DNA from: an uncultured Clostridia bacterium | GTDB taxonomy: Bacteria > Bacillota > Clostridia > Christensenellales > UBA1242 | Reading direction: 5' to 3' | NCBI GenBank assembly: GCA_944384375.1 | Contig: CALWTE010000015.1 | Location: 2,237 to 66,236 of the forward strand | DNA length: 64,000 bases | In this document: positions 1 to 64,000 of the stretch, one piece after another | Position numbering within the stretch: the stretch's first letter is position 1 | Layout of the letters: each line of letters opens with the position of its first letter | Position numbers and translations under genes: made by a program | The notes under the pieces: generated by a model | What the model saw: only the letters and a program-made list of their open reading frames with translations | Databases searched by the model: none | Told to the model about the DNA's origin: nothing

Positions 1-664
1 TATAATCATTTTCTTCCTTTGTGGTTTTTTTAATGTCCAAAATATCGCCTTCAAAAGATTGATTAGAGTATACAATTTCAATTTCTTTGATAGGCTTTGT
101 CTCAATCTCTTTTACCGAATAAGTGTTTAGAATAAATCGCAAATATTCTATATTGTTTGTGTGGTGAGACATATCTATATTTGTATATTTTACCTGCACT
201 TTATCTATTAAAGGCAAATCAACAACATCAAAAGGAGCAAAAGTAATATCAGTTTGAATGTTTTCGGTTAGCATAGTATCATCTACACCTACTGCAGAAA
301 GTTTCTTAATTCTCTTTGTTTCAAGGTCTAGTGCGCAAGCTTCTGTTCGCGAATAGAGTACCTTTTCGCCCGAAGCATCGGTTACTTGCACATCTAAATA
401 CATTTTTGCAATGGAGATATAAGAAATAAAACAAGAAACATCAATTTCACTATTCCAAACAATATTTTTATAGAATTTTACTACCGTTTTGGTGAAAACC
501 CACATGGCGTTGTATTGTTCTTTTGCGGTGATTCCGTCAATTTTGAGTAGCCCTGTTAATTCCGTGATAGCATCTTGAATGATTTGGAAACTACCTATAA
601 TTGATAAATTACTATTTGTATCCGTCATAAAGGCACTTATGGTTTGCTTTTTGTTTAAAATCAT
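1..664 (-). CDS. Acyl-ACP thioesterase (FatA/FatB-like), 3' end runs off the window
   Basis: Not in the ORF track; translated by hand from ATG at 664 (RBS AGGAG): MILNKKQTISAFMTDTNSNLSIIGSFQIIQDA...VKYTNIDMSHHTNNIEYLRFILN, matching the D-x-x-x-H-x-N-N-x-x-Y thioesterase motif. Confidence 0.85.
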   Translation of the reverse strand, partial: MILNKKQTISAFMTDTNSNLSIIGSFQIIQDAITELTGLLKIDGITAKEQYNAMWVFTKTVVKFYKNIVWNSEIDVSCFISYISIAKMYLDVQVTDASGEKVLYSRTEACALDLETKRIKKLSAVGVDDTMLTENIQTDITFAPFDVVDLPLIDKVQVKYTNIDMSHHTNNIEYLRFILNTYSVKEIETKPIKEIEIVYSNQSFEGDILDIKKTTKEENDY

Positions 665-1078
665 AACTTCTCCTAACAGTTTTTTACTTAAATAAAGTAT
701 AGCACAAATGTTTTGTTTAAATAAAGTAAAATAATTAAATTTTTTTAAATCATTAAAAAGAGATTTTATGCTTTATAAAATAGCAACACAAAAAATCATT
801 ATAGTTTTTGTATGCAAAAAACTTAATTTTATTTATTATGATAATTTTTAAGTTTTTTAAAATATTAGGCTAAAAAACATTATTTTTCATTAAATTTTCT
901 AATAATTTGTTGTTTTTTTGTTTTTTTATTAAATGTTTAATTGAAATTTTCTATTTTTTAATAAAAAGCATTTATTTAAATTTTGGGAAACGCCTTTAAA
1001 AATGATGTTTTAATGACTTTTTCTAGACATTTTCAATAAAATATGATAAATTAATAAAAAAGTTAAGGTGGGGGAATA

Positions 1079-1852
1079 ATGGAAATAAAGGCGAGTAATG
1101 GCACAAATTTTATTATGTGGGTATTTTTAGCCGTTGGGCTGATTTTGATGTGTGTAGGTATATGTGTCGCTATTTATTTGGGAGTTGATTCACAAAATTA
1201 CGAAAAAGTGCCTGCCACAATTACAGATATAACAACTTCGCGTGATGGTGATGGCGATGTTAACTATGTAGTTAGTGTAGATTTTGAATTTAACGGGGAA
1301 CAATACATAGATATCCCTACTGGTTTTTGGGTACAGGGAATGTATGAAGGCGAACAAATTACAATTTACTGCCACAAAGATAACCCTACAAATATACGTT
1401 CAGGTTCTATTATGATAATTTTGCCGTGCGTGCTATTTGGTATGGGTGCGTTAATTACGCTTATAATTGCTTTTCCTATACATAGAATGCTAAAACAACA
1501 CGCAATGGCAAGGCAAATTCGTGAAACTGGTGAGATGGTTCGTTGCAAGATAACCGCTGTTATACCTGATACATCTTATAGAGTTAACGGCAGAATTGTT
1601 AATAATTTTATTGAATGTCAGCCTATTGATGAAAACATCACAGCGACTTACAAAAGCCAAGCTTTTAACCAAAAATACCCTGTGACAGTAGACGATGTTG
1701 TTAATATTTATATTGATGCTATTGATAGCTCAAAATATTATGTAGATTTAAATTCAATAGAACCAGCAGACATTTTAGCAGAGTACTATGCACAAGATTT
1801 TGAAAATTCGTTAGACGACAATCAAGACAAAAACAAAGAAAATTCGGTATAA
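1079..1852 (+). CDS. DUF3592-like membrane protein
   Basis: TM helix - beta-rich segment (PATITDI...VSVDFEFNGEQY...GEQITIYCHKDNP) - TM helix, then a second similar beta-rich segment; RBS GGGGGA. Confidence 0.6.
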   Translation: MEIKASNGTNFIMWVFLAVGLILMCVGICVAIYLGVDSQNYEKVPATITDITTSRDGDGDVNYVVSVDFEFNGEQYIDIPTGFWVQGMYEGEQITIYCHKDNPTNIRSGSIMIILPCVLFGMGALITLIIAFPIHRMLKQHAMARQIRETGEMVRCKITAVIPDTSYRVNGRIVNNFIECQPIDENITATYKSQAFNQKYPVTVDDVVNIYIDAIDSSKYYVDLNSIEPADILAEYYAQDFENSLDDNQDKNKENSV

Positions 1853-2212
1853 AATTATTAAAAAACAATAAAAAACATTAAAAAATTGCAAAAAATCATA
1901 AAAAATTCGCTGTTTTTATTAATTTTTGATATAAAATTAAAAAACATATTTGAAAAATACAGTAAAGATACTTATACATTCACTAAAAAAATAAAATTTA
2001 ATAAAAATCATTAAAAATTAATAAAAAATTACAAAAAATTGATAAAATTTAATAGAAAATAGATATTATTTAAAAAATTAATTAAGAAAAAATAATTAAA
2101 AATATCAAAAATGAACAGCACTTAAAAATAAAAACTAGTCTTTTTAGTTTCTGCAAAAATGAAATAGATTGCGGAATAATATACTTTTGAAAGTATCTAT
2201 TTAAGACTAGTT

Positions 2213-2686
2213 TTATTTATTTAATATTGTTTCTTTTATTTCTGTATAAATTTTATCCACCGCAGTTTTTTCACCTTCAATAGCAACAACTGCGGTAACT
2301 CGTGGTTCGGTGTATTCGTCTAATTCAAATTTCACATTGCCCTTAGTGTAGGTATGCCTTATACGAATTAGGGTGTTGTCTTTTTTATAATTCAAAAAAT
2401 CTAAGATTGACGCTACTGCTAAATCATCGGTGAATTCAAGGGGCATTGATTCGCGCAGTTCTTTCAAAATTGCACCCTCAACCCAGTTATCTTCTTTGAA
2501 ATCTAACTCTTTCTTTATAGTACCGTTTATACTATTTACTGTGATTCTTGCCATAGTTTTATTGGGATTGCGGTAGATTGTCCTAGTTTGCTGGCTGGTT
2601 TCCATCAAGGTAAAGTCGTTTGTTTTGCAATACTCTATAAAAGGCGCTAAATCTTTTACTTCTAAACTATATTCGTATTCTTTCAT
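2213..2686 (-). CDS. CYTH-domain protein (class IV adenylate cyclase / triphosphatase fold)
   Basis: N-terminal EYEYS (ExExK-like), RTIY, conserved R/K residues, VKFELDEY and VAIEG segments. Confidence 0.7.
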   Translation of the reverse strand: MKEYEYSLEVKDLAPFIEYCKTNDFTLMETSQQTRTIYRNPNKTMARITVNSINGTIKKELDFKEDNWVEGAILKELRESMPLEFTDDLAVASILDFLNYKKDNTLIRIRHTYTKGNVKFELDEYTEPRVTAVVAIEGEKTAVDKIYTEIKETILNK

Positions 2687-2875
2687 AAGTTCCCCTTATT
2701 GTTAATAATTATATAGAAAATTTTTAATAGTTAATATTTAAAAAAGTATAACATATAAAAAATATTTTTGCTACCGTATCAAACAAAGAAATTAGACAAA
2801 TTTTAGAAAATGTATAATTTTATTTGTGAAATTATTTTATATATGATATAATGAAAAAAAGACTTAGGGGGAAGC

Positions 2876-3322
2876 ATGGACAATTTAGATTACCAAGCAA
2901 TTACTCCACCTGCAAAAATGGTGGCCAAAATGTATTTAATTAGATGCGGGAAAATTCTGTTTGCGCTGTCTTTAATTATGACCATTATTTCAATTTTGCC
3001 TAGTTTTTTATTTTTAATGATTGCTGGCTATATTTTATTTTGGTTCATTGTCGTTATATGTTCGTTGGGTACAATTTTTGTTACGAATCCAGAATTTGCT
3101 GGTTCAATAACTTCGGTAACGGATAATTTGGCAAATATTACGACCGCACTCCTAGATGCGTCATATTACCTTTTGCCACTTGCGATAGTTGCTGGGGTAT
3201 TTTCCATTATCTTTTTAGTAACAGATAAAACTGATAAGCATATTCCTAGAATTGTATTTTCTTCAATCTTTATTGCGATTGCAGTAATTTTGTTGATTAT
3301 ACGAATTGTGAATATGGTGTAG
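2876..3322 (+). CDS. Hypothetical integral membrane protein (3-4 TM)
   Basis: 148-aa ORF, RBS GGGGGA, long hydrophobic stretches. Confidence 0.7.
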   Translation: MDNLDYQAITPPAKMVAKMYLIRCGKILFALSLIMTIISILPSFLFLMIAGYILFWFIVVICSLGTIFVTNPEFAGSITSVTDNLANITTALLDASYYLLPLAIVAGVFSIIFLVTDKTDKHIPRIVFSSIFIAIAVILLIIRIVNMV

Positions 3323-3332
3323 TGGGTGAGTT

Positions 3333-3833
3333 ATGAACAATATTAATATAGAAATTGCGGGCGCGAATGATAAATTTAGGCCAAACGTCTTTATAGACGG
3401 CAAGGAAGTTAAATACACTAAAAACAATTTCGGCGCTCTTGAATTAAACTATGCAACCGAAAAAGATAGTATAGAAATTTCCATATGCAAGTATTTGGAG
3501 ATTAGTGGTAAACTTTGGTTTTTAATGTCTTTGTTTTTCTTTGTAATTAGTCTGTTTGGCATATTTGATGCCCGATACGACAAAAAATGTGTAGTAATTG
3601 ATTGCAAATATAAAATCAAATTAAAAGAACAGACAAATATTAAATTTACACTTTGCAATATAGAAAATACGGGCAGGGCTGTTGTTTGGGAAGGCGATTG
3701 CGAGTGTGAACAAATTAAAAATGAAGGATATATAGATAAAAAAGCAAAAAAACGCCTAAAAATTATGCTTGCAGTTAAAATTTTAATGTGGATTGCATTA
3801 ATAGTCGGCATAATACTTGCTTTGGCTCTATAA
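3333..3833 (+). CDS. Hypothetical membrane protein (2 TM)
   Basis: 166-aa ORF 10 bp after the previous one; central and C-terminal hydrophobic helices. Confidence 0.7.
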   Translation: MNNINIEIAGANDKFRPNVFIDGKEVKYTKNNFGALELNYATEKDSIEISICKYLEISGKLWFLMSLFFFVISLFGIFDARYDKKCVVIDCKYKIKLKEQTNIKFTLCNIENTGRAVVWEGDCECEQIKNEGYIDKKAKKRLKIMLAVKILMWIALIVGIILALAL

Positions 3834-3850
3834 ATTAGGGGGATAAAAAT

Positions 3851-4331
3851 ATAAATTATTTATTAAAAACAAAGTTTTTTCTGTGGGTGACGGCTCAAAA
3901 GTTCTTGACGAAAATCAAAATCCAGTATATAAGGTAAAGGGTAAAGTGTTCAGCATAACTAGGAAAAAGTTTATATACGATATGCAAGACAACCTTTTAT
4001 TTACGATAAGGAACAAGTGGTTTAACTGGTTTGTGCACAAGGCATATATTTATGACGCAAATAAAAACAAAATTGCCACAGTAAAAGATAAATTCTTTAA
4101 CGTTAACAAAGAGTACTTTGTGCAAGATTATAAAGACGAAATAAAACTTGATGGAAAATTCTTTTCGCTTACTTGTAATATACTAAAAAAAGTGAAGTTG
4201 TAGGTACAATTCGTAGGGAAATCAACCTAGTTGCAGACAGTTTTGAACTGGACGCAAAAGATGAAGATGCGCAATTTTTAGTAGCCTTAGTGATTGCAAT
4301 TGACAACATAACTGACAAAAAACGCAAGTAA
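3851..4331 (+). pseudogene. LURP-one/Tubby-C-like (scramblase-like) protein, disrupted by loss of the start-codon G and a frameshift in an A7 run
   Basis: RBS GGGGG then AT[G missing]AAATTATTTATTAAAAAC = (M)KLFIKNKVFSVGDGSKVLDENQNPVYKVKGK; after A7 at 4185-4191 the -1 frame gives EVVGTIRREINLVADSFELDAKDEDAQFLVALVIAIDNITDKKRK*, the typical family C-terminus. Confidence 0.75.
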
Positions 4332-4615
4332 GTCGCAATTTTTGGTAAAAATAAAAACATTCTCTTAATTAAAAATGGATTTTAAATTAATGACTTTTGA
4401 ATATCCATTTTTATAAAAATTAGGGAATGTTTTTTATTTTTGCATTATTTTATATTTTTTAGTTATAGGAACTAGTCATTTTTAAAAGTATTGCGAATTA
4501 TGTAAATGCTATAAATATTTTTTATGTCAATAAATTATAAGAACTTACTCCGCTTTAAAACTATCTAAAATAATAAATTTTATAAGATTTAATATGGCCA
4601 CAAATTATGAAAAAC

Positions 4616-5266
4616 TTACTTCGCTTTAAATATGCAGTGAATTGTTTTTTCTACTGTAATATCTTCGGGAACAATTGAATTTGCAATATTGTTCTCAGTA
4701 GATGCCTTTGCATAAACCCTTGTGAGCGAATTATCTAGTCTAGTAGGCGAAACAAATTGTTCTTCAAATGGGGCAGAACTGATTTTTTCACAACCCTTTA
4801 AAGTTTTGCCGCTAGCTTGTGCGATTGCCTGCGCGTAAAAATAAGCGTCTTTATATGCTAAATCTATAACTTGTTGCTTTACTTTTTCGTTTTCTTTTAC
4901 TCCAAATTGTATTGAGTAAGTGGGCGGAATAGGTAATTTGCTGATTTCCGTCATAATTTGTGCAATTTTATCCATATTATAATCAATGTTTAAGCGTAGA
5001 TTTTGGTTGAATGAATACCCGTCTTTTACATATTTGCGCCTTATTTCGTCGTAAACTTGTTCTTCATTGATGTAGAAAGATTGAGTTTTTATTTCGTCCT
5101 TCTTAAAGCCTAAATTATTTAAAAGATTAATAAAACTGCTGACAGTACTAGCGCCTTGCTCCAAAACCTTATCATAAGTATCGGCTTTGACTTTATAATT
5201 AAAGTTAATTTTGATTTGGTCTGGGGTAATTTTTAATTTTCCAGTGCCTTCTACAATAATTTCCAT
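4616..5266 (-). CDS. SIMPL-domain (DUF541) protein
   Basis: IIVEGTGKLKITPD start, AYKDA..YAQAIA..G motif, C-terminal ITVEKTI..F. Confidence 0.8.
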   Translation of the reverse strand: MEIIVEGTGKLKITPDQIKINFNYKVKADTYDKVLEQGASTVSSFINLLNNLGFKKDEIKTQSFYINEEQVYDEIRRKYVKDGYSFNQNLRLNIDYNMDKIAQIMTEISKLPIPPTYSIQFGVKENEKVKQQVIDLAYKDAYFYAQAIAQASGKTLKGCEKISSAPFEEQFVSPTRLDNSLTRVYAKASTENNIANSIVPEDITVEKTIHCIFKAK

Positions 5267-5631
5267 TTTTATTCTCCTTTTTATTGATATATAAAAATGA
5301 TATAAGATAATTTTAGAAAAATCAATACTTAACTAGGCATAGGCAACAGGGAATACGAAATTGTTGATTTGTATAAAGAATAATTTAAAATCAATAATCT
5401 AAAAATTTTAAAAACACAAATATAAACCAAAACTATTTTTATAATTTTATGTTTTTAAGTTAAAAACAAATAATAATAAATCTATTCTAAATTATAAAAG
5501 TACAAGGCTTATTTTGATGTTATTGCTAATGCAAAAAATTAAAAAAATGATAGAAATAGCAAAAAAATCTATAAAAAATGCAAAAAAATTGCATTTTTTT
5601 ACTGTTTTCATTATAAAAAGGAGAAAAAATT

Positions 5632-5922
5632 ATGAAAAAACAAACAGCAGGCAGAGATAATTTAGGAGATTTAGCACCTAAATTTGCTGAATTAAACGAC
5701 GACGTTTTGTTTGGACAAGTTTGGTCGCGTGATGTTTTGAGTTTGCGTGATAGGAGTCTTGCTACAGTTACGGCACTAATTGCAAAAGGGATTTTTGATA
5801 ATTCGCTAAAATCACATTTGCAAAACGCAAAAAATAACGAAATTACAAAGTTGGAAATGGTGGAGTTGGTTACTCATTTAGCCTTTCAAAACCCTTGTCC
5901 GCTATTTGAATTTTCAAGATAA
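5632..5922 (+). pseudogene. Carboxymuconolactone decarboxylase (CMD/AhpD-like) protein, 3'-truncated
   Basis: MKKQTAGRDNLGDLAPKFAELNDDVLFGQVWSR...RDRSLATVTALIA...THLAF; the expected YxGWP continuation is missing and the frame ends in unrelated sequence. Confidence 0.8.
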
Positions 5923-6019
5923 GGGAATGATTTTAGGTCGTGGCTGTGGCACACCTAATATGACAGCACACTCTAGTTATATGAATAAAGCTTATGAACT
6001 TGGCAAAAGTTTGAAATAA
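5885..6019 (+). pseudogene. C-terminal remnant of a flavodoxin-like / NADPH-dependent FMN reductase protein
   Basis: Start-less frame FKTLVRYLNFQDKGMILGRGCGTPNMTAHSSYMNKAYELGKSLK*; the AYELGKSL ending is typical of this family. Confidence 0.6.
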
Positions 6020-6058
6020 TATATTTATTATTTAAGCTTTTTTATAGTAGATAAATAG

Positions 6059-6092
6059 AAAAAGGATAATGCGTAATACATTATCCTTTTTT
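6059..6092. terminator. Bidirectional intrinsic terminator
   Basis: AAAAAGGATAATG-cgtaata-CATTATCCTTTTTT between convergent genes. Confidence 0.8.
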
Positions 6093-6110
6093 AGTTAGTT
6101 TAATTTTTGT

Positions 6111-6632
6111 TTATGCTGTAGTTTCTGCGTTGTCATCTGTTGGGAGTGGGGTACCATTTAAGGTATAAATTACGTACATTTGATAGTATGTAGATTCGCT
6201 ATCTGGAGTATTATTTCTAATATCTTCGGTACTTTTTAAAGGGCCGAAATTAAAATATAATACATTGCCATCAAAATAACCATCAGTCCAGAATTCACCT
6301 TTATAAGTAAACTCAACCTTGCCTTCGCTGTCAATCGTATATGCATCTACGAAAGACACTTCTACTGAAGAAGATTCAGGAGAAGAGTGGGTAACTGTAC
6401 CATCACTGTTTAATGTTAAATCAGCGGTCCATTTAACAGACACAGGTAAAGTATCTTCAACTCCATAATTAGTTACTTCGTCTGTAGTAGTATTTATTAA
6501 ACGATACCCTACAATCTTATATGTACCATATTCAATCTCGTATGATTCCCCACACGCTGTAAGCAACATTGCTATAGGTATTATTAGCAAAATTGCCAGC
6601 ATCCCAAAACCAAACGTTTTAACTTTTTCCAT
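6111..6632 (-). CDS. Lipoprotein of unknown function (lipocalin-like beta fold possible)
   Basis: Signal peptide with lipobox LTAC-G; GTYKIVGY segment; acidic Ser/Thr-rich mature part. Confidence 0.7.
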   Translation of the reverse strand: MEKVKTFGFGMLAILLIIPIAMLLTACGESYEIEYGTYKIVGYRLINTTTDEVTNYGVEDTLPVSVKWTADLTLNSDGTVTHSSPESSSVEVSFVDAYTIDSEGKVEFTYKGEFWTDGYFDGNVLYFNFGPLKSTEDIRNNTPDSESTYYQMYVIYTLNGTPLPTDDNAETTA

Positions 6633-6658
6633 AAAATACCTTTTCCTTTGTTAGATTT

Positions 6659-7459
6659 TTACGCTTCTACATAAGAATCTAAGTCGCTAGGTGCTTTTAC
6701 TTCTTCATCAGAAACAGCAAGTTGTATGTCATATGTTACATTAGCAGTCTCATTATTAGGTCCTGTAGGCATTTCACCTTGTGCTTTAAATGCTATACCA
6801 CGGAAGTTGTCTTCACCATCAAAAATGATATACATTTCTAATTGAGTAACACCTTCTGGCTTTTCATTTAGAGTTACTTTAATTTTTTGAGCATTACGTT
6901 CTTCAGCGAAACCTACTATCATGTTGTCACTGCCAGAATCTCCTATGCCACCAAACATGTCCATAATCAATTCAGGACTCATACTTGAAGCTGCTCCTAA
7001 TGCGCCACTAGGGTCATCATTAAGTGAGGTGACTTTTGTCTTTGTACCATTGTTGTTTAGGTATGCTTCAACAGTACCTGCGCTTGTAATTTCAATGTAC
7101 ATTGAGCCGTCGTAGTTTTGGTCAAACTCTTCGCCGTTTACGTAGGCTTCAATCATCATCTTCATACCAGTTACTTCAGTACCTTCCATAGTTGCTTGAG
7201 CATGACCAGTTATTTCCATTTTGTTACCGCCAACTTCAAGCATGTATTTCATTTCATAGCCTGTAGGCACATCCATAGTATCTAAAGAATTCATTAATTG
7301 ATAAGCTTTAGATTCTTGCAAGTTATCAGCAGATATTTCTTCATAGCTTCCGCCTAAGTCAATCAAGTCTTGATTGCCACAAGCAGCAAACAAAGGAAGG
7401 CAAAGAACAACTAATAAAGCAGGAACAATGAACAAGCCTATTCTTAAACTTTTTGTCAT
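6659..7459 (-). CDS. Lipoprotein of unknown function
   Basis: Signal peptide with lipobox FAAC-G; RBS AGGAG; acidic beta-rich mature part. Confidence 0.75.
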   Translation of the reverse strand: MTKSLRIGLFIVPALLVVLCLPLFAACGNQDLIDLGGSYEEISADNLQESKAYQLMNSLDTMDVPTGYEMKYMLEVGGNKMEITGHAQATMEGTEVTGMKMMIEAYVNGEEFDQNYDGSMYIEITSAGTVEAYLNNNGTKTKVTSLNDDPSGALGAASSMSPELIMDMFGGIGDSGSDNMIVGFAEERNAQKIKVTLNEKPEGVTQLEMYIIFDGEDNFRGIAFKAQGEMPTGPNNETANVTYDIQLAVSDEEVKAPSDLDSYVEA

Positions 7460-7603
7460 AGTTTACTCCTTAAAAAATTTTTTTGGACTCCTATTTAATT
7501 AACTAATTACAAAATATTACTATTTTGCAGGTGGTTTTATCAGTTAACTAAACAGAATGGTATTACAAATTGCCTTTTAGCAATATTATAATTGAATTTA
7601 AGA

Positions 7604-8052
7604 GTACAATCTAATTTTGTATTTCGCTTTCGCTCAGTACAAACGATTGCACTTCCGTACAATCTAGTATTGCACCCTTTTTTTGATTAGGGTACAATCT
7701 AATTTTGTCCCCTCCCGTTGTTGGGTACAAACGATTGTCCTAGTACAATCTGTACTTTTCTTTACTAAAGTACAAACGATTGTCCTAGGGTACAATCTAA
7801 TTTTGCATTTCGCTTTCGCTCAGTACAAACGATTGCACTAGAGTACAATCTAATTTTGTACCTTTTTTAGTGTAAGGTACAAACGATTGTACCAGTACAA
7901 TCTAAAGATTGTCCTTTCTATTATATAGAGTACAATCTAATTTTGTCCCCTCCCGTTGGTGGGTACAAACGATTGTCCTAAGTACAATCTAATTTTGTAC
8001 TCCTTTGGGTCGGAGTACAATAGATTGCACTCAGTACAATCTAATTTTGTAC
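7604..8052. repeat. Array of 17 GTACAA-based palindromic boxes with alternating variable 14-16 nt and 2-4 nt spacers
   Basis: Box A GTACAATCTAATTTTGTAC (variants at 7604, 7692, 7743 shortened, 7790, 7843, 7930, 7982, 8034), box B GTACAAACGATTGYMC (7637, 7725, 7770, 7823, 7877, 7963, 8015 variant), hybrid boxes at 7657 and 7895. Confidence 0.95.
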
Positions 8053-8185
8053 AATTTTGAGAAAATTGTCAAGCGAATTAGTGTAATTAAATACACTAAT
8101 AGTGAAGTAATTTGGGGAAATAACGCAAGTATTATTAAAATATGACAAAAAATACAAAAAAGTAACCTAAAATTATTAAATTTGT

Positions 8186-8215
8186 TTGACAGTTTTTGTA
8201 AATTTAGAGTAAAAT
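8186..8215 (+). promoter_or_regulatory. Sigma-A-like promoter for the hypothetical-radC operon
   Basis: TTGACA-18 nt-TAAAAT, 25 bp upstream of the ORF at 8241. Confidence 0.6.
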
Positions 8216-8240
8216 CATATAAAATTATACGTAGATAAAG

Positions 8241-8609
8241 GTGATAAATATGATTTTAGAAAATCCTTTAAGAAATAGAAATCTAAAAGATAAAAATGAT
8301 AACTTTGCGACAGATTTAGATGACAAAATTTACAAATATTTGGTAGACAACTTTTTCTATAACTTAGGCTTTAATTATATAGCGCAAGATAACCTAAATT
8401 ATTTAGTAGATTCTCTAAAGGCACACAGGGCGGCGTTCTATTCGGTAGGTTATTATGATTTAGTGGAGGAAATGAATTATTTTCTTGATATTTTAGTGGA
8501 ATATTTACCAAACATAGATTTGAAGAATAAATATCAGCATAAAGAGCAATTTTATAAAGAACCTAGCCTGAATTTTAAAGAAAAATTTTTAGCAGGAATA
8601 GAAAGTTAG
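8241..8609 (+). CDS. Hypothetical protein
   Basis: 122-aa ORF 9 bp upstream of radC; no motif recognised; start uncertain (GTG 8241 or ATG 8250). Confidence 0.6.
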   Translation: MINMILENPLRNRNLKDKNDNFATDLDDKIYKYLVDNFFYNLGFNYIAQDNLNYLVDSLKAHRAAFYSVGYYDLVEEMNYFLDILVEYLPNIDLKNKYQHKEQFYKEPSLNFKEKFLAGIES

Positions 8610-8618
8610 GGTGCTTTT

Positions 8619-9371
8619 ATGCGGAAAGATGCAAAAAATCATTTAGGGCATTTTGAACGTATCCGAAAGAAAATAATCACAGGGAATCCTTACGATTACG
8701 AAGAAATTGATGTAGTTGAAATGCTTTTACAAGGTGTTTTTGTAAGAGCAGATACTAATGAAATTGCAAGATTTTTGCTTGCAAAATATAGGACTTTTCA
8801 AAATCTTTACGAAAAGGCAACAGAGCAAGAATTGTTAAAAATTCCAGGTTTTGGGTTAACCAGTGCTAGAAAATTGCTGGCTTTATTAAAATTGTTTAAA
8901 TATGCTAGACTCGCTCCTAGTGCTGTTACTATATCTACAAACAAAGAAAATTTCAATGACTTAGTAAAACACGTTCGCAATCAATTTGAGTTTGTTGAAA
9001 AAGAATGTTTTGTGGTTTTGGTATTGAATAGGCAACACGAAGTTATTGAAACAAAACTTGTAGCAGTAGGTGATACAAATCACGTTGTGCCTGATTTAAA
9101 TGAGATAGTAGAACTGGCTCACACCTTTAAAAGTACAAACCTAATCTTTGCACATAATCATTTAAATTCTAGTTTTTATCCATCTACCGAAGACATAGAA
9201 TTCACGTCTCGGGCAATAGTACATTTGCGTAAGAATGGCATAGATTTATTAGACCATTTAATTATAACTAATGTTGGTTATTTTAGTTTTTCGGCATCAC
9301 ACTTAATGAACAGAATAATTGCTCGCCTTAAAAATCCCGCTCTGCGCAATATGAAATGGGACGGAAATTAA
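8619..9371 (+). CDS. radC: RadC / JAB-domain protein
   Basis: N-terminal HLGHFERIRKK, helix-hairpin-helix KIPGFG, intact JAB motif AHNHLNSSFYPSTED and LLDHLII. Confidence 0.9.
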   Translation: MRKDAKNHLGHFERIRKKIITGNPYDYEEIDVVEMLLQGVFVRADTNEIARFLLAKYRTFQNLYEKATEQELLKIPGFGLTSARKLLALLKLFKYARLAPSAVTISTNKENFNDLVKHVRNQFEFVEKECFVVLVLNRQHEVIETKLVAVGDTNHVVPDLNEIVELAHTFKSTNLIFAHNHLNSSFYPSTEDIEFTSRAIVHLRKNGIDLLDHLIITNVGYFSFSASHLMNRIIARLKNPALRNMKWDGN

Positions 9372-9663
9372 AAAACATATATTCTAAGACAAAACATATA
9401 TAAATTAAAAGATATACAAACTAAATTATTGGAAAAAGTCGTTTAAATTACTTTAATAAAAAAATAATAAAAAAATTCAATTTAAATAAATTAAAAAAAC
9501 AAAAAATATCTAACCTAAAACAAAAAAATGATACAAAATTTGTATCATTTTTCTTAATTAGCAAATTATTTAAATAGTTACTAGTTACAAAATTAACTGC
9601 TTAAATTTGCTTTTTGTTTTAAATTTATCTTTTTTATTGATTTTTTACATATTTTTTATAATT

Positions 9664-10359
9664 TTATTGCATTAATAAATTTAAATCGTCATTTTTCTGT
9701 AATACAGTTTTTTCTTCTTTTAATTCTTTACGTTGTGTGTCAATAGCAGAAATTCTAGCCTGCTTTTGTGCTTCTAAATTCTTTTGAACTATAAACCAAA
9801 GGCATTCATCAATATCAATACTACTTACTTCAATATTTGGCTGTGAATTTTGGGTTGAAGGTATGTGTAGGTATTTGTTAGATAATAAATTAAATTCAAT
9901 ATTTTTCACATTACCAGATTTGCGAATTTCTTGCGCTGTAACTGGTTTTTCTTTTAATTCGGGTTTGTTCGTAACTAAACTTTGTTTTCCTTGAGCTACA
10001 GGAATAACTTCGTCAGTATTTTTTAGTATAATTGAAACTACATAAGTGGTAGTTAAGAGAGTTGTTGGTTCTGGATTGCTAGAGTATTTGTCATTAAATT
10101 CTGTTTTATCAGTCTTAATTTCATTTATAATCAAACCTGTTGCGGGTTGATTCCCTTGTTCGCTATTTGCTTCTAAGTATTCATTAAAATAGTTCATAAA
10201 ATCTTTTAGTTCAATATTAAAAAGATTTCTATAATTATTTTGCAAGTTTATAACTTTCAAACATTCACTTGCTTTTTCTGTATCAATAGGTTGTCCTTTT
10301 GTTGATTGCAAATAAGCCACAGCTTCTGTATTTCTCTTTTTAAATTCTTTTAAGTTCAT
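9664..10359 (-). CDS. Hypothetical protein (ORFan-like)
   Basis: 231-aa ORF with RBS GGAG; K/N/E/Q-rich; no motif recognised. Confidence 0.65.
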   Translation of the reverse strand: MNLKEFKKRNTEAVAYLQSTKGQPIDTEKASECLKVINLQNNYRNLFNIELKDFMNYFNEYLEANSEQGNQPATGLIINEIKTDKTEFNDKYSSNPEPTTLLTTTYVVSIILKNTDEVIPVAQGKQSLVTNKPELKEKPVTAQEIRKSGNVKNIEFNLLSNKYLHIPSTQNSQPNIEVSSIDIDECLWFIVQKNLEAQKQARISAIDTQRKELKEEKTVLQKNDDLNLLMQ

Positions 10360-10519
10360 AAGTCCATCTCCTTGATTTAGTTACGCATATTCTAGCACAC
10401 AAGTAGTGTTTTGGCAAGGCTTTTAAAGCAAAAAATATTGTTTAAATTTGTAATGCGGAAAAATAAAAAAAGTAGGGGAGGGTGCAGATAATTTCAGTAA
10501 TATCCACAATCCTACTTTT

Positions 10520-11983
10520 TTAGTTTAATCTCTCTAATGCCTTAATTAAACGGTTTAGAGTTTCTTCTTTGCCTAAAATTTGCATAATTTCGGTAGCACC
10601 ACCGACGGTAACCGTGTTACCCGAAAGGGCAATTCGCACTACCCACATTACAGACATAGGTTTTAAGTCGTTTTCAGTCGCAACATGCTCTAAAACGGCA
10701 AATAGCGAGTCGTTGTCCCAGTCGTTTACGTCAAAGTTATCTAACTTTGCGATTGCTTGCGTAAGTATGATTTTAGAGTTTTCGGCATTAGTTTTCTTTT
10801 TGTCGTTGAATAGTAAATTAATATCAAAATCAGGCAAACTTTGGAAAAATTCCACCTTGTCCTGAATCTCGCTAAAAATTTGAATACGTGGCTTTAAAAT
10901 TTCACAAAGTTTGTCTAAGTCGTTTAGTTCTACCGTGATTACGTCGTTTAAATAAGGTAGGGCATTTTCTTTAAATTCTTCAATAGATAAATTTTCAATA
11001 TATTTTGCGTTCATCCACTTTAATTTATCATAATCAAATATAGCAGACGACTTGCGAATATCGCTAGGGTCAAAGGCTTTTATCAATTCGTCAAGAGTGA
11101 AAAATTCTTGCTCGCTCTCGCCTGGATGCCAGCCGAGTAGGGCAACATAGTTGATTATTGCTTGCGGTAGGTAGCCTTGCTTTGTTAAATCGGCAAAAGA
11201 TACCGCGCCGTGCCTTTTGGAAAGTTTGCTAACAGACCCGTCTTCGCCCTTGCCCATAATCAAAGGCAAATGGTAGTATTGTGGCAATTCCCAGCCGAGC
11301 GCTTCGTGAAGTTGTACATATTGTGGCGTGCTAGTGATATATTCATTGCCACGCACAACGTGAGTTACCCCCATTAAGTGGTCATCAATTACGTGTGCAA
11401 AGTTATATGTAGGCATTCCGTCTGATTTAATTAAAACTATGTCTTGCAAAGTGTCGTTGTTTACCGTGATTTCGCCAAAAACGTTGTCATAGTAGGTGGT
11501 CGTGCCTTCTAGTTTCACTTTTTGCCTAATTACATAAGGCAAACCTTGTTTTAACTTTTCGTCCACTTCGGCTTTGCTTAGGTTTCTGCAATGCCTGTTG
11601 TAACCGATAAACTCTTGCTCTGCGTGTGCTTTTTCCAAATCTTCTTTGGTACAAAAGCAGTAGTACGCCTTGCCTTCGTCTAGTAGTTGTTTGGCATATT
11701 TTTGGTAAATTTCTAACCTTTGGCTCTGTACATAAGGTGCGTTTGGCCCGCCGATGTCAGGACCTTCGTCATAGTTTAACCCCGCTGTCTTCAAGGTATC
11801 AAAGATAACTTGTTCCGCCCCCGCAACTTGTCGCTCTCTGTCTGTGTCTTCTATACGCAAAATAAACTTACCGTCAAAGTGACGTGCAATTAAATAAGAA
11901 TAAAGCGCTGTCCTAAGGTTGCCTATGTGCATAAATCCAGTAGGGCTAGGTGCGAAACGCGTAACAACTTGTTTTTTGTCCAT
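10520..11983 (-). CDS. gltX: Glutamate--tRNA ligase
   Basis: RFAPSPTGFMHIGNLRT, LRIEDTD, YYCFC, KLSKRHG. Confidence 0.98.
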   Translation of the reverse strand: MDKKQVVTRFAPSPTGFMHIGNLRTALYSYLIARHFDGKFILRIEDTDRERQVAGAEQVIFDTLKTAGLNYDEGPDIGGPNAPYVQSQRLEIYQKYAKQLLDEGKAYYCFCTKEDLEKAHAEQEFIGYNRHCRNLSKAEVDEKLKQGLPYVIRQKVKLEGTTTYYDNVFGEITVNNDTLQDIVLIKSDGMPTYNFAHVIDDHLMGVTHVVRGNEYITSTPQYVQLHEALGWELPQYYHLPLIMGKGEDGSVSKLSKRHGAVSFADLTKQGYLPQAIINYVALLGWHPGESEQEFFTLDELIKAFDPSDIRKSSAIFDYDKLKWMNAKYIENLSIEEFKENALPYLNDVITVELNDLDKLCEILKPRIQIFSEIQDKVEFFQSLPDFDINLLFNDKKKTNAENSKIILTQAIAKLDNFDVNDWDNDSLFAVLEHVATENDLKPMSVMWVVRIALSGNTVTVGGATEIMQILGKEETLNRLIKALERLN

Positions 11984-12085
11984 TTTATTTGCTCCTTGAA
12001 ATAAATTAGTGAAAGTATAGCATTTTTTTTATATTAAAGCAAGAGAAAAATAAAACACATTTTTAAAAATGCGTTCTACATTTTG

Positions 12086-13369
12086 TTATTTAGAGTTATT
12101 TTTTGTATTTAGTTCGTTTACTTGCTCTAAATTATCTTTGCTAGTGGTTGCTATAATTGTTGTAGGGGTGGAGATTTCGGTTTTTGGTGAGTTAGCAGAT
12201 TGAGTTTTTAGCGAACTAGCACTTTCCGTTGCGTTTTTGATTTTTTCTGTGTTTTCTTTTTCAAAATCCTTACTATCAATAATATTAGTTTTTGTTGAGT
12301 CCAGTTTTTCTAAATCTGTGTTGCTAGCAATATTTTCCTTTGTTATGTCGTTCTTTGCTAAATCGCTGTCATTAGCCTGCGTATCTTGATTTTTGTTTTC
12401 TGTTTCTTTGTCTAAAAAGTCGTCTTTTTCAATGTCGGGGGCGGGAGTCGCAGTCGTGTCTACTATAATAGGGGAATTACTGTTTGGATTTAGTGATTTT
12501 ATAATTTTTTGGTTTTTCTTGTTATTGAAGTAGAAAATTAAGAATAAAATCACACCAAATACCACGGCTACACCTATTGCTAAGAAGTACCATGCACGTT
12601 GATTTGCTGCGGTAAGTGCGTTATAGTAAATGTAAATTTCGGGGGTAGGGTCGGCTAGGGTACATTGCCACAAAAACGCGGTATATAGTGCATTATCTCC
12701 GCCGTTTACACTTTCACTTAAAATTGTGCTAGTTGTAGCATCTGCGTTGCTTTTTAGTCCTAGTTTACTAGGAAAGCAACGTATAATATTAAAATCAATT
12801 TGTGAAAACAATGCTTCACATTTAGTCACGTCGCCATCAAAAAATTGATTTGCAAAAGTTTGTACTATTTGAGCAAAGTCCACAGATAAACCTAATTGTT
12901 GCAACAAATCTTGCTGGTTTTCTAATTTGCTGTCAAGCACTACAACTTGCGATACAAAAGCCCCTTCGCGCACTTCAACTTCTTGATTCTCTAAATCTTC
13001 TTGAGTTATGCCGTAATAGTCATAATATGCCTGCTGGCTATCAAAATTCCAACTAATTTCATATAAGTACGGGTTGTTATCTGCTACACCTACATCAAAG
13101 GTAACATGTTCGTTTAATTTCTCTATACCATTAATTCTTTCTTGAATTTGTGCTTGCAGGCTTAATGCCATAGAATCAATCAAACTAATTACTTCGTCAG
13201 CATCTACTCCATACGTATTGCAGACTTCTTCATCAACTTGAATTTGGTAATAATATGACCGCGAACCGTCTAGGTAAACGGTAGATAACTGAGTCGTGGC
13301 AGAACACCCTGCAAACATTAAACTCACACACGCGACTAGCATAAAGGATAATAAAAATTTACTTTTCAA
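12086..13369 (-). CDS. Lipoprotein with a C-terminal TM helix and a low-complexity cytoplasmic tail
   Basis: TTG start after GGAG; lipobox FAGC; TM WYFLAIGVAVVFGVILFLIFYF; ~140-aa K/N/D/T/S-rich tail. Confidence 0.7.
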   Translation of the reverse strand: MKSKFLLSFMLVACVSLMFAGCSATTQLSTVYLDGSRSYYYQIQVDEEVCNTYGVDADEVISLIDSMALSLQAQIQERINGIEKLNEHVTFDVGVADNNPYLYEISWNFDSQQAYYDYYGITQEDLENQEVEVREGAFVSQVVVLDSKLENQQDLLQQLGLSVDFAQIVQTFANQFFDGDVTKCEALFSQIDFNIIRCFPSKLGLKSNADATTSTILSESVNGGDNALYTAFLWQCTLADPTPEIYIYYNALTAANQRAWYFLAIGVAVVFGVILFLIFYFNNKKNQKIIKSLNPNSNSPIIVDTTATPAPDIEKDDFLDKETENKNQDTQANDSDLAKNDITKENIASNTDLEKLDSTKTNIIDSKDFEKENTEKIKNATESASSLKTQSANSPKTEISTPTTIIATTSKDNLEQVNELNTKNNSK

Positions 13370-13621
13370 TTATAACTCCGTAAAAATAGTATATAGTTAA
13401 ATTTTATCAGCAAAAAGACAAAATTGCAACTTTATTAAACTTATATTTATTTATAATATTCAATTTTTATTTTGTTTTATACATTTTGACAATAAAATTT
13501 GTAAAATGTCGTTATATTTATTTGACTTTTATCCACAATTTATAATAAAATTAATCTAAACATTGAATAATATCGCTGGAATTTTCAAAAACTATTCTAA
13601 ATTTAAACCTAGGGGGTATGT

Positions 13622-14542
13622 ATGAGTAGCTTCATGAATAAAAAAGTTGCTTTGATTATGAGCGTAGTTGTTACATTGTGTCTAGTGGTGGCGCTTTGCG
13701 TTGTTTTCCTTTATAATCCCACAAACCCAGCTACGACTTTGGAACAGGTAAGTAATGACAATACTGTACAATCTAGTACGGGTGTGGCTAGCGGTGATGT
13801 TTTGACCGTTGACGTAACTGGTGGTAGTTATGATACTAGTACAGATGGTACAAATACGACTTATACCGCTACACCTAGTAGTGGTTACCGTTTTGCTTAC
13901 TGGCAAGATGGTAGTGGTATAAAATTTTCCGCTGATTTAAGTGTTACCACGACTAGGGCTAATTGTGTTCCTGTATTTATTCAAGAAAGCGCTGTGGTAG
14001 AAGTTTCTACACAGGCAGAATTATTAAACGCATTTACGACTAATAATAGCGCAAGTGCTATGATAGTCCTTAAAAATGACATTAAAGTAGATAGTTCATT
14101 TACAATGGTTGCCTCATTTGCAGGCACATTAGATGGTGCTGGTTATGGCCTTGATGGCTTAACAAGGTCTGGTTCTGATAATGTAGGTGGTATTTGTGGT
14201 ACTCTTACTGGCGTAATTAAGAACTTAGAAATTCGCGGTACTGTTAGCGGTACTGGTAATGTTGGTGCATTTGCTGGCACTTTGAATGGTGGTTTGCTAT
14301 CTAGATGTTCTAACTTCGCAACAGTAAACGCAGGTAATAGTGGTACTGCTGGCGGTATGGTAGCGACAGCAACTGGTAACACACGTTCTTGCTCAATTTA
14401 CTACTGTGCAAACTACGGTTCTATAATAGGTAACAACGTAGGTGCAGTTATTTTCACAAACGGCACAAGCGACAGTCCTATTTGTAACCTAATTCAAAAT
14501 ACAAACGAAGGCGCATTGCAGACAACAAACGCCACCGCTTAA
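13622..14542 (+). CDS. Membrane-anchored surface protein with an InlB B-repeat-like segment and GLUG-like repeats
   Basis: N-terminal TM; ATPSSGYRFAYW; FAGTLDGAGY; repeated NVGGICG / NVGAFAG / TAGGMVA units. Confidence 0.7.
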   Translation: MSSFMNKKVALIMSVVVTLCLVVALCVVFLYNPTNPATTLEQVSNDNTVQSSTGVASGDVLTVDVTGGSYDTSTDGTNTTYTATPSSGYRFAYWQDGSGIKFSADLSVTTTRANCVPVFIQESAVVEVSTQAELLNAFTTNNSASAMIVLKNDIKVDSSFTMVASFAGTLDGAGYGLDGLTRSGSDNVGGICGTLTGVIKNLEIRGTVSGTGNVGAFAGTLNGGLLSRCSNFATVNAGNSGTAGGMVATATGNTRSCSIYYCANYGSIIGNNVGAVIFTNGTSDSPICNLIQNTNEGALQTTNATA

Positions 14543-14742
14543 ATAATTAATTAGATTATTAATAAAATGCTAATTAGATAACAATTAAATAAATCCAAAC
14601 AAAAAGTCCATTTTAATCTATCGGTTAATTTGTGGCTTTTTATTTTTACATTTATAGAGTTTATTCGGCAAAAATATGGGGCTTAAATCATTGCTTTTTG
14701 CTTGAAAATTTTGTACAATGTAATTCATAAGGGGCGAGAAGT

Positions 14743-15111
14743 ATGAAGTTTTGGGATTTTATTACTACGACGCTAGGGTTGAGTGAAGTTAGTGAGCCAG
14801 TAAAGAAACGTTCTCCGCAAATTACACCTAATCTTGAAATGCACGGCTCAAAAATTTCTATTCAAACTCCTGTTGATTTTAATGATATTACAAGGTTTGT
14901 ACGCAGTCTAAATAAAAATATTCCATTGATTGTAAATTTCAGTTCTTTAAAGCCAAACGAAGCCGAGCGTAGCCTAGATTTTGTATGCGGTGCCGTGTGC
15001 GCTCTAAACGGCAAGTTAGAGAGAATAGGCGATGGGATTTACTTTTACGCGCCAGCAGGCGTTAGTGTGGAGACGGACAAAAAATACAAAGGGAAAAGAT
15101 ATGGAAATTAA
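14743..15111 (+). CDS. sepF: Cell division protein SepF
   Basis: P-x-x-F-N-D, LIVNF, RSLDFVCGAVCALNGKLERIG...AP motif. Confidence 0.88.
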   Translation: MKFWDFITTTLGLSEVSEPVKKRSPQITPNLEMHGSKISIQTPVDFNDITRFVRSLNKNIPLIVNFSSLKPNEAERSLDFVCGAVCALNGKLERIGDGIYFYAPAGVSVETDKKYKGKRYGN

Positions 15112-16054
15112 ATTTTGGTATATTTTAAGTGCGGGTGTAATTGCTCTAGATTTGATATTAAAAGTAGTTATGGAAGGTGTAAACATTACTGTTATTCCTA
15201 ATGTTTTGTCTTTTATCTCTGTACATAATTACGGCGCAAGTTTCGGTGTGCTAGACGGAGCAAGATGGTTCTTTATAGTCTTAGCGATTTTGTTTGTAAT
15301 AGGAATGGTTTTATTTGATTTTCTATACAAAAAAGATTTCCGCGCAAACGGTTGGTATCGTGTGGGATTTGCTTTGATTTTGGGCGGAATTGTCGGTAAT
15401 TTGGTAGATAGAATTGCCTTTGGCTATGTACGTGATTTTATTTCCCTAGATTTCATTGATTTTCCAGTGTTTAATATCGCCGATATGGCGCTAACTTTTG
15501 GTTGTGTTTGTTTAGTCGTGTTTATACTTTTCTTTGCTTTCCGTAGCGAAAAACCACAAGAAAAAACGGTAACTTTTACCAGCAACAATTCAACTAAAAA
15601 AGAACTAGCATCTCAAGACTTAGATACAACACAAGAAATTCAAGACACAGAAGATTTTGCAACACAAGATGCAAAGGAGCTTGCATTACAAGACGTAGAA
15701 AACAAAACGCAAAAAGAAAAGGAATTTTCGCAACAAGAAACAAAAGCCGAGAAAGATTCCGCACCACAAAACGAAAAAGAAAGTTTACAACAAAATTTAA
15801 ACAAAAATTCTCCGCAAGATACACAGACTGAAATTATAGAAGAAAAGACCGAAACAGAAAGAGAACAAACCGAAACAGCACAAGAACAATCAAAAGTGGA
15901 AAACAACCTAGCAGAAATCAAAAACGAGCCAACCGAAACAACCACAAATAACGCTAAAAATTTAGAAAACATTACACAAGAAAACATCACAAAACAAGAA
16001 ACAAAAGCCGAAAAAGAAGCAATAAGTACAGGAAAAGACAATTCACTAAAATAA
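15101..16054 (+). CDS. lspA: Lipoprotein signal peptidase II with a long acidic C-terminal tail
   Basis: VHNYGASFG, GGIVGNLVDRI, VRDFI, FPVFNIAD; likely start ATG 15101 rather than 15032. Confidence 0.95.
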   Translation: MEIKFWYILSAGVIALDLILKVVMEGVNITVIPNVLSFISVHNYGASFGVLDGARWFFIVLAILFVIGMVLFDFLYKKDFRANGWYRVGFALILGGIVGNLVDRIAFGYVRDFISLDFIDFPVFNIADMALTFGCVCLVVFILFFAFRSEKPQEKTVTFTSNNSTKKELASQDLDTTQEIQDTEDFATQDAKELALQDVENKTQKEKEFSQQETKAEKDSAPQNEKESLQQNLNKNSPQDTQTEIIEEKTETEREQTETAQEQSKVENNLAEIKNEPTETTTNNAKNLENITQENITKQETKAEKEAISTGKDNSLK

Positions 16055-16097
16055 GAAAAAAATAAGCAAAAAATACGAAAAAAATAAAAGGTTTTTT

Positions 16098-17021
16098 ATG
16101 GACAAAAAGGAAATTACCGCGAGCGACAAGGGAATAAGACTTGATGTATATTTAACCGAAAATTACCCAGAATTTAGCCGTAGCGGAATTAAAAATTTAA
16201 TTACAAAGGGGCTAGTTACCGTTAATGAAAAAACGCAAAAAGCAGGGTATTCATTGAAACTGGGCGACATAGTGGCAATAACAATCCCTGAGCCTGTGAC
16301 GGTTGATTTAACACCGCAAAACATTCCACTAGACATTGTGTATCAAGACGATGATTTGGCAGTAATTAACAAACCGCAAGGGCTAACCGTTCACCCTAGC
16401 GCGGGGCATACTGACGGGACTTTGGTAAATGCGTTGCTTTATCATATTAAAGATTTATCGGGCATTAATGGGGAATTAAGACCAGGCATCGTGCATAGAT
16501 TAGACAAAGACACTTCAGGGCTAATGCTTGTGGCGAAAAACGATTTTGCGCACCGTGATTTAGCAAAGCAAATTGCAGAAAAAACTTGTATAAGACGATA
16601 TATAGCCTTATTAGAAGGACATTTAAAACCTGAGCAAGGCACAATTACCACGCATATAGCACGTTCGGAAAAAGATAGGAAGAAAATGGCTGTTTCAAAT
16701 GACGAAAATGACAGAATCGCCATTACTGAATATAGGGTTATTGAATATTTGGACGATTATACTTTGGCAAATTTCACTTTAAAAACGGGCAGGACGCATC
16801 AAATTAGAGTGCACGCTAGTTTCTTAAAACACCCCGTTGTAGGGGACGAAGTATACGGCTATAAAAAACAAAAATTCAATACTCACGGGCAACTTTTACA
16901 CTCTGAGTATTTGGAGTTTACGCACCCCAGGACGGGGGAAAGATTGCACTTTTCCGTGCCTTTGCCTGATTACTTTGCCGAAATTGTGGAAAAATTAAGG
17001 CGTAAGGCAAACACTCAATAA
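16098..17021 (+). CDS. rluD: RluA/RluD-family 23S rRNA pseudouridine synthase
   Basis: S4-like N-terminus, INKPQG, GIVHRLDKDTSGL, LKTGRTHQIRVH. Confidence 0.9.
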   Translation: MDKKEITASDKGIRLDVYLTENYPEFSRSGIKNLITKGLVTVNEKTQKAGYSLKLGDIVAITIPEPVTVDLTPQNIPLDIVYQDDDLAVINKPQGLTVHPSAGHTDGTLVNALLYHIKDLSGINGELRPGIVHRLDKDTSGLMLVAKNDFAHRDLAKQIAEKTCIRRYIALLEGHLKPEQGTITTHIARSEKDRKKMAVSNDENDRIAITEYRVIEYLDDYTLANFTLKTGRTHQIRVHASFLKHPVVGDEVYGYKKQKFNTHGQLLHSEYLEFTHPRTGERLHFSVPLPDYFAEIVEKLRRKANTQ

Positions 17022-17107
17022 GGATTACTTGACAATAAAGCGTAATATTTAATATAATAATTATTATAAAAAGCAATATAGTAATTGAAATAAGAAGGGG
17101 ATTAATT

Positions 17108-17419
17108 ATGGCAAATTTAGAATTCAAACGTGCCTTAAATTTTATGGGCTTTGTGGCGACAATGTTAATTGCTGCGGCGTTGATTGTGTCTGTCGTGGTT
17201 TCTTTAATTAACGGCGATGGGGCATACAATATACCAAACTTCCAAATAAATAATGTTGAATCAGCATTTTCATTCTTTGCTAACATTTTGGCTTACTTTA
17301 TCACGATAGTTGCAGGTTTTTACTATGTGAAGTCAAAACGCAATGTTTGGTTTATGGTTGCGCAAATTGTGGGTACTTTGATTATTCTCACGGCAGTAAT
17401 TTTGGGCGCAGTATTGTAA
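17108..17419 (+). CDS. Hypothetical membrane protein (3 TM)
   Basis: RBS AAGGGG, upstream TTGACA-18-TATAAT, hydrophobic helices. Confidence 0.75.
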   Translation: MANLEFKRALNFMGFVATMLIAAALIVSVVVSLINGDGAYNIPNFQINNVESAFSFFANILAYFITIVAGFYYVKSKRNVWFMVAQIVGTLIILTAVILGAVL

Positions 17420-17434
17420 ATTTAGGGTTTACTT

Positions 17435-17818
17435 ATGAAAATTCGTATTGATATAATTGTTTTTTGGGTGTGCGCAGGCCTAATGGTCTTGTTTGGTGCG
17501 CTGATTCCCGTTTGGGAGCCCTTTGCTATTTTTATGGGGCTGTTTTTAACACTTGCCGCAGGTATTTACACAGGTTGGCAGTATATAAAGTATAAGAGAA
17601 TAGATAATAACCTAGAAGAAATGCGCTATCAAGATGCCTATATCTATGCAGACGAGAACAACACTTCATTTAATCCAGACGAATTCCGTTATTCAAAAAA
17701 GGAAGAGCGCCAGATAAATAGTGTTAGACGAAACGCACAGATTTCACTGATAGTGGGCATAGGTATGGTACTAATAGGTCTATTTGTATTCATTTACGCC
17801 TGCTGTACAGCGGTTTAA
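17435..17818 (+). CDS. Hypothetical membrane protein (3 TM)
   Basis: 127-aa ORF directly downstream, hydrophobic N- and C-terminal helices. Confidence 0.7.
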   Translation: MKIRIDIIVFWVCAGLMVLFGALIPVWEPFAIFMGLFLTLAAGIYTGWQYIKYKRIDNNLEEMRYQDAYIYADENNTSFNPDEFRYSKKEERQINSVRRNAQISLIVGIGMVLIGLFVFIYACCTAV

Positions 17819-18009
17819 ATAAAAACGTTTATAGAAAAGGATAAAGATTTAATTTGACAGAATTAAAATAGAAAAATAAATAAGTGATATATTTTATTCC
17901 ACCAAACTAAATGACAATGCTTATTGAAGAATTTTAATTTATTACTAGTCCAGTTAGACAAAAAATTTTAAAATATTTGATTTTTAGAGAAACAAAAAAG
18001 GTACAAGGC

Positions 18010-18038
18010 TTGTCTTTTGCCTTTTTTTGTGTTATAAT
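18010..18038 (+). promoter_or_regulatory. Sigma-A promoter of tig
   Basis: TTGTCT-17 nt-TATAAT with extended -10 (TGnTATAAT). Confidence 0.7.
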
Positions 18039-18064
18039 ATAAGACATTATTTCGGAGGATACTT

Positions 18065-19621
18065 ATGAAATTTGATTTAAAGAACGTAGATAAATTCACT
18101 ACAGAACTTACTTTTACCAGCACTCCTAAGGAATATGAAGATGCTGTGGAAAAAGCTTACGAACGCACTAAACACAAATACGAAGTGCAAGGTTTTAGAA
18201 AGGGTAAGGTACCTAGAAAAGTTATAGAAAAGACTTATGGTGACGGAGTTTTCTTTGAAGACGCTTTGACAGAACTCGCTGACAGAGCATATGTAGAAGC
18301 ATTAAACGACCACCCAGAAATTCACCTTTACGGAGAGCCAAATTTGGAGTTAAATAGTTTCGTTGACGGCGTGGTAATAGGCAAAATTACATTAAAAGTT
18401 TTACCAGAACCAGTTTTAGGCGCGTACAAGGGCTTGACTGTTTCTACAATTTTGAATGAATTTGACCCTGCTATGGTTGATGCAGAGTTAAAGCACGCAC
18501 AAATGCACCACACTCACAGTCACCCTATGCCAGACAAAGTTTCTGAAAATGGCGACATCGTGGTAATTGATTTTACAGGTAGCACTGACGGTGTAGAGTT
18601 TGAAGGTGGCAAGGCAACGGACTACGAGTTAGAGTTAGGTAGCCATTCATTTATTGACACTTTTGAAGAACAATTAATCGGCCACAAGGCTGGCGACCAC
18701 GTTACCGTAAACGTAACATTCCCTGTAGATTACGGCGCTAAGACTTTGGCAGGCAAAAAAGCAGTGTTTGAATGTGACGTTAAGTCTGTAAATGTTAAAC
18801 ACGTACCTGAAATTGACGACGAGTTGGCTAAACACGTAGGCGACTTTGCTACTCTTGATGAGTGGAAGAAAGATATTGAAGCGCAACTCCGCCACGAAAT
18901 TGACCACAGAAATGAATCAGCAAAGGAAGACGCAATTATTGCTGCAATTGTTGACAATTCAAAGGTTGATTTGCCAGACGAAGTAATTGAGCAACAATTA
19001 GACGCAGTTATGAAAGATTTGACAAACCGTCTTGCTTATCAAGGTATGCGTATTGAAGATTACGCTCATTACATCGGTACAACTTTGGAAAAATTAAGAG
19101 AAGAAAGACGTGATGACGCAATTAGAATTGCAAAAACTCGTCAAATTTTGGAGGCAATTATCCGTGCAGAAGACATTACTGTTAGCGATGCTGAAATTGA
19201 CGAGCAAATCGCCGAAATCGCCAAAATGTCAAATAAAACCCTACAAGAATACAAAAAATCTATGGACTCTCGTAGGTTAGATTACATTTATAGTGATATA
19301 CTTATGGCAAAACTAATGAAGATGCTTGTGGCAAACAACACGGTAATACCTACAAAAGACGGCGAAGGCGCTAAAAAGTCAACAGCGAAAAAATCAACTA
19401 AGGCCACAGAAAAAGCAGAGACAAAGGCTCCTGCAAAAACAACAAAGAAAGTAGCAGAAAAGAAAGAAAGCGCTACAAAGAAACCAGAAAAAGTAGAATC
19501 TAAAAAAGCAACTGCAAAAACTGAGACAAAGAAGCCTGCTACTAAAACAGCAAAGGCTACAGCAGAAAAGAAAACTGCCACAACAGCAAAGAAAACAGCA
19601 ACCAAAAAGACAACTAAATAA
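18065..19621 (+). CDS. tig: Trigger factor with a Lys/Ala/Thr-rich C-terminal extension
   Basis: Ribosome-binding signature QGFRKGKVP, FKBP domain (IDFTG..DGVEFEGG, FIDTFEEQLIG, VTFPVDY). Confidence 0.97.
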   Translation: MKFDLKNVDKFTTELTFTSTPKEYEDAVEKAYERTKHKYEVQGFRKGKVPRKVIEKTYGDGVFFEDALTELADRAYVEALNDHPEIHLYGEPNLELNSFVDGVVIGKITLKVLPEPVLGAYKGLTVSTILNEFDPAMVDAELKHAQMHHTHSHPMPDKVSENGDIVVIDFTGSTDGVEFEGGKATDYELELGSHSFIDTFEEQLIGHKAGDHVTVNVTFPVDYGAKTLAGKKAVFECDVKSVNVKHVPEIDDELAKHVGDFATLDEWKKDIEAQLRHEIDHRNESAKEDAIIAAIVDNSKVDLPDEVIEQQLDAVMKDLTNRLAYQGMRIEDYAHYIGTTLEKLREERRDDAIRIAKTRQILEAIIRAEDITVSDAEIDEQIAEIAKMSNKTLQEYKKSMDSRRLDYIYSDILMAKLMKMLVANNTVIPTKDGEGAKKSTAKKSTKATEKAETKAPAKTTKKVAEKKESATKKPEKVESKKATAKTETKKPATKTAKATAEKKTATTAKKTATKKTTK

Positions 19622-19656
19622 TTTTCAATCAAATTAAATAATTTTTAAACGATACG

Positions 19657-19695
19657 AAAGACAAACTTAAAGTTTTGAGTTTGTCTTTTATTTTT
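19657..19695 (+). terminator. Intrinsic terminator after tig
   Basis: AAAGACAAACT-loop-AGTTTGTCTTT followed by a T-rich tract. Confidence 0.7.
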
Positions 19696-19749
19696 CTCTT
19701 TTTGGTTTAAAGTGAATATAAAATGTATAAAATAAGTTAAGGAGTTAAT

Positions 19750-20319
19750 ATGATAATACCAACAGTTATTGATAAAACACCGAATGGCGAACGTGCTTTT
19801 GACATTTATTCGCGAATGCTAGAAGATAGGATAATTTTTATAACAGGCGAGATAGACGACAAAGTTTGTAATACAATCGTTGCTCAACTCTTATATTTAG
19901 AGAGTAAGGACAACAAAAAAGACATAAATTTATATATCAATAGTCCAGGCGGGGTGGCTCAATCGGGTTTAGCTATATTAGACACTATGAAGTATATCAA
20001 GTCTCCCGTTTCCACCATTTGTATAGGCTTGTGTGCCAGTGCGGCGGCGTTATTGCTAGCAGGTGGTGAACCGGGTAAACGCTATATTTTACCGCATGGC
20101 AAGGTTATGATACATCAGCCGTGGGGTGGAGTAAATGGGCAGATTACTGAAATTGAAATTTACTACAAAGAAGGGGTTAAAGACCGCGCAACCTATGCCG
20201 AACTCTTAGCGAAATTTTGTGGAAAAACAAAGGACGTCGTGCTAAAAGATATTGAAAGAGATAACTATTTAAGTGCAAAAGAAGCGGTAAATTATGGTTT
20301 AGTAGATAAAATTTTGTAA
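19750..20319 (+). CDS. clpP: ATP-dependent Clp protease proteolytic subunit
   Basis: ERAFDIYSRML, YINSPGG, catalytic Ser in CASAAA, MIHQP, RDNYL. Confidence 0.97.
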   Translation: MIIPTVIDKTPNGERAFDIYSRMLEDRIIFITGEIDDKVCNTIVAQLLYLESKDNKKDINLYINSPGGVAQSGLAILDTMKYIKSPVSTICIGLCASAAALLLAGGEPGKRYILPHGKVMIHQPWGGVNGQITEIEIYYKEGVKDRATYAELLAKFCGKTKDVVLKDIERDNYLSAKEAVNYGLVDKIL

Positions 20320-20323
20320 GGAA

Positions 20324-21580
20324 GTGAGTATGGAAAGTGCTTATTGTTCATTTTGTGGAAAATCACAGACGCAGGTGCGTAGGCTAGTTTCTAGTCCTAC
20401 AAATGATTGCTTTATTTGTGATAATTGTGTGGAGATTTGTAGGGAAATAGTTACCGAAGCCGATTATAAGCAAAGTACTCGTTCTCAAAAATTTGTCTTG
20501 CCTACACCACAAGAAATTAAAAAAAGTTTAGACGAGTATATAGTAGGGCAAGAAAATGCAAAAAGAGCAATGTCTGTCGCCGTTTACAATCACTATAAAC
20601 GCCTAAACTACAATTTGGGGCTAAAAAATAAGAATGTAGAGTTAGATAAAAGCAATATTTTGTTAATAGGCCCTACTGGTGTGGGCAAGACCTTAATTGC
20701 TAAAACTTTAGCCAAAATATTGAAAGTACCTTTTGCTTGTGTTGATGCGACAGGGTTAACTGAAGCGGGATATGTAGGAGATGACGTAGAAAGTATTTTG
20801 GCAAGACTGCTAATAAATGCTGATTATGATGTAAAAAAAGCGCAAATGGGCATAATTTATATAGACGAGATAGACAAAATAGCACGAAAAATTGATACAC
20901 GTAATATGACGCGAGATGTTTCTGGCGAAGGTGTGCAACAAGCATTACTAAAAATTTTAGAAGGCACTGTGGCACAAGTTTCTTTAAGTAATAATAGAAA
21001 ATCGCCGCATCAAGATACCGTCTCTATTGATACAAGCAATATTTTGTTTATCTGCGGTGGGGCATTTGTAAAATTAAATGAAATAATTGAGAACCGCACG
21101 ACAGGTACGAGTTTGGGCTTCAATAATAAAGCAAAATCAGAAAAGGTAAGCAATTTCCGCTATACCCAAAATGTGCGAGTAGATGATTTAGTAACATTTG
21201 GGTTGATTCCAGAATTTGTGGGCAGATTGCCAGTTGTAGTAAGCCTTGATGCCCTAGATAAAAAAGCAATGCTAAATATTTTGACAACTCCTAAAAATAA
21301 TTTAATAGAGCAGTATAAGACGATTTTTGAGTTAGACGGCATTAACCTAGAATTTGAAAAATCAGCCTTAGATAAAATTGCTGAGCGTGCGTTAGACTTA
21401 GGAATGGGGGCAAGAGGGCTTAGGAGTATTTTGGAAGAAACCATGCTAGACACAATGTTTACTAGCCCTAGTGAGACAGGACTGCAAAAGATAACAATAA
21501 ACTCAGACTGTATAACAAAGAAAGCACAGCCAAAACGAAAATTTAAAATAGAAAAAACCGCAAAAATTCAAAAAAATTAG
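20324..21580 (+). CDS. clpX: ATP-dependent Clp protease ATPase subunit ClpX
   Basis: Zn finger CSFCGK...ICDNC, Walker [36 protein letters not shown]; likely start ATG 20330. Confidence 0.98.
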
Positions 21581-21589
21581 CATTTTTAC

Positions 21590-21624
21590 TGCATAATACC
21601 GTGCATAGTACTAGGTATTATGCA
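21590..21624. repeat. Cluster of three TGCATA(A/G)TAC(C/T) motifs forming a hairpin
   Basis: TGCATAATACC 21590, TGCATAGTACT 21602, inverted GGTATTATGCA 21614. Confidence 0.75.
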
Positions 21625-21730
21625 TTTTTTGTTATAATTTTTATTTTTAACAATTTATTAAAAGTTAAAAATGAGTATTGAAATATGCATAATTCTGTGG
21701 TATAATAACACGGCAAAAGGGGAATAGAAA

Positions 21731-22504
21731 ATGGCAAAATTAAAAGAAGAACACAAAAGAATTGACGGAAAACCACGCAATAAACCGCTTACACTCTTAG
21801 AAAGTATTGTTTTAAGACGTGAAAAATTTACAAAGAATTTTTGGAAAAATGGTGGCGAATTTAAAAGCCCTATGGTGAAAAATCTAATTGAACTAGGTGA
21901 AATCACTAGGACAGATGCGGTAGACTTAGAGTTTTTCTCTAGTCTAAATCAAGGCGAAAAAGTGCAGTATTTTAACTTTATTTGCGATAAATATACAAAT
22001 TGTATTGCTGATTATTCTAGTACTTGCGCGGTACTAACTAGTATTTTAGCAGAGTTTAAAAACAATAAATTATTGATTAATTCTCGTATAGATATGGCGG
22101 GGATTTGCGCTGTTCCAGAAAAATATAGACCTAATTATGAAATAATGATTCAGCATATAATGAACGAAAAATATTTGCGTCAAAAATATTTATATCAAGC
22201 AAAAACTAATTTACAATTACTAGATAAATCTTATTTTGAAGATATAGATAATCTTGTTGCTTATCGCAAAGCACTAGCAAAAGAAACAATAAAATTAGGT
22301 ATTAGATTAGACAATTACTCTATGGAATTAGGTGGAGGGAAATATTTATTTTTCAATAAAGCCTTAGACGTAGTTAGCGATTCTATGCCTAAAAAATATG
22401 AAAAAGAAATAAAAAGTTATAAGAAAGACATACGTAAATTAAACGTTAAATTAGCAAGAGAAGAAAATATGTCTGACGAATCACAAAAAGTAGTACTTTA
22501 TTAA
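21731..22504 (+). CDS. Hypothetical protein (ORFan-like, basic)
   Basis: 257-aa ORF with RBS AAGGGG and upstream TGGTATAAT; no motif recognised. Confidence 0.7.
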   Translation: MAKLKEEHKRIDGKPRNKPLTLLESIVLRREKFTKNFWKNGGEFKSPMVKNLIELGEITRTDAVDLEFFSSLNQGEKVQYFNFICDKYTNCIADYSSTCAVLTSILAEFKNNKLLINSRIDMAGICAVPEKYRPNYEIMIQHIMNEKYLRQKYLYQAKTNLQLLDKSYFEDIDNLVAYRKALAKETIKLGIRLDNYSMELGGGKYLFFNKALDVVSDSMPKKYEKEIKSYKKDIRKLNVKLAREENMSDESQKVVLY

Positions 22505-22507
22505 TAC

Positions 22508-22576
22508 AAAAAAGCACTTAATCGCTAGAATTTGCAGCATTATTGCATAAATTTGCGGTTAAGTGCTGTTTTTTTT
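22508..22576. terminator. Long hairpin, probable terminator
   Basis: AAAAAAGCACTTAATCGC...GCGGTTAAGTGCTGTTTTTTT. Confidence 0.65.
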
Positions 22577-22809
22577 AATTAATACAAATTATATTATTTA
22601 AATTCAATAATTTTATATATAAAAACCACTTAATTTTATTACAATTAATTAAAATAAATAATAAACTAAATGCTTAATTTATTAAGTAAAATAGATAAAT
22701 ATATATTCGTTATCTTGCATTATTCGTCTAACAAGGGACTTTCCCATAGTTTATTATGAAATACTATTTTACAATTTATTTTTTTATTTAATGTTATTAA
22801 TACTAATCA

Positions 22810-22833
22810 AGTACTATGCTTGTGCATAATACC
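22810..22833. repeat. Divergent pair of TGCATA(A/G)TAC motifs
   Basis: AGTACTATGC (inverted) at 22810 and TGCATAATACC at 22823. Confidence 0.65.
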
Positions 22834-23177
22834 ATAAAAATACGTGAAAAATAGTAAAAAATTAATAAAAATAACAAAAAATCAATAAAATTAAGTGAAA
22901 TGTATTAAAAACAAGAAAGAAGCGAGAGTAATATTTTAAAAATTTATTAAAAGAAAAAACCTATAAGTTTTATTTTTATAGGTTTTATATTTTAGAGATT
23001 AATATTATTTTTACTATATTTTTATTCTTTTATTTTAATTAATAAATAATTTACAAATAAATAATTAATTACATTTTAAAGCTAAATAAAATTAATATTA
23101 ATATATTATAAGTAAATCTATTTATAGGCTAATTTGTAAAAATTTAGTCCTTTAATTTAATTATTAATACTTAAAAT

Positions 23178-24854
23178 TTATAGTTGATTTAAAACATCAA
23201 TACCTAATAAGTATAAACTATTTTTTATAGCAATGGCTGTTTTTGCAATTAAATTAAGTCTTGCTTTCTTTAATTCTATATCAGTTAGGTTGAGAATATT
23301 TTGTGTTGAATAGAATTGACTAAACTTTGTCGTTAAATTAAAAACATAATTTGCAATAAAACTAGGGTTTAAATTTTTGTAGGTTGTACACAGCATATTA
23401 GTAAAGTTATATAGTTGCTTGATTAAACTAATTTCTTCATTTGTTGTAAGTAGGGAATAATCAGCGTTTTTATAATCGCAATCAGCTTTACCGAGAATTG
23501 ATTGTATTCTTGCATAATTGTATTGAGAATATAGACTGCTATCACCATTGAAGTTTAACGCATTCTTCCAGTCAAACAAAACGTTCTTCTCAGGACTACA
23601 TTTTAAAATACTATATTTCAGCGCGCCATAACCTATAATTTGAGCCTTTTCTATATCGCTTTCGCCACGTTTTTCGGTAACGATAGCATTTGCTTTTTCG
23701 CGGGCTTCTTTCATAAAGTCTGCTAGCAACACAACTCTACCTTGTCTAGTACTCATTTTACCTTCGGGTAGGAGCACAAAAGAGTAGTTTACCACTTCGG
23801 CTGGTTTCGCTCCCAGTAGACGCATTGCAGCACTGATTTGTTGGAAATAAACTTTTTGGTCTTCACCTAGTATAATTATATTTCTGTCAGCACCACTATT
23901 TGCTTTATCAATACTATAGCAAATATCTCTCAGTGCATAAAGACTCGTTTTGTCTTGACGAGTAACCACTAGCATAGGCTCATCAATGCCGATATCTTCG
24001 CCACGTTGGTCTAGAACCAGACGGCCATTCTCGTCTTCAAACAATTTTGGCGATTTTTTGAGTTCGTCTAAAACTTTGTCTGTAATATGTTCGTGAATGT
24101 AACGTGATTCATAATCAAACTTATCCCATTTAATATCCAACTCGTCAAAAATGGCAGTTTGTCCCTTTATGCAAATGCTAACCACTTTGTTAAATTGACT
24201 AATAGTTTCGCTATCGCCACTTTCAAATTTATGCAACAATTCAAAAACGCTCTTTTCAATCTCGGGGTTGGTTTTTGATTCTTCGTTTACGTCAATATAA
24301 ATTTGCAGTAAATCTTCAAAAGTTACGTTTGGTTTATCTTTTGTAGCATAAACAAGCATTGCAATTTGTTTGCCTACGTCATTTACAAAATAATGTACAT
24401 CGGTTTTCCAGCCTAAAAATTTAAACACACGTACCAAACTATCACCGATTAGCGCATTTCTGGCTCTGCCTATGTGCGGGCTGGCGTTCGGGTTAATACT
24501 CGTATGCTCAATTAGAACTTTTTTGTCCTGCATTCCAAACTTTTTGTCAATATCAGCCTGGTTAATCAGCAAGTTTTCCATCAAAGTCTTTGCAATAAAT
24601 TCAGGTTTAAAGGTAAAGTTTAAATATCCGCCCACACTTTCTATTTTTAGTAAATTCTCGTCAGTAAGATGCTCGGCAAGATTTTGTGCAATTACATTAG
24701 GGGCTAGATGCATTTCTTTGGAAAACTTAAAACAGGGTAGGGCAACGTCGCCTTTATCCTGTGTGGGTGTCTCCAAATTTGGAAAAATCTGCTCTTTTGT
24801 AAAATCGCTATTTTTAGTTATTAAATCTGCAGTATAATCAAATAAAATATTCAT
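23178..24854 (-). CDS. argS: Arginine--tRNA ligase
   Basis: N-terminal GDVALPCF domain, EHTSINPNASPHIGRARN (HIGH equivalent), KMSTRQG, DALR-type YSQYNYARIQSIL. Confidence 0.96.
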   Translation of the reverse strand: MNILFDYTADLITKNSDFTKEQIFPNLETPTQDKGDVALPCFKFSKEMHLAPNVIAQNLAEHLTDENLLKIESVGGYLNFTFKPEFIAKTLMENLLINQADIDKKFGMQDKKVLIEHTSINPNASPHIGRARNALIGDSLVRVFKFLGWKTDVHYFVNDVGKQIAMLVYATKDKPNVTFEDLLQIYIDVNEESKTNPEIEKSVFELLHKFESGDSETISQFNKVVSICIKGQTAIFDELDIKWDKFDYESRYIHEHITDKVLDELKKSPKLFEDENGRLVLDQRGEDIGIDEPMLVVTRQDKTSLYALRDICYSIDKANSGADRNIIILGEDQKVYFQQISAAMRLLGAKPAEVVNYSFVLLPEGKMSTRQGRVVLLADFMKEAREKANAIVTEKRGESDIEKAQIIGYGALKYSILKCSPEKNVLFDWKNALNFNGDSSLYSQYNYARIQSILGKADCDYKNADYSLLTTNEEISLIKQLYNFTNMLCTTYKNLNPSFIANYVFNLTTKFSQFYSTQNILNLTDIELKKARLNLIAKTAIAIKNSLYLLGIDVLNQL

Positions 24855-24857
24855 TTT

Positions 24858-25658
24858 TTATCCTTCATTACTATTGTTTTGCGCCTCTTTTACTGCTGTT
24901 ATCGCAGGCCTAAACCCTAAATAACAGCATTTCTCTAAGTACATTTTAGAATCAGCATAATTTTGCGGAATGATAGTGCCACGAGCGGACTCTATTGCTA
25001 ACCACATCATAGCGCGTACTTCTTGCTTCTTTGCTGCTTGATAGATTAAATCTAAGCCCTTTTTCTTTGTCTCGGGCTTTTTGATTAAGGTAATGCCGTG
25101 TTCAAAAAGGGCAAATTTGCAACCGTGCTCAACAGACCACAGTAGCATTTTGCGTGCTTTCACTGGGTCTTTTTGCACAAAATCTTCATCTAGCATATAC
25201 AATGCGCCCACAAAATAAACTGCTTCGGGAATTTTTTCCTGGCTTAGTTTTTTAAATATTAAACACGCTTTTTTAAGGTCGGGTTTTGTGCCTACTCCCA
25301 TTAACGTACAATAGCCTAAATGTAGTTGCGCCTGTAAATTGCCTTCTTTTGCTGAAATTTTTAAGTATTTTATGCCATTTTCTTCGTCTTTTAACAAAAA
25401 GTACGCAGTAGCCAAATAAAACAGGCTAGTACTATCGCCTAAATGCGCCCAAATCTGCATAGCACGTTCAAAACGTTGTCTTTTGTCTTGCGTCTTGTCT
25501 TGCAGTAGGGCAAGGGCTACTTCGCGTTGTTCATTATTAGGTAGAGTCGCAATATTCTCAAGTTTTTCCTTGTAGTTTTTTTCTGTAGCATCGGGCAAAA
25601 CTCTCAGTTCGCACCTAAATGCTTCATAATTCAATTCTTGTGGAGTTAATGTTTTCAT
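24858..25658 (-). CDS. Sel1-like repeat protein
   Basis: Repeated units AQLHLGYCTLMGVGTKPDLKKA, AVYFVGALY...KDPVKA, AMMWLAIESARG. Confidence 0.85.
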   Translation of the reverse strand: MKTLTPQELNYEAFRCELRVLPDATEKNYKEKLENIATLPNNEQREVALALLQDKTQDKRQRFERAMQIWAHLGDSTSLFYLATAYFLLKDEENGIKYLKISAKEGNLQAQLHLGYCTLMGVGTKPDLKKACLIFKKLSQEKIPEAVYFVGALYMLDEDFVQKDPVKARKMLLWSVEHGCKFALFEHGITLIKKPETKKKGLDLIYQAAKKQEVRAMMWLAIESARGTIIPQNYADSKMYLEKCCYLGFRPAITAVKEAQNNSNEG

Positions 25659-25756
25659 TTTTCAACCTCTTAAGTATTATAACACAAAAAAATTTTTAAA
25701 ACAATACAAAATTTATATATTTGTTTTCTCGCATTTATATATTTGCTTGTTTACAT

Positions 25757-26185
25757 TTATACATTTGTTCTTTTCACTAAATCATACAGACTTTGCATAT
25801 CATTTTCTAGGTTGAGATAGAAACAACGTCCTTCGTACTTACCATCTACTTCTCTAATAAGATTAAAGCCTTTATCATTGGGCATAATATTTACTAGCAG
25901 GGCATCAAACGGCATATCGTTATGCTTCATTTGCTCTTTAAAATTAAATTTTATCCAAATGCCACTTTGTAATGCTTGCATCGTGTGTTCGTGAATACTT
26001 ACACCAAAAGCGGGCATTTCATATGAGTCGTAAATCATATCCATAAATTTAGTCAATAAGTCGTCAAATTCAGACGAAGTGTTTGGAAAAGTTTTTTCCT
26101 TACCGTCTTTGAAAATTGTAATTGAGTCAGTTTCTTCAAAAAAGTCGTAAATTTGGTAATCATCTAAATAATTAATTGTACTCAT
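25757..26185 (-). CDS. Hypothetical protein
   Basis: 142-aa ORF, RBS AGGAG; no family assigned. Confidence 0.7.
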   Translation of the reverse strand: MSTINYLDDYQIYDFFEETDSITIFKDGKEKTFPNTSSEFDDLLTKFMDMIYDSYEMPAFGVSIHEHTMQALQSGIWIKFNFKEQMKHNDMPFDALLVNIMPNDKGFNLIREVDGKYEGRCFYLNLENDMQSLYDLVKRTNV

Positions 26186-26301
26186 ATGCTCTCCTAAATT
26201 TTTTATTTTTAAACTTGATTTTTTAATTCAGTTTAATTATAATTATAACATACATTTTTTAAAATTAGTACTATTTTAAAATAATTTCTAAGGAGTAATA
26301 T

Positions 26302-26964
26302 ATGGAAATTGATGCTGAAAATGATAAACTTATTCAAGAGAAATATGAAAAGTTACTAGCCGAGTTGAATTCAAACGATATTGATAAAGCCAAATTTGAT
26401 ATTTTAGATTTTATAAAATTCTGGAATAAGGATAAAATTACAAACGATTTTTACTATTCCGCCATATATAAAGACTTAACAAAGAATATTGTGCAATTTT
26501 TCATAAATAACGGCTTTGAGTTTAAGGGGCAGCAAGACTGGAATACTTTAGATTTTTTCTCTACCAGTGATTTTGTTCGTCTTTTTGAAAAATCTAAGGA
26601 TAAATTAGACATATTTATACAAGAAAAAATGCTAGACAAAATGTTTGAAAAGAATGCGTACGCTGATTTGATAAATATTGCAAAGTTTGTAGATGCCGAA
26701 ACTTTTAATAAAATTCAAGACGCCATATTAAAACAATCTAATTTAAAGGTGATTTATGAGTTCATGAAGAACAACACTGACCGCGTTGATTTTAAGAAAT
26801 TTGTAATAAAAGCGAATTTGTCTTACTCTAAAAATAATAACTACCAAAAACCAGAAAAACTTAGAGAAATAAAAGTCTTAAAAGATAAAATAAACAATTT
26901 ATATGCGGAATTAAAAAACAAAAAATCATCCGAAAATGAAACTTTAGATTTGCAAAAGTATTAA
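26302..26964 (+). CDS. Hypothetical helical protein (ORFan-like)
   Basis: 220-aa ORF, RBS AAGGAG, very AT-rich, K/D/F-rich. Confidence 0.7.
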   Translation: MEIDAENDKLIQEKYEKLLAELNSNDIDKAKFDILDFIKFWNKDKITNDFYYSAIYKDLTKNIVQFFINNGFEFKGQQDWNTLDFFSTSDFVRLFEKSKDKLDIFIQEKMLDKMFEKNAYADLINIAKFVDAETFNKIQDAILKQSNLKVIYEFMKNNTDRVDFKKFVIKANLSYSKNNNYQKPEKLREIKVLKDKINNLYAELKNKKSSENETLDLQKY

Positions 26965-26987
26965 GTTAATAATTGAAAGGATATAAT

Positions 26988-27989
26988 ATGAATAGAGAAA
27001 TTATAGATAGAATATTTGTTTTTGATATTGATGGAACGTTGGTTGGAAAAGATGCGAAAATAAAGAAAAATGTAGATAAACTTTTCCAGAGTATTTTTAA
27101 AAAATATTCTAATCCTCGTATTATGTTTGTGTCTGGTGGAGATACACAAAAAGTTAATTATTCCCTTGATTTAATTAGTGAAGAAGCAGGCGTTGATTTG
27201 AGCAGTGCCATTCGGGCAAGCCACGCAGGTGGTAGAATTCTAGATGCACAAGGTAACAAAATTAGACTAGACAAGTACTTTTCACTTGAATTAATACAAG
27301 CCGTTTTAAAAGAAGTGTTTAGTGTGGATAAATACTTTTATGTGGTTTATTGTACAAGTGAAGGCAACTTTTTTGTGGATATGCATTCCTTAGAGCCAGA
27401 AGGCGAGTGGGTAACCGCTGACGAGTTAAAAAAAGTTCTATACGATACAGGCATTAGATTAATGGCACAAGATGTTACAAAAGACGAACTTAAAAAAATA
27501 ATTTTAGATAAAAAAGTCCGCAGTTTGTGGGTTTTTAATGCAAATTATCAATATAATTTAGATGCAGACAAACTTTTGCAAAAATTACCTGCAAGTTACC
27601 CTGATTTAACAGTAGCGACAAGTTTTTTTATTGATTTAACTGTAAGCGATAAGATTTCGGCAATTAATTCTGTATTTGGTGACGAATTAGAGAAAATTGT
27701 ATATTTTGGCGACGAGAAAAACGACGAGCAAGCCCTACTTAACGGCAAAAACGGTACGTATTGCGGAAGTATTGCGGTAGGCAAAAGTAGGGTTGCACTA
27801 GAAAGTGGTGATTTGGCTGTGCCTTATTTTAATGATTTTGCTATAAAATACGCTATAAATGAATTAGATGACGAAAGTATTTGCAAAATAGACTGGGAAG
27901 ATAAAACTTACGAAATTAAAGGCAAAAATTTAGAAGAAACAATCAAACTTGTAAATGAATTTACTTTAAAAAATTGCGTAAAAAAATAA
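26988..27989 (+). CDS. HAD-superfamily hydrolase (Cof-like)
   Basis: Motif I FVFDIDGTLV, motif II VSGG, motif IV YFGDEKND; likely start ATG 26988 (RBS GAAAGG). Confidence 0.8.
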   Translation: MNREIIDRIFVFDIDGTLVGKDAKIKKNVDKLFQSIFKKYSNPRIMFVSGGDTQKVNYSLDLISEEAGVDLSSAIRASHAGGRILDAQGNKIRLDKYFSLELIQAVLKEVFSVDKYFYVVYCTSEGNFFVDMHSLEPEGEWVTADELKKVLYDTGIRLMAQDVTKDELKKIILDKKVRSLWVFNANYQYNLDADKLLQKLPASYPDLTVATSFFIDLTVSDKISAINSVFGDELEKIVYFGDEKNDEQALLNGKNGTYCGSIAVGKSRVALESGDLAVPYFNDFAIKYAINELDDESICKIDWEDKTYEIKGKNLEETIKLVNEFTLKNCVKK

Positions 27990-28058
27990 TTTAAAATATC
28001 AAAAAAGAAAAGAAAATATTAAAAAATATATATCTATAAAATAAAGGTTTATGGAAAA

Positions 28059-28101
28059 TGAACAGTACCACAAGAGCATTCAACTTTTGTGGTGCATTTC
28101 A
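28059..28101. mobile_element. Collapsed IS3-family-like terminal inverted repeat scar
   Basis: TGAACAGTACCACAAGAG-cattcaa-CTTTTGTGGTGCATTTCA, TG...CA ends, no transposase; similarity to IS150-group ends is from memory. Confidence 0.35.
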
Positions 28102-28447
28102 AAATGGGGTAAAAAATTTTTTGTGATGGGTTTAAATTTTATAGTTTAAACTCATTTTTTATAAGTATTAAGTTAAATACATTTTAAAGTATATAAACAA
28201 AAATAATGTTGAAATTCTTAATGAATAAAATTTTCGTACCCAAATCAAAGAAAAAATATCAATAAAACTTTAAAATATGCTTTTAGAACTAAGGAAAAAA
28301 TGTCTTTATATAAACCCAAAATAACTATACATACCTTAATAATTAACCAAAAGTAATACCTAATTCAACAACTCAAAAAACGAAAGCAATAACTATTTAT
28401 TAATAAAAAAGAGAAGTAGTATTTACTTCTCAAAAATTAATTTTAAC

Positions 28448-28521
28448 TGGAGCGAGCGAAGAGAATCGAACTCTCGTAGCCAGCTTGGAAGGCTGGAGCT
28501 TTACCACTAAGCTACGCTCGC
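28448..28521 (-). tRNA. tRNA-Gly (anticodon TCC)
   Basis: Reverse complement GCGAGCGTAGCTTAGTGGTAAAGCTCCAGCCTTCCAAGCTGGCTACGAGAGTTCGATTCTCTTCGCTCGCTCCA: acceptor stem, GTTCGA T-loop, encoded CCA. Confidence 0.97.
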
Positions 28522-28586
28522 ATATTAAAGGGGGATAGTCCCCCTTTTCTTTTGTAAATTATGTATTTCTTCTTTTGTATGAATTC

Positions 28587-28615
28587 ATTATAACATAGTT
28601 ATAGTTTTAAGTCAA
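28587..28615 (-). promoter_or_regulatory. Sigma-A promoter for tRNA-Gly
   Basis: Minus strand TTGACT-17 nt-TATAAT with TG at the extended -10 position. Confidence 0.7.
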
Positions 28616-28770
28616 GGAAAAATGCATTATCAAATTTAAATTATTTATCATTAAAACTATAATTAAAATTAAATATTTAACATCTGTAATAAATTTTGCT
28701 ATAAACACTTACTATCTAGCAATTTAAAATTAGTCTTTTAATTTAAATAAAAGTTTATGTTAAAATGGGG

Positions 28771-28790
28771 TGAACCCCAAAAGTTGGACA
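28771..28790 (+). mobile_element. Isolated IS3-family-like terminal repeat remnant
   Basis: TGAACCCCAAAAGTTGGACA; no partner end or transposase seen. Confidence 0.3.
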
Positions 28791-28883
28791 AAAATTTAAT
28801 ATTTATATTTTGTATTTTGAGTTGAAATAAATTAATTTTTTAACAATTTTTAAGTATTTTTTAAGCATTTATTTAATTTTAAT

Positions 28884-29405
28884 TTAAATAGTTTTATCTG
28901 AGTTGCGAATAGTTATAGTATTAGTCATTTGGCAATATTTTTTGTTTATTAACTTTTCATAGCGAATTGTTTTTGCGTTCATTCCCATACTTTCATAAAA
29001 ACGTACAGCGCTAGTATTAAAGGCGTAAACATTTACTTCAATAGTAAAAATTTTATTCTTTATGGCGAGATTTTCTACATAATCATATAATTCTTGCCCT
29101 ATGTGTTGATTGCGTTTTTCTTTATCTACAATTATATTTTCTATAAACCAAATTTTGTGCTGTTTATATGCTGAATTTTTCACAGAGTCCCTTTCGGACA
29201 ATAAAATATAGCCTAAAATTTTGTCGTTATCCACATATACAAAGCATTTTTGCAAAGGATTGTCTATTATGTCTTGCAAATATTGTGCCGTTACGCAGTG
29301 CCTATCATAATAAATATCTGGTCTAACAATATAATGCGATTTGAATAGTTGTTTTGCTAAATTTTGTATTTGTTTTAAATCTTGCATTTGTACTTCTCTA
29401 ATCAT
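28884..29405 (-). CDS. GNAT-family N-acetyltransferase
   Basis: IENIIVDKEKRNQHIGQEL (motif A), NVYAFNTSAVRFYESMG (motif B). Confidence 0.9.
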   Translation of the reverse strand: MIREVQMQDLKQIQNLAKQLFKSHYIVRPDIYYDRHCVTAQYLQDIIDNPLQKCFVYVDNDKILGYILLSERDSVKNSAYKQHKIWFIENIIVDKEKRNQHIGQELYDYVENLAIKNKIFTIEVNVYAFNTSAVRFYESMGMNAKTIRYEKLINKKYCQMTNTITIRNSDKTI

Positions 29406-29481
29406 TTTCTGCCCCTTGTGAAATTAATTATAGTATTATTTTACATAATTTTTGCAAAAATAAAAAGTATTTTTAGATACT

Positions 29482-30540
29482 TTAAGTGAAAAATTTTTCA
29501 TTGAACAGCACTTGCGGGGAATTTGGCTTGTAAATTTTTGATAAATTATGGTAGTGTCTGGCGGATTCTTTTTCGCCTAAGGCAAAACAGCACACGCACA
29601 ACTGAATGGCGGGAATATACCCAAAATAATCAGGTTCTATCCAGCCAGACTTGATTTTCTCGCATTGCAAGGCTAGTTTATACCAAAATTTTGCCGTGCG
29701 AAAATCTTTCTCATTAAAATACAACCTACCTAATTCGCAACAAATATTAGCACGTGGCGGGGCATAGGCAAAAGATTGCGTAAGACTGATTTTTGCATCT
29801 TCATATTTATTCTCTAATATATAGCATTTTGCCCGTATTAGACAAGCATCAATTTTGTTTTCTGCCCAACCGTCAGATTTTAAAAATTTATTTATCATTT
29901 TAATTGCTTTTTTGGGGTAATTGTTGTAGTACAATTCACGAGAATAATAGTACATGGCACGCGGTGAAAGGGGAGTTTTAGACTTCTCTAACTTTTGATA
30001 AATTTTTAAATTGCGTTTTGGTAGGGTAGGCTTTACTTTTTTGTGGTAAATTTTAATGTCGCTGTATTCAATATTGCCCATAGGCACGATTACTTCATGC
30101 ACAGGTTCTAGCCACTCAAAGCCAAAGTGATTGCGCACAATTCTTTCCCTGTAATACATAAACTTAGGTTGATTGTTAGCATCTACATTTTGTACATAAT
30201 AGCACATTATGCAATCGGGCAACTCGCTAGCATCTTTTTCACGCAACAAATTAATTTTTATTTGCTCACTTAATGGAATGGTATCGTCTGCATCAAGCCA
30301 CATAATATAGTCCATAGTGGCAAGAGAGAAGGAAAAATTCCGCGCTTTGCTAAAATCATCGCACCACTCAAAATCATAAACTTTGGACGTGTAGCGGTAG
30401 GCAATTTCCTTTGTATTGTCCGTACTACCTGTATCTACAATAATTATTTCGTCAGCAAAATTAATCACATCATTTAGCACTCTACCCAAAACATCTGCTT
30501 CATTTTTAACAATCATACATACACTTAATTTCATACACAT
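29482..30540 (-). CDS. GT2 glycosyltransferase with C-terminal TPR repeats
   Basis: LSVCMIVKNE, IIVDTGSTDNT, DFSKARN, WLDADD, VHE; TPR-like helices after residue ~190. Confidence 0.92.
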   Translation of the reverse strand: MCMKLSVCMIVKNEADVLGRVLNDVINFADEIIIVDTGSTDNTKEIAYRYTSKVYDFEWCDDFSKARNFSFSLATMDYIMWLDADDTIPLSEQIKINLLREKDASELPDCIMCYYVQNVDANNQPKFMYYRERIVRNHFGFEWLEPVHEVIVPMGNIEYSDIKIYHKKVKPTLPKRNLKIYQKLEKSKTPLSPRAMYYYSRELYYNNYPKKAIKMINKFLKSDGWAENKIDACLIRAKCYILENKYEDAKISLTQSFAYAPPRANICCELGRLYFNEKDFRTAKFWYKLALQCEKIKSGWIEPDYFGYIPAIQLCVCCFALGEKESARHYHNLSKIYKPNSPQVLFNEKFFT

Positions 30541-30595
30541 TATTTATGTAATTGCCAGCAAAAAAGTTAAAAATAAAAACGCCAATTTTAGCGTC

Positions 30596-31771
30596 TTATA
30601 AAATTCCCCAAATAAAAGTAATGAGCGTAACTACACTGGCAAGGAATATTGCGATATAGTAGAATAGGTAGTCCATATTTTTAGGCTTTTGATATTTATC
30701 AAATTCGCTGTAAATCATTGAATATAGCGGGTTGTCGCCGATTTCTCTTTCAAGATGAGTAATAGGTATGTCGCCTCTGTCAATCTTGTCTTTTAAGTCC
30801 TTTGCAGCCGCCTGACTAAATAGCGAATATAATTGCAACTTATCGTTAAAGTTGATTTCCTTTTCCATTTCCGTTCCTTTAGTTGATTCGTACAACTTTT
30901 TACAGAACGTATCAAACTTCTTTTGCTTTGATTCTACAAACAACCTACTTATCAACAAGGCAAGCAAGGTCAACACAACCAAAAGTATTAAAAATGCCAC
31001 AAGCAAGCCAGCAAACCAGTTAGACGTAATGAATTCCGTCATAGTATCCATAATCCCGCCACCAAACCAGCCATAAGCGCTAGCGTAACTAAGGTAAAGT
31101 GAGCAGAAGTTAGATGTTGCGTGGATAATCATAGCAGGGAATATGCTGCGAGTAATCATTGTAGAAGCGCCCAAAATCAAACCAACTACAAAAGCGTAAC
31201 CAAATTGTGCTACGTTTAAGTGCGCCAAACCAAACATTAAGGCAGATAGCAAAATCGCACGTTTTAAACCATTATTACGCATATTGCCGAGTAGCAATCC
31301 CCTGTGCGCCATTTCTTCGCCAAAGCCAGGTAAGAAAGAAGTAGAAACAACAGCCATTAGGAAGGCGAGCCAAACGGGCAACTCAGTAGTTGTCCCACTA
31401 GATGATGACGAGTACCCAAATAGTTGCAAGAGAAAAGACCAAAATGTAGATACAAACAATATTAATACGTAAGTAAGTATTCCTATTAAAAGTGAGTAAA
31501 TCACTGTTTTAAAGGAAACTTTTTTGATAAAAAAGCGTTCTTTTACTTGTTTAAAGTTTTGTTTGCATAGTAGCATCCACAAGCCTATAGGAATGGCAGT
31601 CAGCACTAAAAGTTGCATAATGGTAGCAAATACAAAATCGTTTAGCACACTGTCTAAACCATCAAAAATTCCTGTACCCCATAGAACACGCAGAAGTATA
31701 AAAATAACAATACTGATTAAATACACCAAACCTGCGTAAAAAACTTTCTTATCGTTAATTAGATTTTTCAT
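30596..31771 (-). CDS. CPBP-family (Abi/CAAX type II) intramembrane glutamic endopeptidase
   Basis: EEMAHRG, FGLAHLN, IIHATSN motifs; multiple TM helices. Confidence 0.88.
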   Translation of the reverse strand: MKNLINDKKVFYAGLVYLISIVIFILLRVLWGTGIFDGLDSVLNDFVFATIMQLLVLTAIPIGLWMLLCKQNFKQVKERFFIKKVSFKTVIYSLLIGILTYVLILFVSTFWSFLLQLFGYSSSSSGTTTELPVWLAFLMAVVSTSFLPGFGEEMAHRGLLLGNMRNNGLKRAILLSALMFGLAHLNVAQFGYAFVVGLILGASTMITRSIFPAMIIHATSNFCSLYLSYASAYGWFGGGIMDTMTEFITSNWFAGLLVAFLILLVVLTLLALLISRLFVESKQKKFDTFCKKLYESTKGTEMEKEINFNDKLQLYSLFSQAAAKDLKDKIDRGDIPITHLEREIGDNPLYSMIYSEFDKYQKPKNMDYLFYYIAIFLASVVTLITFIWGIL

Positions 31772-32751
31772 AATACTCCAAAACTACTTAATGTATAAAT
31801 TATCAAACAAATTACAGCTACCGCTATTGCGGGCCACCACATAGACTTGCGTTGTTTTGCTGGCAATATGGCTTGCTGGTCTAGGTAAACTTGCTCTTGT
31901 TCACTTATTTTAGGGAAGATTTTTTTCTTTAAGAAGTTAATAATAAAGTATGCAATCGCCCCCATAATAAGAATTCCCGCTATGCCGATTAGTACCATAT
32001 ACCATACAAATTCACTTTCGCCATAACTACCAGTTAATGCATAAGTAATGTAACTAATTATCAGCACAAGTGCATTATTTGCAAAGTGCATCAGCATTCC
32101 CAAACCTAAATTACGTGTGTAATAAACCACAAAACCTATAATTACGCCTAGAATAAAAGTGTAGGGGATTTGTTGTAAGTTCATATGCATTAGGCTAAAG
32201 AATGTAGCACTAACTAATACAGCAGTCCAAACTCCGTACTTGCGCAAACCATTCAAAATTACGCCACGAAACAAAAATTCTTCGCAAATAGCAGGAATTA
32301 GCGCCGTTGTAAATAATAGCAAGAATAAATTTCCTATGTTATCTAGTGCGATAGGTAATTCAGTACTTAAATCAAAGTTAATAAGTTGTAACAAACTTTC
32401 CCAGCACGCAATAATAGGGTTTATCAAAAATAAACAACAAATACTTAAAGCCAGCCCGAGTAGGTAGACCCACCATGGCGAAGTTTGTTTTATGCCCGTA
32501 CCGTCAAGGAAACTTACTTGATATTTTCTAGCAATAAGCACGGCAACAAGCAGAAAAGTCAATTCAGTTAAGACGCTTGCGATTAAAGATACTACGGGGT
32601 TTGTCGTTAAGTCGGTAGAGTCAGTGTTTATGCCTTGACCTACGATTACCAAAATCAAAGACAAGATAAAGGAAAGTAAAATCGGTGCTACAATTCCCCA
32701 GAAACTGCCGACCACACTATGCGGGTATTCAAAACGTAAGCGCTTTTGCAT
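31768..32751 (-). CDS. CPBP-family intramembrane glutamic endopeptidase
   Basis: EEFLFRG, FSLMHMN, LMHFANN motifs; overlaps the next gene by 4 bp. Confidence 0.9.
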   Translation of the reverse strand: MQKRLRFEYPHSVVGSFWGIVAPILLSFILSLILVIVGQGINTDSTDLTTNPVVSLIASVLTELTFLLVAVLIARKYQVSFLDGTGIKQTSPWWVYLLGLALSICCLFLINPIIACWESLLQLINFDLSTELPIALDNIGNLFLLLFTTALIPAICEEFLFRGVILNGLRKYGVWTAVLVSATFFSLMHMNLQQIPYTFILGVIIGFVVYYTRNLGLGMLMHFANNALVLIISYITYALTGSYGESEFVWYMVLIGIAGILIMGAIAYFIINFLKKKIFPKISEQEQVYLDQQAILPAKQRKSMWWPAIAVAVICLIIYTLSSFGVL

Positions 32752-32868
32752 TCCTTCTCCTTTGATAAACTGAATTTAATCTTTATTATATCATATAAAA
32801 GGCATATAAACAATAAAAAATAACTTAAAACCCAAAATTATTCATATTTAGGCAATAATGTATAAAAT

Positions 32869-33594
32869 TTATTGTTTAATTTTGAGTTTTTTTGTAATAA
32901 AATAGGAGAAAAAGTAATACACACCGATAAAAATCATAATTAGGAACATTACAACTAAGAATAAGTCAATAAACTCCTCAAATAATGTACACAAAAGCCC
33001 AAAAAATATACAGTTCGCTAGATTTGCTAATATTAAAACTATTACGCTCGGCCAAAATTTTAGTTTTAAAATGCTACATAACGCACTTGCACTCCACACA
33101 CCCGAAAAGGGAATAGGTAATAGACAAAATAAAAACACAATAGAGCCCTTAAAAAATAGAGTATTGTCTTTCTTTTTTATGGGTGTATTCTCTTTATTCG
33201 TAAATGTGATTTGTGCGGTGTTTTGTTCGGCGTTTTCAGTTGAAATTACATTTTCTTGTTTTTTAATTTTGTGTTTTTTGCTTTGCCTTGCTAGTTTTTT
33301 TACGTTTCGTTTTTGTATCCAGTCTAAGACGGCTTTGTCGCTGTGTTCAAACAGTTTTTTGCAGAATTTTATTTTTTCTAAAATTTTTCTAAAAGGCAAG
33401 AAAATTAATACAGCGATAAAACAAACTATTGTGCCACCGAGCAGACAGGCAAAAAAAGCCCCTACAGGACTGAGCGCTCCCGCTCCCCAAAAGGTAGTAC
33501 TCATTGCAAACGGCATAGCACCATGTACTTCTACAACGGGGAGCATTGATAGACAAACAGTAAATAAAAAGACTAGACCAGATGCAAATTCCAT
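32869..33594 (-). CDS. Small multi-drug export-like membrane protein (COG2426-type)
   Basis: SMLPVVEVHGAMP and FCLLPIPFSGVWSASAL resemble the P-x-x-E-x-R-G-A-x-P and P-x-P-x-x-G-x-W motifs. Confidence 0.7.
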   Translation of the reverse strand: MEFASGLVFLFTVCLSMLPVVEVHGAMPFAMSTTFWGAGALSPVGAFFACLLGGTIVCFIAVLIFLPFRKILEKIKFCKKLFEHSDKAVLDWIQKRNVKKLARQSKKHKIKKQENVISTENAEQNTAQITFTNKENTPIKKKDNTLFFKGSIVFLFCLLPIPFSGVWSASALCSILKLKFWPSVIVLILANLANCIFFGLLCTLFEEFIDLFLVVMFLIMIFIGVYYFFSYFITKKLKIKQ

Positions 33595-33685
33595 TCTTCA
33601 CCACCATTTTTTGAAATATTTTATTAGAAATAATGGCATTTAATGACTTATTAACAAGATTTAAATATTTTTCATAAACAATTCT

Positions 33686-34531
33686 ATGAATTTTTTAGAT
33701 AGTTTAGATAGAAATTTTAAGAAGTTAACAGATTTAGGTGCAGAACAAATTGAAATCGGCACTACATTTTTAAACCGTAAAATTTATGCCTTTTGCGTGG
33801 GGTGTGGTGAGCCGAAAATTATTGCACAGTACGCCATTCATGCAAGGGAATATATTACGTACCATTTGGCAAATCTACATATGGTTAAGGCTCTAAAAAC
33901 TTTACCAAAGGGCTTGGGCACGGTTTATTTTGTGCCTATTGTCAATATTGATGGAGTAGCACTTTGCATAGACGGAATTAAGTCTATTCCTGATGACGGT
34001 TTACGCAAGTTTTTGATTGAATTAAACCCCAGCCTAGACTTCTCACTTTGGAAAGCAAATGCTAGGGCTGTTGATTTAAACGTAAATTTCCCAGCACGTT
34101 GGGGTACGGGAAAATCAAACCTAAGAGAGCCGAATTCTCAAAACTATATAGGTAGGTCGGCGGGTAGCGAGATAGAGACGCAAAGTTTAATGAATTTTAC
34201 ACGCAAAATTAAGCCCGATTTAACTTTGAGTTTTCATAGCAAGGGCGAAGTAATTTATTATGATTTTCACCAAAAATTTGCGGATAAAGTAAGGGATAAG
34301 AAAATTGCCAAAGTGGTGAGCCGTAGCACAGGATACTCAATAGAACCGACAGGTAAAAGTGCGGGTGGATATAAAGACTGGTGTATTCAAGAGTTAAAAA
34401 TTCCGTCTCTAACTATTGAAGTAGGCAGTAATTCTTTGCCACACCCCATTAAACTAGAAAATCTGCCACAAATTTGGCAAAAAAACGAAAATGTTATAAT
34501 TGATTTGCTTGATTATTTACAGGCAAAATAG
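33686..34531 (+). CDS. M14-family zinc carboxypeptidase (gamma-D-glutamyl-meso-DAP peptidase-like)
   Basis: HARE zinc motif, NIDG, NARAVDLNVNF, SFHS, TIEVG. Confidence 0.88.
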   Translation: MNFLDSLDRNFKKLTDLGAEQIEIGTTFLNRKIYAFCVGCGEPKIIAQYAIHAREYITYHLANLHMVKALKTLPKGLGTVYFVPIVNIDGVALCIDGIKSIPDDGLRKFLIELNPSLDFSLWKANARAVDLNVNFPARWGTGKSNLREPNSQNYIGRSAGSEIETQSLMNFTRKIKPDLTLSFHSKGEVIYYDFHQKFADKVRDKKIAKVVSRSTGYSIEPTGKSAGGYKDWCIQELKIPSLTIEVGSNSLPHPIKLENLPQIWQKNENVIIDLLDYLQAK

Positions 34532-34571
34532 TATAATATTAAGTACAAAAGTTTTTTATTAAGGAGTACCC

Positions 34572-35024
34572 ATGCATACGCCTGAGTTTTTTATGCGACA
34601 AGCCGTACTTTTAGCGCAAAAAGCGGCTAGCCTAGACGAAGTGCCAGTGGGCGCTGTAATCGTGCAGAATGACAAGGTAATAGCCAGGGCATACAACACC
34701 AAAAACAAGAAAAAAGATGCTCTCTTGCACGCTGAAATGTCTGCTCTTGCTAAGGCGCAAAAGAAGTTAGGCGACTGGCATTTGAATGATTGTGATTTGT
34801 ATGTAACCTTAGAGCCTTGTCCTATGTGCGCGGGGGCTTGTATAAATACCCGACTGCGTACAATTTACTTTGGCGCATATGACGAAAAGGCGGGTTGCTG
34901 TGGCACACTGTACAATCTGCCACAGGATACCAGATTTAATCATAGACCAAACGTCGTAGGCGGGGTGCTAGAACAAGAATGTAGTACGCTTTTGACTCAA
35001 TTTTTTAAAAACAAACGCAAATAA
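34572..35024 (+). CDS. tadA: tRNA adenosine(34) deaminase
   Basis: EVPVGAV, HAE, TLEPCPMCAGA. Confidence 0.92.
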   Translation: MHTPEFFMRQAVLLAQKAASLDEVPVGAVIVQNDKVIARAYNTKNKKKDALLHAEMSALAKAQKKLGDWHLNDCDLYVTLEPCPMCAGACINTRLRTIYFGAYDEKAGCCGTLYNLPQDTRFNHRPNVVGGVLEQECSTLLTQFFKNKRK

Positions 35025-35039
35025 AAAGTAGGTGATTAT

Positions 35040-35879
35040 ATGGCAATTTTAAGTATGGAACAAGAAATTACTACTAAGGAAGACAGTTGGGTAGAATTAG
35101 ACAATATTTTTGCACGCACGCGCGAGCCACTAGACAGCGATGTTGCGGTAATTATTTTAAAGATTCATCACCCCGCATTTTTGGGTAATCGCAAAAGTTT
35201 TGATTATACCTTGTGGGGTAAGACCTTGACAGAATGGGTGAGCCTTGCCTTTGATACTTGCCCTATTTTAGAGTTGGAAACCACCGCATCTAGTGATATT
35301 CTATACACTATAAAACCTTATCTTAGTGATAAAAAATACACAGCAGTTTTCTATGCAGACACACCCCTTTTACAACGCAAAAACTTTTTAAACATAATTG
35401 ATTATGTCAAGACAAAGCGTATGAACGTTTGTAAGTTGGAGCGTGGCTATGTGTTTGTAACCGATTATTTGCGTACGGCAGAAAAATTGTATTCTAGCAC
35501 GTCAGCAAATCTTGATTTTAAAGACGACTTTTTGCTTGTTTGCGATATGGATAGCCTTAGTCGTGCTTCTACAATTTTAAAGGACAGAATACTAAAATAT
35601 CATTTAGAGCGTGGCGTACAAATTCTAGATACAAACTGGACAAGCATTGACGCAGATGTAATAATAGGGGAGAATGTGACGATTTACCCCGAAAACATTT
35701 TGCAAGGCAAAACCATTATAGGCGATAACGTAGTTTTGCAAGCGGGCAATACTATAATTAATAGCCAAATAGGGAATAATTGTGAAATAATTCACAGCGT
35801 AATTGACAGGAGTAAAATTCGTGACGGTAGTAAAATAGAGCCGTTTAGTTATATTTATCAGGGAGAAGTAAAAAAGTGA
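35040..35879 (+). CDS. Degenerate GlmU-like protein (partial nucleotidyltransferase fold + short left-handed beta-helix)
   Basis: YADTPLL, HLERGVQILD, IDADVIIGENVTIYP hexapeptide repeats; position directly upstream of pth; no N-terminal LAAGxGTRM motif. Confidence 0.65.
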   Translation: MAILSMEQEITTKEDSWVELDNIFARTREPLDSDVAVIILKIHHPAFLGNRKSFDYTLWGKTLTEWVSLAFDTCPILELETTASSDILYTIKPYLSDKKYTAVFYADTPLLQRKNFLNIIDYVKTKRMNVCKLERGYVFVTDYLRTAEKLYSSTSANLDFKDDFLLVCDMDSLSRASTILKDRILKYHLERGVQILDTNWTSIDADVIIGENVTIYPENILQGKTIIGDNVVLQAGNTIINSQIGNNCEIIHSVIDRSKIRDGSKIEPFSYIYQGEVKK

Positions 35880-36424
35880 GATTAATAGTTGGTTTAGGTA
35901 ATCCAGGGGCAGAGTTTGACAACACCCCACACAATGTAGGTTTTGCTGCATTAGACATTTTAGCAAAAGATTTAGGTGTCGTTTTCAAGAAAAAACGCAA
36001 GAATGGTTTGGTAATTGAAACCACTTTTGAAGGTAATGACGTTTTATTACTAAAACCCCTTACCTTTATGAATAATAGTGGCGATTGCGTCTTTGCCATT
36101 GCTCAAAAATATAGAATAGAACCAAAAGATATTTGCGTTATTTTAGATGACGTTGACTTGACAGCAGGCTTATGCCGTATTAGGTCTAACGGCTCGGCTG
36201 GCACACATAATGGCTTGCGTTCTGTTACCGCAAGGCTCGGCACGACAGAGTTTACACGTATTAGAATAGGTGTTGACTCGCCAGCACGTGGGGAAGATTT
36301 GGCTGAATATGTTTTAACTAAAATGGATTCAGCAACTCGCGATATTGTTTCAGTAGGTATTGACAAAGCAGTAAATTATGCTAAAATTTTTATGAAAGGC
36401 GAAAATATAGACGATACAAAGTAG
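35876..36424 (+). CDS. pth: Peptidyl-tRNA hydrolase
   Basis: LIVGLGNPG, HNVGF, KPLTFMNNSG, GSAGTHNGLRS, RIRIGV. Confidence 0.97.
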   Translation: MRLIVGLGNPGAEFDNTPHNVGFAALDILAKDLGVVFKKKRKNGLVIETTFEGNDVLLLKPLTFMNNSGDCVFAIAQKYRIEPKDICVILDDVDLTAGLCRIRSNGSAGTHNGLRSVTARLGTTEFTRIRIGVDSPARGEDLAEYVLTKMDSATRDIVSVGIDKAVNYAKIFMKGENIDDTK

Positions 36425-36430
36425 CCTAGG

Positions 36431-39400
36431 GTGGAAGAAATGCAGATACCTGTAAAATTTTTAGCACAAGATAGTAAAATAGTTGAATTTTTTGATAAAT
36501 TACACTCACAGTCACAAGTGAGTGTTTTTGGCTTAAATTTAGGTAGCCGTGTTTTTCTCTCTAGCCAAATTGAAGATTTTGTCTGTTTCGTAGCCGAAAA
36601 TGCCGAAAAGGCAGACGAGATTAGCAAAGATTTGATTTCATTAGGCAAAAAAGTGGCGACAATTACAAAGTTAAGCGATGACTTTACCTTTCACTTAATG
36701 GAATTTGGCAACACTGGGCTAAATTTACAAACACAAATTTATAATATAGTAAATAAAAAAGTAGATTGTTGCGTAATCACCCCCGAATTGCTGTGTGGTT
36801 GCTTTGCGCCAAAAGAAGTATGGGCACAGAGTAGCCTTAGTTTAAAAAAGGGCGATAATATTGACCCCGAAGAATTGCAAAGTAGTTTAGCCAGAATAGG
36901 TTATACACGTGTTGATTCTGTGGAAGAAGGCGGGCAGTTTGCTGTGCGCGGAGATGTCATAGATATTTTCCCTATAAATAGCGAATTGCCATACCGCTTG
37001 CATTTTTTTGATACTGAAATAGAGAAATTGACTACCTTTAATGTGCTTACGCAGTTTTCTATTAAGGAAGAAAAAGGCGTAGACATTTGCCCGAATGCAT
37101 TTGTGCTAGGAGAAAGGGAAATTCAAGATTTAAAAGCCGAATTATTGCATCAATTTGACTTGAATAAATCAAAAGCAGCCAAAGCAAAGAACCCTAGCGA
37201 ATTTTTGCAAGCCTTAGAGAATTTAAAGTACGTTAGCGATATGATAAATATTAATATTCCGCGTAATGCGTGGAACTTTATTTCCGCTTTTACGCAGAGT
37301 TCTTCTCTTTTAGAGTTGCTTCCCGAAAATTCGGTAGTAATTATAGACCAGCCAAAACAGTGCTTTGATGCTATTGCCGAATATACAGAGAGCGTGGGCG
37401 AGAGCATAGCAGACTTTATAAAAACAGGGCAATTAGTACCATTGCACAAGAATTTAATACCTAGTTTTGATAATATAAAACAGAGTTTAGAAAGTTTTTA
37501 CGCAGTATGTTTTCAGTCTATAATGGTGCAGAATAAATTCTTTAACCCAAAGGCCGTTATAGACTTTCAAGATTTGCCACTACCTAGACTAAATAACAAT
37601 TATGAGCAATTTGCCACCGAATTAAAGGAATTTCTAGACGGCGGGTATCGTATTATTTTAACAGTGGGTGAGTCTGCCAGTGCCGAAGATGTTTACTCAA
37701 ATTTATCTAAATACATTAAGTGCGAGAAGATTGCCAAACTAGACGATGCGTCTACTAGCCATATTAATATTTTGGTAAACTCGCTTTATCTAGGTGCTTT
37801 GTTTATTCAAGATAAACTAATGCTGCTGGGGGCGGTGGAGACAAAATTTGTCCGTGCGCGCGATAAGACGTGGGACAAGCAAATGGTAAAGGTTACCGAC
37901 CGCTTTACCTTACCCGAAGTGGGCGAGTACGTCGTGCATGCAATACACGGAATAGGCGTTTGCGAAGGTGTTACGCAACTTACCATAAACAACGCAAAAC
38001 GTGATTATATCGTAATCAGTTATAAAAATAATGACAAACTTTATGTCCCTACCGAGCAGTTAGATATGTTGGGTAGATATATAGGCGGGGAAAAAGCCCC
38101 GACGTTAAGTGCAATCGGGAGCAATGCTTTTGAAAAAGAAAAGCAAAAAGTCCGAGAAAGCGTGAAAAAACTTGCCTTTGATTTACTCGCCTTATATAGA
38201 GAAAGAGAAAAGTCCAAAGGTATTGTTATGCGAGTGGATTCGGCAACTATGGCTGAGTTTGAAAGTAGTTTTGGCTACACTCCTACACCTGACCAAGAAA
38301 AGGCTTTTGAAGATGTTTACCGCGATTTGGCAAGCGGCAAGATTATGGATAGGCTAATTGTGGGCGATGTGGGCTATGGCAAGACAGAAGTCGCTATTAG
38401 AGCCGCATTTGTGGCGGTAATGAGTGGATATCAAGTGGCTGTTGTCGTGCCTACTACCATTCTTAGCGAACAGCATTATAACACGTTCTCCGCAAGGCTA
38501 AAAAACTATGGCTTTGAAGTGCGTTGTTTAAACAGATTTAAAACAGCAAAAGAGCAAAAGCAAATCATTGAAGAAGTTAAAGACGGCAAGGTTAATATTT
38601 TAATCGGTACACATAGAGTGTTGAGTAAAGACGTGGAATTTGATAATTTAGGCTTGCTTATCATTGACGAAGAACAACGTTTTGGAGTGGGCGACAAGGA
38701 AAAAATCAAGAACACAAAGAAGAATGTACACGTGCTTACTTTGACCGCGACTCCTATTCCTAGAACCTTGCATATCTCACTTGTGGGAATTAGAGATATC
38801 AGCACGATTGAGACTCCACCACTAGATAGACTACCCGTGCAAACGGTGGTTTCGCAGTTTAGTTATAATTTAATCAGTACGGCGATAAAACGAGAGTTAT
38901 CACGTGGTGGGCAAACATTAGTCGTTTATCCTAGAATTGAAAATATTGAGAATTTTGCGAATAGTTTGCGCGCAGAACTGGGCGAAAGTGTGCGAATAGG
39001 CGTAGCACATGGCAGAATGGAAAAAAGCAAAATTGAGCAAGTAATTCTGGCACTTTATCAGGGTGATATTGATTGTTTGGTAGCAACCACATTGATTGAA
39101 AATGGTATAGATTTACCTAATGCAAACACTTTGTTTGTGGTGTCTGCTGAGCAGTTAGGTTTGTCGCAGTTGTACCAGTTACGTGGTAGAGTGGGGCGGA
39201 GCGATAAACTCGCATGGGCTTATTTTACTTATATGGACGAAGGCAAACTCACTAGCACCGCCTACGAGCGACTAGCGACTTTGATGCAATTTACGTCATT
39301 AGGTAGCGGGTTTAAAATTGCTATGCGTGATTTACAACTTCGTGGAGCGGGGAACGTATTAGGCCCAGAGCAACACGGACAAATGGAAAAAGTGGGCTAC

Positions 39401-39913
39401 GATATGTACTGTAAAATTTTGGATAGCAGTATAGCAATGGCAAAGGGTGAGCCTATTCCAGAATACAAGCCTGTTAAAATTGAAGTGGATATTGATGCCT
39501 TTGTGCCTGATTCCTTTGAGCAAGACAAAGTGCAAAGAATGGAAATTTACAGCGCTATTGCTAATATTACAAACGATAGTGATGCCGAGAATGTTACAGC
39601 ACAAATTCAAGACAAGTATGGCTCTGTTCCCGATGCGGTAACGGGCTTAATTAAAGTGGCTACACTCAAGGCAAAGTGCCAGCAACTAGGGGTGGAGCGT
39701 GTCAGTGTTACAAAGCAAAAGACGAATTTTTACATTCCGCAAAACAATACAGATTTAATAAACAGGTTTTCTAGCAATGCGGGGGCGGATTTTATGGTAT
39801 ATAAAAAAGACAGTATGTCAATAATTTCTCATAGCAATCAAGATTTAAAGATTGATAAAATTTGGGATAACACATTCGCTTTTTTGAATAAAATGCTGGC
39901 AAAATCTGCCTAA
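36431..39913 (+). CDS. mfd: Transcription-repair coupling factor
   Basis: UvrB-like N-terminus (RGDVIDIFP), CarD-like VVHAIHGIG, MDRLIVGDVGYGKTEVA, DEEQRFG, QLYQLRGRVGR, TRG motif. Confidence 0.98.
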   Translation: MEEMQIPVKFLAQDSKIVEFFDKLHSQSQVSVFGLNLGSRVFLSSQIEDFVCFVAENAEKADEISKDLISLGKKVATITKLSDDFTFHLMEFGNTGLNLQTQIYNIVNKKVDCCVITPELLCGCFAPKEVWAQSSLSLKKGDNIDPEELQSSLARIGYTRVDSVEEGGQFAVRGDVIDIFPINSELPYRLHFFDTEIEKLTTFNVLTQFSIKEEKGVDICPNAFVLGEREIQDLKAELLHQFDLNKSKAAKAKNPSEFLQALENLKYVSDMININIPRNAWNFISAFTQSSSLLELLPENSVVIIDQPKQCFDAIAEYTESVGESIADFIKTGQLVPLHKNLIPSFDNIKQSLESFYAVCFQSIMVQNKFFNPKAVIDFQDLPLPRLNNNYEQFATELKEFLDGGYRIILTVGESASAEDVYSNLSKYIKCEKIAKLDDASTSHINILVNSLYLGALFIQDKLMLLGAVETKFVRARDKTWDKQMVKVTDRFTLPEVGEYVVHAIHGIGVCEGVTQLTINNAKRDYIVISYKNNDKLYVPTEQLDMLGRYIGGEKAPTLSAIGSNAFEKEKQKVRESVKKLAFDLLALYREREKSKGIVMRVDSATMAEFESSFGYTPTPDQEKAFEDVYRDLASGKIMDRLIVGDVGYGKTEVAIRAAFVAVMSGYQVAVVVPTTILSEQHYNTFSARLKNYGFEVRCLNRFKTAKEQKQIIEEVKDGKVNILIGTHRVLSKDVEFDNLGLLIIDEEQRFGVGDKEKIKNTKKNVHVLTLTATPIPRTLHISLVGIRDISTIETPPLDRLPVQTVVSQFSYNLISTAIKRELSRGGQTLVVYPRIENIENFANSLRAELGESVRIGVAHGRMEKSKIEQVILALYQGDIDCLVATTLIENGIDLPNANTLFVVSAEQLGLSQLYQLRGRVGRSDKLAWAYFTYMDEGKLTSTAYERLATLMQFTSLGSGFKIAMRDLQLRGAGNVLGPEQHGQMEKVGYDMYCKILDSSIAMAKGEPIPEYKPVKIEVDIDAFVPDSFEQDKVQRMEIYSAIANITNDSDAENVTAQIQDKYGSVPDAVTGLIKVATLKAKCQQLGVERVSVTKQKTNFYIPQNNTDLINRFSSNAGADFMVYKKDSMSIISHSNQDLKIDKIWDNTFAFLNKMLAKSA

Positions 39914-39981
39914 AAAAGATTGCCAAACAGCAATTTTTATGCTAAAATAAATTTACTTATAATTTATATGGAGATAATAAC

Positions 39982-41727
39982 GTGGCTAAAATAAGATTTT
40001 TCAGGTTTTTTATGCTGGCTTTGTGCATCTGCCTTGTGCCTGCTTTCGCTGGTTGTAGTTTGGTTACTACAAATTTAAACAAGCAGTTGAGCGAAGTCGC
40101 AATGAGTTTTGATAATGGTAGAGTTGAAATAACTCGTGAAGAATTGATTGTTCTTTATAACTCTATGGGTAACAGCCAGTTTGATAACGGCTCTACACCG
40201 ACAAAAGAAGGTGTGGAATCTACTCTAGAACTTGCCCTTAATAGAGAAATACTAGTTGACTTTTTGACAGCAGACGATATGGCAGATTTACGTAGCGAAT
40301 TAAATGTCCAAAAGATTACACTTACTATGGCTCAGGCTAACGATGTATGGCGTAATGTTTATGATTATATCAATACAGCAGTGGAAAGTTATGAGACAGA
40401 TTTAAGGGCTGACGATGATGCACAACTTCCTACAACGACAGATGAAGAAACTGACTCTACTGCATACACACCTTATGACAAGACTTACCTTTGGGATACT
40501 CTTACAAACACTTTGGTAAAACAAACAGAAGAAGTACATGCAGAGAATGAATCAGTCGCTTTGTTTGACACGACTGCTGACTTGTCTTTCTCGGAAAAAG
40601 CAGACATCGCTTACGAGACTTTCCGTAAATTGTACTGGAACTATACAGACAGTATTGAAATGAATCCAAATGCTACAAACACTACAAGTTACAGCGACCG
40701 TGCGTGGACTCAATTTATTAATCAACTTATCCAAAATGAAAATGGTAGGAATTTAAGTACCGACCCAGAAGAAGTTTTCTTACGTCAAGTTGAAATTATT
40801 TACAAACTTTACTATGAAAACGCAGTTTTGCAGGCTTTCCAAGAGAGATTTGAAGACGGCCTTGCAGTAACTAAACAAATGGTTTACGAAAAATATCAAG
40901 AATTATACAATGAGCAATTTGAAGAATTCAGCACAAACTCGTCCGCTTTTGACGATTTAGTGGCTACCAGCGCACAAGACGTTTACTATATGCAGAACAC
41001 TAGCGGATACTTTAAAGTAAATCACATTTTGGTTGAATTTAACGACCCATCAGGTAAGATTGAAGATATATCTGCCGAAATTGAAAATTTACAAGAACAA
41101 TTAGACAACTTAATGATTGATAAAGAAACTTATGACAAAAAGGTTGCTGCCCTAAAGTCAAAGACAATGGCATACAATCGTGAGACGGGTCAGTATGAGC
41201 CTAGGTCTGATGTAATGAATAGTTTAGTTAGTTCATTAAATTCAGCGCAATCACAGTCAGCAAAACTAGCAGTTTTCCGTGACTTTATGCACAAGTATTC
41301 TAATGATGATGCTACACTCAATGCCGAAGCATGCTACTACATTCCTACTGATTCTAGTTTAGACAGTATGGTAACCGAATTTGCAGACGCTAGCCGTGAT
41401 ATTTACGACAACGGCAATGGCACAGTGGGCACAATTACAGGTTGGGTGGAAACTGAGTACGGCTACCACATTATTATGTACACAGGTACACCTACTAATG
41501 TTGACGCAAATGGTGCAATTGATGTAGTTTTATCAGCATTAAACAACTATTACTTAAACCCTGTTTACAGTAGCAATCGTTACGAAAGCAAAACTATGCT
41601 TGATAAGGTTATTGAGCAAGTTACTTTGGCTAGTTACTCTACATTAGAATCTAACATTTTAGACGCTATAAAAGCAAATAAAGATATCGTAACAAGTGAA
41701 AGTGTATATAGCGACTTATATTCTTAA
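39982..41727 (+). CDS. Lipoprotein peptidyl-prolyl isomerase / foldase (PrsA/SurA-like)
   Basis: Lipobox FAGC; VNHILV, MVTEFADA, WVETEYGYHII parvulin features; follows mfd as prsA-like genes often do. Confidence 0.75.
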   Translation: MAKIRFFRFFMLALCICLVPAFAGCSLVTTNLNKQLSEVAMSFDNGRVEITREELIVLYNSMGNSQFDNGSTPTKEGVESTLELALNREILVDFLTADDMADLRSELNVQKITLTMAQANDVWRNVYDYINTAVESYETDLRADDDAQLPTTTDEETDSTAYTPYDKTYLWDTLTNTLVKQTEEVHAENESVALFDTTADLSFSEKADIAYETFRKLYWNYTDSIEMNPNATNTTSYSDRAWTQFINQLIQNENGRNLSTDPEEVFLRQVEIIYKLYYENAVLQAFQERFEDGLAVTKQMVYEKYQELYNEQFEEFSTNSSAFDDLVATSAQDVYYMQNTSGYFKVNHILVEFNDPSGKIEDISAEIENLQEQLDNLMIDKETYDKKVAALKSKTMAYNRETGQYEPRSDVMNSLVSSLNSAQSQSAKLAVFRDFMHKYSNDDATLNAEACYYIPTDSSLDSMVTEFADASRDIYDNGNGTVGTITGWVETEYGYHIIMYTGTPTNVDANGAIDVVLSALNNYYLNPVYSSNRYESKTMLDKVIEQVTLASYSTLESNILDAIKANKDIVTSESVYSDLYS

Positions 41728-41732
41728 ATATT

Positions 41733-41760
41733 AAACGCCTAAATTTGTAGGCGTTTTTTT
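41733..41760 (+). terminator. Intrinsic terminator
   Basis: AAACGCCTA-aatttg-TAGGCGTTTTTTT. Confidence 0.8.
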
Positions 41761-41824
41761 ATCAAAACTAATGACTTTTTATAGACTATGTGGTAAAATA
41801 ATTTAAAACAAAAAGGAGATAATT

Positions 41825-42478
41825 ATGAATTACAGTGGTATGCTAGTTACTTTTGAAGGTGGCGAAGGTGCGGGCAAGAGTACGCACGCAGAATTATTAA
41901 AAAACTATCTTGCACAAAAAGGTTTGTCTTTTTTTGCTACTCGTGAGCCAGGTGGTACTGACTTTTCTGAGGCAGTACGTGCTTTGACAAAGGATATTCG
42001 TTTTGCTGATAAGAGTAAAATTAGTGAGTTATTCTTGTTTGAAGCAGCTCGTGCAGATATCGTAGAAAAACGCGTTATTCCTGCCCTAAAAGAAGGCAAA
42101 ATCGTAATTATGGATAGGTTTTACGATTCTACTACCGTTTATCAAAGTTTCGGTAGGGGCGTAAATCGTGCTGATGTGGAACGTTTTAATATGGTGGCTG
42201 CACAAGGACTTGTGCCAGATTTGACGATATATTTAAGAGTGCAACCAAAGGAAGCCTTTGAGCGTAAGGGCGGAGTGGACGCAAATGACGCAATAGAGCA
42301 GAGTGGAATGGATTTCCACGAGAGAGTGAGAAAGGGCTTTGATACTCTAGCAAAGGAAAATCCAGATAGATTTTTAGTTGTTGATGCCTCTCAACCTATT
42401 GCCAAAGTTTTTGAGCAAGTTATAGGCGCTTTTGAGAGCAAATACAATGCAAAACAATCATCATTACAAAAGGAATAA
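41825..42478 (+). CDS. tmk: Thymidylate kinase
   Basis: TFEGGEGAGKST, TREPGGT, LFEAARA, IMDRF. Confidence 0.97.
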   Translation: MNYSGMLVTFEGGEGAGKSTHAELLKNYLAQKGLSFFATREPGGTDFSEAVRALTKDIRFADKSKISELFLFEAARADIVEKRVIPALKEGKIVIMDRFYDSTTVYQSFGRGVNRADVERFNMVAAQGLVPDLTIYLRVQPKEAFERKGGVDANDAIEQSGMDFHERVRKGFDTLAKENPDRFLVVDASQPIAKVFEQVIGAFESKYNAKQSSLQKE

Positions 42479-42481
42479 AAG

Positions 42482-43435
42482 TTGAAAAATTTAGAAAAAT
42501 TTAAAGAAAACGCAGTTTATTTTGACGCAGTAAATGGCAAATTAGCGCACAGTCTGTTGCTTATTAGTACTGACGAATATGCTTTGGAAAATTTTACGCA
42601 AAATTTAGTTAAAACGCTAATGTGTGCGGGGGAAAACAAGCCTTGCGGGGAGTGTAGCGAGTGCCGTAAAATAGAGCATAAAAACCACGTAGATGTGCTG
42701 TATTACCCTAAAAATGCTAAAACACTAAATTCAAATGAGATTGCAGAACTGATTGACTCAGCCTTTCAAGCGCCTTATACAGCGGATAAGAAGATTTTTG
42801 TCATTCAAAACGCAAATAATATTGATATTTCTATGCAAAATAAATTGCTAAAAACACTAGAAGAACCACCACACAACACTTACTTTTTATTGCAGGCGAC
42901 TGATGATAACAATATTTTGCAAACTATAAAATCACGTTGCCGTATAGTGCAAGTGCCTAGTGTTGATGATGACGAAATTTTAGCCGAATTAAGTAAGTTT
43001 AATTTGGATAGAGAGCAACAAAAAAATATTTTGCTTTATTGCGAAAATAATTGCAGTTTAGCGCTAAAATTTGCTAGTTCTAGTGATTTTATGGAGTTTG
43101 TGAAGTTATCTCATAATATTTTGCAGAACTACCGCAAATCGTCTCAAATGCTAGATTTTGCTTCCGTTCTGTATAAATTAGACGATGGTTTTGAAGAATT
43201 TTTAAACATTTTCCTAAAAGATTGCAGTTTTGTGATTAGATACTTATGCACAAATGAAAGTGTTAATGAAATTGCTCTAACTGTTGCGAAAGATTTTAGC
43301 GTAGATGCTTTAGTTAATATTGTTAAAAATTGCAATGATTTAATTGAAAAACGTGCTAGAAATTGTAATTTTAATACTATTGTTGATTCATTTTTGTTAA
43401 TGATTTTGGAGGTTAGACATAAGTGGCCAGTATAA
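42482..43435 (+). CDS. holB: DNA polymerase III subunit delta'
   Basis: CGECSEC zinc site, H-x-D, KIFVI, QNKLLKTLEEPP, TIKSRC; TTG start. Confidence 0.93.
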   Translation: MKNLEKFKENAVYFDAVNGKLAHSLLLISTDEYALENFTQNLVKTLMCAGENKPCGECSECRKIEHKNHVDVLYYPKNAKTLNSNEIAELIDSAFQAPYTADKKIFVIQNANNIDISMQNKLLKTLEEPPHNTYFLLQATDDNNILQTIKSRCRIVQVPSVDDDEILAELSKFNLDREQQKNILLYCENNCSLALKFASSSDFMEFVKLSHNILQNYRKSSQMLDFASVLYKLDDGFEEFLNIFLKDCSFVIRYLCTNESVNEIALTVAKDFSVDALVNIVKNCNDLIEKRARNCNFNTIVDSFLLMILEVRHKWPV

Positions 43436-44229
43436 TAAATGTTAGATTAAATGATGCTAGAGTGTTGCCAGTCAGTTTTGAAAATTTGGACTTGAAATTA
43501 GGTGAAAAAGTAATCGTACAACTAGACGACTTTTTGGAATTTGGTACGACTTTGCACCCAGTAAAAGCAGAAGTAGAACCAGTCGGCACAGTTGTGAGAA
43601 TTGCCACCGAGCAAGATATTTCTCAAAACGAGCAGAATTTAAGTTTTAGAGAGCAAGACAAGGCAAAAGTGCTAGAACGCGTTACTTTAGCGGGTTTGGA
43701 GATGAAATTAGTGGCAGTTTTACGCTCTTTTGATAACAAAAAAATATTAATTATGTATACGGCAGACGATAGGGTAGATTTCCGTAATTTAGTGCGTGAT
43801 TTGGCGGGCATTTTTAAAATGCGTGTTGAAATGCGTCAAATTAGCGAACGCGATGAAGCAAGGTTCGTGGGTGGTTGCGGTATGTGCGGACAAGAAGTTT
43901 GCTGCCGCAGATTTTTGGGGCAACCTAGACAAACGTCAATTAAAATGGCAAAAATTCAAGGTCAAGCACTTACCCCTAACAAAATTAACGGGTTGTGCGG
44001 TAAGTTAATGTGTTGCTTGCAGTACGAGTATTCTCAGTATAAAGAGATTTTGGATAATATGCCAGTGATAGATAGTAGAGTCAAAACTCCTAAAGGTGAA
44101 GGTGCTGTCGTTTATAATGATTGCATAAATGAATTAGTCGCCGTTAGACTAGACAATGCGGAAGAGCTCTCTAAATTCAAAATGGAAGAACTAGAAATTC
44201 TCTCCGTTCCGGAGACGGAAGATGAATAA
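43423..44229 (+). CDS. ricT: PSP1/RicT (YaaT) family protein
   Basis: RVDFRNLVRDLA, RVEMRQI..RDEAR..GGCGMCGQEVCC, KINGLCGKLMCCLQYE. Confidence 0.9.
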   Translation: MASIINVRLNDARVLPVSFENLDLKLGEKVIVQLDDFLEFGTTLHPVKAEVEPVGTVVRIATEQDISQNEQNLSFREQDKAKVLERVTLAGLEMKLVAVLRSFDNKKILIMYTADDRVDFRNLVRDLAGIFKMRVEMRQISERDEARFVGGCGMCGQEVCCRRFLGQPRQTSIKMAKIQGQALTPNKINGLCGKLMCCLQYEYSQYKEILDNMPVIDSRVKTPKGEGAVVYNDCINELVAVRLDNAEELSKFKMEELEILSVPETEDE

Positions 44230-45046
44230 GGGAAAAGTTTATTTTGTAGGTACACCTATAGGGAATTTAGCCGACATCACCTTGCGTGCATTAGACACTT
44301 TAAAAAATGTAGATTTGATTGCGTGCGAAGACACACGACACAGTAGTATATTACTTCAACATTATGATATTAAAAAGCCAACTTTTAGTTACCATAAATT
44401 TAATGAAAAAACCGCCACTCAAAAAATAATTTCGCAAGTGAGAGATGGTAAAAATATAGCCGTCATTAGTGATGCTGGAATGCCTGCGATTAGCGACCCT
44501 GGATTTGTTCTCTTAGATGAGTTAATTAAAAATGATATAGAATACGAAATCATACCAGGCGTGAGTGCTGTGGTTACCGCTCTTGTGGGCAGTGGGTTGG
44601 ATACGCAACATTTTGTGTTTGGTGGATTTTTGCCAGATAAAAAAATAGAGCGCGAGACTTTGCTACAAAAATTAAGTTTAGCCGAAAGTACAATAATTTT
44701 ATATTCAGCCGACCACGATTTAGAAAAAGATTTGGAAACTTGCTTTGCTGTTTTAGGTAGTAGGCGAGTAGTGGTAGCAAATGATTTAACCAAAAAATTT
44801 GAACGTTTTTATCGCGGCGTATTAGGTGAGTTAAAAATTGAAAACATCAAGGGCGAATTTGTAATTTTAATTGAAGGCTTGCCCGTACATAATGACTTAA
44901 ACGATTTAAGCATATTAGAGCATTACAACTATTATTTAAATTCGGGCATAGATAAAAAAGAGGCTATTAAAAAAGTAGCCAAAGATAGACAAGTAAGTAA
45001 AAGCACAATTTATAATGAAATATTAAAAATTACCGAAAAACATTAA
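44222..45046 (+). CDS. rsmI: 16S rRNA (cytidine1402-2'-O)-methyltransferase
   Basis: VGTPIGNLADIT, ACEDTR, VISDAGMPAISDPG, IPGVSA. Confidence 0.96.
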   Translation: MNKGKVYFVGTPIGNLADITLRALDTLKNVDLIACEDTRHSSILLQHYDIKKPTFSYHKFNEKTATQKIISQVRDGKNIAVISDAGMPAISDPGFVLLDELIKNDIEYEIIPGVSAVVTALVGSGLDTQHFVFGGFLPDKKIERETLLQKLSLAESTIILYSADHDLEKDLETCFAVLGSRRVVVANDLTKKFERFYRGVLGELKIENIKGEFVILIEGLPVHNDLNDLSILEHYNYYLNSGIDKKEAIKKVAKDRQVSKSTIYNEILKITEKH

Positions 45047-45545
45047 AAAAAATGTAAAAATTAATTAATTTTTTTGAATTAATACAAAAATTAACAATTA
45101 GTTTTTTCTAGAAATTAATTTAATTAAGATATAAAAAACTAAACAATTTATTAGTATTAATAATTAGAGTAAAAAAATAAAAAAATCAAAAATAGTGGAA
45201 AAAATATAGAATTGAACACCAAAATAAATATTTTTTGGAAAGTATTTCAATAAAACTTTATTTTTGAAAATTAATAAAAAACAGACACTATCTGCGTAAA
45301 TTTTGCGACTTAGTGCCTGTTTTTTGTTGTTTACTAACATAAATTATAGATTATTATTAATTAAAAATAAATTTAAATTTATTAATTCTTAGTAAAAATT
45401 AATATAAATTGAGTAAAATTAACTATAAAAATATTTAATGTTTAAACCTAAAAAATCAAAGATTTCGTATAAAAATATTTCTTATTTTAGTCTAAAAGAA
45501 TTAATAAATTAATTTATAAAAACATTTACAATTTATATATAAAAA

Positions 45546-47825
45546 TTAAGTACGACTGCTATGGCAAACTAGGTAAATAACTTGAAATTCTTTGCTCAGT
45601 TCTTGCAATAATTTTAAGCCACTTTCCGTCTTTTTATCGTCTAAATTATAGAAAGGGTCGTCCATAATTAGTGGCGGAGTTTCGTCTTCAAACAATGTCT
45701 TAATTAATGCAAGACGAATACACAATTCAATTATATCTCTTATACCATGACTAAAATATTTTGTTTGTTTTTTCTCGCCCAACTTTTCAATTTTAACTTC
45801 TAGTTTTGTATCAATGCTGACATTTTCAAAATCATCGCCCAAAAACTTTTTAGCATACATTTTAAAGGCATCACATAGGGGAGTGAGATATTTACTAGTT
45901 AAATTGTTGCGTGCCAAATCTAAGTACTCGCGAGTGTGCTTGATTGTTTGCCAGTTTGCTTTTGCGGTTTGCAATTCTTCTTCTAACTCAATTTCTTTAT
46001 CTTTGTAAAAACCTAATTTATCAGCCTTATTTGAATAATTTATAAGGCTAGAATTTAACACGCTGTTTTGGTGAATTATATCATCACGCGCCAGTTCTAA
46101 TTGATTAATTTTGTTCTCCAACGGTGATAAATCAATATTTTCTTCATTTTTTTGCGAATTTTCGTCAATTTTATTGTTTTCTACAAAGTTTTTGATTTCG
46201 TTTTCTTTGTCTTCATAATTTTTGTTTAAAATTTCTAGCCGTTCTACATTTGCTTGCAGTTCGTTGTGATTTGAAGTAAATCTATCAGCAGGGTTAAAAA
46301 ACTGGCTGTAATACTGAACGAGAGCGTTGTAATACCTTTGCTGATTTTTTTGCATTTTTTCTTTGTTTTGGGCGCGCTGTTCTTCTTCGGTAAGCAAATC
46401 TTTATATGTTTTTAAATTAAACTTAATATTATAAATACTGTCGCTAAAATCTTGCGTGCTTTCCCCAAAACGCGAAACAAATTCCGTCAATTCATTACGC
46501 ATTTCATTTGAATTTTCATTAATTTGATTTAAATTGTTCATTGCGGTAATTTTTGCTGGGCTTTGGTAAGATTTACTCAAAAAAATCATACAAGCGCCGC
46601 CGAGCAGACATAATGCACTGACAATGGCTAAAATTATTGTAATAGTCGTATTAGGGACAACGATTGCTTGGATAATTAGTGCAAGTAGGGCAAGGGCTCC
46701 TAGACCGAAAAGTACAAAACTTAAAATTTTAAATGGCGAACTTGTTTTGCTTATAACAGTTTGGGAAAGTTGAATGCTAGAATGCATATTATTTAATTTT
46801 AAAAGATTAGCATTCGCTTTTTCTAGTTCATTCTTTGTCGGCACGCCGTTTTTAAAATAATCTTTTAACTTTTGTAGTTTAATTGTATTGATACTACTTT
46901 CGTAATTTTCTAAGGTAGTTACCGCTTTGTTATATTCTCTTTGCCAGTCTAGAAGTTCTTCTAATTGAAGTTTGCTAGGCGGGTCATTTTTAAAAAATTC
47001 TAGCAGTTTTTTGCGTTCATTGTCTATTTTTTGCAATTCATTTTTCAAACTATTGTAATGGGCATAAACAGCCTGCGCCGTTCTTTCGTCATTGATAGAT
47101 TGAATTTTAGAACGCAAAATGTTAATTTGTGCGTTAATTTCTGCAATTTTTTGTTGGTTTTCAGTGAAATTTTGATTTAACCTGTCCGCTTCTTGCTTTG
47201 CTGTTTCGCAATCGTCAATAGTTTTGCGGACTTGCTGTAATTCACTTTCCAACTGATAAATTTTACCGCCTTTACCTCTTTGATATTGAAGACTTGTTTC
47301 TTTTTCTTGTAGTTTTTTATCTACTTCACTTAAATCAATGTTTTCGTCATTTTTAACCAGTTTGCCTAGTTTTGCCCTGATGCTGTCATCACTGGCATTT
47401 GAAAACAAGCCCTGTTCAATATATGTAGAGCGCATAAAAGTATCAGCATTTATCCCTAGCGTCTTTTCTATAAAATCATTATCAGGCAGGGGAGTGTTAG
47501 TTTGCAAATCGTAAATAGTCACAGTGTCTTTTGAAAGTGTTGTACCAAAAAAGCGTTCAATTCGGTAGGACTTGCCCTTTAACGTTAGTTCCAGCCAGCC
47601 ACCAAATTTACCACCTTGCCATGGCGTGTATTTTGCACGTTCGTTTTCGTCTAAATCACGTTTTGTTGTAACAGGTAGACCAAATAGCATCGCCTTAATA
47701 AAACTAGCAAAAGTACTTTTGCCCCAACCATTTTCTTGCAATATTATATTTAAATTATCGTTAAAATCATATTTAAATTCGTGTAATTTTCCGTAATTTT
47801 GCACATAACAGCGGAGAAGTTTCAT
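45546..47825 (-). CDS. YhaN/SbcC-like SMC-type ATPase with internal TM hairpin
   Basis: Walker A ENGWGKST, long coiled coil, two central TM helices, FSHG signature variant, Walker B LIMDDPF. Confidence 0.85.
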   Translation of the reverse strand: MKLLRCYVQNYGKLHEFKYDFNDNLNIILQENGWGKSTFASFIKAMLFGLPVTTKRDLDENERAKYTPWQGGKFGGWLELTLKGKSYRIERFFGTTLSKDTVTIYDLQTNTPLPDNDFIEKTLGINADTFMRSTYIEQGLFSNASDDSIRAKLGKLVKNDENIDLSEVDKKLQEKETSLQYQRGKGGKIYQLESELQQVRKTIDDCETAKQEADRLNQNFTENQQKIAEINAQINILRSKIQSINDERTAQAVYAHYNSLKNELQKIDNERKKLLEFFKNDPPSKLQLEELLDWQREYNKAVTTLENYESSINTIKLQKLKDYFKNGVPTKNELEKANANLLKLNNMHSSIQLSQTVISKTSSPFKILSFVLFGLGALALLALIIQAIVVPNTTITIILAIVSALCLLGGACMIFLSKSYQSPAKITAMNNLNQINENSNEMRNELTEFVSRFGESTQDFSDSIYNIKFNLKTYKDLLTEEEQRAQNKEKMQKNQQRYYNALVQYYSQFFNPADRFTSNHNELQANVERLEILNKNYEDKENEIKNFVENNKIDENSQKNEENIDLSPLENKINQLELARDDIIHQNSVLNSSLINYSNKADKLGFYKDKEIELEEELQTAKANWQTIKHTREYLDLARNNLTSKYLTPLCDAFKMYAKKFLGDDFENVSIDTKLEVKIEKLGEKKQTKYFSHGIRDIIELCIRLALIKTLFEDETPPLIMDDPFYNLDDKKTESGLKLLQELSKEFQVIYLVCHSSRT

Positions 47826-48901
47826 AGTTCCACCTCCTCGCCATTTAGGGTGCGAAGTCCTAAGATAATGACTCTGTCTTGTTCTTCGGGAGAAAGATTG
47901 CTCTCACGCACAGTGCGTACGAACTCGCCCGCAATAGATAAATCATATTTGTATTTATCTAAATCAAGTTTTGGCTTCGTTTTGTCCTTTATTTGCACGT
48001 AAAAATATTGATTTTGCAGTTCCGTTGTGGCAAGTTGTAAGTATTTTTGTGTTTGCTCATCATATGAGCCTATAAAGACAATTCGCACTAAACTATCACG
48101 GCTGATTCCGTCTAGGGCATCAGTTATGGCAGACTTAATTTCACGTAAGGTGTTTAAGCCTGTAATGTCTACTTTAATTTCTTCTAGCGTTCGTCTAGCA
48201 AAAGGCACAAAAGTGGTGTTTAAATGCTTGTTTTGTATGTCTAGTAAAATAAACCCTTTTTGCCCACATTCATCAAAGCCACGTCCTTCTAGACACCCGC
48301 TGTATGCATAGGTGGCACGTTCGTCTAGCCTACCTAAACGATAAGTGTGCAAATGCCCGAGTGCTAGATAATCAATATTTTTATGTTTTAATGCGTCAAA
48401 ATTGACGGTGTCGGGGGTGTTGTAATCATTTCCACGCACATCGCCACCATGTAGTACGACTATATTAAATTTATTTGCGTCAAGATTAAGGCTTTGATAA
48501 ATCGGCAAATTATTGTTGCCTAATATTACTCCATTTATGGTAACATCACCTAAATCGTAATTTGTCCATGTGTTGCCAAAAATTTTTAAGTTTTTAGGCA
48601 AATCTTCGCTATGGAGTAGGAGACTGTTTTCGTCGTGATTGCCGCAAAGGTAGTAAAAGTCAATATCGCTGCTATTTGTAATTAAATCAATTAGCACGTT
48701 ACGTGTTTTCAATCCACCATTGTCTGTGTCTAGCAAATCGCCCGCAATAATTATAGAATGTATATCTTCTTGCTTTGCGTAATTAACTAGACGGATAAAG
48801 GTGGATAAAATCTCATCACGACGCTGTTCTGCCTGTTCTAACGTCAAGTGCGTCTTCATACTAGCACCTAAATGCACATCACTGCAATGAATAATTTTCA
48901 T
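47822..48901 (-). CDS. YhaO/SbcD-like metallophosphoesterase nuclease
   Basis: HCSDVHLG, IAGDLLD, LCGNHD, VVLHG, YLALGHLH, YSGCLEGRGFDE. Confidence 0.92.
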   Translation of the reverse strand: MKIIHCSDVHLGASMKTHLTLEQAEQRRDEILSTFIRLVNYAKQEDIHSIIIAGDLLDTDNGGLKTRNVLIDLITNSSDIDFYYLCGNHDENSLLLHSEDLPKNLKIFGNTWTNYDLGDVTINGVILGNNNLPIYQSLNLDANKFNIVVLHGGDVRGNDYNTPDTVNFDALKHKNIDYLALGHLHTYRLGRLDERATYAYSGCLEGRGFDECGQKGFILLDIQNKHLNTTFVPFARRTLEEIKVDITGLNTLREIKSAITDALDGISRDSLVRIVFIGSYDEQTQKYLQLATTELQNQYFYVQIKDKTKPKLDLDKYKYDLSIAGEFVRTVRESNLSPEEQDRVIILGLRTLNGEEVEL

Positions 48902-48913
48902 TATTATATACTC

Positions 48914-49531
48914 CTAAATTTGTAAGTCTGTAAAAAAACCTGACATAACTATATCTATCTTTTTTTGTAGATTTTCACGAGCTTTTTCAAGAGACATATG
49001 GGTTAATGCCATTTCAACAAGGGAAGAAATCAGTAAACTAAACATGATATCACGTCTAAGTGAAAGTTGCTCGGAGATTGTAGGTGTGATTTCAACACCT
49101 TTATCCCTTAAATCTTGTTCTAGGCATTCATTTATGGCTTGTCCGAATTTTTTTAGAGTATTAATTAGGGCATCTTGTACTTCTAATGAAAGATTATTAT
49201 TGATTTTTTCTAAAAAAGAATGTTCAAAAGCACTTAAATGCGTAAAATAGTCAAAAACATCTAGCACAATACTAGGTACATCTTTGGCTTTGTGATAAAT
49301 ATTTAATAAATCTTGCTCTAATCTTTGCCTATACGCGTTGATTGTCGTAAGATATGCGTCTTCTTTATCGTTAAAATATAAGTAAAAACTGCCCCTTGAA
49401 ATTCCTGCTTGGTCGGCTATATCACGTACAGAAACATCTGCATAATCTTTGGTTGCAAATTCACGTGTTGCAGCCTTGATAATTGCGTTTTTGCGGTCGT
49501 TTTTAAGTCTTAAAAAATGTTCTGTTGGCAT
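48914..49531 (-). CDS. TetR/AcrR-family transcriptional regulator
   Basis: N-terminal HTH AIIKAATREF...VSVRDIADQAGISRGSFYLYFNDKED. Confidence 0.93.
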   Translation of the reverse strand: MPTEHFLRLKNDRKNAIIKAATREFATKDYADVSVRDIADQAGISRGSFYLYFNDKEDAYLTTINAYRQRLEQDLLNIYHKAKDVPSIVLDVFDYFTHLSAFEHSFLEKINNNLSLEVQDALINTLKKFGQAINECLEQDLRDKGVEITPTISEQLSLRRDIMFSLLISSLVEMALTHMSLEKARENLQKKIDIVMSGFFTDLQI

Positions 49532-49714
49532 AATGTAGAATCGTCCTTTTATTTTTATAATTATTTTAGTAAAATAATTATATCTAAAAATTATACACTT
49601 GTCTAGTATTTTAATGTGCTTACAAATATTTTATTTAGACTGTTTAAATTGCTTGCTATTTAAAATTGTATTTGATATAATGAATTATACTTTATTTGAG
49701 AGTTGGAGGAAATT

Positions 49715-49882
49715 ATGGCTGAAAATGAAACCCCAGTTGAGCAAGAAAAGCAAGTAACGCAAGAAAAGCCTGCTGAGCAAAAAAAGCAAATGTCAGATAA
49801 AACTAGATATATTATAATGGGTGTTGCGCTTGCGGTTTGTGTAGTTGCAATTGTTCTTGCTTGCGTATTCTTGATTGATTAA
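49715..49882 (+). CDS. Small tail-anchored membrane protein (55 aa)
   Basis: Below the ORF-track cutoff; RBS GGAGG; MAENETPVEQEKQVTQEKPAEQKKQMSDKTRYIIMGVALAVCVVAIVLACVFLID*; followed by a hairpin. Confidence 0.7.
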   Translation: MAENETPVEQEKQVTQEKPAEQKKQMSDKTRYIIMGVALAVCVVAIVLACVFLID

Positions 49883-50014
49883 AAGGGAAATAGGGCTTAA
49901 AATTGCCTTATTTTTTTATCTTTATTTAAAAATTTATTAATTTAATTTGTTTAGACTTGATTTTTTTAATACAATATGATATTTTTATACAAAATTTTCA
50001 AGGAGTTAATGTTT

Positions 50015-50416
50015 ATGGAATTAGAAAGAACTTATATTATGTTAAAGCCAGACGCTGTTAGACGTGGTTTAATCGGGGAAATAATTTCCCGCATTGAGAA
50101 AAAGGGCTATAAAATTGTAGATATGAAAATGTTTACTCTTAGTAAAGAAATCTTAAAAGAGCACTACGCACATATCGCTGATAGACCTTTTTATCCTGAA
50201 GTAGAAGCATATATGACCAGTGGCCCTGTTGTAGGTATGGTTGTAGAAGGGGAACATGTTATAAAAGGTATGCGTAATTTTATGGGACCTACTAAATATT
50301 TAGAAGCCCCTGCAGGCACAATTAGGGGAGACTACTCTTGCAACGATAGGGAAAACCTTATTCACGGTAGCGACAGTCCCGAAACCGCAGCAATAGAAAT
50401 AAAACGTTTCTTCTAG
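50015..50416 (+). CDS. ndk: Nucleoside diphosphate kinase
   Basis: ERTYIMLKPDAV, SGPVVGMV, GTIRGD, catalytic NLIHGSDS; likely start ATG 50015 (RBS AGGAG). Confidence 0.97.
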   Translation: MELERTYIMLKPDAVRRGLIGEIISRIEKKGYKIVDMKMFTLSKEILKEHYAHIADRPFYPEVEAYMTSGPVVGMVVEGEHVIKGMRNFMGPTKYLEAPAGTIRGDYSCNDRENLIHGSDSPETAAIEIKRFF

Positions 50417-50590
50417 TTTTTGCATAAATTTTAGTAAATTTTAGCAAAATTTTATAAAAAATAGTTAATTTTTATAATAAAGACAAGCATTTAAGTAAGA
50501 AACTGCACTCTAAAAAGCTAGATACTTTGGTGTGAAGTGGAAAAATAAAAAATGCTTGTTTTTTGTTATTATTTTTTTATTACAAAACAC

Positions 50591-50679
50591 GGTACTATTC
50601 ATATGCATAATACTTGTTTTTAATATGCATAGTACTTGTTTTTGCGAATAGTTTTGTTTAAAACACAATGCATAGTACT
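50591..50679. repeat. Cluster of four TGCATA(A/G)TAC-type motifs
   Basis: Inverted GGTACTATTCA 50591, TGCATAATACT 50604, TGCATAGTACT 50626 and 50669. Confidence 0.7.
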
Positions 50680-51072
50680 TAAAATAGGGTTATAGTTGCA
50701 AATTTTAATTTGCAGTTATACTTAAGTTTTTTGACTTAAAAATTTTTGTTTTGTTTAGTTTTTTGATAAAATTTGTTTAAAATACTTAGTATTGTTTTGC
50801 TGTTTATTATTTAATTGTTATTGTTTTATTTAGCAATACAAAATTATATTTTTAATATTATATTTTAATCATATTTTTGCGCTAATACACTAAGAATATT
50901 TTATTTTTTATTTTAAATATTTTTTAACTAAGTATTTTATAAAAATTTTTAAATTAGCAAAAAATTTTTGCTAGTCTAATTTAAATGTGCAATAGCTTAT
51001 TTTAATTAAAAACCAAAGTTTAATATTAATTATATTAAAAAAACAAAACCTAGTTATTTTATCACTTTACAC

Positions 51073-51101
51073 TTGCAAAAACATAATATTTATATTATAA
51101 T
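51073..51101 (+). promoter_or_regulatory. Sigma-A promoter of glyQS
   Basis: TTGCAA-17 nt-TATAAT, 40 bp upstream of the start codon. Confidence 0.65.
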
Positions 51102-51141
51102 ATAAAAATCAATTTTAAATATATTTAGAAGGAATTAAAAA

Positions 51142-52551
51142 ATGAAAGACGATTTGACGATGACCGAATTAGTTGCGTTGTGTAAAAATAGGGGATTTAT
51201 TTTCCCTAGCAGTGAAATTTATGGGGGCTTGAGTAACTCATGGGACTATGGCCCACTTGGTGTGGAGTTAAAGAACAATATCAAGGCTGCATGGTGGAAA
51301 CGTTTTGTGCAACAAGAACCTAACAATGTAGGTCTTGACAGTGCAATAATAATGAACCCAACCGTTTGGAAGGCAAGTGGACACTTAGACGGTTTTAGCG
51401 ACCCGTTACTTGATTGCAAAAATTGTAAAACTAGACACCGTGCTGACAAATTGATTGAAGAATGGCTCTTTGAAAAAGAAAAGAAAGGCGAAAAGATGGA
51501 CATCGGTAGTGTGGAAGCCATGAGTAGCGAGCAAATGGAAGACTTTATCCGCAAAAACAACATTCCTTGTCCTGATTGTGGCAAATGCGACTTTACGCCT
51601 ATTCGTAAGTTTAATTTAATGTTTAAAACTTTTATAGGTGTTACCGAAGAAAACACAAACACAGTTTACTTGCGCCCTGAAACTGCGGGTGGAATTTTCG
51701 TAAACTTTAAGAACGTGCAGAGAGCGACTCGTAGCAAATTGCCTATGGGTATTTGCCAGATAGGTAAGGCGTTTAGGAACGAAATCACTCCTGGTAATTT
51801 TATCTTCCGTACTCGCGAATTTGAGCAAATGGAAATGGAATTTTTCTGCCACCCTGATAGCGCATCACAATGGCACGAATATTACCGCAAAGAATGTTTT
51901 AATTTCTTGTTGAGTTTAGGTATTCAAGAAGATTTACTCCGTCTCCGCGACCACTCTCCCGAAGAACTCGTGTTCTACTCAAAGGCGACTACCGATATTG
52001 AATTTAAGTTCCCATTTGGCTGGGGTGAGTTGTGGGGGATTGCAAATCGTACTGACTACGATTTAAAACAACATCAAGAATTCAGCGGGCAAGATTTGAG
52101 TTATACCGACCCTTACACAAACGAAACATACATTCCTAACGTGGTTGAGCCTAGTGTAGGTGTGGATAGAATGTTACTTGCAATTCTGTGTAGTGCGTAT
52201 AGGGAAGAAAAACTTGCCGACGACGACACAAGAATTGTGCTAGGCTTGTCTCCTAAAATTGCACCTATTAAAGTGGCTGTTTTACCTTTGTCTAAAAAAT
52301 TAGAAGATTCAGCCTTTGCTATTTACAAGAATTTAACTAATAATTTCCGTTGCGAATTTGACGTAACAGGTTCAATAGGTAAACGCTATCGTAGACAAGA
52401 CGAAATAGGTACGCCGTTCTGTGTAACAATAGACTTTGATACAGAAAACGACAATTCAGTTACCGTACGCGATAGAGATTCTATGGAGCAAGTGCGTATA
52501 AAAATAGACGATTTAAACGACTACATAACTAAAAAACTTAACGAATGTTAA
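51142..52551 (+). CDS. glyQS: Glycine--tRNA ligase, homodimeric (alpha2) type
   Basis: [64 protein letters not shown]. Confidence 0.98.
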
Positions 52552-52727
52552 ATTTTCTAAAATTGTGGAAAATAAGTAAAAAATATTAAAAAATTCTTGT
52601 TTAATTCAACTAAATCACTATTATTTATTAATAAATAAAGGAATAAAATATTTTTTTATTCTTTTTCATTTGATTTTTTTAGCATTTTATGGCACAATAA
52701 ATTTATATTCAGTAGGTAGGTGTTTGT

Positions 52728-53576
52728 ATGAAAATAAAAATTACTGGCGATACTGTCTGTGATTTATCTGCAGATTTATTAAAACTAAATAATATTAGTA
52801 TTATGCCTGTGCACGTTACTTTGGGCGACAAAGAATATGAAGACAGTGCCACAATTACGCAAGAGGAATTTTATAGTTTCTTAAAAAATAATCCAGTTTT
52901 GCCAAAAACTGCCGCATATAACCCACTAGAAGTAGCTGAATTTTTTAAAGAACAATTAAACAGCGATGGCGGTTATGATGCTTTAATTCACTTTACTATT
53001 TCAGCAAAAATTTCAACTATTTACCAAAATTGCGTAACTGCAGCACAAGAGTTTGACGGCAAAGTTTTTGTGGTAGATTCTAAATCACTTTCAACAGGTA
53101 TAGGATTGCAAATGCTTTATGCTTGTGATTTGGTTAAACAAGGTTTTGACGCTAAAACAGTTTATGAGAAAGTTTTAGATAGAGTAGAAAGAGTGCAGGC
53201 TAGTTTCATTCTAGATAAACTTACGTATCTGCACAAAGGCGGACGTTGCTCTGGTGTTGCACTTTTTGCTGCTAGCGCACTAGGTATAAAACCTATTATT
53301 ATTTTATCTAATGGCGAGATGAAGGTTGGCAAAAAACTTATGGGCAAGTTTGAAAAGTCTGTTGACTCTTACGTTGATTACATTTTGCAAAATTTTAGCG
53401 ACATTGATAGGACACGTTGCTTTATCACTCATACGCCGATTGATAGCAAAATTGTAGATTCAATTCGCGAAAAGATAAAAGACAAATTTGACGAAGTCAT
53501 AGAAACAAACGCAGGTTGTACGGTAGGAACACATTGTGGTCCAAACACAATCGGCATTTTGTATTACCAAAAGTAG
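52728..53576 (+). CDS. DegV-family fatty acid-binding protein
   Basis: ITGDTVCDL, PKTAA, ISAKIS, VVDSKSLSTG, YLHKGGR, GIKPII, VGTHCGP. Confidence 0.93.
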   Translation: MKIKITGDTVCDLSADLLKLNNISIMPVHVTLGDKEYEDSATITQEEFYSFLKNNPVLPKTAAYNPLEVAEFFKEQLNSDGGYDALIHFTISAKISTIYQNCVTAAQEFDGKVFVVDSKSLSTGIGLQMLYACDLVKQGFDAKTVYEKVLDRVERVQASFILDKLTYLHKGGRCSGVALFAASALGIKPIIILSNGEMKVGKKLMGKFEKSVDSYVDYILQNFSDIDRTRCFITHTPIDSKIVDSIREKIKDKFDEVIETNAGCTVGTHCGPNTIGILYYQK

Positions 53577-53776
53577 TAAAAAATTAACAAAAAATATGGT
53601 AATAAAAAAATCAACTGCAAAGAAATTAAATTTAACTAAAATAAAGACAAAATTAAATCAATTTGAAACCTAATATAATCAAATTTAGATAAAATAAAAA
53701 CAAAATAAAAATGTAATCAAATAAAAAATAATTAAAACAAAACCAAAAATTAAAATTTATTAGTTAAAAACTACCA

Positions 53777-53801
53777 AAAGGCTACTTTGCTAGCCTTTTT
53801 T
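53777..53801 (+). terminator. Intrinsic terminator
   Basis: AAAAGGCTA-ctttgc-TAGCCTTTTTT. Confidence 0.7.
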
Positions 53802-53872
53802 CTTATAAAAATTTAATTGATAAATTACTAAAAAACTGGTATAATAAGGAAAATACTCAAAGGCGGTTTAAT

Positions 53873-55486
53873 ATGGAATTAACAATAGACAAAAGAAAAC
53901 TAGACATAAATTCTAGAAATAATTTTAATTTAGGTTACTGGGATATGGTATTTTGGCAAAATAACCCCATACAAATAAACAATGAAAGCGAAACGGCTAG
54001 CAGGCTGGGGGCATACTTAGAGATGGAATTGCAAAACTTGTATAGTTACGCTAGACCAGAAAATTTTTCAATAAATAGCGAAAATAACCCCGATATTGAT
54101 AGATATTTTAATAGTGAGTTACAAGCTTTGCGTGCAAGGGGAGCAGGAGAGCAAGCGCAATATTTAGAGCAAGACAGTTTAAATCAAAAACAGTATTTAG
54201 CGCAAACGTTTGGTGAAAAACAATACGAAGAATATAAACATTTGGTAGATTTTTTCGCAAACAGTAATTACCCTGCAAGTTTTCAGTGGTTAATGCTAAA
54301 TGAAACCTTAACTAGTTCATATAGAATGGACTTTTCAAAAGGCGAGCCAAAGTTAATAGTCAACGCAAGAAAACCACATCAAACTATCTTAGGTATGATG
54401 AACTTACCAACACAAATAATAGATTATATATATAATAATGCACCAAATTACACAAGTTTTAAAAAGTTATACACCGATGCGCAAGTGGATTTTCAAAAAT
54501 TTGTAGCAAAGTCTAGCGAAGTAAACTTTGAAAATGTAGATACTTTTGGCAAAGGATATTGGATAAAGTTTAATAGTCAACAACACGACCCAGAAAATTT
54601 TGAGCAAAATGTGGCGAACTTAAAAGCACTTGTAGCAGACACCCCTTGGTGTACGAGCACACTAGCCAGCACGCATTTAAGTCAAGGTGATTTTTATGTA
54701 TTTGTAGATAACAATAACAAAGCCCACATTGCAGTTAAAATGAATGGTAATGCAATAGACGAAGTACGTGGAATAAAGAATGGCAATAATCAAGAGTTGG
54801 AAGACGATTACCGAGATGTAGCCGTGAACTTTTTGCAAAACAACACTGAAATACAATATGGCAAAGAATGGTTAGACAAGGAAGAGTGGAATGCAAGATT
54901 GGTGCAGTATAGAAAGGATATTGAGAATAATACATTTAATACAAAAAATATACCCAATTTATTAAATGATTTAGTAAAAATAGATTTTAGGAGTCATGGA
55001 GAAAACAGTAATTTAACAGCATTGCAAGATGTTTTGCCTATAATTAAACCGCAAATAGTACAATATTTTAATTGCAACGAAGAAGAAATTTGCGCCACAG
55101 ATTATATACCAAATAAAGTAAATATATGCCCTTATAGAATTATATTGGGTAATGGGAATTTTCTAATTTGTACTAGTGCGGAAAAATTGGAATATGTAGC
55201 AGGGAATGCTGATTTTAGCAAAAGTAAAATAAAGAATTTGAGTAATTTAAAAGTAATCGGTGGGGATGCTGATTTTAGGAATAGTCAAGTAATAGACTTA
55301 GGTAACTTGCAAACAATCGGTAGAGATGCTGATTTTAGAGATAGTCAAGTAACAGACTTAGGTAACTTGCAAACAATCGGTGGAAATGCTAATTTTTGGA
55401 ATAGTGGAATAACTGATTTAAAAAATTTAAGGAGCGTGAGTAAATTGTATGTTGACGAGGGACAAATAAAAAAGCAGACTTTTTAG
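53873..55486 (+). CDS. Hypothetical protein with a central PWCT...IDEVRG domain and C-terminal 20-aa LRR-like repeats
   Basis: 537-aa ORF, RBS AAGG; repeats IGGDADFRNSQVIDLGNLQT; reading frame may continue in -1 to 55680. Confidence 0.75.
   Translation: MELTIDKRKLDINSRNNFNLGYWDMVFWQNNPIQINNESETASRLGAYLEMELQNLYSYARPENFSINSENNPDIDRYFNSELQALRARGAGEQAQYLEQDSLNQKQYLAQTFGEKQYEEYKHLVDFFANSNYPASFQWLMLNETLTSSYRMDFSKGEPKLIVNARKPHQTILGMMNLPTQIIDYIYNNAPNYTSFKKLYTDAQVDFQKFVAKSSEVNFENVDTFGKGYWIKFNSQQHDPENFEQNVANLKALVADTPWCTSTLASTHLSQGDFYVFVDNNNKAHIAVKMNGNAIDEVRGIKNGNNQELEDDYRDVAVNFLQNNTEIQYGKEWLDKEEWNARLVQYRKDIENNTFNTKNIPNLLNDLVKIDFRSHGENSNLTALQDVLPIIKPQIVQYFNCNEEEICATDYIPNKVNICPYRIILGNGNFLICTSAEKLEYVAGNADFSKSKIKNLSNLKVIGGDADFRNSQVIDLGNLQTIGRDADFRDSQVTDLGNLQTIGGNANFWNSGITDLKNLRSVSKLYVDEGQIKKQTF
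55256..55400 (+). repeat. 60-bp coding tandem repeat (two near-identical units plus degenerate flanking units)
   Basis: 55256-55315 and 55316-55375 differ at only a few positions; a third, degenerate unit starts at 55376. Confidence 0.9.
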
Positions 55487-55914
55487 AAAATGCTAATACA
55501 GTTTTATTAAGTCAAAGTAATATAAGTAATGAGCGAAGAAGCACATTACTATTGGAATCTATGTTTAATAATTTTTTTAATAAAAAAGATAATAGTTTTA
55601 TTGAATTATCCTTAGACGAATTTAAACAAGAAATTGCTAGAAATAATGAAAATCAAAATACAACCCAAATGGGCGAATAAAAATTTTATAAAATTTTTAT
55701 TTATTATTTAATTTTAATTTAATTTTTTTAAAACATTATATTTATTAATAAAATCATATTTCAATAACTAATTAAAGCACTAAATTTTTAGTGTTTTAAT
55801 TTTGAGTTAAATTTGCACTTATCGTATTTATAAGCAGAATTCTTTGTTATTTCACTTTCTTGACTAAATTCCTAAATTATGTTATTATTTTATACTAAAT
55901 AAAGTGGAGAGATT

Positions 55915-57945
55915 ATGGACAAAAATAGCAAAGAATGGAACGAAGAAGTTTTGTACTTAGACAAGACGAAAAAAGTAATAGATAAAAAGATTGAAAAACT
56001 TAATTTTGATATCGCACAATCAAAACAAACGGTAGAAGAATTGCGTCAGTATTATGTAGATGGCACGCAAATTTTTGGTGATTTAGACAACGCTGAAATG
56101 GTTTCAGTAAATCAAGTTATTAATGAAAATATTGATTTGGCAAATAATAATATTGACAAAGCGAACTTGCTTATTCGCAACAGGCAAAGGCCATATTTCG
56201 GTAGGGTAGATTTTACTACCGATAAAAAAGACGAGATAAAAGCCTACATAGGCCTAACAGGTGTGGAAGAAAATAATAACTACTATGTCATTGACTGGCG
56301 TGCGCCCATTGCCGAACTATTTTACGAGCATGGATTAGGCAAGGCAAAATATACTATCCCAGACGGCACTGTTTCTGGCAATATTACACTTAAAAGGCAA
56401 TATGATATTAATAATGGCGAACTGCTAGACTGTTTTGATGTTGATGCAAATCTTTTTGACGAATACTTGCAAAAAGTACTTTCCAAAATCAATGCCGACC
56501 ACTTGCATAACATCGCCGCGACCATTCAAAGCGAGCAAAACGAAATCATTCGCAACTTAAAAGACGATTTGGTAATTGTGCAAGGTTATTCAGGTAGTGG
56601 CAAAACGACCGTCGCACTGCACCGAATTGCTTATGCGTTGTACCGTTTGCGTGATTTGAAATCGGCAAACATTTTGCTATTTACCCTTAATGAAGCCTTT
56701 ATGTCTCATATTGAAGGTGTTTTACCCGAACTAGGTGAGCAAAACACCCGTAGCGCAACCTTAGCAAAATTTGTGGGCAGATTGCTAAAAATTACAAAAA
56801 ACATTGAAGAAAATCAAGAGTTTTTAACGCGTTTTGTTAATTCAACCGAGCAAGAAAGGGTAGAAATTCAGGCAAAACTTGATTTGAGCATTAAAGAAAA
56901 GGTAAAGGACTGGTGCGAAAACTTTGTTGCGACTCGCAAGGTTGAGAATGGTTTTAAAGTGCAAAACAAAGGCTTTACTGCCGAAATGTTAAACGATTTA
57001 TATGCAAAACTTGATGACGAAAAACTTTTCCCTAGACTCAATAAAATCGCAAACGCAATTTGTGCAAAGTTAAAAGTTACTAAACTATTAGCAGTTAAAC
57101 GCATTGTTTTTGATAAAATTTACGAATGTTTTAACGTTCCGCGCAGTTTGGAAGATATTTATAAATTATTCTGTGCTGATTTAGGCTTTAAGGCATACAC
57201 TGGCGAAAAAATTTACACCGAAGACGCTATTCTAATGTGTCTAATTAAAGAAAATTTAAGTGATATGATGATTAAAATGGATATTCGCCATATTGTAATA
57301 GACGAAGTGCAAGAATACCCGCTACTTTTTATAGACTTTTTGCTGAGAGCCTTTCCGCGCGCGCAGTTTAGTGTGTTTGGCGATAAATATCAACGCACAA
57401 ATCCAACAGGTATAGACGATTTGCAGAAAATCATAGACTTAAAGGCGATTTTTGGCACAAGCAAGTTGTATAACCTTGATAACACATACCGCAGTAGTGA
57501 AGAAATTGTAGAATACTGCTCAAAACTGATAGGTAACCCACGCCACAACGTATTTAGATATAGCAATGGGCAGAAGGTGGAAGAACTTCCGCTTGCCGAT
57601 AACAATGTGCAGGTTGCTAGCCAAATTTTGTTCATTTTGGAAAAAGAAATCGCTCAAAATGGTACAATTGGCATAATCACAGGTAGTGAAGCAAGTGCAA
57701 AAGAAATTTATCACGAAATTGCACAAGTTTGTCCGCACAAGATAAGTCTTATTGATTCGGCGGATAGTCTAGCAATGGAGCAAATTCAAATTTTGCCCGT
57801 TAGTTTGTGTAAAGGTTTGGAATTCAACTCCGTTATTGTTGTGAATGACGGCGGTTTGTTTGAAAGTATTTTGGGGGACAACCTAGAATATATTGCTTGC
57901 ACTAGGGCAATAAACAAATTATATGTACTAAAGAAGAATGTCTAA
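55915..57945 (+). CDS. helD: HelD-like UvrD/SF1 helicase (RNA polymerase recycling motor family)
   Basis: PYFGRVDF, VIDWRAPIAELFY, LKRQY, IAATIQSEQNEIIR, QGYSGSGKTTVALHRIAY, IDEVQE, YRSS, KGLEF, YIACTRA. Confidence 0.85.
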   Translation: MDKNSKEWNEEVLYLDKTKKVIDKKIEKLNFDIAQSKQTVEELRQYYVDGTQIFGDLDNAEMVSVNQVINENIDLANNNIDKANLLIRNRQRPYFGRVDFTTDKKDEIKAYIGLTGVEENNNYYVIDWRAPIAELFYEHGLGKAKYTIPDGTVSGNITLKRQYDINNGELLDCFDVDANLFDEYLQKVLSKINADHLHNIAATIQSEQNEIIRNLKDDLVIVQGYSGSGKTTVALHRIAYALYRLRDLKSANILLFTLNEAFMSHIEGVLPELGEQNTRSATLAKFVGRLLKITKNIEENQEFLTRFVNSTEQERVEIQAKLDLSIKEKVKDWCENFVATRKVENGFKVQNKGFTAEMLNDLYAKLDDEKLFPRLNKIANAICAKLKVTKLLAVKRIVFDKIYECFNVPRSLEDIYKLFCADLGFKAYTGEKIYTEDAILMCLIKENLSDMMIKMDIRHIVIDEVQEYPLLFIDFLLRAFPRAQFSVFGDKYQRTNPTGIDDLQKIIDLKAIFGTSKLYNLDNTYRSSEEIVEYCSKLIGNPRHNVFRYSNGQKVEELPLADNNVQVASQILFILEKEIAQNGTIGIITGSEASAKEIYHEIAQVCPHKISLIDSADSLAMEQIQILPVSLCKGLEFNSVIVVNDGGLFESILGDNLEYIACTRAINKLYVLKKNV

Positions 57946-57959
57946 AAGGATAAAATTTT

Positions 57960-58433
57960 ATGAAATGTAAATTTTGTGATAGTTTAGATAGCAAGGTAAT
58001 TGATTCGCGTTTGAATGAAAATGGCACAAGTGTTCGTCGTAGGCGTGAATGTACAAAATGTGGCAGACGTTTCACAACTTTTGAAGAATACGAAACTATA
58101 CCCGTTTTGGTAATTAAAAATGATGGTTCTAGACAGCCTTTTGATAGGGAAAAGATAAAACGTGGCATAATCAAGGCTTGCGAAAAACGTCCTGTTACGC
58201 TGAGCCAGATTGAAGAAATGGTTTGTGAAATTGAAAAAGAAATCAATAATTCGCTAGAACCTGAAATTAGCAGTAAGGAAATAGGTGAGTTAGTAATGAA
58301 GGCGATTAAATCTGTTGACCAGGTAGCGTATATTAGATTTGCTTCGGTTTATAGACAATTTACTGACGTTAGCAACTTTATTGAACTTTTAGACGATTTC
58401 AAAAGCGAAATAGAAAAGAAAAAAGATAGTTAA
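57960..58433 (+). CDS. nrdR: Transcriptional repressor NrdR
   Basis: MKCKFC..DSKVIDSR, RRRRECTKCGRRFTTFE, ATP cone, VAYIRFASVYR. Confidence 0.98.
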   Translation: MKCKFCDSLDSKVIDSRLNENGTSVRRRRECTKCGRRFTTFEEYETIPVLVIKNDGSRQPFDREKIKRGIIKACEKRPVTLSQIEEMVCEIEKEINNSLEPEISSKEIGELVMKAIKSVDQVAYIRFASVYRQFTDVSNFIELLDDFKSEIEKKKDS

Positions 58434-58466
58434 GTTTAAGTTTTTTATAAAATTAAATTTTAGTTT

Positions 58467-58499
58467 TTGCGCGAAAATTTACGAATTTTCGCGTTTTTT
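58467..58499 (+). terminator. Intrinsic terminator after nrdR
   Basis: GCGCGAAAATT-tacg-AATTTTCGCGTTTTTT. Confidence 0.7.
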
Positions 58500-58709
58500 A
58501 TTAAAAAACTGCATTTTTTTGCTATTTTTTACAAAAATTTTAGTATTTTGCATAAAATTATGCATTTTGCGAATTTATTTGTGTTATATTTAAATTTTAG
58601 ATATAAATAAAATCCATATAAGCACTTGGTTAAACAAGTGCTTTTTTGTTTTGCTGATGATATTTAAAAGAGTAATAATATTTTGTAAAGTAAAAAAATA
58701 AAATAAACT

Positions 58710-58943
58710 ATGAATTTATCACAAGCAAAAACAGATTCTTTAGTTAAAATATTAACTGTAGATGCCGATTTGAAATTAAAAAGTCATTTGTATAATTTAG
58801 GAATTTGTCCTAAAACCCAAATTTATGTAAAACAAAATGGTAGGGCAGGGGGAATGTTTGTAGTAAAAGGGGCATTGCTAGGAATAAAGGAAAGCATTTT
58901 AAAATTAATTTTGGTGGAACCCGTATGCAAAGAATTTATTTAG
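58710..58943 (+). CDS. feoA: Ferrous iron transport protein A
   Basis: 77 aa, HLYNLGICPKTQI SH3-like pattern, overlaps feoB. Confidence 0.8.
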   Translation: MNLSQAKTDSLVKILTVDADLKLKSHLYNLGICPKTQIYVKQNGRAGGMFVVKGALLGIKESILKLILVEPVCKEFI

Positions 58944-60958
58944 TTGGTAACCCAAATGCAGGCAAATCTACCATTTTTAATAAATTAACTAAAGGCAATG
59001 CGCACACAGGGAACTGGCATGGAGTAACGGTAACAGGCGAGAGCAAATACGTAAAATTTAAAGATAGGGAATATTTATTCGTAGATTTGCCAGGAATTAA
59101 TGGATTGGTGCCTTTTTCACCAGAAGAAAAAGTTTCCACTCAAGCAATTATTAACAACCCGAATGCTGTTTTTGTGAATGTGATTGATATCAATAATTTA
59201 GCGCGCTCGCTCAATTTAACATTGCAGTTGTTAGAACTAAATCTAAAAGTAGTGGTGCTGTTTAATTTCGCTGAAACTATAAAAAAACAAAAAATATCAA
59301 TAAATAAAGAAAAATTTAAAAAAATACTCAAAATTAATGCAGAATTTGTGTATTTAAGAGATAAAAATTTAAAAAATAAAATTTTTGATTTAGTTGATAG
59401 GGCGCAATTTTCCAGTGTTGATTATGCTAATAAATTGATATTTAATAATGATAATTTGAGTAAATATGAAATCATTTTAGCTAGACAAAATTTAAGCGAA
59501 AATAATGCTTTAAATAAAAAATATAGTCTCAATTTTGGTTTAGATAAAATAAACGAAATTAGGCAAAATTTTATATCGCAAATTATAAAAAATAGTGAAT
59601 ATTCTACAAAAAATAAAGAATATGGCGCAAACAAACTAGATAAAATATTATTAAACAAATTTACAGCTATCCCGCTGTTTTTTGCGGTTATGTTGCTTAT
59701 TTTTGCAGTTACCTTCGGTAAAATTGGCGATTTTTTAAGTAATGGAGTTAGTCTTTTTGTTGAATTTTGTGGTGATGGTTTAATAAAATTATTAAATATT
59801 TTACATGCCCCAAAATTTATTTTAGATTTTTTTGATGTGGCAATTATAGGTGGGCTAGGGAGCATATTAAGTTTTTTACCGCAAGTACTGCTATTATTTT
59901 TGGCATTAGATATTTTAGAGCAAGTAGGTTTTCTCAGCCGTATTGCGTGGTTATTAGACCCAGTTTTAAGCAAACTAGGTTTAAGTGGCAAAAGCATATT
60001 TCCATTGCTTATGGGATTCGGGTGTACGACCACAGCATTACCTACAACTACCGCACTGCAAAATAAACAAGTCCGTACAAAAACGGCGCTAATTTTACCC
60101 TTTATGTCTTGTAGTGCAAAATTACCCGTGTTCAGTGCAATAAGCGGTGCATTTTTTGGTAACGGAAATATTTTTGTAATTTTTGGTTTGTATTTATTAG
60201 GTATTTTTTTAGCATTTATTTTGGCATTTATAACTCAAAAAATTTTACCTACAAAATTTAATGACGATATATTAGAATTTACTCCGTTACGACTACCTAG
60301 ATTAAGTGTGTTACTAAAAAATTATTTTAACAAAATAATGCAATTTATCAATAAAATTTGGTCAATTATATTAATTTTTACAATAATTATATGGTTTTTA
60401 GATAATTTTACTATAAAATTTGAATTTATTACGACAGAAAATCAAACAAGCATTTTGCAAAATGTCGCTACGTTTTTGACGCCGATTTTTGCGCCACTCG
60501 GCTTTGATTGGGGTGCAGTTGTTGCCTTGCTAGTGGGAATTGTGGCAAAGGAAATGGTGTTATCTAGCATCGCCGTTTTAAATGGAGTCACTAAAGCAAA
60601 TGTTGCAAATTCTCTGTTAGATATAAATTCGGTAGTGCATTTTTCCACAGCTTCAAGCCTAGCATTTTTGGTATTTTGTCTAATTTATACGCCTTGCATT
60701 AGTGCTTTGGCGCAATTAAAAAATTTAGTACCGAAAAAGACTTTTTGGCTATTTTTAATAATACAACTTGCACTTGCTTATTTTGTTAGTTTAGTTGTGT
60801 ATATAATTACAGGAATTATAACGGGGGTAAGTTTTTCAATTGCTGTTTGGGCATTAGCACTTGCATTTGTTATCGCTATTTGCGTGTTTTTCGCTTTGAA
60901 ACATTTCTTTCTTAATAAAAAAGGTTGCGTAGGTTGTAATTTTTGCAATAAGTCCTAA
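58925..60958 (+). CDS. feoB: Ferrous iron transport protein B
   Basis: G1 GNPNAGKST, G2 GNWHGVT, G3 DLPG, FLPQ, MGFGCTT, PFMSCSAKLP, AKEMV, LIYTPCIS. Confidence 0.95.
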   Translation: MQRIYLVGNPNAGKSTIFNKLTKGNAHTGNWHGVTVTGESKYVKFKDREYLFVDLPGINGLVPFSPEEKVSTQAIINNPNAVFVNVIDINNLARSLNLTLQLLELNLKVVVLFNFAETIKKQKISINKEKFKKILKINAEFVYLRDKNLKNKIFDLVDRAQFSSVDYANKLIFNNDNLSKYEIILARQNLSENNALNKKYSLNFGLDKINEIRQNFISQIIKNSEYSTKNKEYGANKLDKILLNKFTAIPLFFAVMLLIFAVTFGKIGDFLSNGVSLFVEFCGDGLIKLLNILHAPKFILDFFDVAIIGGLGSILSFLPQVLLLFLALDILEQVGFLSRIAWLLDPVLSKLGLSGKSIFPLLMGFGCTTTALPTTTALQNKQVRTKTALILPFMSCSAKLPVFSAISGAFFGNGNIFVIFGLYLLGIFLAFILAFITQKILPTKFNDDILEFTPLRLPRLSVLLKNYFNKIMQFINKIWSIILIFTIIIWFLDNFTIKFEFITTENQTSILQNVATFLTPIFAPLGFDWGAVVALLVGIVAKEMVLSSIAVLNGVTKANVANSLLDINSVVHFSTASSLAFLVFCLIYTPCISALAQLKNLVPKKTFWLFLIIQLALAYFVSLVVYIITGIITGVSFSIAVWALALAFVIAICVFFALKHFFLNKKGCVGCNFCNKS

Positions 60959-61023
60959 AAAATATTGTAAATTTTGTTAATTTGTGTTACACTATCTCTT
61001 AGAATAATTTTAGGAGTAGGGAA

Positions 61024-62349
61024 ATGAGTAAACCTATTGTTGCGGTCGTAGGCAGGCCGAATGTAGGCAAGTCAAGTTTTTTTAATAGATTGGCGGGTAG
61101 GCGCATTAGCATTGTTGAAGACGTGCCAGGTGTTACTCGTGATAGATTGTATACCGATGTTGACTGGGCGGGGTATGCTTTTACAATTATTGACACAGGC
61201 GGAATTACGCCAGATAAAAACGACGAATGGCAAGAATATATTTTAAAACAAGCACAATTGGCAATTGATGTCGCTGACGTGGTTTTAATGATGGTTGACG
61301 GCAGAGACGGTGTTACTCAAAGTGATATGCACGTAGCGCAAATGTTACGCAGAAGTGGCAAACCTGTTGTTTTGGCGGTTAATAAAATGGAGAATCTAGA
61401 CTCGCAAGACGTAATGGAGTTTTATGAGTTAGGTTTGGGGCAGCCATTCCCTATAAGTTGTACGCACGGCACAGGGGTAGGCGACTTGCTAGATGAAATA
61501 GTCAAGCTTTTCAAAGTCAAAATTGATGCGAGTCTTGATGACGAAAAGATAAAAATCGCTATTGTTGGCCGTCCAAATGCGGGTAAAAGCAGTATTACAA
61601 ATAGGTTGTTAGGGGAAGAACGCGTGGTTGTTAGCGACGTGGCAGGCACAACCCGTGATGCTGTGGATATTCCTTTTAGATATAATAATAAGGACTATAT
61701 TATTATTGATACGGCGGGAATTAGGCGTAAAAACCGCATAGATTATGAGTCTATTGAAGGTTTTAGTGTGATGCGTAGTTTGGCGGCGATTAGGCGAGCT
61801 GACGTCGTGATTTATGTACTTGATGCCAGTGATGAAATAACTGAGCAAGACGTAAGGGTATTGGGTTATGTGCACGAGCAGGGCAAACCTTCCGTAATTT
61901 TGTATAACAAGTGGGATTTAGTGGAAAAAGATTCTCAAACGGTTAATTTGTACAAAGATAAACTAAAAAACAGCCTTAAATTTATGGATTATTTTGTGGT
62001 TGAGTATATTTCGGCTAAAACTGGTACGCGCTTCGGTAGAATTATGGAAAGAGTGGAGTATGTTTACGACAATGCAGGCACTCGCGTCACAACGGGGTTG
62101 TTAAATGAAATATTGCAAGATGCTTTAAGCACTAGTGAACCCCCAACTCACAACGGCAAACGTTTGAAGGTAAATTATATTACGCAAGTGGGTATTAGAC
62201 CGCCGAGTTTTGCAATATTTGTAAATAATCCAGACTTGATGCATTTTAGTTATTTAAGGTATTTGGAAAACTGTTTGCGTAGGGCGAAAAATTTTGAAGG
62301 CACACCGATTAGACTTTATGTACGTAAAAAAAGTAAAGACAAGGAGTAG
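61024..62349 (+). CDS. der: Ribosome biogenesis GTPase Der (EngA)
   Basis: Two GTPase domains (GRPNVGKSS / GRPNAGKSS, DTGG / DTAG, NKME / NKWD), KH-like C-terminus. Confidence 0.98.
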   Translation: MSKPIVAVVGRPNVGKSSFFNRLAGRRISIVEDVPGVTRDRLYTDVDWAGYAFTIIDTGGITPDKNDEWQEYILKQAQLAIDVADVVLMMVDGRDGVTQSDMHVAQMLRRSGKPVVLAVNKMENLDSQDVMEFYELGLGQPFPISCTHGTGVGDLLDEIVKLFKVKIDASLDDEKIKIAIVGRPNAGKSSITNRLLGEERVVVSDVAGTTRDAVDIPFRYNNKDYIIIDTAGIRRKNRIDYESIEGFSVMRSLAAIRRADVVIYVLDASDEITEQDVRVLGYVHEQGKPSVILYNKWDLVEKDSQTVNLYKDKLKNSLKFMDYFVVEYISAKTGTRFGRIMERVEYVYDNAGTRVTTGLLNEILQDALSTSEPPTHNGKRLKVNYITQVGIRPPSFAIFVNNPDLMHFSYLRYLENCLRRAKNFEGTPIRLYVRKKSKDKE

Positions 62350-62352
62350 CAT

Positions 62353-63144
62353 ATGAATTATTGGCTATTAGCAATTTTATGTGTAGTCAGTTATTTTATA
62401 GGGAATATCAACTTTGGTAAAATAATAGCACGTTCTAAAAATGTAGATTTATCAAAAAAAGGCTCGGGAAATCTCGGTGCAACGAATATGTACCGTAATC
62501 TCGGCGCAAAGTTAGGATATTTAACCCTATTACTAGATGCGATTAAAGGTATTGCAACCGCACTAACAGGATATTTAGTATTTGGTGGCGGAGAAGTTTA
62601 TCCTGACGGCTTAATCGGTCTATACGCCTGCGGGCTTTCAGCAGTCGTAGGGCACATTTTCCCTGTTATTTACAAATTCAAAGGCGGGAAAGGAATATCC
62701 ACGACCTTAGGTGTATTCTTAGTTGCACAACCTATTGTAACTATCGTAACTTTTGTGCTTTGTTTCATTTTGGTGTGGTTTGTAAAATATGTTTCGCTTG
62801 CATCACTAATTCTTGTAACCGTATCTGTCGTATGGCAAAATATTTTCCTGCCAGAGCCAAATCTAACAATTACTTTACTAACCTTTGCAATATTTGCTCT
62901 GACGTGGTTTGCGCATCGCTCAAATATAGAAAGACTATTACAAGGGAAGGAACGCGAAACTAACATTCAAGCAAAATTAAAACGCGATAAAAAACGGCGA
63001 GAAAAGTATGAGTTAAAGCAAGAAAAGGCTCAAGAAAAAGCACAAGAAAAAAGTGAACAAAAACAAGAAAAACAAGAGCAAAAAGAAGAAAGAAAATTAG
63101 AAAAAAATCAAGAAAAAATCCCACAAAAAATAATGAAAAATTGA
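62353..63144 (+). CDS. plsY: Glycerol-3-phosphate 1-O-acyltransferase with a charged C-terminal tail
   Basis: GSGNLGATN, LDAIKG, GHIFP..KFKGGKGIST, HRSNIERL. Confidence 0.96.
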   Translation: MNYWLLAILCVVSYFIGNINFGKIIARSKNVDLSKKGSGNLGATNMYRNLGAKLGYLTLLLDAIKGIATALTGYLVFGGGEVYPDGLIGLYACGLSAVVGHIFPVIYKFKGGKGISTTLGVFLVAQPIVTIVTFVLCFILVWFVKYVSLASLILVTVSVVWQNIFLPEPNLTITLLTFAIFALTWFAHRSNIERLLQGKERETNIQAKLKRDKKRREKYELKQEKAQEKAQEKSEQKQEKQEQKEERKLEKNQEKIPQKIMKN

Positions 63145-63326
63145 CTTTTTTATTATAAAATTAAAAATTTTAGATATTTATATATTAAAAATACTATGTT
63201 ACGAACAGATTTAGTTATTTAAAAAGCAAAATTATTGTGTGAAATAACAAAATTATTGTTTATATAAGTTGTATTGAAAGGGGGGTAAAGGATATTAAAT
63301 TTAATTTTAAATTTATTAATATAAAA

Positions 63327-63650
63327 TTATTTTTTTGTGGATAAACAGTCTATATAACCGATAATTTTTTGTTTTTCTGTATCATTTAATTTATTCAGTG
63401 AATCTAAAATAACTTTATCATTTATGTTATTTGAATTAAAATAAAATTTTGTATAAACTTCACGACCGCATAGATAATCAAGAGAAACTCCAAAAAAATC
63501 TGCAATTTTTATTAAAACGTCAGTTGGTGGCTCTCTATTGCCTTTTTCATAGTTACTATATGTTATGTGATTAAGACCTATTTTTTTAGCAAGTTCTTGT
63601 TGCGTGAGTTTTTCGTTTTTTCTTAATTCTTTTAATCTAAAATTTGCCAT
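63327..63650 (-). CDS. XRE-family helix-turn-helix transcriptional regulator
   Basis: RLKELRKNEKLTQQELAKKIGLNHITYSNYEKGNREP...IADFFGVSLDYL. Confidence 0.93.
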   Translation of the reverse strand: MANFRLKELRKNEKLTQQELAKKIGLNHITYSNYEKGNREPPTDVLIKIADFFGVSLDYLCGREVYTKFYFNSNNINDKVILDSLNKLNDTEKQKIIGYIDCLSTKK

Positions 63651-63722
63651 AATAAAACCTCTATAACGAGATTATGCAAAAAAACTATTTTTATCAAATT
63701 GTTAATAAATTTTATTAATAAA

Positions 63723-63775
63723 TATTCAAAATGAATAATTTTTTATTTGACAAAACCATTCAAAATGAATAAAAT
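63723..63775 (+). promoter_or_regulatory. Promoter with two identical palindromic operators
   Basis: TTGACA (63747)-17 nt-TAAAAT (63770); ATTCAAAATGAAT at 63724-63736 and 63758-63770. Confidence 0.75.
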
Positions 63776-63872
63776 ATTTTTATAAAATATACATTTTGTA
63801 AATAAAATAATTTACAACTAAATTATTTTTTATAAGACCTTATAGAATCATAATAAAAACAGGAGATAATAA

Positions 63873-64000
63873 ATGATTAAAAAAATTAAATTAATATGCA
63901 TTTTGCTGACAATGTTGATTGGTTTAATAGTTGTAAGTACTAGTGTTACATATTTAGTGATTAAACATTTTAATAGCGGTGTTGCAGTTACAAGCTCTGA
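63873..64000 (+). CDS. Secreted or membrane-anchored protein, 5' part only
   Basis: RBS AGGAG; MIKKIKLICILLTMLIGLIVVSTSVTYLVIKHFNSGVAVTSS..., open to the window end. Confidence 0.7.
   Translation, partial: MIKKIKLICILLTMLIGLIVVSTSVTYLVIKHFNSGVAVTSS

Follow-up and report, generated by a model that had tools for sequence, protein, structure and literature searches.

Among described systems, REP/BIME elements are tandem short imperfect palindromes that alternate in orientation and in long and short linkers, occupy intergenic sites and vary in copy number between strains. Each family is scattered over tens to hundreds of loci and is associated with a RAYT, the linkers of BIMEs are conserved motifs, and the elements lie after gene ends. 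Integron attC sites, with RYYYAAC and GTTRRRY cores and gene cassettes between successive sites, combine two stems with an asymmetric unpaired centre, a variable terminal structure and inverted half-site copies. CRISPR arrays consist of direct repeats of 23–47 nt, unique spacers of ∼26–72 nt and cas genes, and ToxI-like repeats are near-identical direct repeats that lie upstream of, and are co-transcribed with, an endoribonuclease toxin. The multi-hairpin RNAs and structured 5′ leaders of Firmicutes (CsrB/RsmZ-type sponges and 5′ stem-loop mRNA stabilisers) line up hairpins in one transcript, in numbers that differ between lineages. TIGR arrays carry two spacers of 8–12 nt with box C/D motifs and have a Nop-domain Tas gene alongside (PMC12045711; bioRxiv 10.64898/2026.09.09.750476).

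The locus analysed here lies in a 64,000-nucleotide stretch of DNA (the window) and is a ∼450-base row of ∼10 near-identical hairpin-forming units with variable loops, at positions 7604–8052. It occupies an intergenic spacer of 790 nt, with a minus-strand lipoprotein gene to the left and the plus-strand pair orf119-radC to the right. REP/BIME elements are the closest known look-alike, sharing with the array the tandem imperfect palindromes of alternating orientation, the alternating long and short linkers, the intergenic position and the strain-dependent copy number. Membership was nevertheless rejected: the array is not dispersed but confined to one locus, the genome has no Y1 transposase (RAYT), the long linker is the variable part rather than a conserved motif, the two box types pair with each other in one long hairpin, and the array lies between divergent gene starts instead of after gene ends.

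The remaining systems share fewer features with it. A folded unit is like an attC site in its two stems, asymmetric centre, variable terminal structure and inverted half-sites; cores and cassettes are absent, the annotated neighbours include no integrase, and the most conserved unit does not fold as single-stranded DNA. The hairpin recombination sites suggested by the initial annotation are not supported, with the core motifs missing and only 2–4 nt between units. As in TIGR arrays, two constant segments alternate with two variable ones in a compact layout that CRISPR finders miss. Unlike them, the array has variable segments of ∼18 nt and 5–7 nt, constant stems, a period of 51–53 nt and no Nop domain, and TIGR-Tas was rejected on its single 14–16-nt variable segment per unit, its 2–4-nt linker and the lack of Tas. 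Read as CRISPR, the array would have a B-linker-A repeat of ∼37 nt, but its spacers are 14–16 nt long, reused and self-complementary; contig C16 carries the CRISPR arrays of this genome, and their I-C-type repeat is unrelated. A ToxI-like antitoxin was discarded on the own, conserved promoter of orf119, its array-less homologues and its lack of a PADLOC or Pfam match. With the Firmicutes leaders and sponges the array shares the row of hairpins, the varying hairpin number and, on a minus-strand reading, a leader position upstream of an operon, whereas CsrB/RsmZ-type sponges conserve their loops and vary their stems, the reverse of what is seen here. In Rfam, the best scores reached 23 bits against gathering thresholds of 89–140 bits (E ≥ 0.13). 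The claim that the array matches no described family has thus held for Rfam and for the features of REP/BIME, attC, TIGR and CRISPR alike.

Architecture of the array

Box A (GTACAATCTAATTTTGTAC) has eight matches at 7604–8052 with ≤ 3 mismatches, all on the plus strand, where 0.09 are expected, and box B (GTACAAACGATTGTAC) has seven sites against 0.69 expected. With the box at 7743, a truncated A, and the hybrid at 7895 included, a recount returned the 17 boxes first reported, as 10 A-type boxes (starts at 7604, 7657, 7692, 7743, 7790, 7843, 7895, 7930, 7982, and 8034) and seven B boxes (7637, 7725, 7770, 7823, 7877, 7963, and 8015). Both are near-palindromes, B being an inverted, shortened A. 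The boxes are arranged as seven complete A-spacer-B units, two units that are short or hybrid, and a terminal one with an A box.

The long variable segments (n = 9, each of 14–16 nt) comprise seven different sequences, two of which are used twice, in agreement with the earlier estimate of about seven. They alternate with linkers of 2–4 nt 3′ of the B boxes. Each unit can be divided into four modules, in which two constant segments, of 16 nt (GTACAATCTAATTTTG) and 13 nt (GTACAAACGATTG), are each followed by a variable one: ∼18 nt after the first, and a tail of 5–7 nt after the second. Read rightward, the array runs U1(a), S1, U2(b), U3(c), U4(a), U5(d), S2, U6(b′), U7(e), and terminal A. The features are as follows, with no strand assigned to any of them.

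7604–8052: whole array, 17 boxes; single locus in the genome
7604–7652: U1, spacer a = TTTCGCTTTCGCTCA; leads every allele seen
7657–7691: S1, variant box GTACAATCTAGTATTGCAC and 16-nt segment CCTTTTTTTGATTAGG; B box lost here, kept in other alleles
7692–7740: U2, spacer b = CCTCCCGTTGTTGG; right half-sites both GTCC, giving uncompensated mismatches
7743–7785: U3, truncated A GTACAATCTGTAC, spacer c = TTTTCTTTACTAAA, then B
7790–7838: U4, spacer a reused; right half-sites GCAT and GCAC
7843–7892: U5, spacer d = CTTTTTTAGTGTAAG; the cleanest two-stem hairpin
7895–7929: S2, short hairpin GTACAATC-TAAA-GATTGTCC and 15-nt segment TTTCTATTATATAGA
7930–7978: U6, spacer b′ = CCTCCCGTTGGTGG; duplicate of U2, one base different
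7982–8030: U7, spacer e = TCCTTTGGGTCGGA, variant box B′ = GTACAATAGATTGCAC
8034–8087: terminal unit, with A box, palindromic 15-mer AATTTTGAGAAAATT and degenerate inverted A-like arm GTCAAGCGAATTAGTGTAAT

The first description made the array look more regular than it is. The regular A-spacer-B-linker unit stands for seven full units, but two units are short or hybrid (7657 and 7895), the A box at 7743 is truncated, and uncompensated A·C or C·T mismatches occur in several unit stems. The hairpin of S2 joins the 5′ half of A to the 3′ half of B. A higher-order duplication is also present, with 7895–7980 repeating 7657–7742 at 83% identity. The terminal unit is identical across all alleles and, judged by its sequence, is a possible progenitor of the array units.

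Hairpin fold and its constraint

The two-stem fold with an asymmetric internal loop, as originally proposed, is the minimum-energy structure of the best units, as RNA and as DNA alike. It comprises an 8-bp outer stem, a 4-versus-1 internal loop (TAAT versus C), a 7-bp inner stem prolonged by 1–3 spacer pairs, and a variable loop. When the seven units are aligned, 86% of the stem cells are paired.

Pairing extends into the spacers. The first spacer pair is formed in 7/7 units (U-A in four, C-G in three), with a covariation score above that of all 500 shuffles, and the spacer ends give 21 consecutive complementary pairs over all spacer types of any strain, a count that none of 20 000 shuffles reached. 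The spacers are only 40–70% alike, compared with identical boxes, while their length remains at 14–16 nt. Since spacers have diverged next to identical boxes, with spacer length fixed and the loop-closing pairs always kept, these observations argue for a hairpin under constraint rather than one drifting freely.

The half-sites behave differently on the two sides of a box. Left half-sites (GTACAA) show no variation in four full-length alleles, whereas the right half-sites include the variants GCAC, GCAT, GTAT, and GTCC, whose uncompensated oppositions are of the A·C, G·U, or C·T kind. A distant strain carries GTGCAATC, the predicted perfect pairing partner of the common GATTGCAC. An invariant left half-site combined with an uncompensated right one fits recognition of a motif better than selection on a structure.

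We compared the two strands by fold energy and by the effect of individual variants. The whole array folds better on the minus strand (−170.7 kcal/mol, z −12.8) than on the plus strand (−148.3 kcal/mol, z −9.8). GCAC and GCAT, both common variants, pair as G·U when the minus strand is read and leave an A·C opposition on the plus strand. U4 has an RNA fold with z −0.06 on the plus strand versus z −2.48 on the minus strand; it makes a good hairpin only on the latter because its T-to-C variants pair as G·U there and oppose A·C on the other strand. As minus-strand RNA, U1 folds at −13.3 kcal/mol (z −3.0). Taken as single-stranded DNA, unit a, which is conserved more than any other, is no more stably folded than its shuffles.

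Loop composition is likewise strand-biased. On the minus strand, 76% of loop positions are purines (48/63 positions, p = 4e-5), and both 4-nt loops, as read from the sequence, are of the GNRA type (C-GAAA-G and C-GUAA-G). Fold energy, the G·U variants, the failure of unit a as single-stranded DNA, the loops, and, as described below, a promoter-like site and the lack of a terminator-like hairpin before the lipoprotein start point to minus-strand RNA. The remaining half-site variants behave otherwise: GTAT, a C-to-T variant, favours the plus strand and GTCC breaks pairs on both, so the strand argument draws on few mutational events.

Reshuffling of a small set of segments between alleles

Other alleles were read from assembly contigs that encode an identical orf119. 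Three contigs spanning the array (L173, L178, and L179) hold 9, 5, and 7 units, respectively, in different orders between the same flanks. In a more distant strain (L184), unit a is followed by unit c twice before the contig ends, and one scaffold has a gap at the array position. Logan contigs give the same picture of reshuffled alleles.

About eight variable segments account for all alleles: a–e, f (AATTCCCTTACGGGA), g (the S1 segment), and h (that of S2). Segment g is followed by a B box in alleles of the L173, L178, and L179 type, and by none in the window allele. Spacer content and order thus differ by strain, but through reuse and reshuffling and not through addition of spacers.

The joints between segments locate the exchanges. 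The 3′ variant of box A always co-travels with its spacer, and the 3′ variant of box B forms a separate small module with its linker, which places the exchange breakpoints within the two constant segments (16 nt and 13 nt). A further kind of event is deletion between direct repeats of 7 nt, e.g. GTACAAT...GTACAAT. From these patterns we infer that slippage or unequal exchange drives unit turnover, with no need for a dedicated recombinase.

Distribution and genomic context

The genome (1.18 Mb, 33.7% G+C, 93% complete, 38 contigs) carries the array once: all seven matches at ≤ 2 mismatches and all matches of a covariance model built from the units fall in one locus. Searching for the box consensus, as the initial annotation had advised, thus gave one locus in the genome and no array in 60 relatives (pattern search). 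The covariance model found none in 200 further family genomes (201 including the array's own). JGI metagenomes, IMG/VR, and phage and plasmid collections gave no match either. A looser three-box pattern run over metagenomes returned only unrelated short-period tandem repeats, and a 16-mer pattern, too short to discriminate, returned only single chance matches over genome contigs.

Parts of the array sequence are present in chicken-gut metagenome runs from at least eight studies. Further samples contain variant alleles, and exactly the window's allele was assembled independently in three other samples, so the array is not an assembly artefact, a doubt that had been raised at the outset. The genes and promoters around it are listed below.

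6111–7459, minus strand: pair of orphan genes for lipoproteins of 266 aa and 173 aa, both having a signal peptide and a lipobox Cys
7460–7603, no strand: unique leader separating the array from the lipoprotein start codon; TATAAT at 7587–7592
8044–8072, minus strand: promoter-like TTGACA-17-CAAAAT facing the array and the lipoprotein operon; 10/12 positions
8186–8215, plus strand: orf119-radC promoter TTGACA-18-TAAAAT; conserved in the array-less sister species
8250–9371, plus strand: orf119 (8250–8609) and radC (8619–9371, JAB domain)

The 266-aa lipoprotein, whose start codon is at 7459, is 89–95% identical between strains, and the TATAAT at 7587–7592 reads TGTTATAAT in other strains. Between the array and this start codon, no terminator-like hairpin was found in the sequence. 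Promoter-like sites number 8 in the region versus 7.0 ± 2.8 in shuffles and are therefore as common by chance.

On the other side of the array, orf119 encodes a small helical protein from a family with few members (27 library representatives); an AlphaFold model made with no alignment is poor (pLDDT 54) and all-helical. Homologues of orf119 occur in 12 congeners and in a sister species, none of them with an array alongside, so a link between orf119 and the array was dropped, and the orf119-radC pair is probably unrelated to it. The sister species, present in the same samples and with an orf119 60% identical, has neither the array nor the lipoprotein genes and keeps the gene order LOR - SIMPL - ... 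- orf119 - radC together with the orf119 promoter. Wherever the lipoprotein gene occurs, in three lineages at 100%, 95%, and 89% identity, the array lies alongside. Because array and lipoprotein genes are present together in these lineages and jointly absent from the sister species, the array belongs with the lipoprotein operon and not with orf119-radC. It is therefore a species-level novelty tied to that operon.

Several further identities were considered for the boxes and loops and rejected. The 15-mer of the terminal unit is one mismatch from the CodY box consensus; the genome is without CodY, and near-matches number 3 versus 2 in shuffles. The genome shows no avoidance of GTAC (observed/expected 0.98), which speaks against a decoy for a GTAC-specific restriction system, and GC skew stays positive along the whole 71-kb contig, without the switch at the array that would mark a replication origin or terminus. 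Motifs of the anti-Shine-Dalgarno or Shine-Dalgarno kind (CCUCC, CUCCUU) occur in the loops; complementary C/G-rich clamps at the spacer ends put both motif kinds on both strands, so nothing was concluded from them. Tandem sigma-70 promoters, read as TTGTAC-17/18-CAAAAT once per unit on the minus strand, have hexamers that match at only 3–4/6 positions.

A tentative minus-strand leader and its alternatives

We tentatively favour, with a probability of just under 40%, the reading that this species-specific palindromic array arrived with the orphan lipoprotein operon and is transcribed on the minus strand as a multi-hairpin leader. The array would act as a single-stranded nucleic acid, most likely minus-strand RNA. 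Leftward transcription would begin in the terminal unit and continue into the lipoprotein genes, yielding a leader of ∼580 nt with about ten hairpins. Such a leader may affect, in cis, the stability of its transcript, transcription across the region, or translation, and a change in unit number between alleles would then alter lipoprotein expression.

Several observations weigh against this leader, among them the chance-level number of promoter-like sites, the few mutational events behind the strand argument, the uncompensated right half-sites and the helical spacing of the box centres given below. One 5′ hairpin would suffice to stabilise an mRNA, and ten would call for another reason. Runs labelled ‘METAGENOMIC RNA-Seq’ (X8, X22–X24) cover the organism thinly and evenly, in a way that could be DNA.

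A functionless or selfish minisatellite, in which a promoter-region palindrome was duplicated in tandem and the terminal unit is the surviving progenitor, is somewhat unlikely. Concerted evolution would homogenise the boxes, since exchanges run through them, and leave the loops to drift; template-switch ‘quasipalindrome correction’, and not selection, would make the spacer ends palindromic, and effects on neighbouring genes would be incidental. Such an origin accommodates the confinement of the array to one species, the rapid turnover between strains with its tolerance of broken units (truncated A, missing B, S-type deletions), the stem mismatches that stay uncompensated, the failure to find a partner gene, and a terminal unit that grades into unique sequence. 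Drift, however, should yield indels and broken loop-closing pairs. The spacers are near-random in similarity, yet they always retain their 14–16 nt and their closing pairs, and the loops are strongly strand-biased in composition.

It is unlikely that the boxes serve as phased sites on double-stranded DNA, of an operator, nucleoid or centromere-like kind, with a dimer or oligomer binding 16–19-bp near-palindromes along one helix face in the divergent control region of the lipoprotein operon and orf119-radC. Box centres do lie 31.5 bp and 20.5–21.5 bp apart, spacings of three and two turns of the helix; the GTACAA left half-site is invariant at all 17 positions, always in the same orientation, and the array lies between divergent genes. 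Box B is moreover a 16-bp palindrome with a central CG, which we take to resemble LacI/GalR-type operators. The centres of A and B differ, however (7 bp versus 4 bp between half-sites), so that one dimer cannot fit both, and ten or more operators would be unusual for one promoter pair. The genome has no other such site (the 8-mer GTACAATC occurs 40 times outside the array, at about chance level), no regulator gene lies nearby, and both the complementarity of the spacer ends and the G·U-type variants would be meaningless for double-stranded DNA.

A trans-acting system, either a multi-hairpin RNA (sponge, decoy, or guide-like) or a set of single-stranded DNA recombination sites with a partner encoded elsewhere, is very doubtful. 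Its most explicit version, hardly probable, is an RNA or single-stranded DNA component whose constant two-stem hairpins would serve as docking sites for a protein encoded in trans, with loops of 8–12 nt providing specificity or acting as decoys and ∼52-nt ‘cassettes’ swapped between strains by exchange in the constant segments; it would amount to a minimal hairpin-array system lacking known effector genes. The trans-acting reading has in its favour the constant stems with variable loops of fixed length, arrays that differ by strain, a folded unit resembling a folded attC (two stems, asymmetric internal loop, variable terminal loop), and a layout of two constant and two variable modules that loosely recalls TIGR dual-repeat arrays (PMC12045711). 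The guide array put forward in the initial annotation does not survive the spacers themselves, of which ∼eight types serve five alleles, reused and reshuffled, with self-complementary ends and no matches in the genome beyond low-complexity or 11–12-nt chance ones, which leaves them without targets. With 2–4 nt between units there are no cassettes, and unit a does not fold as single-stranded DNA.

Nor was the trans-encoded partner that had been proposed found. As stated from the outset, no recombinase, RAYT or cas gene is among the annotated ORFs of the window (30 ORFs scanned). Genome-wide, there is no Y1 transposase (PF01797; controls respond) and no match to the Nop domain (PF01798) at E ≤ 0.01 in a search whose controls respond and from which a very divergent Tas could escape through the Pfam model; the neighbouring ORFs lack the domain as well. 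A PADLOC search of the neighbouring genes for defence systems gave no match. The array is restricted to one species, and the sister species with the same flanks lacks it, so a co-evolving partner cannot be traced.

Implications and relation to known systems

If the cis-acting leader is real, the array would be a clear natural example of a contingency-type locus in an uncultured gut Clostridia bacterium with a reduced genome. Reshuffling of the array within the leader of a fast-evolving surface lipoprotein operon would then lead to antigen variation from strain to strain, and possibly from cell to cell.

The locus also bears on the origin of palindrome arrays, in that a BIME-like row can arise and diversify at one locus without a RAYT. 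It further illustrates that constant repeats with variable spacers of fixed length need not mean a guide-RNA system; spacer reuse, self-complementary spacer ends, and lack of conservation past one species are quick discriminators. What is new in comparison with the systems described so far is a palindrome array at a single locus with variable loops and reshuffling between strains, akin either to clustered palindromic units or to hairpin-array leaders.

Genes and leader flanking the array

Features near the array in the window:
6111-6632, minus strand: orphan lipoprotein gene
6659-7459, minus strand: orphan lipoprotein gene
7576-7594: short leader with two allelic forms
8250-8609, plus strand: orf119

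Neither lipoprotein gene matched a family in Pfam, NCBIfam, PHROGs or PADLOC, and both are missing from the sister species. The 266-aa lipoprotein shares just 89-95% identity between strains, against about 98-100% for the flanking DNA; the two products are candidate fast-evolving surface antigens. The leader, next to the array, reads ...TTTTAGCAATATTATAAT... in the window and ...TAAATAGACAATGTTATAAT... in other strains; the TAAATAGACAATGTTATAAT form yields a plus-strand extended -10 (TGnTATAAT) about 7 nt upstream of the first box.

The family to which orf119 belongs is small and all-helical; among 1.84 billion proteins it has 27 representatives. Long C-terminal extensions are present in some of its members, and radC lies immediately downstream of orf119 in at least three species. 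Upstream of the orf119 homologue in the congener G005, a 720-nt spacer holds GC-rich repeated blocks in a genome that is otherwise AT-rich, examples being CATCCTGAGCCTCGACCCGCG and GAAGGA[TC]CTATTCCT (two copies each):
L152:1840-2150: GC-rich repeated blocks, which may be another structured element

A 983-nt scaffold, L180, is 98.3% identical across orf119 and lacks both the array and the lipoprotein gene:
L180:1-330: junction of orf119 with a GTPase-like gene

Here orf119 is joined, exactly at the -10 box (TAAAAT) of its promoter, to a translational-GTPase-like gene at the latter's 5' end, and the GTPase portion has no DNA match within the array-bearing genome. Either this strain is rearranged here or the assembly is chimeric.

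Palindrome avoidance

Several 4-bp palindromes are strongly under-represented across the whole array-bearing genome, most severely GATC (observed/expected 0.03; 56 sites in 1.18 Mb), followed by TCGA (0.07), CCGG (0.10), AGCT (0.23), GGCC (0.31) and CATG (0.34). GTAC, TTAA and AATT are not avoided, their counts being as expected. Avoidance of several such palindromes suggests prolonged pressure from several restriction systems.

Other repeats in the genome

A second repeat family with the motif GTA[CT]TATGCA, frequently in the forms GGTACTATGCAT and ATGCATAGTACC, is dispersed over the whole genome in direct or inverted copies spaced 11-12 or 22-24 nt apart. Examples are:
21590-21625 in the window (C15:23826)
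50600-50680 in the window (C15:52840-52905)
L163:1276-1475, a further locus

Genome-wide there are 109 occurrences of the exact 9-mer, where 15 would be expected, and 57 of the 71 clusters are intergenic, mainly 3' of gene ends. G034, a relative from another genus, carries five copies with a 22-nt period. The family looks like a REP-like family of the clade or a global binding site; the GTAC "foot" is all that it has in common with the array boxes.

CRISPR arrays lie beyond the window, on another contig:
C16:6304-7227 and C16:14234-14800: CRISPR arrays

These have a 66-nt period and a type I-C-like repeat, GTTTCAATTCACTCACCCCGCGTGGGGGTGAGAC, which is unrelated to the hairpin array at 7604-8052.

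Follow-up and report, generated by a model that had tools for sequence, protein, structure and literature searches.

Within a 790-bp gap separating two divergent transcription units, the window (the whole 64,000-nucleotide stretch of DNA that was analysed) carries an array of about 450 bases, at positions 7604-8052, in which recurring boxes are separated by short spacers of differing sequence. The question raised by this locus is whether the spacers owe their complementary ends to selection on a folded single strand, to a site for a protein bound to duplex DNA, or to the mutational process that built the repeat. An initial annotation had favoured the first, proposing that the spacer ends co-vary to extend a hairpin by two to three pairs, that a folded RNA or extruded DNA is under selection, and that the loops are the variable and possibly recognition-bearing part.

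The array is non-coding: its sole open reading frame spans 52 aa, the unit lengths are not divisible by three, and no tRNA or tmRNA was found at the locus. Cutting the sequence at each GTACAA yields 18 boxes, all of them on the plus strand and in one orientation. Two types of box alternate. The A box (GTACAATCTAATTTTGTNN, 19 nt) is followed by a spacer of 13-16 nt, and the B box (GTACAAACGATTGYMC, 16 nt) by a linker of 2-4 nt; their dyad forms are GTACAA-N7-TTGYMC and GTACAA-N4-TTGYMC, respectively. Since the reverse complement of the B box is an A box with a shorter centre, each A-spacer-B module is one interrupted palindrome, in which a 4x1 internal loop separates an outer stem of 8 bp from an inner stem of 7 bp, and a box-spacer-box module can fold on one strand as an interrupted hairpin of 15-18 bp. 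The A and B motifs are each matched 9 times in the window against about one match expected, a count that none of 100 shuffles equalled. Some boxes depart from these types: the A box at 7743-7755 is truncated, the box at 7895-7914 is a self-complementary hybrid, and that at 8015-8030, termed B', matches the inverted A box better than B does. The units, the neighbouring features, and the strain alleles discussed below are collected in Table 1.

Table 1. Units of the array, neighbouring features, and strain alleles (positions are those of the window unless a contig is named; S denotes a spacer).
Feature	Position or source	Strand	Description
266-aa lipoprotein	6659..7459	-	left neighbour; then a second lipoprotein at 6111-6632
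Candidate -10 element TATAAT	7587..7592	+	11 nt ahead of first box; direct sequence reading
Unit 1	7604..7652	+	A box, spacer S1 7623-7636 TTCGCTTTCGCTCA, B box; opens every allele seen
Variant A box GTACAATCTAGTATTGCAC and spacer S2	7657..7691	+	S2 7676-7691, ends CCT..AGG; next box is A, not B
Unit 3	7692..7740	+	A box, spacer S3 7711-7724, ends CC..GG, B box
Unit 4	7743..7785	+	truncated A GTACAATCTGTAC, spacer S4 7756-7769, ends TTT..AAA, B box
Unit 5	7790..7838	+	near-copy of unit 1; spacer S1 again, 7809-7822
Unit 6	7843..7892	+	A box, spacer S6 7862-7876, ends CTT..AAG, B box
Hybrid A/B box and spacer S7	7895..7929	+	self-complementary box 7895-7914; S7 7915-7929 TTTCTATTATATAGA
Unit 8	7930..7978	+	near-copy of unit 3; spacer S3' 7949-7962, ends CC..GG
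Unit 9	7982..8030	+	A box, spacer S9 8001-8014, ends TCC..GGA, B' box GTACAATAGATTGCAC
Terminal A box and palindrome	8034..8070	+	A box 8034-8052, overlapping palindrome ACAATTTTGAGAAAATTGT 8051-8069; same in all alleles
Promoter-like TTGACA-17-CAAAAT	8044..8072	-	10/12 match; far edge of array, faces lipoprotein genes; conserved in all alleles
Promoter-like TTGACA-18-TAAAAT	8186..8215	+	11/12 match, strong; for 119-aa/RadC operon, downstream of array
119-aa protein and RadC-like JAB protein	8250..9371	+	right neighbours; operon
Reference allele	ENA contigs, three samples: L090/L092, L095, L096		9 spacers: S1, S2, S3, S4, S1, S6, S7, S3', S9
Allele L091	one assembly		reference with 186-bp deletion; unit 1 joined to unit 5
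Allele L093	one assembly		9 spacers: S1, S6, S9', S7, S1, S9', S7, S3', S1
Allele L098	one assembly		5 spacers: S1, S2', S9', S7', S9'
Allele L099	one assembly		7 spacers, one new: AATTCCCTTACGGGA
Allele L103 = L107	two different projects		2 spacers: S1, S4'
Alleles L105, L106	two assemblies, partial		further ending
TCAATTT heptamer family	C9:1-112, C38:7117-7234, C17:4960-5340		outside the window

All spacers quoted in the initial annotation were found where it had placed them, and the additional end pairs that it described are real and far above chance (P below 1e-4). One spacer, S7, had been omitted from its list; the ends of S7 pair as T-A, T.G, and T-A, and its interior holds a further 5-bp hairpin, TCTAT/ATAGA. 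For counting, one representative was taken from each of 8 independent spacer families, of which the window supplied 7 and another strain the eighth, the spacer was defined as the sequence beyond the 6-nt left arm, and contiguous Watson-Crick pairs were counted inward from the ends. The families gave 1, 3, 2, 3, 3, 1, 3, and 0 pairs, a sum of 16 behind which stand few independent events, the units being paralogues within one species. Shuffling within spacers gave a mean sum of 2.8 and reached 16 in none of 100,000 trials. Because pyrimidines make up almost all of the 5' ends and purines the 3' ends, more pairing is to be expected by chance; a control that allows for this, re-pairing the 5' and 3' ends between families, gave a mean sum of 4.4 and reached 16 in none of 14,833 derangements.

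The pairs were also followed in an alignment of 14 distinct stem-junction sequences, for which the homologous arrays available were strain alleles of one species only. Two-sided changes, of the UA/CG types, were seen at the three extension pairs in 5, 3, and 2 sequences, all of them contributed by paralogues of that single species. The covariation score was 0.267 versus 0.153 in shuffles, none of 500 shuffles equalling it, and 85% of cells were paired in the proposed register compared with at most 56% in registers slid by 1-3 columns. Minimum-energy folds of single units contain the extension pairs on both strands. The terminal 2-3 nt of otherwise unrelated spacers lengthen the inner stem, and what stays unpaired is a pyrimidine-rich loop of 8-12 nt. 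In unit 6, both arms of which are perfect, the fold reaches -18 kcal/mol on either strand. On the minus strand, spacer S1 reads GCGAAAGC (7623-7636 and 7809-7822), a GAAA tetraloop closed by C-G; this motif is known as an unusually stable mini-hairpin of DNA and RNA.

The core arms behave differently from the junctions. GTACAA is invariant in 18/18 boxes of the window and in every box of every allele, and its partner arm, in 16 copies, reads TTGTCC (6), TTGTAC (4), TTGCAC (4), TTGTAT (1), or TTGCAT (1). Core arm pairs at alignment columns 5-21 and 6-20 are unpaired in 3/14 and 5/14 sequences, with no compensating change. An invariant GTACAA facing uncompensated variants of its partner means that sequence is constrained besides pairing, and on one side of the dyad only. 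Of the proposal that selection acts on a folded single strand, the spacer-specific complementarity in the proposed register thus stands; selection itself is unproven, and the core arms, being uncompensated, contradict selection on structure alone. That a folded single strand matters is nonetheless a reasonable view.

The loop interiors are strongly asymmetric, with 37 T versus 7 A on the plus strand (P = 5e-6) and 51 pyrimidines versus 18 purines, which fits either a strand-specific role or a strand-specific exposure. Neither loops nor spacers match the rest of their own genome beyond chance, so that nothing indicates recognition by the loops, and the suggestion that they bear it found no support. 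Wobble pairs and whole-array folds single out neither one strand nor RNA over DNA: there are 5 G.U cells on the plus strand and 3 C/A cells that become G.U on the minus strand, favouring neither, and the array folded as RNA gives -158.6 kcal/mol (z = -10.4) on the plus strand and -181.4 kcal/mol (z = -14.6) on the minus strand.

To gather alleles of the array, public assemblies were searched for proteins identical to those encoded on its flanks, which led to contigs of the same species from several samples. At least 6 alleles were obtained, with 2, 5, 7, 8, or 9 spacers that come in different orders from one small pool, between flanks that are 95-99% identical; with unit number depending on the strain and the flanks conserved, the locus is a variable-number tandem repeat. 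The reference allele recurs in three independent assemblies and the short allele in two, so these are not assembly artefacts. Every allele begins with the S1 unit, ends with the same terminal A box and palindrome, and has identical edges, and spacer orientation is kept throughout. Since one and the same spacer adjoins at least 5 different B-box 3' ends and linkers, crossovers would fall inside identical box cores, and recombination there would be the route by which units are re-ordered. No further allele was found when GltX, a variant RadC, and the second lipoprotein served as search anchors. A contig of 983 bp (L100; ENA ERZ28613772 scaffold_274293, 1-330) carries the same 119-aa gene at 98% nucleotide identity with a GTPase-like gene 132 bp upstream of it, and has neither array nor lipoprotein. 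Its homology to the window starts at the -10 region, and it may come from a rearranged strain or be a chimera.

Five spacers occur in two variants each (S2/S2', S3/S3', S4/S4', S7/S7', and S9/S9'), and in all five pairs the three terminal positions on each side are kept. The substitutions are confined to the loop interiors (S3 and S3', for instance, differ in a single loop base), and one variant drops a T from its 5' T-run with no pair lost. Although the numbers are small, these constant junctions are the single line of evidence that looks like purifying selection on the junction pairs. Junction pairs that stay constant while loops vary between strains are what a single-strand hairpin predicts and a duplex binding site does not.

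Selection need not have created the pairs, however. Template switching during replication of quasi-palindromes generates complementary ends at a single stroke; it is documented to produce changes that look compensatory and to create and maintain hairpin stems (PMC8794818). Because it makes pairs of this kind, selection is not their sole source. The array might accordingly be a hairpin-prone repeat that has no function, or only an incidental one: a palindrome amplified by slippage and unequal crossing-over, with spacer ends and hybrid boxes left by template switching, and with T-rich loops left by deamination of the strand exposed as lagging-strand template. The cumulative GC skew rises across the window, which makes the plus strand the leading-strand sequence and the lagging-strand template, so template switching together with lagging-strand exposure could, in the absence of any function, account for the complementary spacer ends as well as for the T-rich loops. 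Such an origin would also agree with the confinement of the array to one species, with the wide variation of unit number and order between strains that draw on one small spacer pool, with the uncompensated arm mismatches, and with multi-base changes, exemplified by the B' box and the hybrid at 7895-7914, that raise palindromy all at once. It is at odds with the treatment of the two arms, which drift and concerted evolution should affect alike, whereas GTACAA is invariant in all alleles and its partner variable. The borders and the first and last units are moreover fixed in all alleles, the junction pairs are unchanged in the five strain-variant spacer pairs, and a 450-bp insert has been retained in a streamlined 1.18-Mb genome. 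On balance we regard a repeat of this neutral kind as somewhat unlikely.

The array is single-copy in its 1.18-Mb, 34% G+C genome. All A and B boxes lie at C15:9840-10290, other matches being chance ones with 1-2 mismatches, and the dyad GTACAA-N(0-16)-TTGTAC occurs elsewhere in the genome only once, with N12. The array was absent from 60 relatives in a DNA search and from 400 genomes of the order in a box-linker-box pattern search. Species-representative genomes and viral contigs gave isolated chance matches only and no array, JGI metagenome contigs gave 0 matches, and plasmid and phage collections did not match it. A scan of its own genome for similar non-coding arrays, based on local k-mer enrichment, turned up nothing beyond coding repeats, a pair of CRISPR arrays, and a heptamer repeat. 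The heptamer, TCAATTT, runs at two contig ends, and short copies of it flank modules of about 100 nt on a third contig; it is a separate family, which probably breaks the assembly. The array is thus a single-locus, species-specific, strain-variable mosaic of hairpin modules.

The genes within about 5 kb of the array encode lipoproteins, CMD, SIMPL, LOR, the 119-aa protein, RadC, and GltX. The 119-aa, 231-aa, and lipoprotein products gave no Pfam, NCBIfam, or PHROG match, and no DNA-binding family was recognised among the products of the flanking genes. No homologue of the 266-aa lipoprotein was found in 16 other species of the genus; its gene, which lies next to the array, is only about 95% identical between strains at the nucleotide level, a faster divergence than that of the right flank (97.5-99%; alleles L098 and L103), and the product may be a variable surface protein. 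The 119-aa/RadC operon is present in 11/16 genomes of other species of the genus (loci L078-L088). The 119-aa protein has 165 aa in relatives; the context upstream of the operon differs among them, and tRNA genes frequently lie close by. G004, the only relative examined in detail, has a 146-bp intergenic region without the array upstream of the operon.

These surroundings bear on the possibility that the boxes are sites on duplex DNA, namely dyad operators, iterons, or centromere-like sites at which a protein coats the divergent promoter region. The array does sit between divergent genes and their promoter-like sites, spacing is fixed within boxes and variable in spacers and linkers, box centres are conserved, and, as in many operators, a perfect half-site is combined with a relaxed one in each box. 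Binding of this kind predicts neither complementary spacer ends nor strand-asymmetric loops, though, and the box positions keep no constant helical phase along the array. The absence of any GTACAA-N4/N7-TTGTAC site outside the array speaks against an operator of the regulon type, LacI-family helix-turn-helix domains and CodY, whose operators the boxes resemble, are missing from the genome, and flanking products of no recognised DNA-binding family supply no candidate binder. The 119-aa and RadC genes, furthermore, occur in sister species and are array-free in G004. We therefore consider a duplex-binding array improbable.

Extrusion of cruciforms from supercoiled DNA would place the function in DNA as well, with palindromes between divergent promoters absorbing negative supercoils and the junction pairs lowering the cost of extrusion. 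The location of the array in AT-rich DNA between divergent transcription units would suit this, as would per-unit folding that is about equal on both strands and wobble pairs that show no strand preference. By established cruciform energetics, however, mismatched arms and the 8-12 nt left unpaired at the centre add heavily to the cost of extrusion, and a structure symmetric between the two strands leaves the strong T-over-A bias of the loops unexplained. This possibility appears very improbable to us.

Promoter-like signals were found at both edges of the array. The candidate -10 element TATAAT ahead of the first box is kept in L103/L107 despite several nearby changes and gains an upstream TG there (TGTTATAAT), while the same site read on the minus strand becomes TATAAC in these alleles; its being kept on one strand and altered on the other favours rightward transcription from about 3-4 nt before the first GTACAA. 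A consensus promoter scan gave a weaker, overlapping match near TATAAT at 7562-7589, and the -35 element of the plus-strand candidate is poor. Transcription from the minus-strand promoter-like site at the far edge would give the lipoprotein operon a long leader consisting of the array. A scan for intrinsic terminators found none with a convincing T run after the array on either strand. Two further palindromes lie just past the far edge and are conserved in all alleles: AATTTTGAGAAAATT at 8053-8067, a 14/15 match to the CodY box, and TTAGTGTA-ATTAAA-TACACTAA at 8078-8099.

The explanation that we prefer, at a probability of roughly 40%, is that the array is a mosaic tandem repeat prone to hairpin formation and that the conserved -10 element probably drives its transcription into tandem stem-loops. 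Transcription would most likely run rightward from TATAAT, judging from the sequence, so that the RNA would begin as a chain of 2-9 stem-loops heading to the 119-aa/RadC operon; alternatively, it could run leftward from the far-edge TTGACA-17-CAAAAT, as a leader of the lipoprotein genes. The stem-loops might function in cis, controlling from the 5' end, for example, how stable the transcript is or how it is processed, and unit number might tune the effect. The invariant GUACAA could be a sequence-specific contact or a processing point. Junction pairing would be kept by purifying selection, having perhaps been created first by template-switch replication errors. Such a transcribed chain would account for the junction pairs and their constancy between strains, for the asymmetry of the strands, and for the presence of a conserved -10 element where the array starts. 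Counting against it are the lack of a terminator, the poor -35 element, the absence of an Rfam match, the absence of the array from sister species, and the range of 2-9 spacers between strains, by which no particular unit is needed, as well as the uncompensated core-arm mismatches and wobble pairs that single out no strand.

A bolder version of the transcribed chain would make the array a new strain-variable regulatory RNA, in which GUACAA stems are read by a protein or nuclease and loops resembling the anti-Shine-Dalgarno sequence titrate or target ribosome-binding sites or a protein, the repertoire being reshuffled between strains. Several pyrimidine-rich loops do have this resemblance (CCUCCC, CUCCUUU, and UCCUUUCU). 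We consider this version quite doubtful.

Several known systems share features with the array, which belongs to the known class of intergenic palindromic and tandem repeats and is a curiosity within it rather than a new system. Like REP/BIME elements of enterobacteria and REPIN doublets of Pseudomonas, it consists of intergenic, alternating imperfect palindromes in a mosaic with short linkers, where two inverted copies form one long hairpin whose stem is kept and whose loop varies. REP and REPIN elements, by contrast, exist in tens to hundreds of scattered copies together with a RAYT (Y1 transposase) gene, and the array occupies one locus; with its copies not dispersed and PF01797 (Y1) unmatched in the 93%-complete genome (control genomes were positive), this identity was rejected. 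Pneumococcal BOX and Neisseria NIME/dRS3 elements are likewise modular, strain-variable intergenic hairpins with a variable number of modules, and are often near surface-protein genes; BOX and NIME are, however, dispersed multi-copy families of unrelated sequence, and the array is confined to a single locus in a single species. Mycobacterial MIRU loci resemble it in their intergenic units of 40-100 bp, strain-variable copy number, and near-identical flanks, but MIRU units are direct repeats, whereas the array is made of inverted-repeat hairpins with heterogeneous units that are also re-ordered.

Another likeness that was considered and rejected is that to integron attC sites, in which, too, an asymmetric unpaired region sits between an outer and an inner pair of inverted repeats and a variable loop forms the cap; these sites are recognised as a folded single strand and conserve structure more than sequence. 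Here the arms are GTACAA/TTGTAC and not RYYYAAC/GTTRRRY, the period is 45-53 bp, and there are no ORFs or gene cassettes; a family scan of nine products of genes lying within about 5 kb recognised no recombinase or integrase. The layout can also be read as CRISPR-like, with a 38-nt repeat (B box, linker, A box), spacers of 14-16 nt, and content that varies between strains. CRISPR arrays are defined by direct repeats of 23-47 nt and unique spacers of at least about 21 nt. At 13-16 nt the spacers of the array fall below that length, the same ones recur within alleles as well as between them, and none has a match; no Cas family was found among the same nine products. The true CRISPR arrays of the genome are on another contig and have other repeats: that at C16:6700-7230 has a 36-nt repeat ending ATACTAAAAC, and that at C16:14040-14800 a 33-nt repeat, GTTTCAATTCACTCACCCCGCGTGGGGGTGAGAC.

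Among RNA systems, CsrB/RsmZ sponges and ToxI of type III toxin-antitoxin pairs are the nearest, being tandem stem-loops from one promoter with a unit number that depends on the relative, although transcription of the array is inferred. Unlike them, the array has heterogeneous units and no shared loop motif such as GGA, and its downstream 119-aa gene occurs array-free in G004 and in contig L100. Rfam 15 returned only PhrS, outside the array, at 16.9 bits versus a gathering score of 37. Two operator identities were rejected as well: a LacI/GalR operator, suggested by the central CG of the B box, with PF00356 unmatched in the genome and positive in 9 control genomes, and the CodY box at 8053-8067, with PF08222 unmatched in the genome. 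The GTAC core is not avoided in the genome (observed/expected 0.98), and an interpretation as a restriction site was dropped. Other 4-base palindromes are avoided genome-wide (observed/expected: GATC 0.03, TCGA 0.07, CCGG 0.10, AGCT 0.23, GGCC 0.31, and CATG 0.34), which suggests pressure from several restriction systems.

With no conserved counterpart outside the species, the general importance of the array is limited. To our knowledge, almost nothing is known of regulation in these uncultured Clostridia. If the junction pairs are kept by selection, the array would be a compact natural case of structure conserved without sequence in a fast-evolving repeat, and a candidate cis-regulatory RNA in this group. 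If instead the pairs come from template switching, it would be a clean bacterial example of a mutation process that builds and maintains hairpins. Either way, the locus offers a ready-made strain-typing marker for the species.
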